Counted from the stretch's first letter, positions 1-64,000 are shown. The stretch is 64,000 nucleotides of DNA from Thermodesulfobacteriota bacterium (GCA_963675595.2 CAXXLZ010000002.1:4096001-4160000), one strand, 5' to 3'. Numbers and translations are program-made. Notes: a model not told the origin generated them from the sequence alone.

Positions 1-1319
1 TTTCTCAATTAATGTCTAGGGCTCCTCGTCTTCCGGCCGAACAGCGGGCCAATCTCGAAACCATCAGTCGAAGCGGCGAGCATCTGCTCTCACTGATCAA
101 CGATGTGCTGGAGTTTTCAAAAATTGAGGCGGGCAGATTGGAGCTTCATCTCGAGAACTTCGACCTAAACCATCTGATCCGAGAGCTTGATGAGATGTTT
201 CGCTTACGTGCTCGAGAGAAAGGCCTCTACCTGGATATGGAGCTGGAAGCCCATGTGCCTCGTCACATTCGGGCGGATCAGAGAAAGCTCCGGCAGGTCC
301 TTATCAACCTGCTCGGGAACGCCGTCAAGTTTACCGACGTGGGAGGAGTGACTCTCCGGGTGACCCGTGAGGCGGAACAAGACGGCCACGACGGTGTGCG
401 GTTCGACGTGGCCGATACCGGGAGGGGCATCGGGGAGGATGAACAGTCCAAAGTATTCGAGTCCTTTTTTCAGGCGGGAGAGAAGCAAAGCGGCCGGCAG
501 GGAACCGGGTTGGGACTTCCCATTAGCGAGAGATTTGTTCAAATGATGGGAGGACGTCTTACTCTGGAAAGCGAAGTCGGCAGGGGTACAAGGTTTTCAT
601 TTTGTATTCCGGTGAAAGGATTGACCCCATCCGATGCCGTATCATCAAGAGAAACGTCCCGGGTGGTGGGATTGGAGGAGGGCCAACCCGAATTCCGACT
701 CTTGGTGGTGGAAGACAATGACCATAGCCGTGTCCTCCTGGTCAGGTTGCTTCAAAGTGTGGGGTTTTCGGTGGAAGAGGCGCGAGACGGCCAAGAGGCG
801 GTTGCGGTCTGGGAAAGGATGCAGCCTCATCTGATCTGGATGGACATGCGTATGCCGGTGATGGACGGATACGAAGCGACCAAGCGGATCAAGTCGTCGC
901 CGGGAGGTGCCGACACGATCGTTATCGCTTTGACCGCAAGCGCTTTTGAGGAAGACCGAATGAAAGTCATGGCTCACGGCTGTGACGATTTCGTTCGAAA
1001 GCCTTTCAGAGAGCACGAGATCTTCGAGGTGCTGTCAAAACATCTGGGCGTGAAATTCATTTCGGAAACCAGGAGCGAAGGGGGGCGCGGCAAAGCCGCA
1101 GCGTCGGTCCAAGAGCTACGGCGTGCTCTTAACGATCTGTCCGAGGATCAGAGGAATGATCTGAGAACCGCCGCTTATGGGGTTGATTTTGATCATGCTT
1201 TGGCGGCCTTGGAAAGAATTCGATTCGACAACGGAGTCTTGGCGGATGCTTTGACGGACTTGGTGGTCGAATATCAGTTCGACATCTTACAAGAGTTGTT
1301 CGAGGGAGTGGACAGGTGA
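1..1319 (+). CDS. Hybrid sensor histidine kinase/receiver (5'-truncated by window edge)
   Basis: Frame is open from the window start (SQLMSR, just after an H-box). HATPase motifs NLLGNAVKFT, DTGRGI, GTGLGL. Receiver motifs VEDN...WMDMRMPVMDG...RKPF. Confidence 0.9.
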   Translation, partial: SQLMSRAPRLPAEQRANLETISRSGEHLLSLINDVLEFSKIEAGRLELHLENFDLNHLIRELDEMFRLRAREKGLYLDMELEAHVPRHIRADQRKLRQVLINLLGNAVKFTDVGGVTLRVTREAEQDGHDGVRFDVADTGRGIGEDEQSKVFESFFQAGEKQSGRQGTGLGLPISERFVQMMGGRLTLESEVGRGTRFSFCIPVKGLTPSDAVSSRETSRVVGLEEGQPEFRLLVVEDNDHSRVLLVRLLQSVGFSVEEARDGQEAVAVWERMQPHLIWMDMRMPVMDGYEATKRIKSSPGGADTIVIALTASAFEEDRMKVMAHGCDDFVRKPFREHEIFEVLSKHLGVKFISETRSEGGRGKAAASVQELRRALNDLSEDQRNDLRTAAYGVDFDHALAALERIRFDNGVLADALTDLVVEYQFDILQELFEGVDR

Positions 1320-2281
1320 TGGAAATCAAGCAGCCTCGTGAAAACATATTGATTGTCGATGATACTCCTGAGAATCTTACCGTATTACGTCAGATTCTGA
1401 CGGAACACGGCTATCGGGTGCGGCCCGCGCTTAGCGGAGAAATTGCCCTGAAAACCGCTCAGGCCGACCTGCCCGACCTCATCTTGTTGGATATTCTGAT
1501 GCCCGGGATGGACGGGTATGAAGTGTGTGGAAAGTTCAAAGCGGAGGAGCGGACCAGGGATATTCCCATCATTTTTATCAGCGCTCTCAATGAAATTGAG
1601 GACAAGATGAAGGCCTTCTCAGGGGGTGGCGTGGACTACATCTCCAAGCCTTTTCACGCGGAAGAAATCCTGGCCCGGGTCGGCACTCACCTGACTTTGC
1701 GCTCCCAGCAAAAGGCGTTGACCTTGCAGAATGAAGAACTGAGAGAAAAAAACGCCCTGATCAAAGAGCAGGCGGAAAAACTAAAAATGCTGGCCTCAAG
1801 AGATTTTCTCACCGGCCTGTCCAATCGCAGGGATTTTCTGGAAAAAGCGCATCAGGAAGAGAGACGCTACAAGAGGACTGAGAGAACTTTTGCCTTTATC
1901 CTGCTTGATATCGATCATTTCAAGGAGGTCAACGATACTCACGGACATGAATGCGGCGACGCGGTGCTTGTCGGAGTAGCGCGGTCTCTCGAGAAGGCGC
2001 TTCGTGGGCAGGATGTGGTCGCCCGCTGGGGCGGAGAGGAGTTCATCTGTCTTCTTCCGGAAACCGGTCTGGAGGGTGCCCGGAATGTTGCGGAGAAGAT
2101 AAGACGGTCTTCGGAAGCCGCCGTCCATAGATGCAACAGCAGGGAAATCTCGATAACCGTCACTCTGGGAGGGAGCGTCTACAACGGGGAATGCTCGATG
2201 GAAGAATGCATCGGTCGGGCGGACAGGGCTCTCTACAGAGGAAAACAACAAGGCCGCAATCGGGTCGAGTTCGAGAAATAA
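1316..2281 (+). CDS. Response regulator diguanylate cyclase (REC-GGDEF)
   Basis: N-terminal REC (IVDD, LLDILMPGMDG, SKPF), DIDHFKEVNDTHGH, RGQD I-site and GGEEF. Start overlaps the upstream stop. Confidence 0.93.
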   Translation: MMEIKQPRENILIVDDTPENLTVLRQILTEHGYRVRPALSGEIALKTAQADLPDLILLDILMPGMDGYEVCGKFKAEERTRDIPIIFISALNEIEDKMKAFSGGGVDYISKPFHAEEILARVGTHLTLRSQQKALTLQNEELREKNALIKEQAEKLKMLASRDFLTGLSNRRDFLEKAHQEERRYKRTERTFAFILLDIDHFKEVNDTHGHECGDAVLVGVARSLEKALRGQDVVARWGGEEFICLLPETGLEGARNVAEKIRRSSEAAVHRCNSREISITVTLGGSVYNGECSMEECIGRADRALYRGKQQGRNRVEFEK

Positions 2282-2539
2282 CCGTGTTGACCGGCCGGCG
2301 AAGAGGGTGAGCCACATCAGGAAACGGCCTGCCGAAGAAGTCGATTTCATAGTGGATTCTCGAATCGCGGCAAATCTTGGACATACTCGTGCGGCAATGG
2401 TCTTAGTGACTTCTTTTTCGGCAAAGCATTTTGGTGTAAGTGGAGGCGCCGGAGGAGTCAGTTCGAACCTTTGGTGCATCTTGTCGGGGAAAAACCCACT
2501 GAATGAAACAGAATATTTCTTTGCTTGGTTGAGGAATGG

Positions 2540-4567
2540 ATGATGCACGGGCGCAACTCAATCTTTTTGGCGCGGGTCGCGGTTCTCTTGGCGATTTTCA
2601 TTACGGCCGCACCGGGCATGTCGGCAGGTGCGTCGCCGCAGTTGGGTGATAGTGATGTGCCGGCGCCGCCGTATGCGACCTCCGGCATTCCCGTCTCGGA
2701 ACAGAGCAACGATACCGAACCATCGCCATCGGTCGAGAAGACCGCGCGGGCGGAGGAGCAGGAGGAGTTGCTGGAACTGCTGGCGGTATTGGAGCAAGAG
2801 ACGGAGATCGCCACCAAGACGAGAATGAACAGCGACTACGTGCCTGGAATGGTCACCGTGCTTCACGGTGAGCAACTCGAAGCTCTGGGCGTTCATACGG
2901 TGGCGGAAGCCTTGACCATGGTGCCCGGTATCCAGTTATCACGTGTTTTTTCCGGAGAACCATCGGTCAAAATCCGGGGAATCGCCTTTCCGTTCAACTC
3001 CGGCAATATCAAGGTCATGCTCAATTCCATCGCACTGAGCCGTGAGAGTTCCGGGATCAATTCATCGGTTCTGCTGACCCCGGTGGCCCAGGTCGACAGG
3101 ATAGAAATTGTTCGAGGTCCCGGCTCGAGCCTTTACGGGGATTTCGCTCTGTCGGGCGTGGTGAATATTATCACGAAAAACGCGGGGGGCCGTGTGTTCG
3201 CCCGCGCCGGCAGTGATCACTCCAAAGGAGGTGGCGGTCACTACGCCTATCATGACGATGAGATTCCATTCGGCGTCGGCTTGAATGTCTCCTTGGTCGA
3301 TGACGGCGAGAACGCCGTCTCCTTGGAGAGGGACCCCGACGAACAACGATTTACGGGTGTTTTCAAACTGGATTACCGGGATTTTGCTTTTACGGCTGAA
3401 GGTGTCCGACGCAGTGTGGACTTGAGAAATAGGGACTCATCGGATGACGACAGGCCCGGTGCCCCTCGGACGACGACCTCTCAACGAGAGGAATCGTGGG
3501 CTATAGAAGGCCGGCAGACCATTGAGCTCGGGCGCTTCGCCGACATTGAGCCCTACATTACGTACCTGCGGAACGACCGGAATGCTGAAGTGCCTTTGAG
3601 CGAGTTCCGGGGAGACCGTGTGGAGGCGGGATTTGATGCGAACTGGTCGCCATGGACCTCTCACCAACTGCACTTCGGATTTTCATATACGTATTCCGAT
3701 ATCGATGATGCGGCCAATCGGGTGCCGGGAGACGCGCCCTTGGAAGTCTCAGGGGTCAATCGCAGGAATTTTTCCCTGAGCGTCCAGGATCAGGCGGCTC
3801 TAACGGACCGGTTCTCGTTGACTCTCGGACTTCGTTTCGACGACTACGACGACGTGGGCAACCTTCTGACACCGAGAATCGCAGGCGTGTATCGTCTTGG
3901 GGAACATCATGTAATCAAAGCTCAATATTCCGAGAGTTTTCGGGCTCCCACTTTCTGGGAGCTTTACGCCACCGGCCGAGCGAACGAAAACCTCGACTTC
4001 GAGGTGATCAAGACCACGGAATTGGCCTACGTGTATCGGCGGCCGAATGCCGTGGGCCGATTGACCCTCTACTACTCCAGAATTGACGATGGAATTTACA
4101 GAGATGCAGGCGGCGGTTACACCAACTCTGTTGGAATCGAGTCGAAGGGAATAGAAGTGGAATGGGAACAGCGACTCGGCGACGGATTTCGTTGGCTGGC
4201 CAATATTTCCTATGTCGATGCCCGGGACGGGCGCTCGGGACCGTCGGCCGACGACCAGAGCCTGGGAGTCGCCGACTGGCTCGGCAACCTTGTCTTTTTC
4301 CTGCAGCCTCTTCCCGAGTACATGGTGACCGGGCGTTTTCTGTATGTTGGGGACCGTCATACATTGGACGGCTGGATCGAAGGGTATGAGAGCCTTGATC
4401 TCACTGTTTCCCGTATGGACCTTTGGGTAAAGGGGCTCACGGCTCGAATCGGCGTCAAAGACCTGTTTGACCACACAATCAAGTACGTAACCAGTCGGCC
4501 CAACGGTTTGACGGAAGACGAATTCCCCGGCCGCACCTTTTGGCTCCAGGTATCGTACGATTTATAG
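2540..4567 (+). CDS. TonB-dependent receptor
   Basis: Signal peptide, plug motif RIEIVRGPGSSLYGDFALSGVVNIIT, FRAPTFWELY, and C-terminal PGRTFWLQVSYDL. Confidence 0.9.
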   Translation: MMHGRNSIFLARVAVLLAIFITAAPGMSAGASPQLGDSDVPAPPYATSGIPVSEQSNDTEPSPSVEKTARAEEQEELLELLAVLEQETEIATKTRMNSDYVPGMVTVLHGEQLEALGVHTVAEALTMVPGIQLSRVFSGEPSVKIRGIAFPFNSGNIKVMLNSIALSRESSGINSSVLLTPVAQVDRIEIVRGPGSSLYGDFALSGVVNIITKNAGGRVFARAGSDHSKGGGGHYAYHDDEIPFGVGLNVSLVDDGENAVSLERDPDEQRFTGVFKLDYRDFAFTAEGVRRSVDLRNRDSSDDDRPGAPRTTTSQREESWAIEGRQTIELGRFADIEPYITYLRNDRNAEVPLSEFRGDRVEAGFDANWSPWTSHQLHFGFSYTYSDIDDAANRVPGDAPLEVSGVNRRNFSLSVQDQAALTDRFSLTLGLRFDDYDDVGNLLTPRIAGVYRLGEHHVIKAQYSESFRAPTFWELYATGRANENLDFEVIKTTELAYVYRRPNAVGRLTLYYSRIDDGIYRDAGGGYTNSVGIESKGIEVEWEQRLGDGFRWLANISYVDARDGRSGPSADDQSLGVADWLGNLVFFLQPLPEYMVTGRFLYVGDRHTLDGWIEGYESLDLTVSRMDLWVKGLTARIGVKDLFDHTIKYVTSRPNGLTEDEFPGRTFWLQVSYDL

Positions 4568-4584
4568 TCAGGATTTCGGATTCC

Positions 4585-5187
4585 GTGACCCGTCTTAAAT
4601 TCATACAGCGAAGGCACCCTTGCGTGATCGCCGTTTGTGCGTTCATGCTTGCCGGCTTCGCTGTTTCGGCCGCCGGCCCTTCCCATTCAGGGGATTTTAC
4701 CGATCGAAGAATCACCACCGGCGCCAGGATCTTTCGTGCGCTTCTGGCGGCCGATGTGGACATTACCCGGAAGACCGGCAGGGACGGCAGCCTCAGGCTA
4801 TGTCTGCTTTATGTCGATGACACCGGCAATGCGGAGAAGGCTGCGGAAGTACTTCGGAACCGAGACGATTCCCGTATTCGAAAAATGAATGTGCGCGTAG
4901 AGATTATCCCATTTGCACGATTTGTCGCCAACGGGGCGACCGGATTTGCAGGCGTTTTTCTTACCCAGGCGTTAAGCGACGAGAAGCTCGGGAAACTTAT
5001 CGCTTACGCCAAAAAACACAAGATAGCGGTCTTTTCGCCCCTTGAGGGCGACGTGGAGCGGGGGGTGTTGGGCGGTATTGCGGTGGAAGCCCGGGTCCGC
5101 CCTTACCTCAACATGAAGGCCTTACATGATACGGGCGTCACATTGAAATCCTTCTTTGTGAGAGTGGCCAAACAGTATGAAAAATAA
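4585..5187 (+). CDS. YfiR/DUF4154-like periplasmic protein
   Basis: Signal peptide and C-terminal DVERGVLGGI...PYLNMKAL...LKS..VRVAK pattern typical of the YfiR family. Lies between the TonB receptor and a kinase. Start codon uncertain. Confidence 0.65.
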   Translation: MTRLKFIQRRHPCVIAVCAFMLAGFAVSAAGPSHSGDFTDRRITTGARIFRALLAADVDITRKTGRDGSLRLCLLYVDDTGNAEKAAEVLRNRDDSRIRKMNVRVEIIPFARFVANGATGFAGVFLTQALSDEKLGKLIAYAKKHKIAVFSPLEGDVERGVLGGIAVEARVRPYLNMKALHDTGVTLKSFFVRVAKQYEK

Positions 5188-7219
5188 GCCTGAGAGCGGG
5201 ATCCGGGGTTACGGGACTTATGTGATCGTGAGTCTCGCCTTCTTGGCTTTGCTGGGCAGCCTGCAGGCTTTGATATGGTTGTACTGGGACACGGTACTCG
5301 AGCCTCGTTTGCGGAGGGAAGCGGCGTCCCAGGCCGATGTACTGGCCCATTCCCAGGCGGCCAGGTTGGCGGACGCCTTGGTTGTGGCCGATCCGGTTCA
5401 ACGACTTCAGTCACTCCGAGAAACGATCGCCGAAGCTCTTTTGTTCACGGGCCCACAAACCAACCAACCGCTGTTCTTAGGCCTGAGCCTGGAGATCGAC
5501 TACGATGTGGTTTCCGCGCCTGCCGGGAGTTTGAACCTTGTCCACGGCATAAGTTATTGCTCGGACTGCTTCCTCTCCGAAGTAGCCCTCTACTCGCCCC
5601 GCTCCGATGAACTGCTCGGTATCGCTCGATTCCGCGTGAATAACGATCTGTTCCGAAACCTGAGTAAGGATGTCAAGAAGACGCTTTTTACCCAATCACA
5701 TGTTGGGATCGTCTTGTTGCTCTCGGCATGGGGCTTCGTCCTTATATTGATCAGGGAAATCAACCGCTCACGCCGGCAGGCCGAAGCAGCCAATCGAGCC
5801 AAAAGCACGTTTCTAGCCAATATGAGCCATGAACTCAGGACGCCCCTGAACGCCATCATCGGATTCTCCGAACTGATGCAACGGGATCCCGACTTTTCAC
5901 CAAAACACAGAGAAAACCTCTCAGTCATAAACCGGAGTGGCAACTACCTCCTCGAACTCATCAATGATGTCTTGGAGTTGTCCAGGATTGAGGCCGCCCA
6001 GATCCATCTGAACGAAACCACCTTCGACATCTATGAGATGTTGGACGGTGTTGTGAAGATGATGCGTCTTCGCGTTGAAAAAAAGAATCTACGTTTCATT
6101 TTTGAACGCATGGAAGATATCCCGCGCTATGTCAGAACGGATGAAAGAAAATTAAGGCAGATTCTACTGAATCTATTGGGAAACGCCATCAAGTTTACGG
6201 AACAAGGATGCGTCGTCCTGCGAGTGAGTCGGGAAGATGGTGAGTCCGATCCGAGTAGTGAGCTTCTGATTCTTCGTTTCGAGGTGGAGGATACCGGCCC
6301 TGGAATTCCGTCCGAGGAGCGCAATAGAATCTTCGATGCATTCACTCAGGCTCGAAGCGGCTACGACAAAAAGGAAGGAGCCGGTCTAGGTCTGACGATA
6401 AGTCGCCAGTTTGTTGAAAATCTGGGCGGTGAAATCAGTGTGGACAGCTCCGTCGGTGCGGGGACGGTTTTCAGATTCACCATACGGGCGGTGTCCGCCG
6501 CAGCCTCCACCGTGGAGGCCCATCGGGAGGCACGTACCGTTATCGGCTTGAAACATCAAACCGGAAGCGGGAACGATCAACCCTACCGGATACTGGTGGT
6601 GGATGATCATGAGGAGAACAGGTCGCTTCTCCGGATGCTGCTGGAACCGGTCGGCTTCCTGGTGAGAACAGCCGAAAACGGCCGGCAGGCCGTTGATATC
6701 GACGACACATGGAAGCCGGACCTGATTTGGATGGACATGCGGATGCCTGTGATGGACGGTTACGAGGCAACAAAAAGAATCCGCAAAACGGAGCGAGAGA
6801 GAGGACGTAACCGCCCGATCATTATCGCACTCACGGCCGGCGCGTTCAGGGAGGACCGCGATGCGGTCCTTGCGGCCGGTTGCGATGACTTTGTCCGTCG
6901 TCCTTTTCGCGAGTCCGAGATATGGGAGAAGATGCATAAGCATCTCGGCGTGGAGTTCGTTTACGGCGAGCCGGAGAGTCAGGAATCGGAGCAGACCCTC
7001 GATGATAATACCATCACCGAAAGCGTTGACTCTTTGTCCGCGGACCTACGACTTGATTTCAAGAACGCAGTGGAATCCATAGATTTCGAGAAAGCCATGG
7101 TTGTCATCGGACGGATTCAAAAAGAAGATGAACGCCTTGCCTCCTTTTTGAAGGAACTGGTCAATGCCTACCAATTCGATGTCTTACAAAGACTTTTTGA
7201 AATGGAAAGACGGAATTAG
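5177..7219 (+). CDS. Membrane-bound hybrid sensor histidine kinase/receiver
   Basis: Two TM segments, FLANMSHELRTPLNAIIGFS, HATPase and C-terminal receiver. Paralogous to the first ORF. Confidence 0.92.
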   Translation: MKNKPESGIRGYGTYVIVSLAFLALLGSLQALIWLYWDTVLEPRLRREAASQADVLAHSQAARLADALVVADPVQRLQSLRETIAEALLFTGPQTNQPLFLGLSLEIDYDVVSAPAGSLNLVHGISYCSDCFLSEVALYSPRSDELLGIARFRVNNDLFRNLSKDVKKTLFTQSHVGIVLLLSAWGFVLILIREINRSRRQAEAANRAKSTFLANMSHELRTPLNAIIGFSELMQRDPDFSPKHRENLSVINRSGNYLLELINDVLELSRIEAAQIHLNETTFDIYEMLDGVVKMMRLRVEKKNLRFIFERMEDIPRYVRTDERKLRQILLNLLGNAIKFTEQGCVVLRVSREDGESDPSSELLILRFEVEDTGPGIPSEERNRIFDAFTQARSGYDKKEGAGLGLTISRQFVENLGGEISVDSSVGAGTVFRFTIRAVSAAASTVEAHREARTVIGLKHQTGSGNDQPYRILVVDDHEENRSLLRMLLEPVGFLVRTAENGRQAVDIDDTWKPDLIWMDMRMPVMDGYEATKRIRKTERERGRNRPIIIALTAGAFREDRDAVLAAGCDDFVRRPFRESEIWEKMHKHLGVEFVYGEPESQESEQTLDDNTITESVDSLSADLRLDFKNAVESIDFEKAMVVIGRIQKEDERLASFLKELVNAYQFDVLQRLFEMERRN

Positions 7220-7380
7220 CGTCTAAGCGGCATCCTGTTTTTTGTGGACCTGTCAAATGGTTACGCTATTTATAACCATCCGTATCTTTTCAATTTATTT
7301 GCTTTCGAGCTCATTCGGTCATTTATGATAATGATCATAAATGATGCAAATCAATTGAGAATAGTTTTGATTCAACCCCT

Positions 7381-9837
7381 TCAGAAGACTCTATGGCGGA
7401 GCTTCCAGAGCGCGAGTCCCATGGACAGAACCATGAGAAGAATCATGCCCCATTCCGACAGGGTGGGCACGGAGGCGACGGCAGGCCCGGTCCGGCGCGC
7501 GCCGATGCCGCCCGGGTCAACGGTCTCGCCGTTTGCGATGCCGTCCTGATCCCCTTCGCCCCCGTCCGTCAGGATGAGCACAAAGGTGTTGTCCCCGTCA
7601 TTCAGCCCCCCCACGTTGGCGTAGGGGGTGTAAGCGCCGGTTTCTTCGTCGAACTTGTAAAAGGTGGAGCCCACGGGAATGCTTCCGGTCATGGTGAACG
7701 CGATGCGGACCGTGCCTCCCACGGGAACGTTGACGACCTTGAAGTCCATGATCCCCCAGGGGAAGTCCGTGCTGGGGGGCGGGGTCCCGCCGGGGTCTTG
7801 ACTGTTCATGTAAAGGATGTAGGGACCTCCCTCGCTCCTCTCGATCTGCATTTCCCAGCCCGCCGCCGGCCCGTCGATGAAATGGGAATCGAAGGAACCC
7901 TGCACCACGGTGCAGGTCTTGTCGGCAATGCTGATGGTTCCGGTCCGGGGTTGATTGGGGTAGCCGTTTTCCGTGATGCGGTAGGTCACCGCGCCGTTCC
8001 CGGTTCCGGAGGCTTCGCCGGTGAGGATGATCCATTCGGCGTTTGAAGCGGCGGTCCAAGGACACCTTTCGGGGATCGTCACATCCATGGTCAAGTTGTT
8101 CGTTGCATCCGGTCCGTGCTGGGGATTCTCGGGATCGATGACTGCCGTGCAGGCGCTCCACAGGGCGTAGAGAGTCCGATCGGCTGCAGGCATGTTGAAC
8201 GTGTCCCCCGGGTCGTACGCGCTTCCGCCCCCGCCCTCCTCGGTGTTCCATTCTTTGAAACCGTAACCGGATTTCTCCATCGTGCCCGGTTCGGGCACGG
8301 TGACCGTATCTCCTGCCTCGTAGGCTTTGGCGTCCGTGGGAGCGGTCCCGCCCGTATTGCCGTTGCCGTCGTAAGTGACCGTGTAGGTGGGTACAAAATT
8401 AGCGGTGACCGTGGCCGAGCCCGTCAGGGTCAACGTGGTGGCGGGGTCGGACGCGTCGCCGAAGGCCGCATTTTCGGCCGGGTCGGCTGTCCAGTTGACA
8501 AAGGCATAGCCGGACGTAGATGTTCCCGTAATGTCTTGAGTGGCGCCCGCGTCCAGAATGGTCTTTGTTCCCGAGGCGGGCACGGTCGTACCCCCTGCGT
8601 CCGGGTCCTTGGCCATGGTGAGGGCCACCTTAACGGTTAGTGTGCCGTTGACATAAGTGATATCGTAGTTGGCAAGTCCTGTTCCCTGTGCGTTGGAAGC
8701 TTCAATGTCATACGTTCCCGGCGATGCATCAGCTGCCGCGCCGGTACTTGTCAATGTAACGGATGTGATGGAATCACCGTTGACAAGTCCTGAGTCTGTG
8801 AATTCCGTCCCCGCAAATGTCAATGTCGTGCCTTGGACTTTGGAGGTATTATCCGCCGTGATCGTCAGGGCTTTCTCCGTTACCGTCAAGTCTCCAGCTG
8901 AGTAAGTTATAGAATAATTTGAAGATGTAAACGTCCCTCCGGTGGCGGAACTGATGCCGATTACATCGCTGTACGTGCCTACAGTGTCCGATGCCTCATT
9001 CCCGCCCGAATACGCAACGGATACACTTCCGATGGTCTCCGAACCTGCCAGTCCGTTTGAAGTAAACGCCGTGTATCCTGTTCCATCGTTCAGGGTTGTT
9101 CCGTACTCTTTGCTCCCTGCGGTAGCCGTTACGAGCAAATTCTCGGGATTAATATCCGCCTTGGCGGAGGCGGTTGTTGAAGAAAGAGAAAATTTGCCCG
9201 AATCATTACCTGACAATGAAATATCGGTGATGACAACATTTATGTCATTGCCGACATTTTCACCGTCGAAAACAGCGGCGGAATAGGTGGCTGAAACATC
9301 ATAGGCTGTAAAGATATTCTGCAGGTCCAAATCAGCCGTTGCAGTTGTTGTGCCGTCATAGGCTTTGTCGTGGGCAACTGCAATCGCGGTCAGCCGTACT
9401 TGAGCGTCACCGGTTATCTCGCCGGTATTGGAGATTGTCGTGCCGCCCACGCCCATATCAATGGTCTTGATTCCGCTGTTTCCGGCCGTCAGGTTGTTCG
9501 TGGCGTTCGAACCGGTCATGGACTGAGCTGTTCCATCGAGAATGACCGTGCCGGTTCCGGCGTTGAAGGTCCCGGAGTTGCTCCAGTCGCCCGCGCACTG
9601 AATGATACCCGCTCCCGATGTCAACGTTCCGTTGGCCTGAACAGCGATGCCGCCCGCGCCCACATCGAGGGTGTTGTCGCCCACGGAAAGCGTCGAACCG
9701 GTGGTCCCGTCCCCGATGGTGAGCTTGTCGCATGCCGTGTCGCACGAAAGGGTCAACTGGGCGGCTCCCAGCGCCGTTCCGGCCATCAGGACAGCAGTCG
9801 CGATTACCATACCGCTCCAAAGGGATATTTTTCTCAT
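7381..9837 (-). CDS. Large secreted surface protein with IPTL-CTERM anchor (YDG/MBG-like, InlB B-repeat, BACON-like modules)
   Basis: Signal peptide. Module motifs DKAYDGTT, ITYVNGTLTV, YTVTYDGNGNTGG and WTAASNAEWI. Tail SVPTLSEWGMILLMVLSMGLALWKLRHR. Confidence 0.85.
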   Translation of the reverse strand: MRKISLWSGMVIATAVLMAGTALGAAQLTLSCDTACDKLTIGDGTTGSTLSVGDNTLDVGAGGIAVQANGTLTSGAGIIQCAGDWSNSGTFNAGTGTVILDGTAQSMTGSNATNNLTAGNSGIKTIDMGVGGTTISNTGEITGDAQVRLTAIAVAHDKAYDGTTTATADLDLQNIFTAYDVSATYSAAVFDGENVGNDINVVITDISLSGNDSGKFSLSSTTASAKADINPENLLVTATAGSKEYGTTLNDGTGYTAFTSNGLAGSETIGSVSVAYSGGNEASDTVGTYSDVIGISSATGGTFTSSNYSITYSAGDLTVTEKALTITADNTSKVQGTTLTFAGTEFTDSGLVNGDSITSVTLTSTGAAADASPGTYDIEASNAQGTGLANYDITYVNGTLTVKVALTMAKDPDAGGTTVPASGTKTILDAGATQDITGTSTSGYAFVNWTADPAENAAFGDASDPATTLTLTGSATVTANFVPTYTVTYDGNGNTGGTAPTDAKAYEAGDTVTVPEPGTMEKSGYGFKEWNTEEGGGGSAYDPGDTFNMPAADRTLYALWSACTAVIDPENPQHGPDATNNLTMDVTIPERCPWTAASNAEWIILTGEASGTGNGAVTYRITENGYPNQPRTGTISIADKTCTVVQGSFDSHFIDGPAAGWEMQIERSEGGPYILYMNSQDPGGTPPPSTDFPWGIMDFKVVNVPVGGTVRIAFTMTGSIPVGSTFYKFDEETGAYTPYANVGGLNDGDNTFVLILTDGGEGDQDGIANGETVDPGGIGARRTGPAVASVPTLSEWGMILLMVLSMGLALWKLRHRVF

Positions 9838-9849
9838 GGGGATTTCTCC

Positions 9850-10109
9850 TTAGAGCCCGAAAAACCCGCAATTGGATGGCCAAACATACCGAGGAGATCG
9901 AGCTTTTCCATCTGCCTGCTTACAGCCCTGACCGAAACCCGGATGAGTTGCTTAGCCGTGACGTCACAAGTAATACCGCCCGAAAGAGAACAGTCGGGAA
10001 CCTCAAAGGCGTTATGAGGATCATCCGGAGTCACCTCTGGAAACAACAGTGGCGGCCTGAACTCTTCCGGAGCTTCTTCAAGAAGCAACAGGCTGCTTAC
10101 GCTGCATAA
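9850..10109 (+). pseudogene. IS630-family transposase C-terminal fragment
   Basis: WMAKHTEEIELFHLPAYSPDRNPDE matches the IS630 LPxYSPELNPxE motif. The N-terminal two-thirds is absent. Confidence 0.8.
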
Positions 10110-10216
10110 ATACTAATCGATTTTCGTGTTTTGATTTTGGGTTGAGGTTTCAATTCGATCCGGTGGATCGCGCCGATGCGTCTGTTGCATTGGGGAGGTA
10201 TGGAATCTGTTCCTAC

Positions 10217-10368
10217 CAGGCTGTTGAAGAACGCGATCTGCGGCGTTGCGCTTCATCCCTCGTCACTGCGACGTACTCTATGTACGTCTCATTCCTCAGG
10301 ATTTGCGCGCCTTGCATCTCATCGTTTTTCAGCAGCCTGCCGCAACCGGCTTTTTTCAACGGGCTGCT
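10217..10368. repeat. REP/MITE-like family A, full copy
   Basis: Imperfect palindrome caggctgttgaagaacgcgatctgcggcgttg...atcgtttttcagcagcctg plus outer arm. A near-identical copy is at 39717-39868. Confidence 0.85.
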
Positions 10369-10389
10369 GATATGGCTGCACACGTCAAT

Positions 10390-10700
10390 AGGGCGCAGCA
10401 TTCTTCCGCCCCTTGTAGCGTTGGGGTATGGCTACCATTTATGGAACTTCAACCTGCGGACAGAGGCGGAACCTGCATAGCGACGGTGGATCATGCTGAT
10501 ATTCGCGGGTTGGTTACCGCCGGACTTGGTTCGTCGCGGAGCTGCCTCTTTCTAGAGACGAGGGTTCGGCAGATGCCAGATCTCCTATCAGGTCACGAGG
10601 ATTCTCCTTACCGCGGTTGCGCCCCTGCTCACAGGTTGAAGCCGGTGTTTTTCCCTTTTACAGTGCCGTCCTCCTTCCAAATCGAACGATATGGTGTTGA
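10390..10700 (-). ncRNA. Putative seek/bridge RNA of the IS1111-type element
   Basis: Non-coding 3' region containing cggtaaccaacccgcgAATATCAGcatgatccaccgtcgc, in which ATATCAG equals the element end plus core. Boundaries are inferred. Confidence 0.55.
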
Positions 10701-10707
10701 TGTGAGG

Positions 10708-11814
10708 CTAAGCGGCAACGGGAACCTCTCTGGCGATCGCCCACAGAAAGGCGGCCATCTCCCTTGCAATGGCCGTGACGGCCACTTGCGACGGCTTACC
10801 CCGGGCCATCAGCCGGTGGTACCGGCCGCACAGACGCAGCTGGGCCTTCCAGCCGATCTTGCAGACCTCGGACGGCGCCTCCTCCCGCCGATCCCTCAGC
10901 CTGCGGCCCACTCGGGGCGGATAGCGATAGGTCCAGGCCCCCTGGATCAATACCCGGCGCGCATGTCCGTTGCCGGACTTGGTAATGCCTCCTTGTTTGC
11001 GCCGTCCTCCGCTGGAACTCTCCGAGGGGACCAAACCCAGATACGCCGTCAACTGCCCGGGCTCATCAAATCGCGTCATGTCGCCCACTTCGGCCACCAC
11101 AGTGACGGCCACGATCAACGACACGCCTCGCATCGATTGGAAGGCCTCCACGACCGGTTTCATAGGCCAGTGCTCCACCTGCTCGCCAATCTGCTCCACC
11201 AATCGCGCCACCCGGCGCTCGCACTCTTCAATGGTGTCGATATACTCCTGAAAAACGATCTGCTGGGCCGGGTGTTCAAACGACTGGTCCGAAAGCCACC
11301 TCCGGTGGGCCCGGCTCCACTTCCGCGGCCCGCCGTACTTCCGACCGTGGCGCAGCAAAAAGGCGTTGAGCCGCTGTTTGGCCTTTCGCTCCGAGCTCTT
11401 GGCATCCTCCCGGGCCCTGGTCAAATCCCGTATCGCCTCGTCCTCCACACGGGGAACATACACCCCCGTGAGTTCTCCAGCCCGATGAAGACGAGCCAGG
11501 GTGACCGCATCCCGTCGATCCGTCTTGATCCGATCGCCGGCTCGTTGGGGCGTCAGCGAGGGCGCCACGACCGTGCAATGGATTCCCCGGGCATGCAGGT
11601 GCCGGTAAAGAACATAGCCGCACGGGCCGGCTTCGTAGACCACCCGAAGCCGATCCTTCTTGTAGCCCAGCCGGCGAATCAATCGATCCACATCCGACGG
11701 CTCCCCGTTGATCTTGCCGTAAGATCGGACTTCTCCATCACGGGACCCTTCGGCCAGGGCAACGTCTATCGATTTCTGGTGAACATCCAATCCAACAAAG
11801 ATAAAATCGGTCAT
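10708..11814 (-). CDS. IS110-family transposase/recombinase
   Basis: FVGLDVHQ, VYEAGPCGY, KTDRRDA, AYLGLVPSESSSG, ITKSGNGHARRVL, AIAREMA. Confidence 0.95.
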   Translation of the reverse strand: MTDFIFVGLDVHQKSIDVALAEGSRDGEVRSYGKINGEPSDVDRLIRRLGYKKDRLRVVYEAGPCGYVLYRHLHARGIHCTVVAPSLTPQRAGDRIKTDRRDAVTLARLHRAGELTGVYVPRVEDEAIRDLTRAREDAKSSERKAKQRLNAFLLRHGRKYGGPRKWSRAHRRWLSDQSFEHPAQQIVFQEYIDTIEECERRVARLVEQIGEQVEHWPMKPVVEAFQSMRGVSLIVAVTVVAEVGDMTRFDEPGQLTAYLGLVPSESSSGGRRKQGGITKSGNGHARRVLIQGAWTYRYPPRVGRRLRDRREEAPSEVCKIGWKAQLRLCGRYHRLMARGKPSQVAVTAIAREMAAFLWAIAREVPVAA

Positions 11815-11918
11815 GGCCTGCCTCCTTGGTGTTGGTTCTGTGGGCGTGGTGATTACTCGCACCATAACCCAACAACGCAGGAGACGGGCCTACTTTCCTG
11901 CACGTGCAGCCATTATGT

Positions 11919-14084
11919 CTACAGATCATCCACCCGTATATGGCCCGGATTCTGCGGGCCGTTCGAACTCTGGTCATTCAGGGTGCAGGCGTTTCCGTAA
12001 AAGCGGATACAATATGCGTTGTTCCCGTGGTTGATCCAACGCCCGTCCGCGCCGATGTCCAGTGCTCCGCCCAGCAGCAGGTCATGCGTCCAGCCTGAGA
12101 GGTCAACGGAGCCCCTGGTGATGGTCAGGGCAGTGGCCACGGTGACATCCGATCCGGTGTTGATGTCCAGTATGTCGTCAGACGCGTCCTTGTTCAGGGT
12201 CAGGGACTTAAAATTCCAGGCGCCGCTGCCGCTCAAAGAGCTGGTTAAAGGACCCGAAAATACGACCTCTGAATCGTCGGCGCAGGTCAGGGTTCCGGAG
12301 TTGTTCAGATTTCCCTGCACGGTCAGGTCGGTGCCGTCGCCATTGGCAATGGTCAGGGTAACACCGGAATCAATGGTCAAATCCCCGTTGACGCTGAGGG
12401 CTCCTCCTGTTGTTTTTATACCCGATCCACTGACGGCAAGATGATGACAGGTACCGGCGAATATCGCCTGATCCGCATCCCGTTGATAGGTGAGAGTACC
12501 GCCGGATACATTCAAGGTTCCGCTTCCGGCTGTTGCCCCGGAAATGGTGATTGCGCTTGAAGTGGTTTCGATGGATGTTGTGCCGGTCACATTGACGTTT
12601 CCATTTTGACTTTCAAAATTCACATCTCCGCTGTCAGTCACTATTCGGACTCCGGCGAGCGTGATATCGTCACTCTGGGCAACAAGCTGAATCCTGCTGG
12701 AACCTGTCGCGATAAGCGCTCCGTTATTGCTCTCGCCGTTACCGGTAATGCTTATCTCGCCCGTTTTGGCGATGATTGCGGAATCGGTATCCGTGAAACG
12801 AGCCAGACCGCCGTCCTCCAGGGCGAAAGAAGCGACGGCATAAGCGTCGTCTATGTCCGGATCGTTACTGGTCGTGGACGCATCGGGGATCAGTACATCG
12901 TCCGCTTCGTCGGGAATGCTGCCGTCCTGCCAGTTGAGTGCCTCCTGCCAGTTGCTGCTCGCCTGTCCGGTCCACAGCCCGGGCCTCCCATTGACCGTCA
13001 GTTGTCGGGAAACCGGGAGAGCGGGGTTATAGGTATCGTCTCCAGCCTGGGAGGCCGTAATATTTGCCGTTCCCACGTCGATGATGTGAATTTTCCCGCT
13101 TAGTATGGTAGCCACACTAGTGTTGTCACCGGAATAGCTTACTGGAAGACTTGAACTGGCGGTTGCTCCGGGAGCAAAATCAGCGTCTCCAAAAGTCTTG
13201 GCTGGAAGTTCGCCAAAGGTGATGGTTTGGTCGGCTTTGGTTGTGGTCTGGGACTGGTATGAGGTGTAGGCGCCTGTACCGGCTTCATTTTCTCCGCGGA
13301 TACGAATATAATACGTTGTATTTGGCGAAAGCCCGGTTACAGTGGTGCTGCCGGATGAAATTTCAGTTCCGCTCTTGACTACATTGGTGAAAGCCGTATT
13401 TGTACTTACCTGATAATCCCAGTCGGTAATGCGATAATTGTTGTCACTGGTTTTGTTTATAATGAAAGAACTGCTTGCCGCGCTGGATACGGAGAAGGAG
13501 GGATTTACCGGAATGGAATAGTTCCACCAGATAGCCATTTCGACTCTATAGTCATCATCAGTGGTAGTCCCTGATTTCACATAACCACTGCAGGTTCCGC
13601 TGCTGCAGGCGCCGTAGAACCCTGTCCATAAGTTTCTGCTGTTCCCGCTGATATTGGTATCAATGTTTTCATAACTAGCAAAATCGTCATCTCCACCGTT
13701 ATTTGTGCAATTTGGAGCATCATCATTCTCCCATCCAGAAATAAGAATATACAGATCATCGGCATTATCAAGTATTTTTCCCGTCCAGATTGTATCAAGC
13801 GAGCAATGCCACCATCTACCTGATTCATAATCGTCGGAGTTGTTATAGCAGAGTAGGCCCGAATAAGTGCCGGAGGAAGATAATTTATACTGCAATGTCC
13901 ACGCAAGCTCTTCATCACCATTTTCACCGCCACTGACATTGGCATAGAAATCATCGGTCCTTATTGCATAATCAATATAGACTGCGGCCCGACATGTATT
14001 GCCAAACGCCATTGCAAGCACACATGTAAAGAGTACGCTCAGAAATTTCAATGAGGTCTTCATTTTATTCTCCGTATATTTCAT
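11919..14084 (-). CDS. Secreted protein with fibronectin-III domain and beta-helix-like repeats
   Basis: Signal peptide, FN3 (VTGLSPNTTYYIRIRGEN), WTGQASSNWQEALNW motif, and Thr/Gly/Asn-rich repeats. No C-terminal anchor. Confidence 0.75.
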   Translation of the reverse strand: MKYTENKMKTSLKFLSVLFTCVLAMAFGNTCRAAVYIDYAIRTDDFYANVSGGENGDEELAWTLQYKLSSSGTYSGLLCYNNSDDYESGRWWHCSLDTIWTGKILDNADDLYILISGWENDDAPNCTNNGGDDDFASYENIDTNISGNSRNLWTGFYGACSSGTCSGYVKSGTTTDDDYRVEMAIWWNYSIPVNPSFSVSSAASSSFIINKTSDNNYRITDWDYQVSTNTAFTNVVKSGTEISSGSTTVTGLSPNTTYYIRIRGENEAGTGAYTSYQSQTTTKADQTITFGELPAKTFGDADFAPGATASSSLPVSYSGDNTSVATILSGKIHIIDVGTANITASQAGDDTYNPALPVSRQLTVNGRPGLWTGQASSNWQEALNWQDGSIPDEADDVLIPDASTTSNDPDIDDAYAVASFALEDGGLARFTDTDSAIIAKTGEISITGNGESNNGALIATGSSRIQLVAQSDDITLAGVRIVTDSGDVNFESQNGNVNVTGTTSIETTSSAITISGATAGSGTLNVSGGTLTYQRDADQAIFAGTCHHLAVSGSGIKTTGGALSVNGDLTIDSGVTLTIANGDGTDLTVQGNLNNSGTLTCADDSEVVFSGPLTSSLSGSGAWNFKSLTLNKDASDDILDINTGSDVTVATALTITRGSVDLSGWTHDLLLGGALDIGADGRWINHGNNAYCIRFYGNACTLNDQSSNGPQNPGHIRVDDL

Positions 14085-14255
14085 CGAAGTTTCTTTTGGT
14101 ATCTCAGCCTGATCCGCAGGAGGGCTGTTCCTGTCTGTTTTATTTCTTAACGAATATGGGATGCATTAATGCTGCATGGCCGGCGGGTGCTGAAATCAGA
14201 AAACTTGATGGTAATGGTACCATATCTTATTGAAATTTAAAGGTAATTTTAAAAA

Positions 14256-14304
14256 AGGACGAGCAAGCCATTATTGAGGACGAATCAGCATTATGGAAGG
14301 ACGA
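14256..14304 (-). promoter_or_regulatory. Triple LytTR-type operator
   Basis: AGGACGA at 14256, 14277 and 14298 (exact 21-bp period). Upstream of the 14084 start and adjacent to the LytS/LytTR pair. Confidence 0.75.
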
Positions 14305-14410
14305 AACGTGAGATTAAAGAAGGTGGGAAACAGCGCCGGCAATATTTTTTTAGTTTTCAGGGGAAGAAAAAACAGCGTAAGAGAAAGTCGGTCCCCGCTC
14401 AGAGGATTGT

Positions 14411-16498
14411 TCAGTCTTCAGGAGGGTTCGCGGGAAGGACAAGCGAAGCCTTGACCCATCCGTTGATTTCTTCGAGTTCGAAACGAAAATCAGGTCCGTA
14501 AACCAGGCCCAGGCGTTCGCGCAGATTGGCCAGACCAAGACCGGTGGAGTCTTTCCGGCTTTCAACAAGCCGACCGGTATTGCTCACAATGATTTCCAGC
14601 CGGTCATCATGCAGGTCGGCCTCGATAACCAATCCGAGAATATCCGGGCTGGTCATTCGGCCATATTTGATCGCATTTTCCACAAGGGGCTGGAGAATGA
14701 GGTCGGGAACCGGAATTTCCCCGGTGTCCGGATTGATATTCATTTCCACGGCAAGCTGTCCCTGAAATCTCACTTCTTCAACGGCCAAATAAGAGCGCAC
14801 TGTTTTAAGCTCCATGTGCAGGGGCAGCAGCATTTCATCTCTAGGATTTAATGTGTCGCGCAGATGCCCGGAAAGCTTTCTGATTAGATCTCCTATTTTT
14901 TCAGGAGAACGCCTTGCAAACACGTCAATGGTGTTCAGGACATTGAAAAGAAAATGAGGATTGAGCTGGTAGCGCAGAGTCCTGAATCTCGCTTCCAGAA
15001 GCAGCTTCTCGGCTTCACGGGCCCTTTCCCGATCTTTGGCGGCCTGTTTTTCAGCGGTAATGTCCGACATGATTCCCTGCAAGATTCTTGTCTGCCCTGA
15101 GGCATCGTATTCTTCCACCGCCCTTACCCGGCAATCTCTTATTCCGCCGTCCAGGCCCCTGAGCCTGAACTCGAAATTGGCAAGGCGACCGGTAGCATGG
15201 AGTATTTCCATGGCCCTGGACCTCGCATCCGGGTCAACATAGAAATCATCGGCACTGACGTTCAGCAGGTCGTCACTACTTCCGGCTCCCAGAATGCGGA
15301 GCATGGCCGGGTTGGCCGAAATGATTTTTCCGTTTCTGTCGGTCTGAAATATCCCCTCTGCCGCTGTTTCAAAAATATTTCTGTATTTGGCCTCACTGGC
15401 CTGCAGAATCCGGTTTTGAGACTCGATCCGCGAGGCCATGCTGTTCAGGCCGGAGGCGAGTTCCGCGATATCGGCGCTCGAAACCTTTCCAGTTCTGACA
15501 TTGTAATCGCCGTCGCCAAACCTGCGCACCATATCCAGGCATGAACCGATTCCTGACATGAGCGGCCTGACTGTCAGACCGGACAAAAACCAGACAAAGA
15601 CAAAAAGCGCAGAGGCGATAATCATCACCGTATATCGGACGCTCTTGATTGGTCTGAGAATATCGGTCAGGGGTCTGTCCACCACAATCACCCACCTGGG
15701 GTTGTCCATCCAAAGGCAGGCAGCCATGCGCTGCTGATTGTCCCTTTTGTAGCTCACAATTCCCCTGCCGGTCTCAAAATCCGGAACAACATCCGGAACG
15801 TCCGGTTTCTTGTACGGTGTTTTGATAACCAGGGTAAAATTATGACCGGCGTATTTGTTCAAATCCAGCTGCGGCGAGAAAACAAATACATCATCCCTTG
15901 AATCTGATTCAGTGTCCGCCCCAAAAAAATTTCCAAACCACTGCACATCAATAATCAAACGCAGCACTGCCTCGACTTTTTGTCCAATCAGGACCGGAAC
16001 TGATATGGCCACAATGGGCCGGCCGCTGGACACGGCCATGAAAGCCCCCTTGATCCCGGTCATGTTGTCCAGTGCCTTTAGAAAATCCTCCCTCCGACTG
16101 ACTACCTCCCGCATTTCCACAAGCCCGATGCGCTCCGGTATGGAAGAGGCGATGCACTCGGCATTTCTATCCATCAGGTTCAGGGTCTGAAGAATGGAAT
16201 CGCTTTTGACAAAGACCGCAAAGGCCTGGTTGAGCTTTTTCACCTTTTCCGGGTCGTGCGGGTTTTCGACCACTTCCCGCACATAAGGAGAAAGGCTCCA
16301 GGAGTGCACCCTCTGAGTAAGCAGATCAAAGCGCAGCCGAATACGGGAGCGCACAACGGCGGCTTCATGCTCCAGGGATCTTCGGGCCGAACCGATCAGC
16401 TTCTCCCTGGCCACATGATAGATGGACAGGCTGGAAAGACTCACGCTCAGGGCGACAATCACTCCGAGAATGATAATGATTATTTTCCTGAGCTTCAT
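14411..16498 (-). CDS. LytS/YehU-type sensor histidine kinase (Cache-HAMP-PAS)
   Basis: Two TM segments, HAMP, PAS, QLNPHFLFNVLN, LQPLVENAIKYG and GLGLANLRERL. Confidence 0.92.
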   Translation of the reverse strand: MKLRKIIIIILGVIVALSVSLSSLSIYHVAREKLIGSARRSLEHEAAVVRSRIRLRFDLLTQRVHSWSLSPYVREVVENPHDPEKVKKLNQAFAVFVKSDSILQTLNLMDRNAECIASSIPERIGLVEMREVVSRREDFLKALDNMTGIKGAFMAVSSGRPIVAISVPVLIGQKVEAVLRLIIDVQWFGNFFGADTESDSRDDVFVFSPQLDLNKYAGHNFTLVIKTPYKKPDVPDVVPDFETGRGIVSYKRDNQQRMAACLWMDNPRWVIVVDRPLTDILRPIKSVRYTVMIIASALFVFVWFLSGLTVRPLMSGIGSCLDMVRRFGDGDYNVRTGKVSSADIAELASGLNSMASRIESQNRILQASEAKYRNIFETAAEGIFQTDRNGKIISANPAMLRILGAGSSDDLLNVSADDFYVDPDARSRAMEILHATGRLANFEFRLRGLDGGIRDCRVRAVEEYDASGQTRILQGIMSDITAEKQAAKDRERAREAEKLLLEARFRTLRYQLNPHFLFNVLNTIDVFARRSPEKIGDLIRKLSGHLRDTLNPRDEMLLPLHMELKTVRSYLAVEEVRFQGQLAVEMNINPDTGEIPVPDLILQPLVENAIKYGRMTSPDILGLVIEADLHDDRLEIIVSNTGRLVESRKDSTGLGLANLRERLGLVYGPDFRFELEEINGWVKASLVLPANPPED

Positions 16499-16520
16499 GC
16501 CGGATAATTGCGAAATTGCA

Positions 16521-17297
16521 TCATGATAAGGGGTAAATACTGAGCAGATGCCTTTTCAGGTTGTCGGCGGCGGCTCTGCCGAGAAGCAGTGATGCGTCTG
16601 TATTGCTGAACTCAAGCTGCTGATTTCCCGATTCATTGTGCAGACTTTTAATCAGGGAGGTGTTTATTATCGTGGAGCGGTCAACACGCAGAAAAGGAAG
16701 AGAGCCGAGGCGTTCTTCCCATAACTTCATGGAATATCTGCTCTTAAGCAGTCGGGCCTGATCAACGCACATGACTTCGCTGTAATTTCTGGCAGCCCTG
16801 ATCCAGATGATGGAATCGACCCGGACCATGGTCAGGCTTCTTTCAGGACAGAGAAGAATCTGGTCGGTGAGTTCCAACGTCCCGGAAAATTTCGTGGTTC
16901 CGCTCCCAAAGCCCTTGTTTTGTCCTGCCAGAAGTCTCTGCACGGATTTCCCCAGTCGCGCGGGATCAATGGGCTTCAGAAGATAATCCAAGGCGTTGAC
17001 CTCAAAGGCGCGCAGGGCAAAATGATCATAGGCCGTCACGAAAACGACATCAGGCACATGTTCAATACCGTCAAGCACGTCAAATCCGGTTCCCTGCCGG
17101 AGCTGAATGTCCAGAAATACGGCATCCGGCTTGAGCGTGTTTATCTTTTCCCGGGCTTCGGACACGCTCGCGGCTTCGCCAATGATTTGCACCTGCTCAT
17201 AATCAGAGAACAGATCAATCATGTTCTCTCTGGCCCAGTATTCATCGTCAACGATAAGAGCTGTGATTGATGTTTTGCTTTTTGACATATCTTGCAT
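16521..17297 (-). CDS. LytTR-family response regulator
   Basis: REC (IVDDE, FLDIQL, YLLKP) plus LytTR domain (IIWIRAARNYS, FLRVDRSTIIN). Confidence 0.92.
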   Translation of the reverse strand: MQDMSKSKTSITALIVDDEYWARENMIDLFSDYEQVQIIGEAASVSEAREKINTLKPDAVFLDIQLRQGTGFDVLDGIEHVPDVVFVTAYDHFALRAFEVNALDYLLKPIDPARLGKSVQRLLAGQNKGFGSGTTKFSGTLELTDQILLCPERSLTMVRVDSIIWIRAARNYSEVMCVDQARLLKSRYSMKLWEERLGSLPFLRVDRSTIINTSLIKSLHNESGNQQLEFSNTDASLLLGRAAADNLKRHLLSIYPLS

Positions 17298-17622
17298 GTA
17301 TTGCGAGGTATTCCTCAAGTTCAGGTTAAGTGGAGCCATATTCATCTTTGCCGATATAAATTGTCGACTTCTCAAAACCTTTGCGAATATCTTCCAAGAA
17401 TCCTTGGCTATGTCCTGTTTCTTCAAATTAAGTCATAATGAGGCCATCGGCAGGAGTGTTCCCATAATTTCGCCTTATCAGTCTGAAAATTACAGGTTTC
17501 CATTCAGGTACGAATCGACTTCTCCTTATCCTCGGCGGTGAAATGCCGGCCAAGGCGCCCAGCTTTCGTCCCTTTTCCAATGCGAGGTCGGCCGCGGTGA
17601 AGAGACCTCGGAATGAATTCCT

Positions 17623-19233
17623 TCAGTAGGCTTCGTAAGGTGCTTCAAACCATCGGTACAGGTCGTAGTTCGCCTCGGTTCCGTCGGCGTAGGTCAACGT
17701 GGCGACGCCCCGGCTTTCCGTGGCGAAGGAAGCCGAAAGACGAACCCCCAGGCCTCCGATATCGTACGTGTCCACCCCATCACTGAAATCGTCGTCCAAG
17801 AAGCCGTGATACGTCTTGCCGTCGGGGGATACGATGATCAGGACGGCCCCCGTCGTATAGGTCTGGCAGTAGAAATTCATGGAAGCGCCGCTTTGCCCGG
17901 AAGGCACGTCTTTCCAAATGCCTTCGGGAGTCGTAGACGGGGCGGCGCCTCCGATTTCATCGGCTCCGATGTCGATCCCGCTGCCTTGGGGCCTCGGAGC
18001 GCCGTCGAAATCCTCGGTGAGACCCGGAACGTCCAGCCCCTGATCCACCACGGAGGTGGGGGAAACAGCCAGATGAAGGTTTCCGGCGGAAGGGTTCAGG
18101 AACCAGGACGCTTGGGCGTCGGTAACGTTGTGGGACACCTCGGCTTCGGCCTCTTCACGTTGGGTGATGCTGCGGTTGGTGAGGTTGTTGGCGATCAGAA
18201 CACCGGTCGTGGTGGAGAACCGGTATTCAACGGCGTTGGGGTGGCTGTGTTCCATGAACAAGGTATTGTTGTAAACCTGAGCTCCCGGGGCGGATTCCAG
18301 ACCGATTCCCACGTCGGCGAACCCTTCCGAAGAATCATGATAGATCATGTTGTTCCGGATGATGCCTCCTTGGTGTCCCATGTCGCCTAATCCGAATCCG
18401 ATACCCCGATCGCAGTTGATGATGACGTTTCGTTCCACCAGAGTGCCCCTGGAACCGTTCCAGAAGTGCACGGCGTGCTCCGCCACGTCCACGGAAGGGC
18501 TTCGGATGTTTCGGAAGGTATTTCCCCGCACGGTCCAGTCGGCTCCGTGATGCACGTCGATGCCCCCGATATAGTCCTGGGGGCCCAGACCCGACGGAGA
18601 CGTGTACTCCAACAGGCAGTCTTCCACCAGCCCGTTGTCGGAGCCGACACCGGGGGCCCCCTCCGCGTCGTAGGAGCCTTTGATCATCTGCTCAAAGGTG
18701 TCGATGATGCGGACGTTCCGGATCGTCGCATAATCGGCGTCCAGTTCACCGTGAACTTGAATACCGTGATTGGCCACCTTGCCGATGGTGAGGTCTTCAA
18801 GCGTGAAGTGTGAACCGGCCACTTCGAATGCGTGGGGGACACCCCCTTGCATTCCTTGACCTTGAATCAGCACGGCATCGCGATTGCCGGAGACTCCGCG
18901 TACGGTAACTCCGTCGGCGGAAACCCACAGTTGGCTGTCGAGGGTATAGACGCCGTCGCCCACGAGGATCGTGGCGGGGCCCCCCGCGTTGGCCGAGGAA
19001 ACCGCGTCCGCCAGTTCCTCGACGGTGGTCACGGTTACCGAGCTTTCCGTGCCGTTTGTGAAGTCGACTGCCGCCGGTCCGCTCGCCGAGCCGTCGGAAT
19101 GTGTATTATGGGTCGGTTGCGGGAAGGAGGCGCTGGAACGGCGGTCGCTGAAAGTCGAGTCGCCCCGGACCGCCGGCGGACCCGAAAAGACATAACCAAC
19201 CAATAATACGAAGACAATGGTTGCAGAGCGCAT
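17623..19233 (-). CDS. Secreted right-handed beta-helix protein (pectate-lyase-like fold) with shared C-terminal domain
   Basis: Signal peptide, parallel beta-helix repeats (VRGNTFRN, IIRNNMI, VYNNT) and DFDGAPRPQGSGIDIGADE motif. Confidence 0.75.
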   Translation of the reverse strand: MRSATIVFVLLVGYVFSGPPAVRGDSTFSDRRSSASFPQPTHNTHSDGSASGPAAVDFTNGTESSVTVTTVEELADAVSSANAGGPATILVGDGVYTLDSQLWVSADGVTVRGVSGNRDAVLIQGQGMQGGVPHAFEVAGSHFTLEDLTIGKVANHGIQVHGELDADYATIRNVRIIDTFEQMIKGSYDAEGAPGVGSDNGLVEDCLLEYTSPSGLGPQDYIGGIDVHHGADWTVRGNTFRNIRSPSVDVAEHAVHFWNGSRGTLVERNVIINCDRGIGFGLGDMGHQGGIIRNNMIYHDSSEGFADVGIGLESAPGAQVYNNTLFMEHSHPNAVEYRFSTTTGVLIANNLTNRSITQREEAEAEVSHNVTDAQASWFLNPSAGNLHLAVSPTSVVDQGLDVPGLTEDFDGAPRPQGSGIDIGADEIGGAAPSTTPEGIWKDVPSGQSGASMNFYCQTYTTGAVLIIVSPDGKTYHGFLDDDFSDGVDTYDIGGLGVRLSASFATESRGVATLTYADGTEANYDLYRWFEAPYEAY

Positions 19234-19319
19234 TGAGACTCCCGTTGTCGAGAGAGTGCAGGGTGAAACGTGGATTCCGGAGCTCAAGCCCCATCAGGCG
19301 TCGGCAAGGTCTCCGTGTG

Positions 19320-20930
19320 TTACTCATTCGGAAACGCGAGGGACACTTGAGCGGTGATCGCCCCCAATCCGGGAATGCTCGCGATCAGCAGGCCGTGGAT
19401 CGAGTCGGACAACTGAAGCGTAAGGCTTCCCCCTTTTCCAAGTACGTCGTTCTCCGCCGACACACCGTCGGAGTAATCTCCGTCCAAGAAAGCCGCATAG
19501 AGGCCGGCGGTGAGGACGACAACGGCACATGACCCGGCGGCGTATTTCTGGACATACAGGTTCACGGAGCCGTCCGGGGACTTCCAGATGCCGTCGTCGG
19601 GGACGCCCGAAGGGACCGGGCCCGGCGAGCCCTCGGGTTCAACCACGAGCAGATGGGATCCGGAAACCGCCGGAACGGTCAGGAGTCCGTCCGCATCCGC
19701 GGTAATGAGCGCACCCGTCCCCTGAGAATCGTCCAGCCAATAACGATAGGAACCTCCCGGTGTCACAAGGAAGTGCTGAAGCCGTCGAAGAGTCACATCC
19801 GCGGTTCCGGTCCCTTCGATGCGAACTTCGTAATGGTCGGTCTGGTCCAAAATGGACGAAGGGTCCCAACCAAAGGAATACAAGTCGTTGATTCCGCCGC
19901 AGGTGTATTCGGTGCAGCTTCCCCAAGGGTCCACAGTTGCGTTGTTTGCGATGCCGTAACCACTGCGGTTTGTAAACGCCAAGAAGCTTTGATTGCGCCG
20001 AAAGTTCCACATCCAGTTCATTTGTACAAACGCAGCGTCCGAGTGTTCTCCGTTATGCCTGAAATAGAAAAAACCTCTCCTTTGGGCGTCGAGCACGGGA
20101 CGCATCAAGTCGCCACCCGATGCGAGAGGCACGGTGGTGTCTCCCGTTCCCGCCGTAATGTTGATGAAGGGCGTCTCCCATGAGGCATCCCTGTAATTCT
20201 GAAGCCACCAGCTCAAGTTCGAATAATCCCTTGCAGGATAGGCCGCGCGGTCTTCTCCGGTGATGATCACGTTGTCCGAAGAGGAACCGACGATGTCGTT
20301 TTCGAACTGCTCCTGGAGCGGACCGACCGGAGGCGTGAATCGAGCGAAGCCCGAGTGAGCGTGGATGGCCGCGAAGACCTCGGGGTGCCTCACCCCGAGC
20401 TGCCATGCCCCGGTGCCGCCGATGCTGTGACCGAACAGGTACACTCGGTCGGGATCGATGGTGACTCCCGGAAGCTCATCGGAGATCAGCGACGACCGAA
20501 CGACCTCGTCCACGATATCCATTACCGCCTCATGGGCCCACATATGGCATTCCCCGTCCCATCGGGTACCGAACCACCAGTCGTCCTCATTGCCCGTGGA
20601 AGGTTTGTACTGGAAATAAAGCATAACAAAGTCGTACGCCTCGGGAACGTAGGAGGCCATCTCTTCCTGGCGAGCGAAGCTGCCACCCCACTCGTGGACC
20701 TGCACCAGAAGGGGCATGTTCGATGCGGCGGCGCCGTATAGGGAGAGTCGAAAGGACAACGTCTCGGTTTGACCCTTGTGCCCGACGATACTGCGATCGA
20801 TTTCGCTCGTATGCGTGGGCGATCGCATGGAGTAGGTGTACCTGTTGAAAATGCTTTGAGCATGCCCCGACGAGGAGCACAGAAGAAAGAAAGTGAGCGC
20901 GAAAAACACACGTGCCGTCAAGTTTGTCAT
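19320..20930 (-). CDS. Secreted alpha/beta-hydrolase (esterase/peptidase-like) with shared C-terminal domain
   Basis: Signal peptide, IDPDRVYLFGHSIGGTG nucleophile elbow, GTGDTTVP (Asp) and HNGEH (His). Confidence 0.8.
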   Translation of the reverse strand: MTNLTARVFFALTFFLLCSSSGHAQSIFNRYTYSMRSPTHTSEIDRSIVGHKGQTETLSFRLSLYGAAASNMPLLVQVHEWGGSFARQEEMASYVPEAYDFVMLYFQYKPSTGNEDDWWFGTRWDGECHMWAHEAVMDIVDEVVRSSLISDELPGVTIDPDRVYLFGHSIGGTGAWQLGVRHPEVFAAIHAHSGFARFTPPVGPLQEQFENDIVGSSSDNVIITGEDRAAYPARDYSNLSWWLQNYRDASWETPFINITAGTGDTTVPLASGGDLMRPVLDAQRRGFFYFRHNGEHSDAAFVQMNWMWNFRRNQSFLAFTNRSGYGIANNATVDPWGSCTEYTCGGINDLYSFGWDPSSILDQTDHYEVRIEGTGTADVTLRRLQHFLVTPGGSYRYWLDDSQGTGALITADADGLLTVPAVSGSHLLVVEPEGSPGPVPSGVPDDGIWKSPDGSVNLYVQKYAAGSCAVVVLTAGLYAAFLDGDYSDGVSAENDVLGKGGSLTLQLSDSIHGLLIASIPGLGAITAQVSLAFPNE

Positions 20931-22169
20931 GGCGTCCTCCGCATTTCGTGCCGAGATTCTCGGGAGAGCCGCGATCCCCAGTTCCAGATGATTCATGAAT
21001 CCGGTTCAACCGGTTGCGGCGGCTTCTTTTTCCATGAACCGTCGGGTACCGGCAAGAAAAAGTGAACGACGGGCAACGGTCGCCTTCGGCCCGGAAACCG
21101 TATCGGATGGTGAGGACGAGCCGGCGAAAGAAGGGGAGAAATCGTGTAGGCATCAACGGCCGGCCCGAAGCCCGAAGTCCCCGAAGCTCTCCGAGTATAT
21201 TCATCCACGGGGGAATTCGTCGATTGTAGAAGCAGGCCATAGTGCCCGCTGAAAAGAAGGTCGAAGACACCCCTTTGTATTATGCGGCCGTTTTGTGAAC
21301 GCGCCCGAAATCGTTTCCCTCTACCAAATTACCTCGCGGGTCAATTCATCGTCAAATCATCCATCTTGATGCCGGGTGACGAACGAAGGAACGAAACGTC
21401 AAGCTTGAAGAGGAATCCGCAAATCCCATGGAATTGCCGGTGCGCCTCCTTGCACTCTTTCCTTTACACGACGGACGGTGAGGCAAGGGCGGCGCCGGAG
21501 GAAGCGGATTTCGGTCGGTTTCCCTCAAGGGGGTCTGATGTTCTCATTCCATCACGAGACGCAATTTCAAAGGATTCCCGGCGGTTCGGCAGGTTCGAAG
21601 TGAATCGAACTCCGATTGAAAGGATCGATAAGAGCGGGGGATTGTCCTCGTAAGACAAGGGACGGCATGTTGAGGGTTCTTCCTGATCGGACAAAGCAGA
21701 CATGGGTTTCCCCCATTTTGTGAGCGGGGTATCTTCCCAGTTACAGGAATTACTCCTGCTTCAAAAATAAGTGTTCTTCCGGATGTTGCCTCGCATGAAC
21801 CCGTGGTAGATAGATCACCCAGGAGGATAGGCCATCGTCGAAAAGATGTTGGTAAGGCAATACCTTATCATTATATCATGTGTGAGTGTCTTATTCGGAT
21901 AAATCCGAATAGATTAGAAATATATAATATCTAATCAATATAGAATGGTACATAACGGCAAAATAAATTTGTTTATGCATAATTAGTTATTAATTAACAT
22001 ATATTATATGTGATACATGTCATCTTATATTAAGAAATCAATGATGTTGGGATTAAAATATACTATTATAAGTTACACTTATAAAGTGTTTATTGCTGAT
22101 TAATAAATAGAATGCGTATCAGTTATGATAGGTGAATTGCAATACCGTATACGTTGAAATTCACCGGGT

Positions 22170-22178
22170 TGGTATAAT
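22170..22178 (+). promoter_or_regulatory. Extended -10 promoter (TGgTATAAT)
   Basis: Perfect TGnTATAAT at the end of an AT-rich tract, about 400 nt upstream of the AmiS/UreI gene. Confidence 0.55.
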
Positions 22179-22581
22179 GACGTCCCATGAAAGCCATCCT
22201 TGTGATGCCTTTCATGGGAATTGAACATGATAAGCAGGATGACGCTTAACCGGAATTATAGAACGCCGAGGATCGCCGACCGGCCTTATCTATGTAGGTT
22301 GCAGTTCGGGAAAACGGCCATGCGTTCCCCGAAGGAATGATCCGGTTCTCCCTCCACAGCCAAACCGGCAACGATGAGTTGCCTTGGTCGCTAAGAGCGT
22401 CGAACGAGCCCGACGGCACATTGGGTAACGGCACAACGGACCCGGCGAAAGCCCGACGCAGCAGCACCCCTCAAATCTACGGAAAAGCCCGACAGGCGGG
22501 TACCGTCCAAGTTGGAACCGTGTTCCTTGTTTCGGCGTTCAACTCGGGTTTCTGTTTCAAACAACACAGAGGAGGGAAGAG

Positions 22582-23067
22582 ATGGGTGGAATCGCGTTCT
22601 TTTTTGTCGGGGCCGTACTTTTTGTGACTGCTTTGATGATGATGGGGAAAGCCGAGCCGAAGAGTGTCGGCATCTTTCATGGGCTTGTCGGGATTCTGAT
22701 GCTGGCCATGGTAATCAAGCTGTTCTTTGTTCCGCCTTATGATTATTTTACCGCCACTATTTTACTGCTGTTCATATTTACCTATATTCCCGTATGTGCG
22801 TCCTTCACATTCGGTCTGGACAGTAAAGCATTGGGCTGGTATTGTCTTGTTGTCGCATTAGCTACTATTCCGGTAGGCATGCATATATTCGGCGTCGCCT
22901 CCAAGACTAGTATCCTGCTTTGGATCTACGGCGGTTTGTGGTTTTGTTTTTTTCTCCTTATGGGATTGGGCAGAACGGGTCTGGCCAAGTTCGTCAGCTA
23001 CTATACGTTGGTGGTATCGGTATTGGCACTGGTTCCCGGTTATCTCATGATCATAGAGAAATGGTAG
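22582..23067 (+). CDS. AmiS/UreI-family urea/amide channel
   Basis: About six TM segments. Motifs FFVGAVLFV..LMMMGK..PK, LLFIFTY, LGWYCLVVA and W...GGLWF. RBS ggaggg. Confidence 0.85.
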   Translation: MGGIAFFFVGAVLFVTALMMMGKAEPKSVGIFHGLVGILMLAMVIKLFFVPPYDYFTATILLLFIFTYIPVCASFTFGLDSKALGWYCLVVALATIPVGMHIFGVASKTSILLWIYGGLWFCFFLLMGLGRTGLAKFVSYYTLVVSVLALVPGYLMIIEKW

Positions 23068-24257
23068 CGGGCTCCGCAAACATATTTGGCGGCATCGCTT
23101 CTTTTGACTCGTCACTGGGGCGTGTTTCCCGTACGATTTTTCCCGAGATTTGCACGCCGCATATCGTCGTCTTTCGCTGGCCTTTGGAAGCCGGACATTC
23201 TTGACGGGCCGGTACGCATCACATCCCACAGTGGAAAGGATGATTTGTAGGAATCCCGACGGAGTGTTCCGGGATACGTTGGCCCCAACGTAAGGCGGTA
23301 CTCCCCCTTACCTTAGCCCCTGTGGAAAGAGGCGGTCTCTTTCTACAGGGGCTCTTTTTTTGCCAAATGTGTGTGGTCCGCCGGACACCGATCGGAGGAG
23401 AGCATGGGATACCCGTTGACCACGGAAAGGCGGCCATAACGCCTTCTTTGGGCGGTCCCGCAAGCGGCGGGATATTGGGGAGCCGAAATCGCTTCGGACA
23501 CGGGCATGAAGCAAGTGGACCTCGGCAAAGAGACATGCCGAACGACCTTGGATGTCGGTGGACGCCTGCATATCGACCGGTTTGGCCCGACTCTATCGGA
23601 TGCAGGCCCATCATATCCGCTGATGCTTACGCAATTCTTTGAGAGGATGAAAGTCACGGGCTTTTCTTATAGCGAATCGCGAAAGTATTACAAAGTGATT
23701 GTCGATGGTTTTTGGCCCTTCCTTGTTTACGTCTCATCTTGTTTTCTCGGCTTCATCAATTTCTTCTCTCACCGATGCAGGGCGGTGCCTTAATAGCCCG
23801 ATTCACCTTGCGTGCGGACCGTTGGAAGGGAAATCAAAAAGAAGGTTATGTCGGAAATGATGTAATGAAAAATTAATTATCTTCAGCTTACGTTTGATTT
23901 GCCGATGACATCTTTGCCGAAAAGACTTTGAAACCGGGTTTGTTTGTGGCATATTTTTTCGAAGAGGCATTCTCTGTATGTTTTGTTGGCCAAAACAACA
24001 TATTAGAGGATGTCTCCGTTTTTATGCCATTTATGAAGACGGTTTCGGTGGAAACACGATCAGACGACCTGAGCCGGATTTGACCTTTCGGATCACCCGG
24101 CCGGCGGCATTGAGTGGATCCTATGGCGTCGCCCCATAGTGCGCATTCAGGGGGTATCCGAGGGAACCCTTTTCGAAAAAAGGGTTCCCTCGGGCTCCTT
24201 CCGATTCAGAAAATGGGGGGATCGTTGGAGTTACGCGAGGAGACCTATTTCCGCCTC

Positions 24258-24349
24258 AGCCTCTCCGCCGAAGGCGGTGAGGCCTGTTTGAAGACCTTTG
24301 GATGGGGGTACGGGGGAAGACTTTCTCGAAAGTCTTCCCCCGTGAATGC
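24258..24349. repeat. REP-like family B copy
   Basis: agcctctccgccgaaggcggtgaggcctg...gggggaagactttctcgaaagtcttcccccg. Related copies near 24150, 40040-40119, 46377-46452, 51911-51993, 53433-53467 and 54195-54288. Confidence 0.8.
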
Positions 24350-24436
24350 TTGTGCCCCATAAGCACGGCGGCATGCTCCAAGAAAGTCCCCGCCCGCGGT
24401 TGGCCTATTTTTCTCCTATAAGCGAACGGAGCGTGT

Positions 24437-27400
24437 ATGAGCATTTCGCGGCGAAACTTCATGAAGATCGCGGCCGGTTCGTTGGCGGGTGCCGCCATCA
24501 TCGGCCTTGATGTGGATCTGAAACCGATTCGATCCTACGCTAAATTCACAAAGATTCGTTTCGCCAAAGAGACCACCAGCGTCTGCTGTTACTGCGCCGT
24601 GGGCTGCGGGCTCATTGTGCACACGGACCGCACGGGGGCCGGCAGGGTTGTGAACATCGAGGGCGACCCCGATCATCCCATTAATGAGGGCGCCTTGTGT
24701 TCGAAAGGCGCGGCATTAACCCAGCTCGTCAATAACCGGGATCGTCTCACCAAACCCCTGTACCGTGCTCCCTACGGCAGCGAATGGGAGGAAATTTCCT
24801 GGAACAGGGCGCTTTCCATGATTGCGGAGCGAGTCAAGAGGAGTAGGGACGCCGGTTTCGTCCACAAGAACGAAAAGGGGCAAGTGGTGAACCGGACCGA
24901 GGGCATCGCGCATGTGGGGAGCGCCGCCCTGGACAATGAAGAGTGCTGGGCTCTCCAGGGCATGATGCGGGCTTTAGGGCTCGTATATATTGAGCATCAG
25001 GCCCGGATTTGACACAGCGCTACTGTTGCGGCTCTGGCAGAGTCGTTCGGACGCGGCGCCATGACCAATCACTGGATCGACATCAGGAACAGTGACTGCA
25101 TTCTCGTCATGGGCTCCAACCCGGCTGAGAATCACCCCTTATCGTTCAAATGGGTGAACGAAGCCAAGCGTCGTGGGGCCAAGCTGATCAGCGTGGACCC
25201 ACGATTTACGCGCACCTCTTCCCTGGCGGATTTCTACGCTTCCCTGAGATCCGGAACGGACATTGCTCTTCTGGGAGGCATGATCAAGTACATCCTCGAA
25301 AATGAGAGGTACTCGAAGGAGTATGTGGCGGAATACACCAACGCGAGCTTCATTCTTACCGAGAAGTATGATTTCAAAGACGGCTTGTTCGCCGGGTACG
25401 ATCCCGAAACCCGGAAATATGATAAAAACGCTTGGGCTTTCGTCAGGGACGACGAAGGAAGACCCGAACAGGACAAGACCCTGAAACACCCCCGATGTGT
25501 GTTTCAACAACTGAAGAGGCACTTCAACCGGTATGATGCGGACAAAGTATCCGCCACCACGGGTACTCCAAGGGACGACCTGCTCAAGGTGTATGAGATG
25601 TACTCGGCCACGGGGAAGAGAGGCAAGGCCGGCACTATTTTATATGCCATGGGATGGACACAGCATACGGTGGGAGTTCAGAATATCCGGGCCATGGCCA
25701 TTATCCAGCTTCTTCTGGGAAACATGGGTGTGGCCGGCGGAGGCGTCAACGCCCTTCGAGGGGAGTCCAACGTGCAGGGCTCTACGGACCATTGCCTTCT
25801 GTTTCATATTCTGCCCGGTTATCTGAAGACGCCCACAGCATCGCAGGATTCACTGGAAATGTATAACTCCGAATGCACGCCCGCCTCCGGCGATCCTATG
25901 AGTGCCAACTGGTGGAGTAACTACCCCAAGTACTCGGTGAGCCTGCTTAAATCCTTTTTCGGAGGGTCCGCCACGTCGGAAAACGGGTTCGGGTACGAGT
26001 GGCTGCCCAAACTGGACGACGGAAAGTCCTACTCGTGGCTGGATATTTTCGACGCCATGTACAGGGGGGAATTCACCGGGTTCTTCGCTTGGGGACAGAA
26101 TCCCGCGTGCTCGGGCGCCAACGCCAACAAGGTCCGGGAGGGGTTCGCCAAACTGGACTGGCTGGTGAATGTGAATATTTTCGACAACGAAACCGGGTCC
26201 TTCTGGCAAGGTCCGGGTATGAATCCAAAGAAGATCAGGACCGAAGTCTTCATGCTTCCATGCGCCGTATCCGTAGAAAAGGAAGGTTCCATTACCAACA
26301 GCGGACGGTGGATGCAGTGGCGGTACAAAGCGACGGATCCGCCGGTGGACGCCCGATCCGACGGTGACATCATGATGGATCTGTTCGACAGGATTCGGTG
26401 GTTGTATCGAATGGAAGTCGCCCGAGACCTACCGAGCGTCGCACCGGAAGCCATCCTCAATTTCAAATGGGATTATATCGTCGACGGTGCGTTCGATGCA
26501 CACAAGGCGGCCAAAGAAATTAACGGGTTCTTTCTTGAAGATAAGACGGTGAGGGGCAAGAGCTTCAAAAAAGGCGATCCGGTACCCAGCTTCGGTTACC
26601 TGCAGGACGACGGTTCAACCAGTTGCGGTAACTGGCTCTACTGCGGTTCGTACAATGGCGAGGGCAACAAGGCGGCCCGGCGCAAGAGGGAAACCTCGGG
26701 TATCGGCCTTAATCCCGAATGGTCCTGGTGCTGGCCGATGAACCGAAGAATCCTCTACAATCGCGCCTCCGTGGACCTTTCCGGCAGACCTTGGGATCCC
26801 GAGCATCCGGTGATTGAGTGGGATCAGGGTCTTGAGCAAGGACAAGGCGCATGGAAGGGAGACGTTCCCGACGGCGGGTGGCCGCCTTTGCGTAACGCGG
26901 ACGGTACGCTCAATCCCAACGGCAGGTACCCGTTTATCATGAAGCGGGAAGGGCTTGCCCACATATTCGGGCCCGGAAGAGCCGACGGCCCGTTCCCGGA
27001 GCACTATGAACCCCTCGAGTGCCCTGTGAGCGAAAACCCGTTTTCTTCACAGCTCCTTAATCCGGTAAACCACCTGTTCGAATCGGACATGGATATGTTC
27101 AAGTCGTGTGATCCGCGATACCCTTTGGTGGCTACCACATACCGCGTTACGGAGCATTGGCAGACCGGCGTCATGACCCGGTGGCAGGATTGGCTCCTCG
27201 AGATGCAGCCTCAGATGTTCGTGGAGATGAGCCGGGAGCTTGCTCGGCTGCTGGAAATCAAAGAGGGAGAAGACGTCCTGGTGGAATCGGCCAGAGGACA
27301 AGTCCGGGCCAAGGCCGTGGTCACGCTTCGATTTCGTCCTTTCAACATCCAGGGCAGGACCATCCATCAGGTGGGAATGCCGTGGCATTTCGGATGGGTG

Positions 27401-27511
27401 CACCCGAAGAACGGCGGAGATTCGGCCAACCTGCTTACGCCGTCGGTGGGCGATCCCAATACACGCATACCCGAAACCAAAGCGTTCATGGTCAATATCC
27501 GGAAACCGTGA
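24437..27511 (+). CDS. fdhA: Formate dehydrogenase alpha subunit, selenocysteine-containing (Mo/W)
   Basis: Tat signal SRRNFMK and CCYCAVGCG...C cluster. In-frame TGA at 25010-25012 in EHQARI-U-HSATVAALAESFGRGAMTNHW joins ORFs 24437..25012 and 25061..27511. Confidence 0.95.
25013..25050 (+). promoter_or_regulatory. Putative bacterial SECIS element
   Basis: Lies immediately 3' of the in-frame TGA at the Mo/W-ligand position of FdhA. Exact fold not computed. Confidence 0.6.
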
Positions 27512-27523
27512 GGGAGTGAGCCG

Positions 27524-28273
27524 ATGAGCAAAGCGTTTTTCATAGATACCACACTGTGCATCGGTTGCCGCGCCTGCCAGGTCGCCTGCAAACAATGGAA
27601 CCAGTTGCCCGGGCTGAAGACCGCCAACTATGGTGTTTATCAGAATCCGCCGGATCTGACCTTCGAGACGTATAAGGTGGTACGGTTCAACGAAGAGTCG
27701 GGGCCGGACGGGAAACCCCGTTGGTTCTATTTTCCGGATCAGTGCCGCCACTGTATCGAGCCGGGATGTCTTCTGGAAAGTTATGCCGTTCCCAACAGCA
27801 TTTTCATTGACAGCCTCACCGGAGCGGTCCTGTTTACGGACAAGTTGAGAGGGGTTTCCTTCGATGATGTGAGGGGCGGCTGCCCTTACGACATCCCGCG
27901 GAAAGAAAAGGAAACCGGGTATATGTCCAAGTGCACCATGTGCGCGGAACGGGTGTACAATGGTCTGCTTCCGGCCTGCGTAAAAACGTGTCCCTCGGGA
28001 GCCATGGCTTTCGGTGATATGGATCAGATGGTCGCCAAGGCTCTCGATCGACTGAAGAAGGTGAGGACCGTCCATCCGAAAGCGCAGGTTTTGGACTTGA
28101 ACGATGTTCGCGTGTTTTACTTGGTAGCGGACGAACCCAAAAAGTACCATGTGTTCGCCGATGCACGTCCGACGACCGGCTTCATGGACCGCAAGACGGC
28201 CATGAGGAAGATCGGACGCTCCTTGAAGGAACTTGCCCTGCAAAGGCGATACATGCACGGTATGGATGTTTAG
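27524..28273 (+). CDS. fdhB: Formate dehydrogenase beta (Fe-S) subunit
   Basis: CIGCRACQVAC, CRHCIEPGC, CPY and KCTMC...PACVKTCP. Confidence 0.93.
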   Translation: MSKAFFIDTTLCIGCRACQVACKQWNQLPGLKTANYGVYQNPPDLTFETYKVVRFNEESGPDGKPRWFYFPDQCRHCIEPGCLLESYAVPNSIFIDSLTGAVLFTDKLRGVSFDDVRGGCPYDIPRKEKETGYMSKCTMCAERVYNGLLPACVKTCPSGAMAFGDMDQMVAKALDRLKKVRTVHPKAQVLDLNDVRVFYLVADEPKKYHVFADARPTTGFMDRKTAMRKIGRSLKELALQRRYMHGMDV

Positions 28274-28337
28274 ACATAATGGCTGCTGAAGAACGATGAG
28301 ATGCAAGGCGCGCGGATCGCGTTCTTCAACAGCCTGA
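28271..28337 (+). mobile_element. Scar: IS1111 left end fused to a deleted REP-A copy
   Basis: tagacataatggctgc is identical to the IS end (minus strand 11921-11906) and is followed by REP-A sequence. Confidence 0.7.
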
Positions 28338-28355
28338 GGCTTGCCGGAACACGCC

Positions 28356-29180
28356 ATGACCCTCGACCTGATACCTCACATCGATAGAATGATTTGCCGG
28401 CGTCCGGCGATGAAAGGAATTCTCGAAGCCTACCGTGAGCTGGTGCATATTATGAACGAGGTCGGGCCCGCGTCGGTCCGGATTGAAACGCGCTCCAACA
28501 GCGCCAACGAGAAGGAAAACGGATCGCCTTTGTTCAGCAGAAAGGATTTGCCCGTCGATCCGGACCATGCGTCGGAAACGTTGTCCCGTTTCTTCGAGAG
28601 GTTGTCCCGTTCGGAAAGGCGGGACAAACATGCTCTGAGAGCCGCCTGGCAGGCATCCAGGCAATCCCCGGGATGGTCCAAGATGATCCTACGGGCCGCC
28701 CTCGCGGGAGACGAAACCGCCCTCGGCCGAGCGGCGGAACAGGTGGGACTGGAGCCCAAGACCCTCGAGTTTCTTGGGCTAAGCGCGTTGGGCCCGTCCC
28801 TGACCGCCCTCCGCGAGGAATTTCATCGGAGAGTGAATACACGAGCATGGTCTCGAGGATACTGCCCTTTGTGCGGGTCGCAGCCGGACATGGCCCATCT
28901 GGACAAATTCGGCAAGCGTCGGCTGTATTGCGGACTCTGCGGAACGGAGTGGTCGTATCCACGCATGAAATGCCCTTTCTGCAGCAATACGGAATCTAAA
29001 ACATTAGGGTACTTTGTGGATGAGGAGTCGGGGGCGTTGCGGGTGGACTTCTGCGACAAGTGCACACGGTATATCAAGACAGTGGATGCCCGACTCCTTG
29101 AGGAGCTCACCCCCATGGAAGTGGAGCGATTGGGCGGCATCCATTTGGATTTCGTGGCCTACGAACACGGCTACACGTAA
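28356..29180 (+). CDS. fdhE: Formate dehydrogenase accessory protein
   Basis: CPLCGSQP, CGLCGTEW, CPFCSN and CDKCTRYIK. Follows fdhB. Confidence 0.92.
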   Translation: MTLDLIPHIDRMICRRPAMKGILEAYRELVHIMNEVGPASVRIETRSNSANEKENGSPLFSRKDLPVDPDHASETLSRFFERLSRSERRDKHALRAAWQASRQSPGWSKMILRAALAGDETALGRAAEQVGLEPKTLEFLGLSALGPSLTALREEFHRRVNTRAWSRGYCPLCGSQPDMAHLDKFGKRRLYCGLCGTEWSYPRMKCPFCSNTESKTLGYFVDEESGALRVDFCDKCTRYIKTVDARLLEELTPMEVERLGGIHLDFVAYEHGYT

Positions 29181-29517
29181 TAATACGGAGGCCGCGTGCG
29201 CACTTATTCGCCTATCCGCTTCTCTTTGTTCACCTCGGCTTTCGAGCCCGCAGCCTCACCCAAGAACCCGACTCAAAGGTTTCCGGATACTCTGCTCAAG
29301 CTCTCCAACACCCCGGACGGGCATCCTCATCGGGTCCCACGCAATGATCCTTCAGGCTATAGGGATCATCCTGATTTTAAGGAAGTTGTTCATATTAATA
29401 TTTAAATTCAATAAGTTATGTTGTCTTGATAGATATTTCGATTCCAGTGGAATATAAGGGTGTCGGAGATTCCGTGGACATACGTAAACGGCGAGCCGGA
29501 GAGCGGACGCCCATCGG

Positions 29518-29638
29518 ACTGCTGAGAGACGTCGTCTGCGACGTTGCGCTTTCCCCCCTCGTACTGCGCGCCGTACTCCATGCACTTTTCCCCTCTCGGG
29601 ATTCGTGCGCCCCGCGTGTCATCGTTTTTCACCGATCC
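29518..29638. repeat. REP/MITE family A, diverged copy
   Basis: gtctgcgacgttgcgctttc...cgtactccatg...tcatcgttttt. Confidence 0.65.
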
Positions 29639-29708
29639 GTGTCTATCGCCCTTTTTTGATGGGCCGCCGGCCTGGAAATTAGGGCGCGGTATGGAGGACC
29701 GTAGAGAA

Positions 29709-32700
29709 ATGCCCGACCGTATTTCGTCATCCGCCGGCGGCGGACCGAAGCTTAAGTTGCATCATAAGCTGGCGATCATCTTCTGTCTGTTTGCCGTGCT
29801 CATTTCCGGACTGACCACCTATTTCTTGTATCGCACTGCGCTTAAACAGGTCATGGAGGACATTCGCCACAGACTGCACGATATCGTGGCCATTGCACCC
29901 GCCGCCATCGACGCGGAATTGCTCGCCGGTCTGACGGAGCCGGGGCAGGAAGGATCGTCCGAATATCTGGCCGTGCGGAAAGTGTTGCAGACCATCCGGG
30001 ATTCTTCGACGGACATCCATTTCATTTACACCATGCGTTCGGGCCCCGACGGAGAAATTCTGTTCGTAGTCGATGCGGAAACCAATCCGGACGAGATCGC
30101 TCATCTGGGGGAGGAATACACGGAAGCCGGCGATGCGCTGCGAGCTAATTTCGCCCATTTGGACCGGCCGCTGGTTGAAAAGGACGTCTACGTCGACAAT
30201 TGGGGCACCTGGCTGTCCGGTTATGCGCCCATTACGGCTTCCGACGGAAGCCGGGTCGGCGTGTTGGGCGTGGATATCGCGGCGGACACAATTACGGCTT
30301 ACAGACGCCGTCTGTTGGGTCTGGCGTTGGGAGTTTTTGCTTTGACCCTGCCCCTGACCCTGATTCTCGGCTATGTTATCGGCCTTCGTTTGGCTCGGCC
30401 CATCGTGACGATTCAGCAGGGTGCCGAGCGGATCGGCCGAGGCGACCTGGATGCCGCCATCGACATCGAACGTAGTGATGAAATCGGGGCTTTGGCGACT
30501 TCGTTCAATGAAATGGCGCGAAACCTTAAGGAGAGCAGAGCCGACCTGAACGCCATGATGGAAGATTATCGGGACTTGTTCGACAACGCGGTGGAAGGCA
30601 TCTACCGGAGCACGTTCCAGGGACGTTTCACCGCGGCCAATCAGGCCCTGATCCGAATGTTGGGTTATGATTCTCTCGATGATCTGACCGCCCATGTGAC
30701 CGACATCGGAACGCAGATCTACGACCGGACCGAGGATCGGGAAGCGTTCAAGGAACGGCTCGGTAGAGACGGCCGGGTTGAAAATTTGGAAGTCCGTCTG
30801 AAACGGAAAGACGGAAGCGTATTCCGGGTCGACTTGACCGCTCAGGTGGTGCGGCGGGGTCAGGAACCGCCGTTCATCGAAGGCATGGTTTTGGACATCA
30901 CCCAGCGTTTGGAGAAAGACCGGGCCGAAAGGGAGCGGCGGGCGGCCGAGGCGGCGTCCAAAGCCAAGAGCGAGTTCCTGGCGAATATGAGTCACGAAAT
31001 CCGAACTCCTTTGGGCGCGGTTATGGGGCTGACCGATCTGGTCATGAAAACCGATCTGGACGAAAAACAATTTCAGTATTTGGGTAAGATCAAGTCCTCG
31101 TCCCGCACGCTGTTGGCGGTCATCAACGACATTCTGGACATCTCCAAAATCGAGTCGGGTCACATGGAACTGGAGGAAACCCCGTTTTCTCTGTATGAAG
31201 TCATAGCCAACCTGACGGAAATGTTTGCCTACAAGGCTCACGAAAAGGATATTGAATTCATGGCGGCCATTGATCCCGCCGTGCCTGCCGATTTGATCGG
31301 CGACCCCACACGATTGGGGCAGGTCCTGATCAACCTGACCGGCAACGCGATGAAATTCACGGAGCAAGGCGAGATTCTGGTTTCGGTTTCGTTGGAGCGT
31401 CCTTTGTCGGAAGCGGCCGACGATCCGGTTTGCCTTCGTTTTTCGGTCAAGGACACCGGTGCGGGCATCCCGCCGGACCGGTTGGAGCATATTTTCGAGA
31501 GCTTTGCGCAGGCCGACAGTTCCATCACCCGCCGGCACGGGGGCACCGGCCTGGGTCTGACCATCTGCCGCGAACTGACTCGGCTCATGGGAGGCGACAT
31601 TCGAGTCGAAAGCGAACCGGGCCGCGGCAGCGAATTTTCGTTTACGGCCGAGTTTCAGCGCCGGTGGCCGGAACAACGAAGCGACGGGGCACCTCCCTTG
31701 GACCTCCGGGGTCTGCGTGTTCTGGTCGTGGACGACAACAGCACCAGCCGGGAGATTTTGAGCAGCTTCCTTACCTCGTTTCACATGGATGCGGTAGCGG
31801 TGGGGTCCGGCAAGGAAGCCGTCGATCTCATCGAAAAGGAGGGACGGGAGTTCGACCTGATCCTCATGGATTGGAAAATGCCGGGCATGAACGGCCTGGA
31901 AGCCGCCGGAATCATCAAACGCAAGTTCAGCCGCGATCGGCTGCCCATTGTGTGCATGGTGTCGGCCTATGGTCGCAAAGACCTGCTGTCCACTGCGGAA
32001 CAATCGCTTCTGGACGCCTTTTTGTACAAACCGGTCAATCAGTCGCTGTTGTTCGACACCATTGTGGAGCTGTTCGGGCGTAAGGATCGAACCGCCGGAA
32101 GGCCCGCTCCAACCGCTCAAGTCCCGTCGGAGGACCTCTCCGATCTGCCGGCCGGAAAGAAGATTCTGTTGGTGGAAGACAATCCCATCAACCAGGAAAT
32201 TGTCCGGGAATGGCTGGAAAGCGCCGGGGTAGCCGTCGAAATTTCCAACAACGGCGCCGAAGCGGTCGAGCGTCTAAGCCGAGAGGGCTTCGACGCGGTG
32301 CTCATGGACGTGCAGATGCCGGTGATGGACGGGTTGGCCGCCACGGAGCACATCCGTAACAAACTGGGCCTGAGCGAGTTACCCATTATCGCCATGACCG
32401 CTCACGCCCTGGCGGGAGACCGGGAAACCTGTCTGGCGGCCGGGATGAACGATTATGTCACCAAGCCCATCGATCCGTCGGCTTTCTTTGCGGCCCTGTC
32501 TCGCCAACTGGCCGGCGTTGAATACCATTCCGACGTTGAGGCGCAGGCTGAACCTGGTCCGGCTCCGCCTGAACTGCCCGGCATCGATACCCGCACCGGC
32601 CTCCTACGAGCCAACAACAACCTGCGGCTGTATCTGAAGTTGCTGAGGTCCTTTGCCGCGGATTACGGATCGGCTCTTGATCGCATGACAGCCGACCTGG

Positions 32701-33179
32701 AAGCGGGCCGGACGGAGGCCGTAATTCGCGAAGCCCATTCGCTCAAGGGAATCGGGGGCAATATCGGAGCCGTGGAGCTTCAGGAAAAAGCCGCGCGGGT
32801 CGAACAGGTCCTAACCGCGGGTGAATTGGACCTTGAGTCCGCCGACTGGACCGAATTCGCCGGAGCGCTGCAACAGGTGTTGCACGGGCTGGCGGAAGCC
32901 GATCTGACCGACCCGACCGATGGTGTCGGGGCACCCGTCGGCGACCCCGGACCGGACCCGTCCCAATGGCCGGATCAGTTGAAAAGACTGGCGGCATTAC
33001 TGGATGAAGACCTGGAACAGGCTCGCAGCCTGATGGAATCACTGCGGCCCGGCCTCTCCGAGTCGTCCGCCGCCGAACTTTTTCTTGAATTAACCGAGAA
33101 AATGGATAATTTCGAGCTGGACGAGGCCGCTGAAATATTGGAAAGTCTGATCGCCTTCGAGCCTTGGAAGAAGGGATGA
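29709..33179 (+). CDS. Unorthodox hybrid histidine kinase (sensor-HAMP-PAS-HK-REC-REC-Hpt)
   Basis: FLANMSHEIRTPL, two receiver domains and Hpt motif AHSLKGIGGNIGA. Confidence 0.93.
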   Translation: MPDRISSSAGGGPKLKLHHKLAIIFCLFAVLISGLTTYFLYRTALKQVMEDIRHRLHDIVAIAPAAIDAELLAGLTEPGQEGSSEYLAVRKVLQTIRDSSTDIHFIYTMRSGPDGEILFVVDAETNPDEIAHLGEEYTEAGDALRANFAHLDRPLVEKDVYVDNWGTWLSGYAPITASDGSRVGVLGVDIAADTITAYRRRLLGLALGVFALTLPLTLILGYVIGLRLARPIVTIQQGAERIGRGDLDAAIDIERSDEIGALATSFNEMARNLKESRADLNAMMEDYRDLFDNAVEGIYRSTFQGRFTAANQALIRMLGYDSLDDLTAHVTDIGTQIYDRTEDREAFKERLGRDGRVENLEVRLKRKDGSVFRVDLTAQVVRRGQEPPFIEGMVLDITQRLEKDRAERERRAAEAASKAKSEFLANMSHEIRTPLGAVMGLTDLVMKTDLDEKQFQYLGKIKSSSRTLLAVINDILDISKIESGHMELEETPFSLYEVIANLTEMFAYKAHEKDIEFMAAIDPAVPADLIGDPTRLGQVLINLTGNAMKFTEQGEILVSVSLERPLSEAADDPVCLRFSVKDTGAGIPPDRLEHIFESFAQADSSITRRHGGTGLGLTICRELTRLMGGDIRVESEPGRGSEFSFTAEFQRRWPEQRSDGAPPLDLRGLRVLVVDDNSTSREILSSFLTSFHMDAVAVGSGKEAVDLIEKEGREFDLILMDWKMPGMNGLEAAGIIKRKFSRDRLPIVCMVSAYGRKDLLSTAEQSLLDAFLYKPVNQSLLFDTIVELFGRKDRTAGRPAPTAQVPSEDLSDLPAGKKILLVEDNPINQEIVREWLESAGVAVEISNNGAEAVERLSREGFDAVLMDVQMPVMDGLAATEHIRNKLGLSELPIIAMTAHALAGDRETCLAAGMNDYVTKPIDPSAFFAALSRQLAGVEYHSDVEAQAEPGPAPPELPGIDTRTGLLRANNNLRLYLKLLRSFAADYGSALDRMTADLEAGRTEAVIREAHSLKGIGGNIGAVELQEKAARVEQVLTAGELDLESADWTEFAGALQQVLHGLAEADLTDPTDGVGAPVGDPGPDPSQWPDQLKRLAALLDEDLEQARSLMESLRPGLSESSAAELFLELTEKMDNFELDEAAEILESLIAFEPWKKG

Positions 33180-33183
33180 TCCC

Positions 33184-34101
33184 ATGTCGGAAACCGACAA
33201 CAGAAGAAAAATTCTCATCGTCGACGACAACAAACAAAACATCGAAATGCTGATGGACCTGTTCAAGGCCGAATACCGGGTCGCTGCGGCTCTCAACGGC
33301 GAACGGGCCTTGAAAATAGCGGCTTCCGATTCGCCTCCGGACATCATCCTGTTGGACATCCTCATGCCCGGAATGGACGGGTATGGAGTTTGTCGTTTGT
33401 TGAAGAGCGACGAACAAACCATGAATATTCCGGTGATTTTCGTCACGGCCGTGTCCGAGGTCATGGACTCGACACGAGGGTTTGAGACCGGAGCCATAGA
33501 CTACATCACCAAACCGTTTCATCCTCCCACGGTCCAGGCGCGGGTGAGGCTCCACCTGGAGTTGAAACACAAGCAGGAGCTGTTGGAGGAATACGCTTTT
33601 GTCGATTCCCTGACGGAACTGCCCAACCGACGCAGCTTTGATCAGCAGGCCGAAAAAGAATGGAAGCGTGCCCAGCGGTCGGGTCACCCTTTGTCCGTGA
33701 TGTTGCTGGATATCGACCATTTCAAGGAATACAACGACACATACGGGCACGGCCAGGGAGATGAATGCCTTCGCCGGGTGGCCCGATCGATTCAACGTTG
33801 CTTAAGGCGGGCCGGAGATTTCGCGGCCCGGTACGGCGGGGACGAATTCGCGGCGTTGCTGCCGTACACCAAAGAGGAGGAGTGCAAGGACCTTGCCTGG
33901 ACCATTCTTCGCGACCTGGCCGGGCAAGGCATTCCCCACGCCAATTCGTGCGTGGGTGACTGCGTGACCGTGAGTTGCGGAGTGACCACGGCCACGCCCG
34001 ACAGCGGGGCTACCGTCGACCGGATTCTACGGGCGGCGGATCGGGCCTTGTACGCCGCCAAACAAGGCGGTCGAAACACCGTGGCGGAATCCCCGCTTTG
34101 A
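33184..34101 (+). CDS. Response regulator diguanylate cyclase (REC-GGDEF)
   Basis: REC, DIDHFKEYNDTYGHGQGD, RAGD I-site and GGDEF. Confidence 0.93.
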   Translation: MSETDNRRKILIVDDNKQNIEMLMDLFKAEYRVAAALNGERALKIAASDSPPDIILLDILMPGMDGYGVCRLLKSDEQTMNIPVIFVTAVSEVMDSTRGFETGAIDYITKPFHPPTVQARVRLHLELKHKQELLEEYAFVDSLTELPNRRSFDQQAEKEWKRAQRSGHPLSVMLLDIDHFKEYNDTYGHGQGDECLRRVARSIQRCLRRAGDFAARYGGDEFAALLPYTKEEECKDLAWTILRDLAGQGIPHANSCVGDCVTVSCGVTTATPDSGATVDRILRAADRALYAAKQGGRNTVAESPL

Positions 34102-34694
34102 TCCCGCAGGTGGGGAACGTACGCCCTGCATCTCATCAACTTTCAGCAGCCTGCGGTCTCCGACTTTTTCAATAAACGGATAGATGGAGCACCGGGTGGA
34201 TGCGGCGAAAGAGAATAAATGAGAGGCGGGCGGCACGATCCGACCGACCCATTTGGATTCCGAAACGATGCGAAGCCTTCCGAATTGCCGGAAGGTTTTT
34301 TTTGTGCCTGGCTTTGGGGAAGCGGACTCGACGGTTTTCTTTCATGCAGGCATGTTTCCCCATGAAAGGGGAAAATGACGGGAATTACTTATGGACAAAC
34401 TCGCCGGTTTCGGGGATATTTGGTCGGAATTCGCCAAGGGCGCCATCAAACGGGTTCGTCCTATGGCATGGAAGCTAATGGTACCGTCGTCTGAACCGAC
34501 TCGTCCCGTCGGCTTCCGTCAGGGGAGTACGTTCGGCAAAGTTTCGTCGGTTCGGTCCCTGCAAAATCAACCGGCGCTGTCCCATTCTGTAACGGGTGAC
34601 AAATACGAAGTATCCATCCGTGTTGCGCATACACGGATTTCGGCGACCACAACGGAGAGGTTTGTGATGAATCGAGTCAAATCGGCGGCTTCCG

Positions 34695-35030
34695 ATGTTC
34701 GGTATTAGTATCACGCCTTGGGATATCGCTACGTTTGTCGCCGCAGTCCTTGTCACCATCTATGTGATCGCGGCCGAGAATCCATAGCCCCCGTCGGACC
34801 GCAACCATGAGGGCATCAGGCTGTGTCGGGTGGGTCTGGCGCTGGCGTTCTGGTCCATCGGTTTCGGACTCCTCGGATTCGTTTTCGCCCTGGTGGCGTT
34901 CATTCTTGGGATTTTGGGCATCGTGAAGGACAGGACGGATTATGGAATCGTCGTTATTGTCCTTTCGGTCCTTTTTCCCGCGATTGGCTTGATGGCGGCC
35001 GTAGTATCCATATTCGGTCGGAAATACTGA
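34695..35030 (+). pseudogene. Small membrane protein with one in-frame TAG
   Basis: MFGISITPWDIATFVAAVLVTIYVIAAENP*PPSDRNHEGIRLCRVGLALAFW... The TAG is at 34785-34787, with hydrophobic segments on both sides in the same frame. Confidence 0.55.
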
Positions 35031-35587
35031 TGGTCTTCCATGGGTTGGGAAGGCCTTCATTTGGGAGGGCGCTTCGCCTCCGAACCCGAAACCGGGTCGT
35101 AAGTTCCAGGCGGATTCAGATCGTTCTCGATCAGCTGCCGGCATGGAGGAAACCCGATTTCTTCATGAGAGCCCACCTCCCCAGTCGACCTCAGCTTGCT
35201 GCAGAAAAACGCGATCCGCCGCGTGGCCCTTCATCCTTCGCCCCTCCGACGCACTCTATGTCCATCTTCCCTCCAACCCGCAATCATCCGACTGTTTCAA
35301 CGGAATGTTGGAACGCCCGAGTCGGCTTCGTCCCGCCGGCGACGGTGTGAACAAATACGGCGAAAAAGAGACGCGCTCCACCCCAAAGCAAGAAAAGACA
35401 AGAAAACAGCAAGAACGGTCAAGCATGCTTCCATGATTTCTAGTAATGAAACGAACGGGTGTTGCGTAAAAAGGAGGAACGGTTTCTTGCGCGCAATCCG
35501 TCGTTTTCTCTGCCGGCGTGCTCTCACTTCGATGTGATGTTTGCCTGCTCCCTCGACATGCATAACACCCGATGTCCTGATTCATAA

Positions 35588-35668
35588 GCCTGATAAAGCC
35601 AAACCCGCTGTAAGGCGGGGACGGAAAGCCACGCGTCCATCCGGGGGTGGATAGCCGGGTTGCCGGGC
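35588..35668 (+). ncRNA. c-di-GMP-I (GEMM-I) riboswitch
   Basis: GCCAAACCCGCT-GTAA-GGCGGGGACGGAAAGCCACG...GATAGCCGGGTTGCCG fits the GEMM-I consensus. Confidence 0.9.
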
Positions 35669-35754
35669 GAAGGTCCTGCTCCCTTGATTCGGGAGCGACG
35701 GACCGCCTTGCGGTTAACCTCCGGAGAAGGGACCTGATCCGTAGCAACCGGCGG

Positions 35755-35885
35755 CGGGTTGTCGAAAACGCGCTCTGCGGCGTTGTTTTTCGTTCCTCGG
35801 CATTGCGCGTACTCCATGTGCGTCTCATTCCTCGGGATTTGCATGCTTTGCATCCCATCGTTTTTAAGCAGCCCGGGGCAACCGG
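35755..35885. repeat. REP/MITE family A copy inside riboswitch leader
   Basis: gtcgaaaacgcgctctgcggcgttg...atcgtttttaagcagcccggggcaaccgg. Confidence 0.75.
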
Positions 35886-36011
35886 CCTTGCCCGAGCGGC
35901 CGATAGGAAAGAACCACGATCGTCCCTCGGATTTCTTAGATAGAACCTTCTTGCTTTCACATGCGGCGTTTATCGGCTTTTGTTGGTGAATTAGAGAAAA
36001 CGGAGATACTT

Positions 36012-36605
36012 ATGACCTTGTTGAGGTGTTCTTCATTGGTGGTCCTCGTTGCGGCGTTTTTTCTGTTGTTGTCTCCCAATGCGGGCGCGAGTTTGGTAAC
36101 CTACCAATTCAGCGGGACCGTGACCGTGTTCGACAACCAGGGCATGCTGGGGGATATTCCGGATGTATTGGATTGCTCAGGCAGCTTCGTTCTTGAGACG
36201 GACGGCGACAGCCCTTATGCCGTCACGGATGTCTTCGTGCAAATAGGAGGTGACTATACGTTTTCTAGTGTAGGCGACATTGCTCATTGGACCCAACGGG
36301 ACGAAGACGCAGTGGTGGGCGGCAAAGGCTTTTCAAGCTCCCTGGAGACCATCCTGGGCCTCCCCTATCGATACGGAGTCTACCTGTTTCTTTACGGAGC
36401 GTCTCCGGGTGACAACAGCGCCTATACCAGTGGACGGATCGAGGTGCGCGCACAGCAGGCAGGCCCCGATTCCTGGCCGTTCTCATTCAACGGCGATTTG
36501 GATGAATTCGTGATACAGGGGGCACCGGTCCCGATCCCGGGCGCCGCCTGGCTTCTTTTCTCCGGCCTGACCGGCCTCGTGGCCCTGCGCAGGCGTAGAC
36601 GTTGA
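36012..36605 (+). CDS. PEP-CTERM/VPLPA-CTERM exosortase-sorted protein
   Basis: Signal peptide and tail APVPIPGAAWLLFSGLTGLVALRRRRR. Confidence 0.88.
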   Translation: MTLLRCSSLVVLVAAFFLLLSPNAGASLVTYQFSGTVTVFDNQGMLGDIPDVLDCSGSFVLETDGDSPYAVTDVFVQIGGDYTFSSVGDIAHWTQRDEDAVVGGKGFSSSLETILGLPYRYGVYLFLYGASPGDNSAYTSGRIEVRAQQAGPDSWPFSFNGDLDEFVIQGAPVPIPGAAWLLFSGLTGLVALRRRRR

Positions 36606-36708
36606 ATTTCCCATTCATTTTCATAGGGTCCCCGGGGGAGGACCCAGGTTCCCCCGGACTCTCTCATGCGGGCTCCGTCCCGAAAAGACCATCGGAAAAC
36701 GCGATCTG

Positions 36709-36888
36709 TGTCAAAAGGGCGACATGGAATGCAAGTATTGGCTGGACCGGCAACGTTTTGATCTCGAAGAGGCTTTCGCGTACAATCTTTCGCCGAAGGA
36801 AACCGGACGGATCGGGAAAATCATTTATGACCATTTTGAGTATATAGAAGAACAATGGGATGAATTCCAGAGAAGGCGGATAAAATGA
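36709..36888 (+). pseudogene. DUF4160-family toxin-like gene, 5'-truncated
   Basis: CQKGDMECKYWLD...IIYDHFEYIEEQWDEF. Stop overlaps the next ATG. The N-terminus is replaced by a REP-A fragment. Confidence 0.7.
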
Positions 36889-37140
36889 CGCAACACCATT
36901 CCATTGAGAACATAACGTTTGAAAATGATAAGATGATTCTCACCATAGATGGGACAAAGAGGACGTTTTCATTGAAAGACATTTCACCTCTGCTTGAGAA
37001 TGCCTCGGAAAGAGAACGAATGACGCTCGAAATATCTCCTTCGGGCTATGGAATTCATTGGCCCTGTTGGATGAAGACTTGTCCATAGACGGTCTCCTCG
37101 GCATTGCTCATTCCCCTTCGCAACAACGAAGAACCGCACG
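36885..37140 (+). pseudogene. DUF2442-family protein, frameshifted
   Basis: SPLLENASERER...GYGIHWP continues as LLDEDLSIDGLLG in another frame (one base missing at 37062-37064). Confidence 0.8.
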
Positions 37141-37216
37141 AAGAGAGAGCCGGTTACCCCGCGATAGGACAACGGAATACCACGCGCCTTTACACTCGTA
37201 CGTTCGGCAATAGACC

Positions 37217-37726
37217 ATGAAAGAACACAAGGCCGTGATTCGGCCGTTCAAGACGACCGATCTGCACGCTCTTCACCGGATGATTTGTGCGACCATTGAT
37301 GCCTCCTATTCGGAAGTATATCCGCCTCGTGCGGTTCGTTTTTTCAAAGAGTACCATTCGGAGAAGCGAATTACCGAGCGAAGTACCAGTGGGGAACTGC
37401 TGGTGCTCTTATCCGAACAAGACGGTTCCATTTTGGCCACCGGCTCTTTGATCGGCTGTGAGATCACCGGTGTTTTCGTGCATCCCGATCACCGGAAGCA
37501 AGGCTTAGGAAGGGCCGTCATGGCCGAGCTTGAAAAAAGAGCGGGAGCAAAAGGGGTATCGGAAGTCCGACTGAGTGTTTCCTTGCCCTCGAGGATGTTC
37601 TATGAACGTCTCGGTTATGAAGTTCTTGACCAGTGCGCCCTTGACGTGGGCGAGGGGGAATTGTTGAAGTATTGGCCGGGGAAAAAGGCTTTGCGGCCGC
37701 AACAACGCACGACGGACGAAGTGTGA
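37217..37726 (+). CDS. GNAT-family N-acetyltransferase
   Basis: VFVHPDHRKQGLGRAVM and FYERLGY. Confidence 0.9.
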   Translation: MKEHKAVIRPFKTTDLHALHRMICATIDASYSEVYPPRAVRFFKEYHSEKRITERSTSGELLVLLSEQDGSILATGSLIGCEITGVFVHPDHRKQGLGRAVMAELEKRAGAKGVSEVRLSVSLPSRMFYERLGYEVLDQCALDVGEGELLKYWPGKKALRPQQRTTDEV

Positions 37727-38425
37727 ATGCGATAGCCGTGAAAGCCGTGAAAACGGCACGAGACACCGTGGAACCGGACGGATCGCTGGGGTATTCTGTG
37801 GCGGCCTCTCGGTCTTCCCCGTCACATCCGGAGTGCCTTCGATGTATGCGGAAACAGACTCCGGTCGGCGGCGGAACAACACGGCGCGGATCGCAGGCGG
37901 ATCCGCGGGAGACCAACATGGAGGAGAAAAAGGGGGTGATACGGCGCATTCTCTGCCTCCTTCAGTACTCCGAGGGGGCGTCTTTACCATCGGACCGGAA
38001 ACCGGGGGCGAGACCGGAGGGATGTCGCCCGGCAGCGTCTACCTTTGCGTGTTCGTCCCGATGTTGAAACCCCGAACCACGCCGATTCTGAAATTGCCAC
38101 TGTCAATTGCCTCTTGACGACCGGCACTTAACTTCGTAAGTATCGCTGATACCCAATGGGCGCCTTCCAACGCGCCCCCCGGGACCCCCACCAAAATCGC
38201 GGAATATGGCCGCCCGGCCGTCGATCGTTTGCCTTAGGTAATCTCGGCTGTTCCGGATCGCCGCATCCCGACGTGACGACAGGTCCGACACGCGTGTCGC
38301 CCGCCCCGCCGGACTCACTCGAACACGTCATCAAGCGGCATATCGTCGTTTTGGATATTGGTACGTAGCATCCTTCAGCTGTGGAGCCGGTGTCTCATAA
38401 CCTCATAAAGAAAGGTTCTGTGCTC

Positions 38426-39715
38426 ATGTTGTATTCCGGAACTAAGTGGAGGAGGCTTGGTCTGTGTATCGTGTTCATGCTGGGAATCTTGTGCGCCGAG
38501 GCGTACGCGTTCGTCGGGACGGAACCCTCGGAAACCGTTCAATATCCCAACGAAAGCGTGCAACTGGTGATCGTTGCGGGGAAGACGGCCTTCCAGGCGT
38601 TCGAAGGAGAAGAGCTTGGCGATCTGATGAACGACACTCCTACGGATCCCACGGGTACCTATGGCTCCATGGGGGACGTGCCCGACGAGAGTCGGATTCG
38701 AATCATTTTCATTAGAGACGGGGTGACCCTTGACAGCCTGGATTCCGCGGATATCGAAGCACTTCACTCGCTTTCCGAAACCGGAACGTTCATCGGAATT
38801 CCGGGCAATGGACACCATATGAGGGAGGTGCTGAATATCACGGATGCGTCTGATTTCGCAGACGTGGACAATGCTCAAGACAAGATATTCTTCACGTACG
38901 GCGTGCCGGACGGCGCCCGCGACGACATCCTCATCTCCACGCAGTTCGATCCCTCCGTCGGAGAACTTCTTAACGATCTGTTCGATTGGGTCGACCGTGT
39001 CCTGGCGGCGCACGGCCTGACGGAGCAAGGCACCGACCCCTGGAATTGCACATACACCAACGAATGGAAGGGTTTCCTCTACGAGCAATCCACGTACCGC
39101 TTTTCGATCAACGTCTCCAAACTGGATTCGACCAGTACGAAGTACGATTGGTACCTGGTTCACAGCAACTACCAATCGGCGATATCGGACTTCATCTGTT
39201 CCTACAGCCAACTGGTTCATTCTTGCGGACCATACACGTATGCCATGGACCTGGAGGCCACCATCGATACTTCCAATGGAGCCAAGCTGTATGATTACAT
39301 GCCCACGGGCACCGTCACCAACACAACGGAAAGCTTCACCATCGGCGCCAGTCTTTCCGGAACCACACCGACCGGCAGTGCGAGCTTTACAAAGACCTAC
39401 ACGGCTCCCGACGTGGTCATCGCGGATCAGAGCGACTACTTTCGCGACACGGCGAAATGGGTGATCAGTCTGAGAGGTCCGAGCTACTACTGTCCCTTCC
39501 TCACGTACCCGTGCAACGCGGCCAGGAATTCCTATCAGACGGATCCCGCCTTCATTGTACAGGTTCCAAAGAACAAGCCTTTGAAGTTCACTTTGAATCC
39601 GAAGATAGGTCAACGGATGGATAATCTGTGGGCGCGTTTCATCGCGTGGGTGGAGGTCACCCCGTATAAGCTTTATTGGAGCCATCAACCCATGACCGTC
39701 AAAGTAGGTCCCTAG
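38426..39715 (+). CDS. Secreted protein with leukocidin/alpha-hemolysin-like C-terminal domain
   Basis: Signal peptide. LYDYMP..TESFTIGASLSG..GSASFTKTYTAPD resembles the beta-PFT pre-stem. Confidence 0.55.
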   Translation: MLYSGTKWRRLGLCIVFMLGILCAEAYAFVGTEPSETVQYPNESVQLVIVAGKTAFQAFEGEELGDLMNDTPTDPTGTYGSMGDVPDESRIRIIFIRDGVTLDSLDSADIEALHSLSETGTFIGIPGNGHHMREVLNITDASDFADVDNAQDKIFFTYGVPDGARDDILISTQFDPSVGELLNDLFDWVDRVLAAHGLTEQGTDPWNCTYTNEWKGFLYEQSTYRFSINVSKLDSTSTKYDWYLVHSNYQSAISDFICSYSQLVHSCGPYTYAMDLEATIDTSNGAKLYDYMPTGTVTNTTESFTIGASLSGTTPTGSASFTKTYTAPDVVIADQSDYFRDTAKWVISLRGPSYYCPFLTYPCNAARNSYQTDPAFIVQVPKNKPLKFTLNPKIGQRMDNLWARFIAWVEVTPYKLYWSHQPMTVKVGP

Positions 39716-39716
39716 A

Positions 39717-39868
39717 CAGGCCGTCGAAAAACGCGATCTGCGGCGTTGCGCTTCATCCCTCGTCACTGCGACGTACTCCATGTACGTCGCATTCCCCGGG
39801 TTTTGCGCGCCTTGCATGTCATCGTTTTTCATCAACCGCCGGCAACCGGCTTTTTTCAGCGGGTTGCC
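39717..39868. repeat. REP/MITE family A, full copy
   Basis: Near-identical to 10217-10368. Begins right after a TAG stop. Confidence 0.85.
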
Positions 39869-40314
39869 GGTGCGGACGAGGGAGAGAAAGGGCCCGGCCG
39901 CTTTTCCGGACCCTGCGGGCCGCAAGGGTCGGTCTTGATGTCCGGTGGGTCGATGGCCTTCGGGCGATTCGGGGCGGCTCCGACGTCGGAATACCGTGTA
40001 GAGCTTGAAGCGTCGGCGTCCGACCGTTGTAATCCGTGGCGCCGGGGGGGGCTTTTGCCTCAAGCGGTCCCCCCTTCAAAAGATTTCAAACAGGCTTCAC
40101 CGCCTTCGGCGGAGAGCCTGAAGTATCCAAGAATGAGGTATTTTAGAGTACTTACCGGACAGTCGCCTGAGAAAAAGAGGGGAGGACACCGGTTCCTCCG
40201 GAGACGATGTGAACAAATACAATCCATCTATTCCTGCGACCGTACTCTTCTCTACGGAAGCCACCAATAAGAAAAATACATTTCCATCCCACTGTTATGA
40301 AACGAGATAGATAA

Positions 40315-41520
40315 TTGGCCTCCGGGAAACAGAACTCCGTTCTCTCCATGTCACTGATCATCACCGGCAACATGATAGGGGCCGGGATATTGGCGACACC
40401 GGTCATCATAGGGCTGTCCGGATTGGTTCCCGCCCTCATGGGGACGATTGCGACCTGGTTTTTGATGACGATATCGGCCCTGATTATTTCAAATCAGAAA
40501 ATCTTTTCTGAGGACAATACTTCGGACCTGCCGGCACTTTACCATAAAGAACTGGGCGCATGGGGAAGGTGGATAGCTGTAGCGGCAAACATGTTGATAT
40601 TGTACGGAATGCTGATTGCCTACTTGAGTGGCGTGAACGGAATTGCGGCCAGTGTGACGGCCCACTCCATCCCGTCGTGGCTGGTCATTGTCCCCTTTTT
40701 TCTACTCGCCGGAAGCATCAGCATTTTCGGCACGAGCGTGATGACCAAGGGAAATAATCTTTTCATGGCTCTTTTATGGGTTGGTTTTCTTGCAATGATA
40801 ATAATGGCGTCCCCAAGAGTCGATCTTACCCGTTTCTCCTATATGGATTGGCCTTTCCTTCCGTCAACGGTACCCGTGGTCATAACCGCATTTTGCTTTC
40901 ATCAAGTCATTCCCATGGTTTGCCATAGCCTTCAAAATGACAAGAAATCAATCCATTCGGCCATTCTGATCGGGTCTTCCCTGGGGCTTGCCATGAATCT
41001 GGCCTGGATCGTCGTGGTTACAGGTGTCGTTCCGGTTGGAGGGAGCGGGACCGCTACATTGGTATATGCTTTTGAAAAGAACCTCCCGGTCACCATCCCA
41101 CTGGCGCAGCTGATAGCGTCTCCGTGGCTCACCACGGCCGCCTTATTTTTCGCCTCAATGGCCATCCTCACATCGTATATTACGTTGGGAACGGCAACCA
41201 TAAATTTTTTGAAGGATCTCACCGAAAAACCACGTCTATCCATCTTCCTTGCCTTTTTGCCGCCATTGGCTGCGGCGCTTGTCTATCCCGATATCTTTCT
41301 GCGGGCCATCAACATCGTCGGAGGTATCGGTCTTGACTTGCTGTTCGGAATTTTTCCGGCCTATTTGCTGCTGCGCTACGGTATGAAAGGTACGCGCTGG
41401 TTCGGCCGGCTTATGATGATCGCGTTTTTCATTGTTCTGATACTTGAAATCGGGCAGGAGTGCGGGGTGTTGTCAATTCGCCCCGGCGTGGAATCGTGGA
41501 ATCCGTTGACGGATTATTGA
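40315..41520 (+). CDS. Aromatic amino acid permease (TyrP/Mtr, HAAAP family)
   Basis: GNMIGAGILATP and PVVITAFCFHQVIP. About 11 TM segments. Confidence 0.88.
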   Translation: MASGKQNSVLSMSLIITGNMIGAGILATPVIIGLSGLVPALMGTIATWFLMTISALIISNQKIFSEDNTSDLPALYHKELGAWGRWIAVAANMLILYGMLIAYLSGVNGIAASVTAHSIPSWLVIVPFFLLAGSISIFGTSVMTKGNNLFMALLWVGFLAMIIMASPRVDLTRFSYMDWPFLPSTVPVVITAFCFHQVIPMVCHSLQNDKKSIHSAILIGSSLGLAMNLAWIVVVTGVVPVGGSGTATLVYAFEKNLPVTIPLAQLIASPWLTTAALFFASMAILTSYITLGTATINFLKDLTEKPRLSIFLAFLPPLAAALVYPDIFLRAINIVGGIGLDLLFGIFPAYLLLRYGMKGTRWFGRLMMIAFFIVLILEIGQECGVLSIRPGVESWNPLTDY

Positions 41521-41807
41521 AGTCGGCGGAAAGGTCCCCCGCCGCACTTATCAACGAAAAACGGAAGGTCGGTTATCCAGCGGTTGTCACGGAATCCTGC
41601 GAGGAAACCGTCATTAGGGTGATGTGATCGGTCTTTCTTCTTGCACCGGGCCCGACCGATCCTCCGGCTCCGGAGATTCCGGGCGCCCGCCCTCCTTTCG
41701 GCTTATCTCTGTGCGGCGAGGCGGTACTTGTGATATGACATGGCCCCGCCATATATGAATATATGGCGATTTAGTAATACAATAAAATTAGGTAATCCCT
41801 TCTACCC

Positions 41808-43192
41808 CATAAGCGCTAACTTAAGCCTTTTGTTTTGGTGAGGTTTATGGTACCGTTGCCGCCAAAGGAGGTGGCAATGGAGCGTCTCGTTTTTTCCGAG
41901 GAAATGGAAGACTGGGAAGTTCTCCAGGGTTTTCTTCCCGATGGCTGGCAATCCAAAGCAAGGGAACTTGGTGCCGTTGTCAGATACCGTAAGTTCGTGG
42001 ACGCCGAAGGTCTGTTGCGAACGCTTCTGATCCATCTGGCGGAAGGTTGCTCACTTCGGCTGACGGCGGCCAAAGCCAGGTTCGGCAACATTACGTCGAT
42101 TTCCGACGTAGCTCTCCTAAAACGACTGAATAAATGCGGAGAGTGGTTTCGGTGGATGGCCTTAGGGGTCATGGAGAAATGGTTTCGAAAGCTGCCCGCC
42201 GTTGTTTTTGGAGAGAATTCACGCATCAGGTTGATCGATGCCTCCACCATTCAAGAACCTGGAAGTACCGGAACGACTTGGAGGGTCCATTATTCCATAC
42301 AATTGCCTTCGCTGCGCTGCGACGAAGTCTATGTAACAGACCCCAAGATCGGAGAATCCTTCACCAATTTCAAAGTCCATGGCGGTGAACTTCTTGTAGC
42401 GGATAGAGCCTATTGCACACCAAGAGGAATTCACCATGTCATAGACAACGGCGGCGACGTCCTGGTTCGAATGAAACACCGTGTCGCCATGGTGGACAAG
42501 CAAGGGGAACGATTCCAATTACTCCCTCATCTAAGGACGTTACGTGTAAATAAGCTTGGCGAGTGGGATGCATTCGTTCCATTTGAACAACGCTTGGTTC
42601 CAGGTAGAATCTGTGCCATCAAGAAGAGCAAAGACGCCACTGAAAAAGCTCGTAAAGCGATAGAAAAAGAGGCGAGGAAAAAAGGTCGCCAAGTTACTCC
42701 GGACACCCTCGAAGCGGCGGCCTACATATTTGTTTTCACAACATTGGGCCGTGAAATCTCGCCCTCTCAGGTCCTCGAGATGTACCGAGGTCGATGGCAA
42801 ATTGAACTCGCTTTCAAGCGTCTAAAGTCCATTCTCGGTTTAGGCCATCTTAGAAAGACCGACATCGAAGGAGCCAAGGCCTGGATCCATGGGAAACTAC
42901 TGGTGGCTTTCTTAGTGGAGGCCATGATCGCCGCAGGCGAATCTTTTTTTCCCTGGGGATACCCACTCCAAAAAGAACCACCGTAGAAATCGATGCTTCT
43001 GGAGAGAGACCATGTTTATGTTACACCTGCTGAAACAAGCCGTGAACCCTAAACTCGGCTTGGCCGAATGCATTGCCGGCTGGGATAACATATCTTTTTA
43101 TTTGCGAGAACCGCCAAGGAAACGAGCACTTCAGCGGCTGATTCCTCAGACGGAAAGAAGCATAGCAAACAATGCTTAAGTTAGCGCTTATG
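41808..43192 (+). mobile_element. IS4-family insertion sequence
   Basis: Perfect 19-bp IRs cataagcgctaacttaagc (41808-41826 and 43174-43192). 11-bp target duplication cccttctaccc (41797-41807 and 43193-43203). Confidence 0.95.
41877..42986 (+). CDS. IS4-family DDE transposase
   Basis: LIDAST, VADRAY and YRGRWQIELAFKRLK (YREK motif). Confidence 0.95.
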   Translation: MERLVFSEEMEDWEVLQGFLPDGWQSKARELGAVVRYRKFVDAEGLLRTLLIHLAEGCSLRLTAAKARFGNITSISDVALLKRLNKCGEWFRWMALGVMEKWFRKLPAVVFGENSRIRLIDASTIQEPGSTGTTWRVHYSIQLPSLRCDEVYVTDPKIGESFTNFKVHGGELLVADRAYCTPRGIHHVIDNGGDVLVRMKHRVAMVDKQGERFQLLPHLRTLRVNKLGEWDAFVPFEQRLVPGRICAIKKSKDATEKARKAIEKEARKKGRQVTPDTLEAAAYIFVFTTLGREISPSQVLEMYRGRWQIELAFKRLKSILGLGHLRKTDIEGAKAWIHGKLLVAFLVEAMIAAGESFFPWGYPLQKEPP

Positions 43193-43197
43193 CCCTT

Positions 43198-43542
43198 CTA
43201 CCCCTTACAAATATTCTCCCTCTGAATCCGGGGAAGCCGTTTGACGAGTTCCATGATTTCGGGATCGTTTTCCAGCCAGTGCCTGAGGTTCCCCATGAGG
43301 ACGGATACGTATGGAGATTTCATCCCGTCCGCAAGATAATAGTTGACCCAAAGTCCCTCTTTGCTGTAGGCCACCAAACCGGCCTCCTCCAGTATTTTCA
43401 GATGCTTGGAGACACTGGATTGCGAAATGCCCAGCGTCTCCCGAATCTCGCACACGCACATCAACCGATGCTGGAGCATTTTGACGATCTTGACCCGATT
43501 CTTGTCCGAAAGCGCCTTCATGACCTTCACGAACTCTCTCAT
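43198..43542 (-). CDS. ArsR/SmtB-family regulator
   Basis: KALSDKNRVKIV...MCVCEI...SQSSVSKHLKIL. Confidence 0.92.
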   Translation of the reverse strand: MREFVKVMKALSDKNRVKIVKMLQHRLMCVCEIRETLGISQSSVSKHLKILEEAGLVAYSKEGLWVNYYLADGMKSPYVSVLMGNLRHWLENDPEIMELVKRLPRIQRENICKG

Positions 43543-43788
43543 GAGTCCCCCTCATTAGATTCCTGAATTGGGATATAGTGTCCGGGCGAGCGGCTGTCAA
43601 GGGTTTCCAACCCTTTGACGTAGGGTCGGATTCGTAGAAAACAAGCCGTTAAAGGGGATGACATTGCCGACTGCTCGGGACCCGCATACCTCGAGCAAGT
43701 GGCCTCCGATGTATTCCTTTTCAGGAAAATAGTTGTGATTTCAGGGCCGGATGTGTTAACGAAGACTTGTGAAAAGGATGGTATCCGT

Positions 43789-44184
43789 ATGTTTTCCAAG
43801 GCGGCGCACGTTCTTGTTTCCCTGATGTTGATGTTGAGCATGGGCTGGACTCATGCCTGCGCCGTCCTCTCGTCCTGCGGCTGGGAACCGCCTTGCCGTA
43901 GAAGCGAAAACATGAATGGCGCCGGCGGGCCCCTAAGCTCGAAACCGTGCGCTATGTCCCATTGCCGGTCCGTCAACGGGCAGGTATTCACAGTCACGAA
44001 TTCTTCTTCGTCGCGCACGGAAAGGGAAAGAACTTTCGGCTCAAAGGTGTTGTTTTCACAAGTGACCTTTGAGATCAAAGAAGCTGCTCCCCGCGTTTTC
44101 CCAAAACCGTTTGCGTACTTATTGCACCCCTTTCCCGACACCTCGCCGCCGACCTTCATCATCCACTGTTCCCTTCTCTGTTGA
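43789..44184 (+). CDS. Small Cys-containing exported hypothetical protein
   Basis: N-terminal hydrophobic segment, several Cys, and PP-x-F...HCSLLC tail. Confidence 0.45.
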   Translation: MFSKAAHVLVSLMLMLSMGWTHACAVLSSCGWEPPCRRSENMNGAGGPLSSKPCAMSHCRSVNGQVFTVTNSSSSRTERERTFGSKVLFSQVTFEIKEAAPRVFPKPFAYLLHPFPDTSPPTFIIHCSLLC

Positions 44185-44490
44185 AACCGTCCCCTCGCAC
44201 TTTCCGAGAAAAAGGAAGGCGTGAGACAGCCTGTTTACTACGAAAGCTTTCATTCATTTCCATTCCGGAATGTCCAATAAGTAAAAGGGGGAATACGTTG
44301 ATCCGTAATTGCACACGAGGAAGGCATTGTTCGTGTTTTCGGCGCGGCGGGAGAATGGTGATCGGCTGTTGGGGGTTTATTATATCTTCAGTACCCTATT
44401 CGGCGCTGAATAGAACGTGAGGCCTCTCACCCGCCCGTTGAAAAACTCGGATTATTGCAGGCTGTTGAGCCTTGAAGCCGATCGGCATTA

Positions 44491-45015
44491 TTGTGGAACG
44501 AAAGGGAAGTCGTGGTGGAAAGAGAAATACCCATTGCCTTGAAACGGTCCATGTGGCAGATGCCCGCACTTATAGCTCTGGCCTTTGTGATCGCTCTGGG
44601 CGTCAATCATTGGCGGTCGGACGGCATACCGATCGTCGGCGCGTGGTCGGCGGCAGCCCGCTTTTCCGATGCGGCGGACGAAAGCCCGGTCATTTTCCTG
44701 ATCGAGGCGCGACACCTGTTCGAGGAGGACTCGGCCGTTTTCGTAGATGCGCGACCGAAGAGCCGGTATACCGAGGGGCATATCCCCGGGGCGTTGAGTC
44801 TTCCATGGCCGGAGGTGGATCGCCGTTTCACCGGAACGGCCGATCTGCCGGCAGGGCCTGAAATGATCATCACGTACTGCGACGGGGAAAGTTGGGAGCC
44901 GAGTCACGAGTTGGCGCTCTTTCTTAGAAAAAAGGGCTATGAAAACGTTCGGGTGCTGGCCAATGGGTGGACCGGCTGGCAGGAGGCCGGTCTCCCTCGT
45001 GAAACCGGAGAATGA
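44491..45015 (+). CDS. Membrane-anchored rhodanese-like protein
   Basis: TM segment, FVDARP...GHIPGA, ITYCDG and VLANGWTGW. True start is probably slightly downstream. Confidence 0.85.
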   Translation: MWNEREVVVEREIPIALKRSMWQMPALIALAFVIALGVNHWRSDGIPIVGAWSAAARFSDAADESPVIFLIEARHLFEEDSAVFVDARPKSRYTEGHIPGALSLPWPEVDRRFTGTADLPAGPEMIITYCDGESWEPSHELALFLRKKGYENVRVLANGWTGWQEAGLPRETGE

Positions 45016-45019
45016 ACTC

Positions 45020-45676
45020 ATGGACGGGAACAAAAGCAGGGAAAAGAGGCCGGGCGAGGGTGACCGGAGCGCATTGTATGACGAGCATAACGATGGTTCG
45101 AAGCCGAAAGCAGGCCACGGGCAAGAGGGGCGCTCCCATCGGGCGACGCGCGAAGCCGTCGGCGGCGTCCGACCGACCACCCCGGTGTTGAAGCGGACGG
45201 TCTGTTACCACATTTTGCGCCTGGTCCTCGGGGGAGTCTTCCTTTACGCATCCTTTGACAAGATCCTGCACCCTCAGGCTTTTGCCGAGACGGTCTACAA
45301 CTATCAGGTCCTGCCGGATGCCGCGGTCAATCTCGTCGCCCTGGTCCTTCCGTGGCTGGAATTCTTACTCGGGTTGTGCTTGGTGACGGGGATTTGGATG
45401 CCCGGTGCCGTACTGATGACCACCGGCCTGTTGCTTGTTTTCATCGGCGCCCTGGTATTCAATCTTGCGCGGGGCCTGGATATCCAATGCGGCTGTTTTT
45501 CAACCGAAGCCGGCGGGGAACCGGTGGGGCTCATGACCGTAATCCGGGATCTCGGCTTCTTGGCCCTTTCGGTGTATCTGACCGTCTTCGTTTTGTTCTT
45601 GCGGTCGGCCACGTTGAAATCGCCCGGCTCGGTCCATACGCCCGGGATAACGACATTATCGAAGTCAAGGAGGTAA
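45020..45676 (+). CDS. MauE/DoxX-family membrane protein
   Basis: RLVLGGVFLYASFDKI, LPWLE, GLDIQCGCF and RD. Confidence 0.88.
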   Translation: MDGNKSREKRPGEGDRSALYDEHNDGSKPKAGHGQEGRSHRATREAVGGVRPTTPVLKRTVCYHILRLVLGGVFLYASFDKILHPQAFAETVYNYQVLPDAAVNLVALVLPWLEFLLGLCLVTGIWMPGAVLMTTGLLLVFIGALVFNLARGLDIQCGCFSTEAGGEPVGLMTVIRDLGFLALSVYLTVFVLFLRSATLKSPGSVHTPGITTLSKSRR

Positions 45677-45680
45677 CGGA

Positions 45681-46289
45681 ATGTGGAATAGAATATGGAT
45701 ACCAATGTATGTTCTGTGCGCGCTCTTTGCGCTGTTCATAGGTCCGGCGGCCGAGGCTTCTGAAAGCATTTATTCCAAAGGTTCCGGGCCCATCGAAATC
45801 ATTGTCTTCACCGATTACTTTTGTCCTCCGTGCCGGAAGCTCGAACCGTATCTGGAAACCGCTTTGACCGACCTTCATGAACGGGGCGCAAAAATCACCT
45901 TTGTGGACAAGCCGATCCACAAGATATCGCCCCTTTACTCAAAGTATTTTCTTTATGCAGCCAATCAGGCGACTATTCTGTCGGAAATAATGCATATACG
46001 ACAGGTCTTATTTGATATCGCCAAGACCAAGTCAGTGGATTCTGAGGACCAGTTGCTTCAGCAATTGACACAAAGCGATATAACACTTCAATTCATACAG
46101 GTGAAACCCATATTTGATGAGTGGGTTAAATTGATTCAGGATTTTGACGTCAGAAGCACACCGACCTGTGTCATAAAGTTGCCGCCAAGGGAACCCAGCG
46201 TGTTGAAAGGCAGCCGACGTATTCAGGAAGGCATCGGCAAGCTGCTTGAGGGGATGCCGCAGCTCAAGGGCGGGAACCAAAAGGAATAA
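45681..46289 (+). CDS. DsbA/thioredoxin-fold periplasmic protein
   Basis: Signal peptide, FTDYFCPPC and VRSTPT. Confidence 0.85.
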   Translation: MWNRIWIPMYVLCALFALFIGPAAEASESIYSKGSGPIEIIVFTDYFCPPCRKLEPYLETALTDLHERGAKITFVDKPIHKISPLYSKYFLYAANQATILSEIMHIRQVLFDIAKTKSVDSEDQLLQQLTQSDITLQFIQVKPIFDEWVKLIQDFDVRSTPTCVIKLPPREPSVLKGSRRIQEGIGKLLEGMPQLKGGNQKE

Positions 46290-46835
46290 CAGAGCGTATA
46301 TGCGTTTATTATTGGCCGTGATACCGTGTTTTGTATTGACTGCGTTGGGTTTTGCATCCGGTCGGGAAAGATTGTGCGTATTCACGGGGGGGAACTTTTG
46401 AAAAAGTTCCCCCCCGGTACCCCCCTTGTAAAAGACCTTAAGCAGGCCTCACCAATTCCCAATGTTTCCTACATCCGCTGAATGGGCAAAGGAATTCCCA
46501 AGTTCGGCTTCGCCCCGAAAGGGATGGAGCCCGCAAAAGGGGTCCGGGGGAACGGTGTTCCCCCCGGGGAACCAATGGAAAAGTCCACCCCGCTAATGAT
46601 TACGAAAGATTTACTTCTTACACTGATCCTCGTTCCTAAAAGAAGGGGCTCAACGAGGCGGACATGTGACGTCCCGGGACAAGTCGATGGATAGTGATCG
46701 ACATGCAATAGGCTCCAAATTTTTCGTGGCGATTCCCGGGGGGAAGCGCATGGATACGGCCGAACCCGGGCGAACGATACGAGGGCGCACCCCGCGGGAG
46801 GAACAGTAACATTATTGGAGACATAGGAGAAAACC

Positions 46836-47855
46836 ATGAAACGCCTCGTGGCAAGAGTATTGGGTAGTTTTTTCTTTTTCATTCTTGTCGGATCGAGTCC
46901 GCTTATGGCGGTGGAAAATGGCGGCTATGCGAACAGTGCTTTTCTGGTTTCCACCCAGTGGCTCGAAGACAACCTTGATCGTCCCGACATCCGGATCCTG
47001 GATCGCCAGGACATCTTTCCAAAAGATGATTTTTACGGCAAAGCGCATATCCCCGGTTCAATCCGTATGCCGACTTCAGCCATCAAGGGTATGAGAGGCG
47101 ACGTGCAGGAGATGCTCGTACTCAAAGATCTAATCAAGTTCCTGGAAGAGAGTGGGGTATCTTCGAAACACCATATCATACTGGTGGGGAGGTCCCAGAG
47201 GCTCCCCGCGACTACCCGCGTTTTCTGGGCGCTGGAAATCCTGGGGCACAAGAATATCTCCGTCCTGGACGGCGGTATTGATAAATGGCGGGTGGAAAAA
47301 CGCACGGAGACCACCGAGGTCCCAAACTTTCCTGCAACAACCTATGAAGTTCAATCCCTGCAGCGGGGACTCATGATGACGGGCGAGGAACTCTCGGGAT
47401 ACATCGGTTTCCAGGACAGGTTCAACTTGATGGTGGTGGACTCCCGGAGGCTTGAAGAATTCGCGGGAAAGGAAATGAGCCGGTCCAGCGAGAAGTTGGG
47501 ACACATCCCCGGCTCGGTGAACCTCATGTTCATGGCCCTTCTCACAGGAAAGGAATACAAGGAGTTCAAACCCGCGGACGAAATTCGAGCCATTTTTCAG
47601 GCGAAAGGGCTGACCCCGGACAAGCACCTGGTTTTCACCTGCGTCAGCGGCTGTTTCGGAACGGTGGACTACTTCGCGGCGCGTTTGCTGGGATACCGTA
47701 ATGTGAGTGTCTACGACGGCGGCTGGATCGAATGGAGCCGTAGGAATTATCCGGTGGAACCGGAGGTGACGGCACAGCCCCCGGCTTCCGAACCGGCTGC
47801 GAAGCAGCAACCCCTAAAACCGCCGATCCGTGTATTTCAGGATGAGGGCTGCTGA
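46836..47855 (+). CDS. Exported tandem-rhodanese sulfurtransferase
   Basis: Signal peptide, LVSTQWL, HIPG twice, active loop CVSGC and YDGGWIEWS. Confidence 0.9.
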   Translation: MKRLVARVLGSFFFFILVGSSPLMAVENGGYANSAFLVSTQWLEDNLDRPDIRILDRQDIFPKDDFYGKAHIPGSIRMPTSAIKGMRGDVQEMLVLKDLIKFLEESGVSSKHHIILVGRSQRLPATTRVFWALEILGHKNISVLDGGIDKWRVEKRTETTEVPNFPATTYEVQSLQRGLMMTGEELSGYIGFQDRFNLMVVDSRRLEEFAGKEMSRSSEKLGHIPGSVNLMFMALLTGKEYKEFKPADEIRAIFQAKGLTPDKHLVFTCVSGCFGTVDYFAARLLGYRNVSVYDGGWIEWSRRNYPVEPEVTAQPPASEPAAKQQPLKPPIRVFQDEGC

Positions 47856-48752
47856 GCGGCTTATCCTTTGCTCTTCAAAACGGCGGGCACAGCCATGAGC
47901 GAGGAGTCGGGAAAAGGCGTCGATGCAAACGTCGGCGCCCGCTCCTCGGGCAAGCCCCTCACATCGACTTTGAATTCGAAGGCCGGGGAATTATAGGTTT
48001 CTTCCGAACGAAGAACAAAGCGGAGCGAACGGAATCCCTTTATGATGCTCTTGACGGGTACGCCTTTGACGTGTGTGAAGGGGAATTCTTGAAAGATTGG
48101 CCGGGGAAAGAGGTCTGCAAGCATTGACAGGGTGGAACTTTTCTATTGTAGGGGCGGGCCACAGTGCCTGCCCAAAAGACGGCCGAAGGCCGACCTTATC
48201 GGCTGTCCCCACCCTCCGTCCCCCATTAAGAAATTGGTGCGTGTTCACGGGGTATTCGTGGAAACTTTTTAACGGGTTCCCGCCGCGTGCGCGTCGCAAA
48301 GGGAGGCAAGGGGTTTCTCCGCACAAGTTCCCAGGTCCGCAATCATCGAACCCGACGCTCCGGCGGAACACCGACCCGCGCCGACGAGTTGAGGCGTCTT
48401 GCCTTTTCGCATTCCTCACGTACCGACCATATAAGCCGACTGCAATCCTGCTCAGGTCAGATCCCTTCCTCTCCGCCCCGCCGGCCGGCTCGCAATCCAG
48501 CCCGTTTGAGGCGATGCTTTCGCAAAAATGACGGGAATCACCAATTGACTATATCCAAAGTTTCATATCTAGTGGTGGCGGAAATTATTGATACGGGACT
48601 GAAACGTTCTCCCGAAACTGTTTCAACTTCAATGGGTCAACAATGAAACCCCCTCGTTGCCACAAATCGCAAGGTGCGCGGGCTCTTGTTTTGCGGATTA
48701 GGAATGCAGACTCAAAAGCCTAACTATGAAAGTGAAATAGGCGGAGTGTCCA

Positions 48753-50120
48753 ATGGAAGAAATCATTGTCAAAGAAATGGATGAGAAAAGATTCAATGCA
48801 ATAGCAGGCTATTCAAGAAGCCCAGCAGCCGCATATGTTAGCAGAGAACTTGAATGGCATTCAAATGATGATGAATCCATAATTGGTGTTCTTCTTATTG
48901 ATATTATTGACCAAGATTATCTATATGTACTTCTATGTAGAGACGGAGTAGGGCGTTTCAGGTGTTTTTATACAGAGGTGTCTATATCAAGCATATATGA
49001 AGCAAGACAACGGTTAATTAATACTATTAGGTGGCATACCGGGCAAGGACAGAAGGTGTTCCCACAAGGAGACGAATCAAAACGATTAAATTTGTTCGAT
49101 CCCATTGTTCCACCCGAAAAACAACATGTCTTTTTTACTCGTCTAATAAGTAGTGGTTTTTATACACCGGCAAAAGAAATCATAAAAAGTATGATGCTCA
49201 GTTTTGTGGATACTGATGGAAATTTTGTGGAACAATTTCAGACAACAGGCTTTGATTCACGTTTGTGGGAATTGTTTTTATTCGCATACCTTTCTGAAGA
49301 AGGATTATTTGTCAATCGTAAGAATAGTGCCCCGGATTTTATGATAGAAAAATACGGCAAAACTGTAGCAATGGAAGCTGTAATCGTCGGAAGGAGAAAG
49401 AATAATCCTCCAAGCTATTTTAAAATGTTTCCAGAATTTAAGTCTTCTGATGAGATATACAAGGAACTTGAAGGCTCAATGCCTATTAAATTTGGTAGTC
49501 CATTATTTACTAAACTTAAAAAGGAATACTGGGAATTGCCACATGTTAAAGGGAATCCGTTGGTTTTCGCCATTGCTGATTTTCATGATGATGCGTCCAT
49601 GCTATGGAGTTCAACCGCGCTCATTGATTATCTATATGGAGTAAGACATACTTATTATTATAACAAAGAAAAAGAGCTCGTTATTGTGCCTGTAACTATA
49701 GAAAGCCACAAAGTAGGAAATAAAGAAATCCCGTCAGGCTTCTTTTTCCAGCAACACGCAGAAAATATTAGTGCTGTCCTATTCTCTGCTAGCGGGACAA
49801 TTTCAAAATTCAATAGAATGGGTAGGCAGGCTGGTTTTAAGGATGAGAATGTTATAATGGAAAGATTTGGAACATATCATGATCATGATCCAAATGCTGT
49901 GGTGCCCAAAATGTTCCGGTACTTAGTGGATGAACGGTGCAATGAAACTTGGGCGGAGGGCCTTTCAATGTTTCATAATCCTAATGCAGTATTTCCAGTT
50001 CCCGAAGAGTTATTCCCATCCGTCGCCCATCACCATTTTGAAAATGGACATATTGTAAGCCAGTTGCCTGATTTTCATCCATATAGCTCTTGGACCTTCA
50101 ACTACAAGTTAAGGGTATAA
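48753..50120 (+). CDS. AT-rich hypothetical protein, possible PD-(D/E)xK-like nuclease
   Basis: Long AT-rich ORF with GNFVEQFQTTGFDSRLWE...APDF...AMEAV. Adjacent to the tRNA 3' end. Confidence 0.6.
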   Translation: MEEIIVKEMDEKRFNAIAGYSRSPAAAYVSRELEWHSNDDESIIGVLLIDIIDQDYLYVLLCRDGVGRFRCFYTEVSISSIYEARQRLINTIRWHTGQGQKVFPQGDESKRLNLFDPIVPPEKQHVFFTRLISSGFYTPAKEIIKSMMLSFVDTDGNFVEQFQTTGFDSRLWELFLFAYLSEEGLFVNRKNSAPDFMIEKYGKTVAMEAVIVGRRKNNPPSYFKMFPEFKSSDEIYKELEGSMPIKFGSPLFTKLKKEYWELPHVKGNPLVFAIADFHDDASMLWSSTALIDYLYGVRHTYYYNKEKELVIVPVTIESHKVGNKEIPSGFFFQQHAENISAVLFSASGTISKFNRMGRQAGFKDENVIMERFGTYHDHDPNAVVPKMFRYLVDERCNETWAEGLSMFHNPNAVFPVPEELFPSVAHHHFENGHIVSQLPDFHPYSSWTFNYKLRV

Positions 50121-50445
50121 GGGTGATGTCTGCAACTTTTCGCTCTTTTCAGGAGTCTTCCCCCCTCGCGGTCGCTTGAGGAGCCAGCCCCGGGTTTCAA
50201 AGCGCCCCAGGGTTGCCGGACGATATCAACAAGCGGCCTTCGCCCCCCCCCGGTAGCTTCTGGGATACATATTCAAGTAAGCAAGGTTTCCCAATCAGGG
50301 CGGCTATAGCGGTGAACAAAAAACAATAAAGCCCACGGGCCGTTCCCGGGGCTTTTCTTATCCGCAAGATTCGGTGTTCTGTCTAATTTCAGGGTTCTTG
50401 GCTAGAGAAACCCTATTTCCGAATCCCGCCCGACGATGTTTTCCT

Positions 50446-50521
50446 TGGTGGAGCTGATGGGGATCGAACCCACGACCTCATGAATGCCATTCATGCGCTC
50501 TCCCAGCTGAGCTACAGCCCC
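50446..50521 (-). tRNA. tRNA-Ala(GGC)
   Basis: Reverse complement GGGGCTGTAGCTCAGCTGGGAGAGCGCATGAATGGCATTCATGAGGTCGTGGGTTCGATCCCCATCAGCTCCACCA. G3:U70 pair and CCA end. Confidence 0.97.
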
Positions 50522-50675
50522 GCCCGATCAGGAAAACACTTTGTACCACCGGCCCCCGGAGTGTGTCAATAGTTTTTCAGTGGGGGCGACAATTTTGCCG
50601 TTGACCCGTTTCCGACCCCAGAGTATCCTCCGTGAGCAAATTTGGACAATGCGGAACCAAGGAGCTTCATCGAAA

Positions 50676-51899
50676 ATGAACCCATTGGATATTTTTCAGG
50701 AACGCGGTTTCGTGGAACAGGTCACGGACGCGGAGCTTGTGGCGAATCTCTTCAAGGAACAGGTCACCGCGTACATCGGGTTTGATCCCACCGCCAGCAG
50801 CCTGCATGTGGGGAGCCTGGTGCCCATCATGAGCCTGGCCCATCTCCAGCGAAACGGGCATCGACCCATTGCCCTGGTGGGCGGCGGAACGGCCATGGTG
50901 GGGGACCCCAGCGGCAAGACCGAGATGCGCCAGATGCTCACCAAGGAGACCATTCGGGAGAACGCGGAGGGCCTCAAGCGGCAGCTTTCCCGGTACATCG
51001 ACTTCTCGGAGGGCGGCGCGCTTCTCGTGAACAACGCGGACTGGCTCGAGGACTTGAAATACATCGATTTCCTGCGGGACATCGGCAAACACTTCAGCGT
51101 CAACCGCATGCTTGCAGCGGAGAGCTATCGCATACGCCTCGAAACGGGCTTGAGCTTCATCGAGTTCAATTACATGCTGCTTCAGGCCTACGACTTTCTG
51201 ATCCTCCACCGGAGAACCGGGTGCAAGCTGCAAATGGGCGGGAACGATCAGTGGGGCAACATCCTGGCCGGCACGGAGCTGATCCGCAGGATGGACGGTG
51301 AGGACGCCCATGGGTTGACCTTCCCCCTCATCACCACCGCCTCCGGGGAGAAGATGGGCAAGACCCACAAAGGCGCGGTGTGGCTGGACAAGGAACGCAC
51401 CTCTCCCTACGACTATTACCAGTATTGGATCAACACGGACGATCGGGACGTGGAACGCTTCCTAAGGCTGTTCACCTTCCTGCCCATGGACGAAGTGCGA
51501 CGGTACGGGGCCTTGCAGGGAGAGGAGCTGAGGGAGGCCAAACAGGTGCTGGCCTTCGAAGCCACTCGAATCACCCACGGGGACGAGGAGGCTCAAAAGG
51601 CGCGCGACGCCGCCAAGAGCGCCTTCGGAGTTGGAGACGGCACCGCGGAGGGCATCCCGGAAACCGTGGTGGAGCGCGGTCGCATCGAACAGGGCATCGA
51701 CGCCTTCGTGCTTTTCGAAGAAGTGGGATTGTGCGATTCCAGGGGTGCGGCCCGACGGCTCATCAGTCAGGGCGGCGGGTACGTGAACCAGCGCCGTCTG
51801 GAATCCTTCGACGAGTCCATCACCCTGACCGACGTGCAGGACGGCATGATTCTGCTCAAAGCCGGCAAGAAGAAAATACACCGGGTCCGCGTGGCATAA
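50676..51899 (+). CDS. tyrS: Tyrosyl-tRNA synthetase
   Basis: YIGFDPTASSLHVGS, QMGGNDQWGNI, KMGKT and C-terminal S4 domain (GKKK). Confidence 0.97.
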   Translation: MNPLDIFQERGFVEQVTDAELVANLFKEQVTAYIGFDPTASSLHVGSLVPIMSLAHLQRNGHRPIALVGGGTAMVGDPSGKTEMRQMLTKETIRENAEGLKRQLSRYIDFSEGGALLVNNADWLEDLKYIDFLRDIGKHFSVNRMLAAESYRIRLETGLSFIEFNYMLLQAYDFLILHRRTGCKLQMGGNDQWGNILAGTELIRRMDGEDAHGLTFPLITTASGEKMGKTHKGAVWLDKERTSPYDYYQYWINTDDRDVERFLRLFTFLPMDEVRRYGALQGEELREAKQVLAFEATRITHGDEEAQKARDAAKSAFGVGDGTAEGIPETVVERGRIEQGIDAFVLFEEVGLCDSRGAARRLISQGGGYVNQRRLESFDESITLTDVQDGMILLKAGKKKIHRVRVA

Positions 51900-52256
51900 G
51901 CTTGAGGATTTGCGGGGAAAAACTTTCGAGAAAGTTTTTCCCCGCACCCCTTTTCAAAGCGTTCCAAGTGATCCTCGCCGCCTTCGGCGGAGAGGATCAC
52001 GGCGGGAATGAATATCGTGACCGGCAACCTGTGTTTAGAGAGTGCCGAACCCCGATTGCGAAGCGTAACCGAGCAACCCGCTTAAAAAGTTTAGGAAGCA
52101 ACTGTGTTCTTTGTCAACTGAGTTGTTTGTCACTGATTCCTATGAAGCTGTAACACGGCGCTTGCTAGGCGCGGCACGCGTGGGGCTGCCGCGCGCAAGC
52201 ACCGCGCCACAGCAGACCACGGCAGCATCGGTTAACCGATGTGATACATAAACCGG

Positions 52257-53420
<1,164 letters not shown>

Positions 53421-53514
53421 CTAAATATACAAGGGGTCCGGGAAACCTTTTTCAAAAGTTTCCCCGGCCTGTTATTTCTGTTTTTTCGATAGGCTTACTT
53501 TTACTTCTTCCTCC

Positions 53515-53979
53515 ATGGAAATTGTACTCTACCAGCCCGAAATCCCGCCCAACACGGGGAACGTAGCCCGACTGTGCGCGGCCACGGATACGCCGCTGCA
53601 TTTGATACGACCTTTGGGATTCAGTCTGGAGGATCGATACCTGCGCCGGGCCGGGCTGGACTATTGGCCTCATGTGAACCTGCAAGTGTGGGACGGCTAC
53701 GAGGAGTTCGTCCGAGCCAGGGGCGGCGCCCGCATGGTGTATACTTCGGCCCGTCAGGGGAGGCTTGTTTTCGACTTTTCGTTCCGTGAGGGAGACTGCC
53801 TGGTTTTCGGTCCTGAAACCCGGGGATGCCCCAAGGAACTGCTGGACGCGGACGAGGCCCACGTGGTCCGTATTCCCATCGGCCACAAGGTGCGCAGCCT
53901 CAACATGGCTACCGCGGCCGGTATCGTGCTGTTCGAAGCCCTCAGACAGACCCGCTATTCCGAACCTTCCCGCATTTGA
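53515..53979 (+). CDS. trmL: tRNA (cytidine/uridine-34-2'-O)-methyltransferase
   Basis: LYQPEIPPNTGNVARLC, RRAGLDYW, FGPETRG and RSLN. Confidence 0.95.
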   Translation: MEIVLYQPEIPPNTGNVARLCAATDTPLHLIRPLGFSLEDRYLRRAGLDYWPHVNLQVWDGYEEFVRARGGARMVYTSARQGRLVFDFSFREGDCLVFGPETRGCPKELLDADEAHVVRIPIGHKVRSLNMATAAGIVLFEALRQTRYSEPSRI

Positions 53980-54194
53980 GCCCCAAGCCGACTCAGAACA
54001 TGTAAGCCGTGACGCCCTCGTCGAGAGCTCCGGTCATTACATGCCCGCCAACCTGTCCTCAGAGAACGCCGAACTTCCCTTGGGAAGCGCAACGCGGCAG
54101 ACCGCTTGCACCTACTCACGGGGTCAATACAACTTGGCTGTACGCATTGTCACCGCTTGCTTTTTGCCGGCTTGGCAATCCACTCACCGCACGG

Positions 54195-54288
54195 AGCCTC
54201 TCCGCCGGAGGCGGTGAGGCCTGCTTAGAGTTTTTTGAAGGGGGGTTCCGGGGGGGAACTTTTTTAAAAGTTCTCCCCCGTGAATGCA
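54195..54288. repeat. REP-like family B copy
   Basis: Close match to 24258-24349. Confidence 0.8.
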
Positions 54289-54326
54289 TACGAGCATTTT
54301 GCCCCGGGGGCTTGCTACGGCATGCC

Positions 54327-55031
54327 TCAGAAGGCGTCCGCCGGCGCATGAAACATGTAGCCCACGCCCGGCACGGTGAGGATGCAGCGGGGGGTCTCCG
54401 GGGATTTCTCGATCTTGGTCCGAAGGTTGCGGATGTGCATGTCGATGGTTCGGCTCCACTCATAGAGTTTCGCTTCCGGCCACACCGCCTTCTTGATTTG
54501 CGCCCGGTCCAACACTCTGCCTTCATGGCGGGCGAGGAGGGTGAGCAGGTCGAACTCCTTGCGGGTCAGGGGGACCTTGCGTGCGCCTACAACGGCGCTG
54601 CGTGTGTCGGGATCAATGGAGAGGGCGCCGAAAACCAGGGTTTCTCTGAGGGGAAACGAGGCTTTGCCTCTCCGCAGACAGGCGTTCACCCTGGCGGCCA
54701 GTTCAAGGTAATCGAAAGGTTTCACCACGTAGTCGTCCGCGCCGCTTTCCAGGCCCAACACCTTGTCCGTCACCCGGTCTTTGGCCGTGAGCATGACGAT
54801 GGGCACCTCCGAGGTCTTGCGGATGACTCGGCAGACCTGGATCCCGTCCACGTCCGGGAGCATGACGTCCAGGATGACCAAATCCGGTTTCTCCCCGGAA
54901 GCAAGCTCCAACCCGGCTTTTCCGGAATCGGCGGTGAGCACGCGGTAGCCGTCCAGTTCCAGGTTGTCTCGCAGGATGGCGAGAATGTCCGGATCGTCAT
55001 CCACGACCAGGATTTTCGCGTTGGGCATCAT
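54327..55031 (-). CDS. OmpR/PhoB-family response regulator
   Basis: REC plus winged helix (LTRKEFDLL, RTIDMHIRNLRTKIE, TVPGVGY). Confidence 0.93.
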   Translation of the reverse strand: MMPNAKILVVDDDPDILAILRDNLELDGYRVLTADSGKAGLELASGEKPDLVILDVMLPDVDGIQVCRVIRKTSEVPIVMLTAKDRVTDKVLGLESGADDYVVKPFDYLELAARVNACLRRGKASFPLRETLVFGALSIDPDTRSAVVGARKVPLTRKEFDLLTLLARHEGRVLDRAQIKKAVWPEAKLYEWSRTIDMHIRNLRTKIEKSPETPRCILTVPGVGYMFHAPADAF

Positions 55032-56652
55032 CCGACTCCAGGGGAAGGGTGAAGATGAAAAGAGACCCCGAACCGGGTTTGCTTTCCAGTCGGATCGAAC
55101 CTCCATGGGCCTCAACCAAACCTTTGCAGATGGCCAGGCCGATTCCATGGGAAGCCCGGAGTCCGGATGCCGGTTTCCCTTGTTGCGGCCCCTGCCGGTA
55201 CTTCTCGAACACGGCCTCGTGATATTCTTCCGGGATTCCGGGTCCCGAGTCCCGCACCGAAACCTCCACATATCCGTCGGCTTGTGCGATGGATATGCGA
55301 ACCGTCCCGCCCGCGGGAGAAAATTTCAGGGCGTTGGAAACCAGATTGCTGAGCACCTGGAATATTCGTTTTTCGTCAAATGACAAAATCAGCAGGTCGG
55401 GTGCTTCGATCTCCAGGGACACGCTTCGGGCCTGCGCCTCGGCGGTTTGCGATTCCACCACTTCCCGGGCGATGGTGGAGATGGAGGCCGGCTTCAGGTC
55501 CAACTCGAGATGGCCGGTTTCGAGCCTGGAGTAGTCCAGCAGGTCCACCACGGTTTTGATGAGAAACTCCGTGTTTTTCTTGATAATGCGCAAGTACGTC
55601 GGGTCGTTGCAGGTTCCCTTGCGTTCCAGCGTGTCGGCCGCCCCTTTGATGGAAGTCAGCGGAGTCCGCAACTCATGGGAGATGTCCGTAAAGAATTCCC
55701 GGCCGGCCCGGTTGAGCATGGAAAGCCGTTGGTTGGCTTCCGTGAGTTTGGTGTTGGTTTCCGACAGGTCTCGGGTGGCCTCGTTGATTTTCCCCTCTAG
55801 TTCCCGATTCTGGTCCCTGAGCCTTTGATTGAGTTCCTGAAGGCGCTCCGCCACTTCTCCGAGTTCGTCGGTGCCGGTGGAGTTCGGGCGATCGGGAGGC
55901 AGCGCATCCGTGAGCTGCTGGAGATTCCGTATTCTCTTGAACACCAGGGCCCTGGCGGACAGGAAGAGCACGCCGATAACGGAGCCGGCCAAGGCGAGCA
56001 GTGAGAAGACCAGGAGATAGGTGTTGCGACGGATGGCCTCTCGCGCTCGGTCCATGGGCACGTTGACGCTGATGCAACCTCCTATGTCGCCGGGTTCCAG
56101 ATTGCGGGAGTCATGGCACGACAGGCAACTGGGTTGTACGACCAAAGGGGCCGCGTACCTGAAGACGGTTTGCCCGTCCACGACCTGGATGCGGTCGACT
56201 CCGGTGAGGTCCCCGCTCCGGAAACGAGCCAGCGCCTCCGATTCGAACTCGTCCGGTTTGTTCTTCGGGTTGAGGCAATCGGTGTTGGTGAGGTTGAAAG
56301 AGTAAAGTCCGCTCTCGGCCGCATAGCGGCTTAGTTCTCTCGTCAGCATGGAGGGGGTGATCACTGCGTAAGCGTTGCCCATATTGTCCGTTACCTGGGG
56401 GTGGACCTGTAAGAAATCGGACTCCATGCCGGGGTGTTTGCGTACCAGAATATGGTTGTGATCCGAGACCCATCTTCTGGTGAGTACGATCTGCTCGTGA
56501 AGAATCACGGCCTGTTTTTTGACCTGTTCGAGAATGTATCCCCGTTCGAGTTCGGCTAGGGCGCAGAACAACAAGCCGAACATGAGCAGTATGATGCCGG
56601 ATGTGACAAGGAAGTATTTGAGAGAAATACGGCGTCGAATGAAACTCAGCAT
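54997..56652 (-). CDS. Sensor histidine kinase with periplasmic c-heme (DUF3365-like) domain
   Basis: NPKNKPDEFE...FRYAAPL...CLSCH between two TM segments, ISHELRTPL and HATPase. Confidence 0.9.
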   Translation of the reverse strand: MLSFIRRRISLKYFLVTSGIILLMFGLLFCALAELERGYILEQVKKQAVILHEQIVLTRRWVSDHNHILVRKHPGMESDFLQVHPQVTDNMGNAYAVITPSMLTRELSRYAAESGLYSFNLTNTDCLNPKNKPDEFESEALARFRSGDLTGVDRIQVVDGQTVFRYAAPLVVQPSCLSCHDSRNLEPGDIGGCISVNVPMDRAREAIRRNTYLLVFSLLALAGSVIGVLFLSARALVFKRIRNLQQLTDALPPDRPNSTGTDELGEVAERLQELNQRLRDQNRELEGKINEATRDLSETNTKLTEANQRLSMLNRAGREFFTDISHELRTPLTSIKGAADTLERKGTCNDPTYLRIIKKNTEFLIKTVVDLLDYSRLETGHLELDLKPASISTIAREVVESQTAEAQARSVSLEIEAPDLLILSFDEKRIFQVLSNLVSNALKFSPAGGTVRISIAQADGYVEVSVRDSGPGIPEEYHEAVFEKYRQGPQQGKPASGLRASHGIGLAICKGLVEAHGGSIRLESKPGSGSLFIFTLPLESDDAQRENPGRG

Positions 56653-56781
56653 GGGAATCTTTCTCGGCACGGGTCCCGTGCAGGTCGAGAAGTTCGAAGT
56701 GAGTTTGGTGGTACGTTGCCGGGGGAGGTCGTCAATGCGTGCCTAACATCTTTTTACCTCAAAAGATGCGGGATCTGCAAA

Positions 56782-56836
56782 TTTACAATTCCTTTACCGC
56801 CTTTTACCTCCGATTTACCCGACCCTACCGTATACT
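56782..56836 (+). promoter_or_regulatory. Tandem TTTAC boxes plus -10 (TATACT)
   Basis: TTTAC at 56782, 56793, 56803 and 56814 (10-11 bp period). TATACT at 56831. Confidence 0.65.
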
Positions 56837-56911
56837 ATTTTCATGTAACGGATATCAGGTCCTCCGGAACTCGTAACCCTTGGAGTCCGCCGTAAACGGG
56901 AAGGGGGTATT

Positions 56912-57463
56912 ATGAGGCCTTCTATGAAGGTGGCCCTTTATATTTGCATCGGAATTCTCATCGCCTTTCCGCTCTTCAGCCTCGCCTATTCCACCATGGT
57001 ACGCACTTCATCTCCTCAATTCTGCGTGCTGTGCCACGAGATTCGACCCGCCTACAACAGTTGGAAGACTTCGACGCATGTGAACAACCCCCAGGGGTTC
57101 GTGGCCCAGTGCATGGACTGCCACCTGCCCGCTCCTCACGACACGGTGGATTTCTTCTATGCCAAGACCATGCACGGCATCAAAGACATCTTCATGCACT
57201 TCACCATGGATGAATACGACCGGGACAAGAACCGGGGCGTGGCCTACGCTTCCATTAAAAACGACCAGTGCCTGAAGTGCCATCGCAACCTGCTGTACAT
57301 TCCGAACAAACGGGGCGCCATGCTGGCTCACAGGTCGGTGATGTATCCCAGGCCGGGATATGAAAAACGCTGTCTCGACTGCCACAAGAACTTGGTGCAC
57401 ACGCCCAGGGACTTCTACAACTACAAGCAGTATGGGTTGGAATACGCCGCGACCGGATTGTGA
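56912..57463 (+). CDS. NapC/NrfH-family tetraheme quinol dehydrogenase
   Basis: N-terminal TM segment and CVLCH, CMDCH, CLKCH, CLDCH. Confidence 0.9.
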   Translation: MRPSMKVALYICIGILIAFPLFSLAYSTMVRTSSPQFCVLCHEIRPAYNSWKTSTHVNNPQGFVAQCMDCHLPAPHDTVDFFYAKTMHGIKDIFMHFTMDEYDRDKNRGVAYASIKNDQCLKCHRNLLYIPNKRGAMLAHRSVMYPRPGYEKRCLDCHKNLVHTPRDFYNYKQYGLEYAATGL

Positions 57464-57509
57464 GGTTTCGGCCTCAAAGAATTTTCAGGTTTTCGAGAGG
57501 AGGCGCAGC

Positions 57510-58916
57510 ATGAAAAGACGAACAATGGTCATGTGGTGGGCCGTGGTGCTGATCGCGGCGGCGTTTTGGGTCGCAAGTCCGCTGAATGCGACGGCTCAAC
57601 AGGCGACCAACCAACCCAAAGTCAAGGAATTCAGAATCGAGCGCGGTATGCCCGAGGAGGCCGTGGCGTGTATCGCCTGCCATAAGCAGGAGCATCCGGG
57701 CCTTTTCACCGACTGGTCCATGAGCCGACACGCGTCTGCCGGCATCACCTGTTATGACTGCCACAGAGCGGAATCCTTCGATCCCGATGTGAGCACGGAA
57801 CACTACAAGCAGTATGAGCGCTCGGACATGCCCTACGGCACACAGAAATACAAGGTGGCGGTAGCCGGCGTGGTGACGCCCAAGGACTGTTCCCGCTGCC
57901 ATCCGGATGAAGCTATACAGTACGCCCGCAGCAAGCACGCCAACACCTTGGAGGTCATCTGGCAGATCGACCCCTGGTTGAATAAAGGAATGAACAGCGA
58001 TTTCGAGCGGGCGTCGGGGTGCTATTACTGCCACGGCACCATTATCAAGATGGAGGGCGGGAAGATGGACCCGGCGACCTGGCCCAATGTGGGGGTGGGC
58101 CGGGTGAATCCGGACGGGAGTCGGGGGAGCTGTACGAGCTGTCACACCCGCCATCGGTTCTCGGTCATGGAAGCGAGAAAACCCGAGGCATGCGGTCAGT
58201 GCCACCTGGGACCGGACCATCCACAGATCGAAATCTACATGGAGTCCAAGCACGGGGACATCTACACGGCCCACGGCGATGAATACAACTGGAACGCCGC
58301 GCCGGGCACCTGGACCGCCGGGGTGGATTTCCGAGGACCCACCTGCGCGTCCTGCCATATGTCGGGGACCGGCAATGTGTTCACTTCCCACGACGTTACG
58401 GAACGGCTCGCCTGGGAGCTTCAGGCGCCTCTCACCGTCCGACCTTCCGATTTCAAGCCGTTTCCCGCCAAGACCAATTTCAAGGTGGAGCGGGATAAGA
58501 TGAAGGAAGTGTGCAAACAGTGCCACGGCAAGTCCTGGACGGACTCCCATTTCGCGCGGCTCGACAAGGTGGTCGAGGAATACAATGAAGTCTATTTCAA
58601 ACCGGCCAAGACCTTGTTTGATCAATTGTACGAAAAAGGCCTTCTGGATAAGACCAAGTTTTTCGACGAGAAACCCGAAGTGGAGTTCTATGAGCTCTGG
58701 CATCACGAGGGTCGAAGAGCCCGCATGGGGACCGCCATGATGGCTCCGGACTATACCTGGTGGCACGGGTTCTACGAGTGCAAGAAGCGGTTCGTGGATT
58801 TCACGGAAATGGCGCACGATATGATCGATAAAAATGAAAAGGCCTACGTGGCCAAAGACTTCCCCAATGCCACGGGCGACACCACCCGGCCGCCGGAAAC
58901 CATGCCCCGGAAGTAA
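57510..58916 (+). CDS. Octaheme hydroxylamine-oxidoreductase-family cytochrome c (reductive/epsilon-Hao type)
   Basis: Signal peptide, 8 CxxCH, CGQCHLGPDHPQ and MMAPDYTWWHG. Confidence 0.88.
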   Translation: MKRRTMVMWWAVVLIAAAFWVASPLNATAQQATNQPKVKEFRIERGMPEEAVACIACHKQEHPGLFTDWSMSRHASAGITCYDCHRAESFDPDVSTEHYKQYERSDMPYGTQKYKVAVAGVVTPKDCSRCHPDEAIQYARSKHANTLEVIWQIDPWLNKGMNSDFERASGCYYCHGTIIKMEGGKMDPATWPNVGVGRVNPDGSRGSCTSCHTRHRFSVMEARKPEACGQCHLGPDHPQIEIYMESKHGDIYTAHGDEYNWNAAPGTWTAGVDFRGPTCASCHMSGTGNVFTSHDVTERLAWELQAPLTVRPSDFKPFPAKTNFKVERDKMKEVCKQCHGKSWTDSHFARLDKVVEEYNEVYFKPAKTLFDQLYEKGLLDKTKFFDEKPEVEFYELWHHEGRRARMGTAMMAPDYTWWHGFYECKKRFVDFTEMAHDMIDKNEKAYVAKDFPNATGDTTRPPETMPRK

Positions 58917-58951
58917 AGGACCGATCGGCAAGACGGTCTTTCCTCCCAGCC

Positions 58952-58985
58952 TCCCGCCCCCGTTCCACGAGGGCGGGATTTTTTT
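58952..58985 (+). terminator. Rho-independent terminator
   Basis: tcccgccc-loop-gggcggga followed by a T tract. Confidence 0.7.
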
Positions 58986-59024
58986 CGTTCGCGGGAGCAC
59001 TTTTTAAATGAAGTTCGCCCGTGT

Positions 59025-60998
59025 ATGATCGGTTCCATGGTCTTGAATCGAAGAGGTTTGTCACGGGTGAGGATTTGGGGCGGAATCCCGCTTTGGATCA
59101 TGGTCGCGGTTTGGCTGCTTTCGAGCTGCCGGAGCGTTGCGGGAGCGGAACCTCGAGATAATGAGTGCCTGTCCTGCCACGCCGGCATCGAGACCATCAG
59201 TGATCACCACCGCTTTCCCTGCGTGGATTGTCACGGAGGAAACCCGGCAAGCCTCACGACCGAAGAAGCGCACCGAGGGCTCGTTCTCAACCCCTCCGCC
59301 CTGGACCATGCTCCATCCAAGTGCGGCGCCTGCCACCACGATGAGGTTGCCTGCGTATCACGGTCCCTGATGGCCACGGCCGCGGGACTCATCAACCAGA
59401 CGCGGGCGGCTTTTGGAAATCAGGACCTCGGGGAGGTTCGGTACGCCGTGACTCCGGTGGACGTTCTAAAGCGGCTGCCCGAGCCGACCGAGGAGACTCT
59501 GGTGGACGACCTGCTGCGGCGCAGGTGTCTGAGGTGCCACTTGCGGATTCCCGGCGTTTCACGAAGAGGGGATCATCACGCCGAGGGATGCGCCGCGTGC
59601 CATGTGCTTTATGCGGACGACGGTCTGCCTCGAACCGGCGATCAGGCGATCCGAGACGCGGTCAAAGCGCGTGCCGGCCAAAGCAGAGCCTACCCGGTGG
59701 CGCATCGGTTCACCACCCGAATTCCCACGAAACAGTGCGCCCATTGCCACAACGGCAACCGGGTGGGCGCTGATTACATGGGAATGTTCGAACGGGATCA
59801 TCATCAGGCCTACCGGTTCCTGTCGCCGGACGGAGAAAGCTTTGTCCCGCTGTACGGATTGGATCATCATCGACTGTTACCGGACGTTCACTTCGAACGG
59901 GGCCTTCACTGCATCGACTGCCACGTTCAGTCGGAACTCATGGGGGACGGTCGGTTGCACGGATTCTCGCATCAGGCATTGAAGGTCACGTGCAGGGATT
60001 GCCATGGAACGCCGGCGACCGCTCCGACGGCGGTGGAGGTCGTCTCCTCGGATCGGCGCGTGCTCGCGCCGGCCCGCTTGAATCCTCTGGTCAACCTGGA
60101 ACCCGGAGACCGGGTGATCCAAACCTCAAGCGGTGAGCGGTTGCCCAACGTTCGACGGTTGGCGGGAGACGTGGTGCTCACTTCCAAGGTGACGGGTAAG
60201 AACCATCGGGTTCCCGTCCTGCACGGGCTTACCGAACAGCCGGTGGATCATCGGATTCCGGAACACATTTCGAACATGACCTGCCATTCGTGCCATGCGG
60301 CCTGGTCGTTCCAGGACTACGGGCTTCATTTGTTTCGGGAAGACGTGCCCCGTTACGAGAAATGGCGTCCGCTTTGGGCTCAAAACGATCCTCAGGTACA
60401 GAAACTTCTGGCGGAGAATCTGGTGTTGGAACCGGAACAGCGGGTCGTTCCGCGAAGTCGGGACTATCTTAGCGGTGAAATTCGCACGGGGGTCTGGTTT
60501 TCAGGGTGGAGCCTCCGACGATGGGCGGGCAACGTGCTGGGTCGCGGCATGGACGGAATGGTCCGGGTGTTTCGACCTTATTACCAGTACGTGGTGACCT
60601 GGGTGGACCGGCTGGGAGTGGTTCGTTGGGACGGGCGCATTCCCGAGACGCGGGGCGGCCGGCCGGGACTCATCATGAATCCCTACGCTCCTCATACCAT
60701 CCGTAAACAAGTGGTTCGCTGTGAGGGTTGTCACCTGAATCCGAAGGCGGCGGGATTGGGAAACCTGGAATTCGTCGAGCGGGACGGGCGCATGATCGCC
60801 GTGCCCCTCGAGTCCGCCGCCGAAAATGGTTTGGACGTGGATTTTCCTCTGTGCCGTATGGTGGATTTGGATGGAGAACCGCTGCAGGCGTCCACGCTTC
60901 CCGGAGCCCGACCGTTCAACCGAAGCGAGATTCGGAGTCTGTTGGTTGCTTCCAAAACCTACCAACGGACTCGTCTGGAGGACTTGGCGGACCGTTGA
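59025..60998 (+). CDS. Decaheme cytochrome c (ExtM-like)
   Basis: 10 CxxCH motifs and an N-terminal export/lipoprotein-like segment (LLSSC). Confidence 0.8.
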   Translation: MIGSMVLNRRGLSRVRIWGGIPLWIMVAVWLLSSCRSVAGAEPRDNECLSCHAGIETISDHHRFPCVDCHGGNPASLTTEEAHRGLVLNPSALDHAPSKCGACHHDEVACVSRSLMATAAGLINQTRAAFGNQDLGEVRYAVTPVDVLKRLPEPTEETLVDDLLRRRCLRCHLRIPGVSRRGDHHAEGCAACHVLYADDGLPRTGDQAIRDAVKARAGQSRAYPVAHRFTTRIPTKQCAHCHNGNRVGADYMGMFERDHHQAYRFLSPDGESFVPLYGLDHHRLLPDVHFERGLHCIDCHVQSELMGDGRLHGFSHQALKVTCRDCHGTPATAPTAVEVVSSDRRVLAPARLNPLVNLEPGDRVIQTSSGERLPNVRRLAGDVVLTSKVTGKNHRVPVLHGLTEQPVDHRIPEHISNMTCHSCHAAWSFQDYGLHLFREDVPRYEKWRPLWAQNDPQVQKLLAENLVLEPEQRVVPRSRDYLSGEIRTGVWFSGWSLRRWAGNVLGRGMDGMVRVFRPYYQYVVTWVDRLGVVRWDGRIPETRGGRPGLIMNPYAPHTIRKQVVRCEGCHLNPKAAGLGNLEFVERDGRMIAVPLESAAENGLDVDFPLCRMVDLDGEPLQASTLPGARPFNRSEIRSLLVASKTYQRTRLEDLADR

Positions 60999-61071
60999 AA
61001 GACGCGATCCGCGGCGTTGCGCTTCATCCTTTTCCAACGACCTGGAATGCCCCGGCATTTTCAGCGGGCGG

Positions 61072-61515
61072 TCAGGTAGTGTAACCCCAAACGGTCAGTC
61101 CGATGAAAAGGGCCGCGAGGGCGAGAAACACCCAGGTCTCCGGCGTTGAACGATTCTTTGCCGCATGGGCGGATTCCGGACGTTGCCGGCGCGGGAAAGG
61201 GAGCAGGAAGAGACACAGGATTGCGAATAAAGGAAGGATAAGGCCGCCCCATTGCACGGGAAGCACTTTGAGGAGTTGCTGCAGGGCCACGAAGAACCAG
61301 GGGGCGGGGACCTCACCCGCGGCGGGAGGTGCGGCCTCGAAAGGTGCGTCCACAAAAAGGCAGACGGCGAGCAGGGTGCAAAGGAGGATCAAAGCGCAAC
61401 GAAGCTCCTTGAAGAGCAGGGCCTGCCCGTTGGATTCCGGTGTTTCCGGCGCTTCCGGGAGAGGGCCCTCGGAGGGGCCGTCCGCAAGTTGAAGGTTGTC
61501 TGAGTTTTCGGGCAA
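61072..61515 (-). CDS. Cytochrome b C-terminal/subunit-IV-like membrane protein (ExtQ/PetD-like)
   Basis: Three TM segments and DAP...PAPWFF...QQLL...GG..LP...LLPF. Confidence 0.7.
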   Translation of the reverse strand: MPENSDNLQLADGPSEGPLPEAPETPESNGQALLFKELRCALILLCTLLAVCLFVDAPFEAAPPAAGEVPAPWFFVALQQLLKVLPVQWGGLILPLFAILCLFLLPFPRRQRPESAHAAKNRSTPETWVFLALAALFIGLTVWGYTT

Positions 61516-61726
61516 GACCGGTATGCTTCCTTATAAAGGTTGATCGGCGGAACAGGGAAGCCGCTGCGCTCTTGAAAGCGGGCAAGGACCGCTTTCGGAA
61601 AGCCGGGCGATCCGTGGATGGGCGAAGAGCTCGTCGTTCTTCGCCCGGATGCCTAAGGGAGTATCTTCAGCAGCCCGTGGGAAAAGGCCGGTTGCCGCAG
61701 ATCGCGTTTTTCAACAGCCTGTTGGA

Positions 61727-62221
61727 TCAGGGTTGGGTTTCGTCCGGGAGACCGGCGACTTCCACGATCAGTTCGATTTCCACGGGCACGTTTTTGGGCA
61801 GGGCCGCCACGCCCACGGCGGAACGAGCATGCTTGCCGGCGTCGCCGAACACCTCCACCAGCAGGTCGGATGCGCCGTTCAACACCTGGGGCTGTTCGTG
61901 GAACTCCGGGGCGGATTGCACAAACCCCATGACCTTGATCACTCGGCCGACCCGATCCAGGTCCCCCAGGAAACTCCGAAGGGTGCTCAAGAGGAGCAGG
62001 GCCGTGGCACGAGCGGCGCGATAGCCGGCTTCCGTGTCCATGCCCGCTCCGAGAGTTCCGCTCCATTGCGCGGGTTCTCCGGGGAGGTCGAGGCCCACGG
62101 GGATGTGGCCCGAGGTGTACACCAGGTTTCCGGATCGGAGCACGGTTACATAGTTGCCCACGGGGTTCGGCGCGGGCGGCAATACGAGTCCCAAGGACTT
62201 CAAGCGCTTTTCGGCACTCAT
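61727..62221 (-). CDS. RidA/YjgF-family protein
   Basis: LNGASDLLVEVFGDAGKHARSAVGVAALP..VPVEIE. Confidence 0.92.
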   Translation of the reverse strand: MSAEKRLKSLGLVLPPAPNPVGNYVTVLRSGNLVYTSGHIPVGLDLPGEPAQWSGTLGAGMDTEAGYRAARATALLLLSTLRSFLGDLDRVGRVIKVMGFVQSAPEFHEQPQVLNGASDLLVEVFGDAGKHARSAVGVAALPKNVPVEIELIVEVAGLPDETQP

Positions 62222-62396
62222 GACGGTTCCTTTGCGTTCGATGATTCGAGGTTGAGTATTCGCAGTTGAAGGGCAACATAGCACGGCCGGAGGGGACTCT
62301 CCAAGAGGCTTGACGCGGGCTCCGCAGAGAAGGAAGGGCTTGGGGGTGTCGGCCGTCCGGAGGACGGCTCATCCGGGGTCGTACGGGAGGAGGCGA

Positions 62397-62876
62397 ATGC
62401 ATTCGACGGATTCGGGAACCGGTGGAGGGGCAATTTCCCGGCGAACTTGGTTGAGTTTGTGCTGGGCGTTGGGAGGGGCCGTTTTGCTGGTTACGGCACG
62501 CGGAATCCTGTCGGTCTTGTCCTATCGGCCCGAAACGCCGGCTCGGAGATATGAACTGCCCGCGCCGTCGACGGTTCCCCACAAGGGACCGGGTTTCTGG
62601 GTGGACAGGGATCCACGCGGCTGGTTTGCGTTCTCGGACATTTGTCCCCACCTTGGATGCGAGCCCGAATATTCACGGGAGCGTAATGCGTATCTGTGTC
62701 CGTGCCATGGGAGTCGGTTCGGCGAGGGCGGCAGGTTCCTTTCCGGACCGGCGGGCAAAGACCTGCCCCGTGTGCGTATCAGCCGTACGGACACGGGACT
62801 TCTGTTGGTGGAGCCGGGTGAGACCGTGAGCGCCGACTACCGCTTACCGGTGAAAACGGAGGAAGAGGCTTCATAG
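62397..62876 (+). CDS. Rieske 2Fe-2S protein (bc-type)
   Basis: Tat-like SRR plus TM segment, CPHLGC, CPCHGS and GPA. Confidence 0.9.
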   Translation: MHSTDSGTGGGAISRRTWLSLCWALGGAVLLVTARGILSVLSYRPETPARRYELPAPSTVPHKGPGFWVDRDPRGWFAFSDICPHLGCEPEYSRERNAYLCPCHGSRFGEGGRFLSGPAGKDLPRVRISRTDTGLLLVEPGETVSADYRLPVKTEEEAS

Positions 62877-63147
62877 GGTATGTGAAGGATTTCCTGAGAG
62901 TCCCTGCGAGGAAATCCGACGCGAGAGGGAGGGAGGCTCCGAAGGCCATATGTGAATTGCGTAACGAACGTGGGGCGCGGTTCTTCTGAACGCGGATGGT
63001 TTGTGCGGGTTCGATCCGGTTAATTTGTTGGGTTCAAAGGCAGGTTTTTGGCGAAACCGGGAGGCGAAAGGCGCGCGGGAGTGAAGAGAGAATGGGTCGA
63101 GAGCATGTGATGGAAAGTACAAACCCGCTCTTGAAGCCCTTTTTTTC

Positions 63148-63176
63148 TTGACAAGAAGCCCCCGTATCGTTAAATC
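63148..63176 (+). promoter_or_regulatory. Sigma70-type promoter upstream of qrcB
   Basis: TTGACA-17 bp-TAAATC. Confidence 0.55.
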
Positions 63177-63453
63177 GTGCACTTGATCGTCCACCCGTCC
63201 AGGCCCCGGTCAAGGGCAAATCCCTGTGTTTGGAGCCGGGCGGGCCGTTTCCATTTTTTGACGACGTTCCTCGGCAAAGGCGAACTGGAATCCCTCGTAT
63301 TTTGCGTGATCGCAAACCACGGAAAGCGCCTCCGGGATTCCACGGCGGTTGGAGAACGGGGACGCCCCGAACGACTTCATGGCGGCCTGCCGAGAGGGGC
63401 GGGAAGCCTGCACGCCAGCTATGCCTGTCATAAGTAATTGAGGGGTAGGTTCT

Positions 63454-64000
63454 ATGAATCTGGATCGAAGAGGATTTATCAAATTTCTGGTCGGGGGTGC
63501 GGTAGGTGTCGTCTTTTCGCCTGTTCCCTGGAAGCTGATGGACGACGTAGCCATCTGGACCCAGAACTGGCCGTGGGTGCCCAATCCTCCCAAGGGGGAG
63601 AATTCCTTTCGGAATACCGTCTCACCCTTTGGATATCGGGGATCGGGACTTTCGGTTCGACTCGTCGACGAAAAGCGAGCCATCACCCTTAAGGGAGCCG
63701 AAGGCAACCCGCTGAATCGCGGCGGCCTCGGTCCCGTCGACGTGTCCGCCCTCCAGTACCACTATCACAAATCGATTCGCGTCAAAGGTCCCATGTTGTT
63801 GAAAAACGGCAAGCATGAGGCCGTTTCCTGGGACGAGGCCATGAACCTCCTGGCCTCCAAGCTGAAGGAGCTGCGAGACCAAGGGGCCGGCGAAAAGGTC
63901 GCCATGATCAACGGCGCCCAACCCGGAACCATGACGGACTTGATGAAGCGGTTCATGACCGCCTACGGATCTCCCAATTACCTGTCCATGCCATGTGCCT
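63454..64000 (+). CDS. qrcB: Quinone reductase complex molybdopterin-like subunit (3'-truncated by window edge)
   Basis: Not in the ORF track. Translates as MNLDRRGFIKFLVGG...PWKLMDDVAIWTQNWPWVP..., with a Tat signal, the QrcB signature and no N-terminal Fe-S cysteines. Confidence 0.85.
   Translation, partial: MNLDRRGFIKFLVGGAVGVVFSPVPWKLMDDVAIWTQNWPWVPNPPKGENSFRNTVSPFGYRGSGLSVRLVDEKRAITLKGAEGNPLNRGGLGPVDVSALQYHYHKSIRVKGPMLLKNGKHEAVSWDEAMNLLASKLKELRDQGAGEKVAMINGAQPGTMTDLMKRFMTAYGSPNYLSMPCA

Follow-up and report, generated by a model that had tools for sequence, protein, structure and literature searches.

Matching beta-helix ends of two neighbouring secreted proteins: a candidate docking pair in a Thermodesulfobacteriota genome

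Genes and features of the locus

The window, as we call the whole 64,000-nt stretch of Thermodesulfobacteriota DNA that was analyzed, contains two neighbouring genes, p1 and p2. The first-pass annotation had described them as a co-oriented pair coding for secreted proteins; both ORFs are indeed found on the minus strand and both begin with what reads as a signal peptide (Table 1).

Table 1. Features of the p1-p2 locus (window coordinates)
Feature	Position	Strand	Description
p2 (putative anchored 'stalk')	7381..9837	minus	ORF, 818 aa; own signal peptide, starts MRKISLWSGMVIATAVLMAGTALG / AAQLTLSCDTACDKLTIGDG...
Head module	9394..9765	minus	p2 residues 25 to ~148, AAQLTLSCDTACDKLTIGDG...QCAGDWSNSGTF...
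IS630-family transposase gene, 3' remnant	~9855..10109	plus	PF13358, 30.3 bits
Short dispersed repeat, MITE- or REP-like	10204..10366		~160 bp, imperfect inverted ends
IS110-family element	10367..11918	minus	1,552 bp; CT dinucleotide flanking each side
p1 (putative 'tip'/cargo)	11919..14084	minus	ORF, 721 aa; ends ...GPQNPGHIRVDDL (...QNPGHIRVDDL)
Tail module	11922..12407	minus	Last 162 aa of p1 (residues 560-721), ...FYGNACTLNDQSSNGPQNPGHIRVDDL
Sensor histidine kinase	14411..16498	minus	695 aa, directly upstream of p1; Pfam
LytTR response regulator	16521..17426	minus	Upstream of kinase; PF00072 65.6 bits, PF04397 47.5 bits

In the protein database p1 (P0001) starts seven codons later, from 14063, and has 714 aa. 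The signal-peptide-like N-terminus is followed by an N-terminal domain, FN3 (PF00041, 25.9 bits versus the Pfam cut-off of 25), an Ig-like repeat and a predicted right-handed beta-helix, which runs into the tail module. No family matched the N-terminal domain (residues ~27-196). Its assignment as C2 was considered and dropped, as the best Atlas score was 0.84 and C2 occurred on 30% of cluster members, which is below a usable lead. Pfam and NCBIfam scans found no anchor motif in p1. The FN3 match, the beta-helix model and the lack of an anchor motif agree with the initial description of p1 as FN3 plus beta-repeats without an anchor.

The p2 protein continues after its signal peptide with AAQLTLSCDTACDKLTIG... 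and contains the repeat motif GDWSNSGTF. Its layout comprises the signal peptide, the head module, YDG, two MBG domains, Flg_new repeats, a BACON-like domain (18.2 bits, below the cut-off of 25), choice-of-anchor U and IPTL-CTERM. The last of these is matched by both PF18203 (30.1 bits, cut-off 20.8, residues 788-815) and TIGR04174 (21.9 bits, cut-off 20.5), and the C-terminus, ...VPTLSEWGMILLMVLSMGLALWKLRHRVF, shows the motif ahead of a hydrophobic helix and basic residues, which places p2 among IPTL-CTERM proteins. The sequence and the two profile matches are thus as annotated initially: a signal peptide, the GDWSNSGTF repeat and an IPTL-CTERM end. A strain variant of p2 (P0121) is 98% identical across the first 517 aa and has an identical N-terminus in the start region. 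The N-terminal TPS domain (PF05860) is absent from both p1 and p2 according to Pfam; some MBG/YDG relatives of p2, e.g. P0169, carry it.

The sensor kinase upstream of p1 matches dCache_1 with 26.9 bits (below the cut-off of 45), PAS domains and PF06580 (73.6 bits). Pfam reported no 5TM-type LytS membrane sensor domain for it. Since this domain is missing and the sensory part consists of a weak dCache_1 and PAS domains, the protein has the core of a LytS-type kinase but another kind of sensor. Together, the kinase and the regulator combine a LytS-type His_kinase with a LytTR DNA-binding domain.

Mobile DNA between the two genes

The gap between p1 and p2 (2,081 nt, 9838..11918) is nearly all mobile DNA. 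An IS110-family element occupies the space between the end of the short dispersed repeat and the p1 stop codon. Its transposase (10708..11865) matches NF033542 with 276.9 bits (cut-off 140), PF01548 with 62.4 bits and PF02371 with 79 bits. Five copies are present in the genome, the four outside the window being 97.6-99.2% identical to the one within it. CTG stands just left of the IS end in all five copies, and four of them, including that of the window, follow a repeat-like end (...ttca[ac]c.g. or ...ctgcagc). In copies c1778, c4496 and c320 a repeat-like ...ttca[ac]cagc or ...ctgcagc precedes CTG; the flank of c4269 is only caggCTG. The DEDD transposase, the several copies and the site-specific insertion identify the element as a member of the IS110 family. 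Its empty site is preserved in one contig of a related strain (run X3), which joins 10366 directly to 11919. The short repeat, the end of which is the IS110 target, has 38 other matches in the genome.

The IS630 remnant covers positions 237-294 of the 299 positions of profile NF033545, and its truncated 5' side lies a few nucleotides from the p2 ribosome-binding site. The rest of the gap consists of 94 nt outside the named elements and 17 nt with the p2 ribosome-binding site, AAGGAG. The initial statement that only mobile DNA separates the genes is therefore accurate for nearly all of the 2,081 nt, the exceptions being the 94 nt and the segment with the ribosome-binding site. A consensus scan of the minus strand found no promoter-like site for p2 at 9838..10250; mobile DNA may have separated p2 from its promoter in this strain.

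The C-terminal end of p1 and the tail module

A gap filled with mobile DNA raises the question of whether p1 and p2 are pseudogene fragments of one long adhesin gene that was broken in this strain. A continuous relative, a 1909-aa paralog combining a p1-like helix with p2-like Flg_new repeats in a single chain, is indeed encoded in the same genome. However, the IS-free contig of run X3 already has the TAG stop directly after ...VDDL. The IS110 element, all five copies of which end ...TTATGTCTA, was considered as the source of this stop codon and rejected, because CTA (TAG on the opposite strand) is part of the target in the IS-free contig. The end point is also common to other proteins. An ortholog of p1 from another genome (P0002, 732 aa; 67% identity, 479 of 714 residues) ends at the same point, ...GPQNLGHVKVEDLP. 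A phmmer search with the tail module produced 76 matches, and among those reaching query position 155 or beyond, 35 out of 37 end at most five residues from the C-terminus of their own protein. On the p2 side, both the signal peptide and the ribosome-binding site are complete and are conserved in P0121, P0241 and a head gene of a genome from another class (head A of G294, see below). Since the end of P0002, the 35 of 37 terminal matches and the stop codon of the IS-free allele all agree, we consider, on sequence grounds, that the end of p1 is native and that a broken gene is contradicted; we leave only a very slim chance for the two proteins being fragments. The earlier remark that p1 stops mid-repeat was accurate as to the end point. 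This end is, however, not an accident of the locus but rather the natural end of a conserved C-terminal module.

Because p1 is not a broken gene, the tail can be regarded, judging from the alignments, as a conserved C-terminal beta-helix module found on proteins with very different N-terminal parts. We counted a tail as terminal if it was situated at the extreme C-terminus and ended a few residues from ...QNLGHVKV, as it does in p1. The module stops at exactly this point in 35 cluster representatives, with identity down to ~40%. Their passengers are very diverse and include DUF4347, PMP-like repeats, FN3 and lectin-like domains. The module is ~160-350 aa long in different proteins and continues the passenger's own helix. 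Two weak matches, P0319 and P0316, have a tail-like module in an internal position.

The structural model of the tail (pLDDT 92.7) is all beta. It superposes on 5nxk_A (Z 11.8, rmsd 2.9, 155 residues aligned), 4wa0_A (Z 11.3) and 4om9_A (Z 11.2). In total, 48 chains have Z of at least 8, including many beta-helix adhesins, lyases and tailspikes. The superposition on solved beta-helices supports a right-handed parallel beta-helix for the modelled tail, at a sequence identity of 10-12%. A Foldseek search of the tail against PDB returned no matches at E <= 0.001, and neither the tail nor the head has a matching Pfam or NCBIfam model in these scans.

The head module of p2

The head lies right after the signal peptide and forms the open N-terminus of a short beta-helix. 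Among the 320 proteins scanned, six (P0121, P0241, P0242, P0244, P0275 and P0299) have the head start, A.LTLS.N..C..LT.G, at HMM position 1-2 directly behind the signal peptide, the cleavage of which we read from the sequence. The same arrangement in heads A and B of G294 brings the number of proteins keeping the exact start to eight. Internal repeats of many proteins likewise give matches to the head HMM, starting at about position 36. Heads and tails may be combined in one protein, as in P0242, P0244, P0275 and P0299, of which P0242 and P0244 appear to be encoded on one 47,164-bp contig.

Distribution of heads and tails across genomes

A six-frame HMM scan of the genome of the window (G000) yielded a single full tail, that of p1, and a single head, that of p2, encoded next to each other. 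In the 1909-aa paralog the match to the tail HMM stops at position 116, and there is no match to the head HMM. Out of 401 genomes of the phylum, the tail is present in two, G000 and G294; the head occurs in the same two genomes, with an additional partial match in G099. A search for p1 in 40 relatives and 95 genomes of the class found it only in G000. The order of G294 yielded one genome with the tail out of 121, so that no further genome was gained, and searches of genome contigs revealed no related loci for the p1 ortholog.

The first-pass annotation had proposed to look for homologous pairs in other genomes, and G294, a member of another class, has two. Its tail gene A (1607 aa) is followed, on the same strand and after 29 nt, by head gene A, which has 63% identity to the p2 head; the spacer includes an AAGGAGG site and resembles the sequence before the p2 start. 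Head gene B is found ~1.5 kb downstream of tail gene B, also on the same strand. Thus, all three heads in G000 and G294 are directly downstream of tail genes. The reverse is not true, as two of the four intact tail genes of G294 have no head directly after them. One tail gene of this genome, the p1 ortholog at locus C, has no head gene within the 19 kb examined. The head proteins of G294 are without IPTL-CTERM and end instead in a different C-terminal domain common to both. Two short tail loci, L004 and L005, were found in a metagenome scan. The L004 sequence ends 142 nt past its tail gene, where a downstream head could not show; in L005 the gene 228 nt after the tail gene codes for a response regulator, not a head.

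Gene order on the regulatory side recurs as well. The window and locus C of G294 have the same succession of regulator, kinase and tail gene, with the regulator ortholog in the same position, and the tail gene follows a kinase gene in L004 and precedes the regulator gene in L005. The conserved order is the basis on which p1 and p2 may be placed under LytS/LytTR control, as had been suggested initially.

Fused versions of p1 and p2 had also been sought, and none was counted as true. The 1909-aa paralog has no head match, and in the other candidate, P0319, the sequence after the internal tail-like module aligns only weakly to the head start (E 0.024 in a single comparison, 27% identity).

The distribution of the tail allows a reading in which the two proteins never touch. 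The tail could be a C-terminal sorting or secretion domain, comparable to the T9SS CTD or PEP-CTERM, and the head an ordinary start of a beta-helix. A sorting domain would be expected at the extreme C-terminus of very different passengers, just as observed for the 35 of 37 matches. Consistent with this, most tail proteins are without a head of their own (among the 35 terminal phmmer matches, just 3 have one in the same protein), and G099 codes for a related N-terminal domain without a tail at E <= 1e-8. On the other hand, the tail is a long beta-helix prolonging that of the passenger, not a compact signal. There is only a single tail in the genome of the window and four intact ones in G294, and no dedicated sorting enzyme was seen in the loci examined. 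In addition, a sorting role leaves the three heads directly downstream of tail genes in two genomes unexplained, and the same is true for the meeting of the two termini in the complex model described below. We therefore consider a sorting domain unlikely.

Alternatively, p1 and p2 might be independent neighbouring adhesins that arose by duplication or an old fission, their matching ends being a functionless relic. Both modules do come from one widespread repeat family, as the internal matches of the head HMM illustrate, and continuous relatives exist in the form of the 1909-aa paralog and P0319. Conservation of the putative interface is not raised either: the mean top-residue frequency is 0.66 in the interface columns of the tail versus 0.61 elsewhere, with the last window of 36 columns in 61st place out of 127. 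Yet a relic should decay, whereas the exact tail end persists in the 35 cluster representatives and the exact head start in eight proteins. Moreover, the operon-like spacing of 29 nt is found in a genome of another class. A relic seems to us somewhat less probable still than a sorting domain.

Structural model of the complex

We modelled the last 162 aa of p1 together with p2 residues 25-160 in three runs accompanied by three controls. The ipSAE values were 0.84, 0.87 and 0.84, compared to 0.00 for the best control; the controls were unrelated natural proteins, not known beta-helices, and a general stacking of beta-helix ends could score too. Calibration of the ipSAE mark had 116 passes among 157 solved complexes versus 2 among 215 mismatched pairs, with the caution that split-gene halves are prone to pass. 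A complex remembered by the model is an unlikely source of the score because Foldseek found no close solved relative of the tail. At least 98% of contacts recur from run to run, and the partner has a pLDDT of 74 or more. The predicted contacts are formed by p1 residues 685-720 and p2 residues 25-50 (tail positions 126-161 and head positions 1-26), i.e. exactly by the two termini, with the last rung of p1 set against the first strands of p2. No helix or other visible cap is present at the p1 C-terminus or the p2 N-terminus in either model. The two structural checks suggested with the initial proposal, a predicted interface at the expected termini and a search for capping motifs of their own, both came out in its favour.

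A proposed mode of docking

We propose that p1 and p2 are a docking pair derived from one beta-helix repeat family, in which separately exported parts join end to end. We assign this reading a probability of roughly 0.6. According to the proposal, each protein would be exported via its own signal peptide, and p2 would be held at the cell surface through its IPTL-CTERM anchor. Upon cleavage, p2 would present an uncapped beta-helix N-terminus, the head (AAQLTLS...CDKLTI...), while p1 would end in an uncapped C-terminus, the tail (...ACTLND...GHIRVDDL). The last tail rung could then stack on the first strands of the head, making the two helices continuous and fixing the p1 cargo (the N-terminal domain, FN3 and the Ig-like repeat) onto the anchored stalk. 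The ancestral p1-p2 gap would have amounted to a few tens of nucleotides, like the spacing in G294, and in this strain it was presumably filled by the IS630 remnant, the short repeat and, most recently, the IS110 element.

The core of the first-pass proposal, a tip module and an anchored stalk joined by beta-solenoid complementation, is thereby supported computationally, by the model and the G294 pairs. Its corollary, exchangeable tips, fits both the very diverse N-terminal parts of tail proteins and the four intact tails versus two heads in G294. A tail portable between many cargoes, along with proteins having both modules, may allow different tips, and perhaps extender subunits, on one base. 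A more far-reaching version, which we put forward only tentatively and hold to be rather less probable than the docking of p1 with p2, is a general plug-and-socket code. It would consist of bases (head only, as p2), extenders (head and tail, of the P0242/P0244 type) and tips, each tip under its own LytTR system. Tail-only proteins such as p1 and the DUF4347 and PMP-repeat proteins would be the tips.

Comparison with known systems

Beta-solenoids stacking end to end are known from curli, with the CsgB nucleator and CsgA subunits, and from bactofilin; chain 2n3d is among the structural matches of the tail. As in curli, beta-solenoid units of the proposed pair would be exported separately, their open ends would stack, and a surface-held partner would receive the other one. 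Unlike curli subunits, p1 and p2 are large multidomain adhesin-like proteins with a predicted right-handed beta-helix of roughly 20-residue rungs. Their docking appears to be heterotypic, directional (C-terminal tail onto N-terminal head) and probably 1:1, rather than an amyloid-like polymerization. Pfam and NCBIfam scans revealed no sequence relation of Csg proteins to p1 or p2.

In the cohesin-dockerin assembly of cellulosomes, a small portable module found on many cargoes plugs into its counterpart on an anchored scaffold, and adaptors carry both modules. The tail is likewise portable on many cargoes, the head resides on a putatively anchored protein and some proteins have both. The likeness is functional only, as the folds and mechanisms are unrelated and the p1-p2 join would be one beta-helix continued across two chains. 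Neither cohesin nor dockerin families matched p1 or p2 (Pfam, E <= 0.01).

In chaperone-usher pili and the type V pili of Bacteroidota, a chaperone or protease assists in inserting a single donor strand into an Ig-like fold. Common to these pili and the proposed pair are separately exported subunits, each completing the fold of its neighbour, and the tip, shaft and anchor encoded in one locus. The difference is that in the modelled p1-p2 complex whole beta-helix rungs stack. No usher, chaperone or processing protease was found in the loci examined.

The fold of the tail model is shared with beta-helix adhesins and autotransporter passengers, including L. reuteri SRRP (5nxk), Caldicellulosiruptor adhesin/tapirin (4wa0 and 6n2b), Pet (4om9) and Hap (3syj). 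Unlike p1 and p2, these solved structures are single-chain helices, and to our knowledge none of the proteins has been described as split over two secreted chains. As for IPTL-CTERM proteins, p2 ends in their motif, which explains only the possible anchoring of p2. The text portions retrieved by a literature search contained no description of such a split docking pair; the match for IPTL-CTERM among them concerned the Methylomirabilis S-layer.

If docking is real, one beta-helix built across two separately exported chains would be a new construction mode for bacterial surface structures, and it would define portable modules of two kinds, the tail at a C-terminus and the head at an N-terminus. 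It would account for large anchorless secreted proteins sharing one C-terminal end and would offer a testable rule for assigning proteins to stalks. The two modules might further be used as natural, genetically encoded connectors between proteins. Should the plug-and-socket code be true as well, some bacteria would build multi-protein surface fibres from separately secreted parts, a new assembly principle in which a single beta-solenoid runs on from chain to chain. The locus itself provides a natural experiment, as there are related strains with and without the IS110 element between p1 and p2.

Organization of the p1–p2 locus

The first-pass annotation had described two co-oriented secreted proteins: p1, a putative tip ending in mid-repeat, and p2, a putative stalk that takes up the repeat behind its own signal peptide and ends in an IPTL-CTERM anchor. 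Open reading frames and Pfam/NCBIfam matches bear this out in every particular, and the intergenic DNA is mostly mobile. Protein p1 comprises a signal-peptide-like start, an N-terminal domain of ~170 aa, FN3, an Ig-like repeat (the portion common to most database matches) and a beta-helix that reaches the C-terminus (...GPQNPGHIRVDDL). The N-terminus of p2 reads MRKISLWSGMVIATAVLMAGTALG up to the putative signal-peptide cleavage site and AAQLTLSCDTACDKLTIGDG... after it. This start is followed by YDG, MBG, Flg_new, a BACON-like stretch (below its cut-off) and choice-of-anchor U domains, and the closing IPTL-CTERM motif exceeds both curated cut-offs.

The N-terminal domain of p1 (residues 27-196; YIDYAIRTDDFYANV...GWENDD...) matches no Pfam or NCBIfam model and recurs only in P0002, the p1 ortholog. 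Its best Atlas feature score (0.84), to a cluster with a C2 domain in 30% of members, is too weak for use. Just upstream of the LytTR regulator lies a gene for a secreted right-handed beta-helix protein (PF13229), which contains neither the head nor the tail module defined below.

Features of the p1–p2 locus and of related loci (window coordinates unless a locus is named)
Feature	Position	Strand	Remarks
554-aa PF13229 protein	17623..19287	minus	
LytTR response regulator	16521..17426	minus	first in the gene order regulator, kinase, p1, mobile DNA, p2
Sensor kinase	14411..16498	minus	LytS-type His_kinase domain; between regulator and p1
p1	11919..14084	minus	721 aa
p1 N-terminal domain	13497..14006		
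IS110-family element	10367..11918		1,552 bp; transposase NF033542, 276.9 bits
Dispersed repeat	10204..10366		~160 bp; 38 other matches in the genome
Gap piece			94 nt; without assignment
IS630 transposase gene	about 9855..10109	plus	3' remnant
Gap piece			17 nt; holds the AAGGAG site of p2
p2	7381..9837	minus	818 aa
AAA-ATPase_like genes / PDDEXK_9 fragment, genome G294	L022 3580..5367, 8972..10768; L021 10655..11338		
1909-aa paralog	L001 4491..10220 (G000:C2:2974491-2980220)		single ORF in the window's genome
IS110-family transposase gene	L001 10288..11454		just after the paralog

The C-terminal tail of p1

P0002 (732 aa) is the sole full-length relative of p1 in the protein collection searched (479 of 714 residues identical), and it ends ...GPQNLGHVKVEDLP, at the p1 end point plus one residue. 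A phmmer search of 1.84 billion representatives with the last 162 aa of p1 (the tail, residues 560-721) gave 76 matches at E ≤ 0.001, 33 of them at E ≤ 1e-10. Among the 37 matches reaching query position 155 or beyond, 35 stop no more than five residues from their own C-terminus; the exceptions, P0292 and P0319, are weak matches. Upstream of the tail the proteins vary widely (DUF4347 domains, PMP-like repeats, FN3, lectin-like domains and others). In the scan of p1, no Pfam or NCBIfam model above its cut-off covers the module. Judged from these alignments, p1 is not a truncated gene, and the terminal position together with the varied upstream parts marks the tail as a conserved, portable, extreme-C-terminal beta-helix module. 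It might serve as a sorting domain, a role that we consider unlikely.

Mobile DNA between the two genes

The gap of 2,081 nt between p1 and p2 consists of five pieces, most of it mobile DNA. The IS110-family element has four more copies in the genome (G000:C2, about 318635, 1778117, 4267804 and 4494743; 97.6-99.2% identical), and each of the five copies is flanked by CT on either side. The dispersed repeat has imperfect inverted ends, ...TTCAAC[AG]G[CG]CTG. Since three of the four other IS110 copies (c1778, c4496, c320) abut a repeat-like end, the repeat end is suggested to be the target of the element; the repeat looks like a MITE- or REP-like element targeted site-specifically by an IS110-type transposase.

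An allele free of the element is present in one 3,634-nt contig of run X3, from a closely related strain. It joins 10366 straight to 11919 with a 2-nt ambiguity corresponding to the flanking CT, and it keeps the TAG stop right after the ...VDDL of p1, which speaks against the IS110 element as the source of the stop codon. As a single contig of depth 3.9 with 30 nt on the short side, this joint is modest evidence, consistent with all else. It might still be argued that mobile DNA broke a once continuous gene. This explanation is scarcely credible, as it is contradicted by the P0002 end point, the 35 of 37 terminal tails and the stop in the IS-free allele. Because the stretch immediately 5' of the p2 start codon resembles the 29-nt spacer of a related locus (locus A, below), the mobile block seems to occupy a former short operon spacer.

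Structural models and proposed end-to-end docking

The tail model (pLDDT 92.7) is all beta and superposes on right-handed beta-helix adhesins, autotransporter passengers and tailspikes, best on 5nxk_A (Z 11.8, rmsd 2.9, 155 residues); a Foldseek search against the PDB returned nothing at E ≤ 0.001. The model of the head, the N-terminal module of p2 behind the signal peptide, is weaker (pLDDT 71 overall, 86-92 in the first 60 residues) and has a strand from residue 3. The first-pass annotation had named a capping motif of each terminus, or a missing interface, as evidence against joining. Neither model has a helical cap at the tail C-terminus or the head N-terminus, and an interface is predicted. 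With the tail (17-row alignment) and p2 residues 25-160 (7-row alignment) as input, the complex scored ipSAE 0.84, 0.87 and 0.84 against 0.00 for the best of three controls; these were unrelated proteins, not known as beta-helices, and so leave room for a general stacking bias. The ipSAE mark was reached by 116 of 157 solved complexes and 2 of 215 mismatched pairs, and halves of split genes tend to pass this test. Runs agreed in at least 98% of contacts, with partner pLDDT of at least 74. In the model, tail residues 126-161 (p1 685-720) face head residues 1-26 (p2 25-50), and ACTLN rests on QLTLS and GHIR on CDKLT, continuing the helix end to end.

In our preferred reading, to which we give a probability of roughly 0.6, export of p1 and p2 is separate, and the two chains join end to end via complementary open beta-helix ends. 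Protein p2 would supply the anchor and p1 the distal cargo, and the tail would be a portable docking module serving many cargo proteins. Several findings count against docking. Conservation is not raised in the predicted interface columns (0.66, versus 0.61 in the remainder of the tail). A tail-like module is internal in P0319 and P0316; in P0319, the sequence beyond this module resembles the head start with no better than E 0.024. No promoter-like site was found upstream of p2 within the mobile block (consensus scan, minus strand 9838..10250).

Head module and gene order

In a word-based search, p2 residues 1-150 had few relatives: seven at E ≤ 0.01, including P0121 (a 98% strain variant of p2), P0241 (70% identical), P0242, P0244, P0275 and P0299. 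In these six of the 320 proteins scanned, the head HMM matches from position 1-2, always at residue 25-29, right behind the signal peptide; in generic repeat proteins it mostly meets internal repeats from about position 36, in a few from position 4-6. P0242, P0244, P0275 and P0299 carry the head at the start and the tail at the end of one chain, and the first two apparently share a 47,164-bp contig. Such a same-chain head accompanies only 3 of 35 terminal-tail matches, which also counts against docking. The first 517 residues of the metagenome protein P0121 are 98% identical to p2; the remainder, up to the stop at 581 aa, is unrelated, a pattern suggestive of a frameshift in the p2 copy of that strain.

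Scanned in six frames with the HMMs, the whole genome of the window contains a single complete tail, that of p1, and a single head, that of p2. Its 1909-aa paralog aligns to the tail profile no further than position 116 and gives no match to the head profile. Of 401 genomes sampled across the phylum, two have the tail, the window's and G294, and the same two have the head; G294, from another class, is also the only one of 121 genomes of its order with a tail. Among 95 genomes of the window's class, one has the whole p1 protein. A third genome, G099, has a related N-terminal domain (partial match, head query 30-110) and no tail at E ≤ 1e-8, a further point against docking.

G294 has four intact tail genes and two head genes. 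The order at locus A is tail A0 (1177 aa), an AAA-ATPase-like gene, tail A (1607 aa, DUF4347, C-terminus ...GPQNLGHVKVDE) and, after 29 nt containing AAGGAGG, head A (2264 aa, N-terminus MKKIFLWSSMMLTAFILMSGTALGAAQLTLSSDMACDQLT..., head 63% identical to that of p2). At locus B, tail B (1134 aa, C-terminus ...RVEDLP) is followed by a PDDEXK_9 gene fragment, a decayed tail fragment and head B (2266 aa, head then YDG, as in p2). Locus C has LytTR regulator, kinase and P0002, the order of the window, and no head within the 19 kb fetched. Thus, in the two genomes, each of the three heads immediately follows a tail gene of the same strand. The earlier expectation of adjacent homologous pairs holds from the side of the heads and fails for two of the four G294 tail genes, which have no head directly after them. 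On metagenome contigs, L004 has a kinase and then a tail gene, and L005 a tail gene followed by a LytTR-type regulator; neither has a head, L004 reaching only 142 nt past its tail gene. Both the two G294 genes and L005 are counted against docking. A reading of p1 and p2 as unconnected neighbours whose matching ends are relics is quite improbable in our estimate.

Additional features of these loci were observed. P0002 and tail B both end ...GATCTTCCGTAG, and their stop codons run directly into the same hairpin-forming element, GGGCAGAC...GTCTGCCCAATG (L020 about 10718..10800, L021 about 10191..10240; two copies after P0002), which may be REP-like or a shared terminator overlapping the stop codon. 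Interspersed among the tail and head genes at loci A and B are near-identical AAA-ATPase_like genes (PF09820) and the PDDEXK_9 fragment, which may be mobile or prone to rearrangement and may shuffle these loci. The 1909-aa paralog combines a DUF4347-like start, FG-GAP-like repeats, a p1-like beta-helix, Flg_new repeats, FN3 and a choice-of-anchor-U-like region. Because its C-terminus becomes unrelated sequence just ahead of another IS110-family transposase gene, an insertion may have cut off its anchor.

Relation to known assembly systems

Cohesin–dockerin is a modular assembly system, and in curli CsgB and CsgA are beta-solenoids stacking end to end. The p1–p2 pair may be likened to the former in function and to the latter in mechanism; it belongs to neither family, since a Pfam scan matched no such family in p1 or p2. 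In what a full-text literature search returned, no beta-helix adhesin divided between two secreted chains was described. The tail and the head are apparently two previously undescribed modules, and the proposed pair would be a variation on modular docking of surface proteins and heterotypic beta-solenoid stacking.
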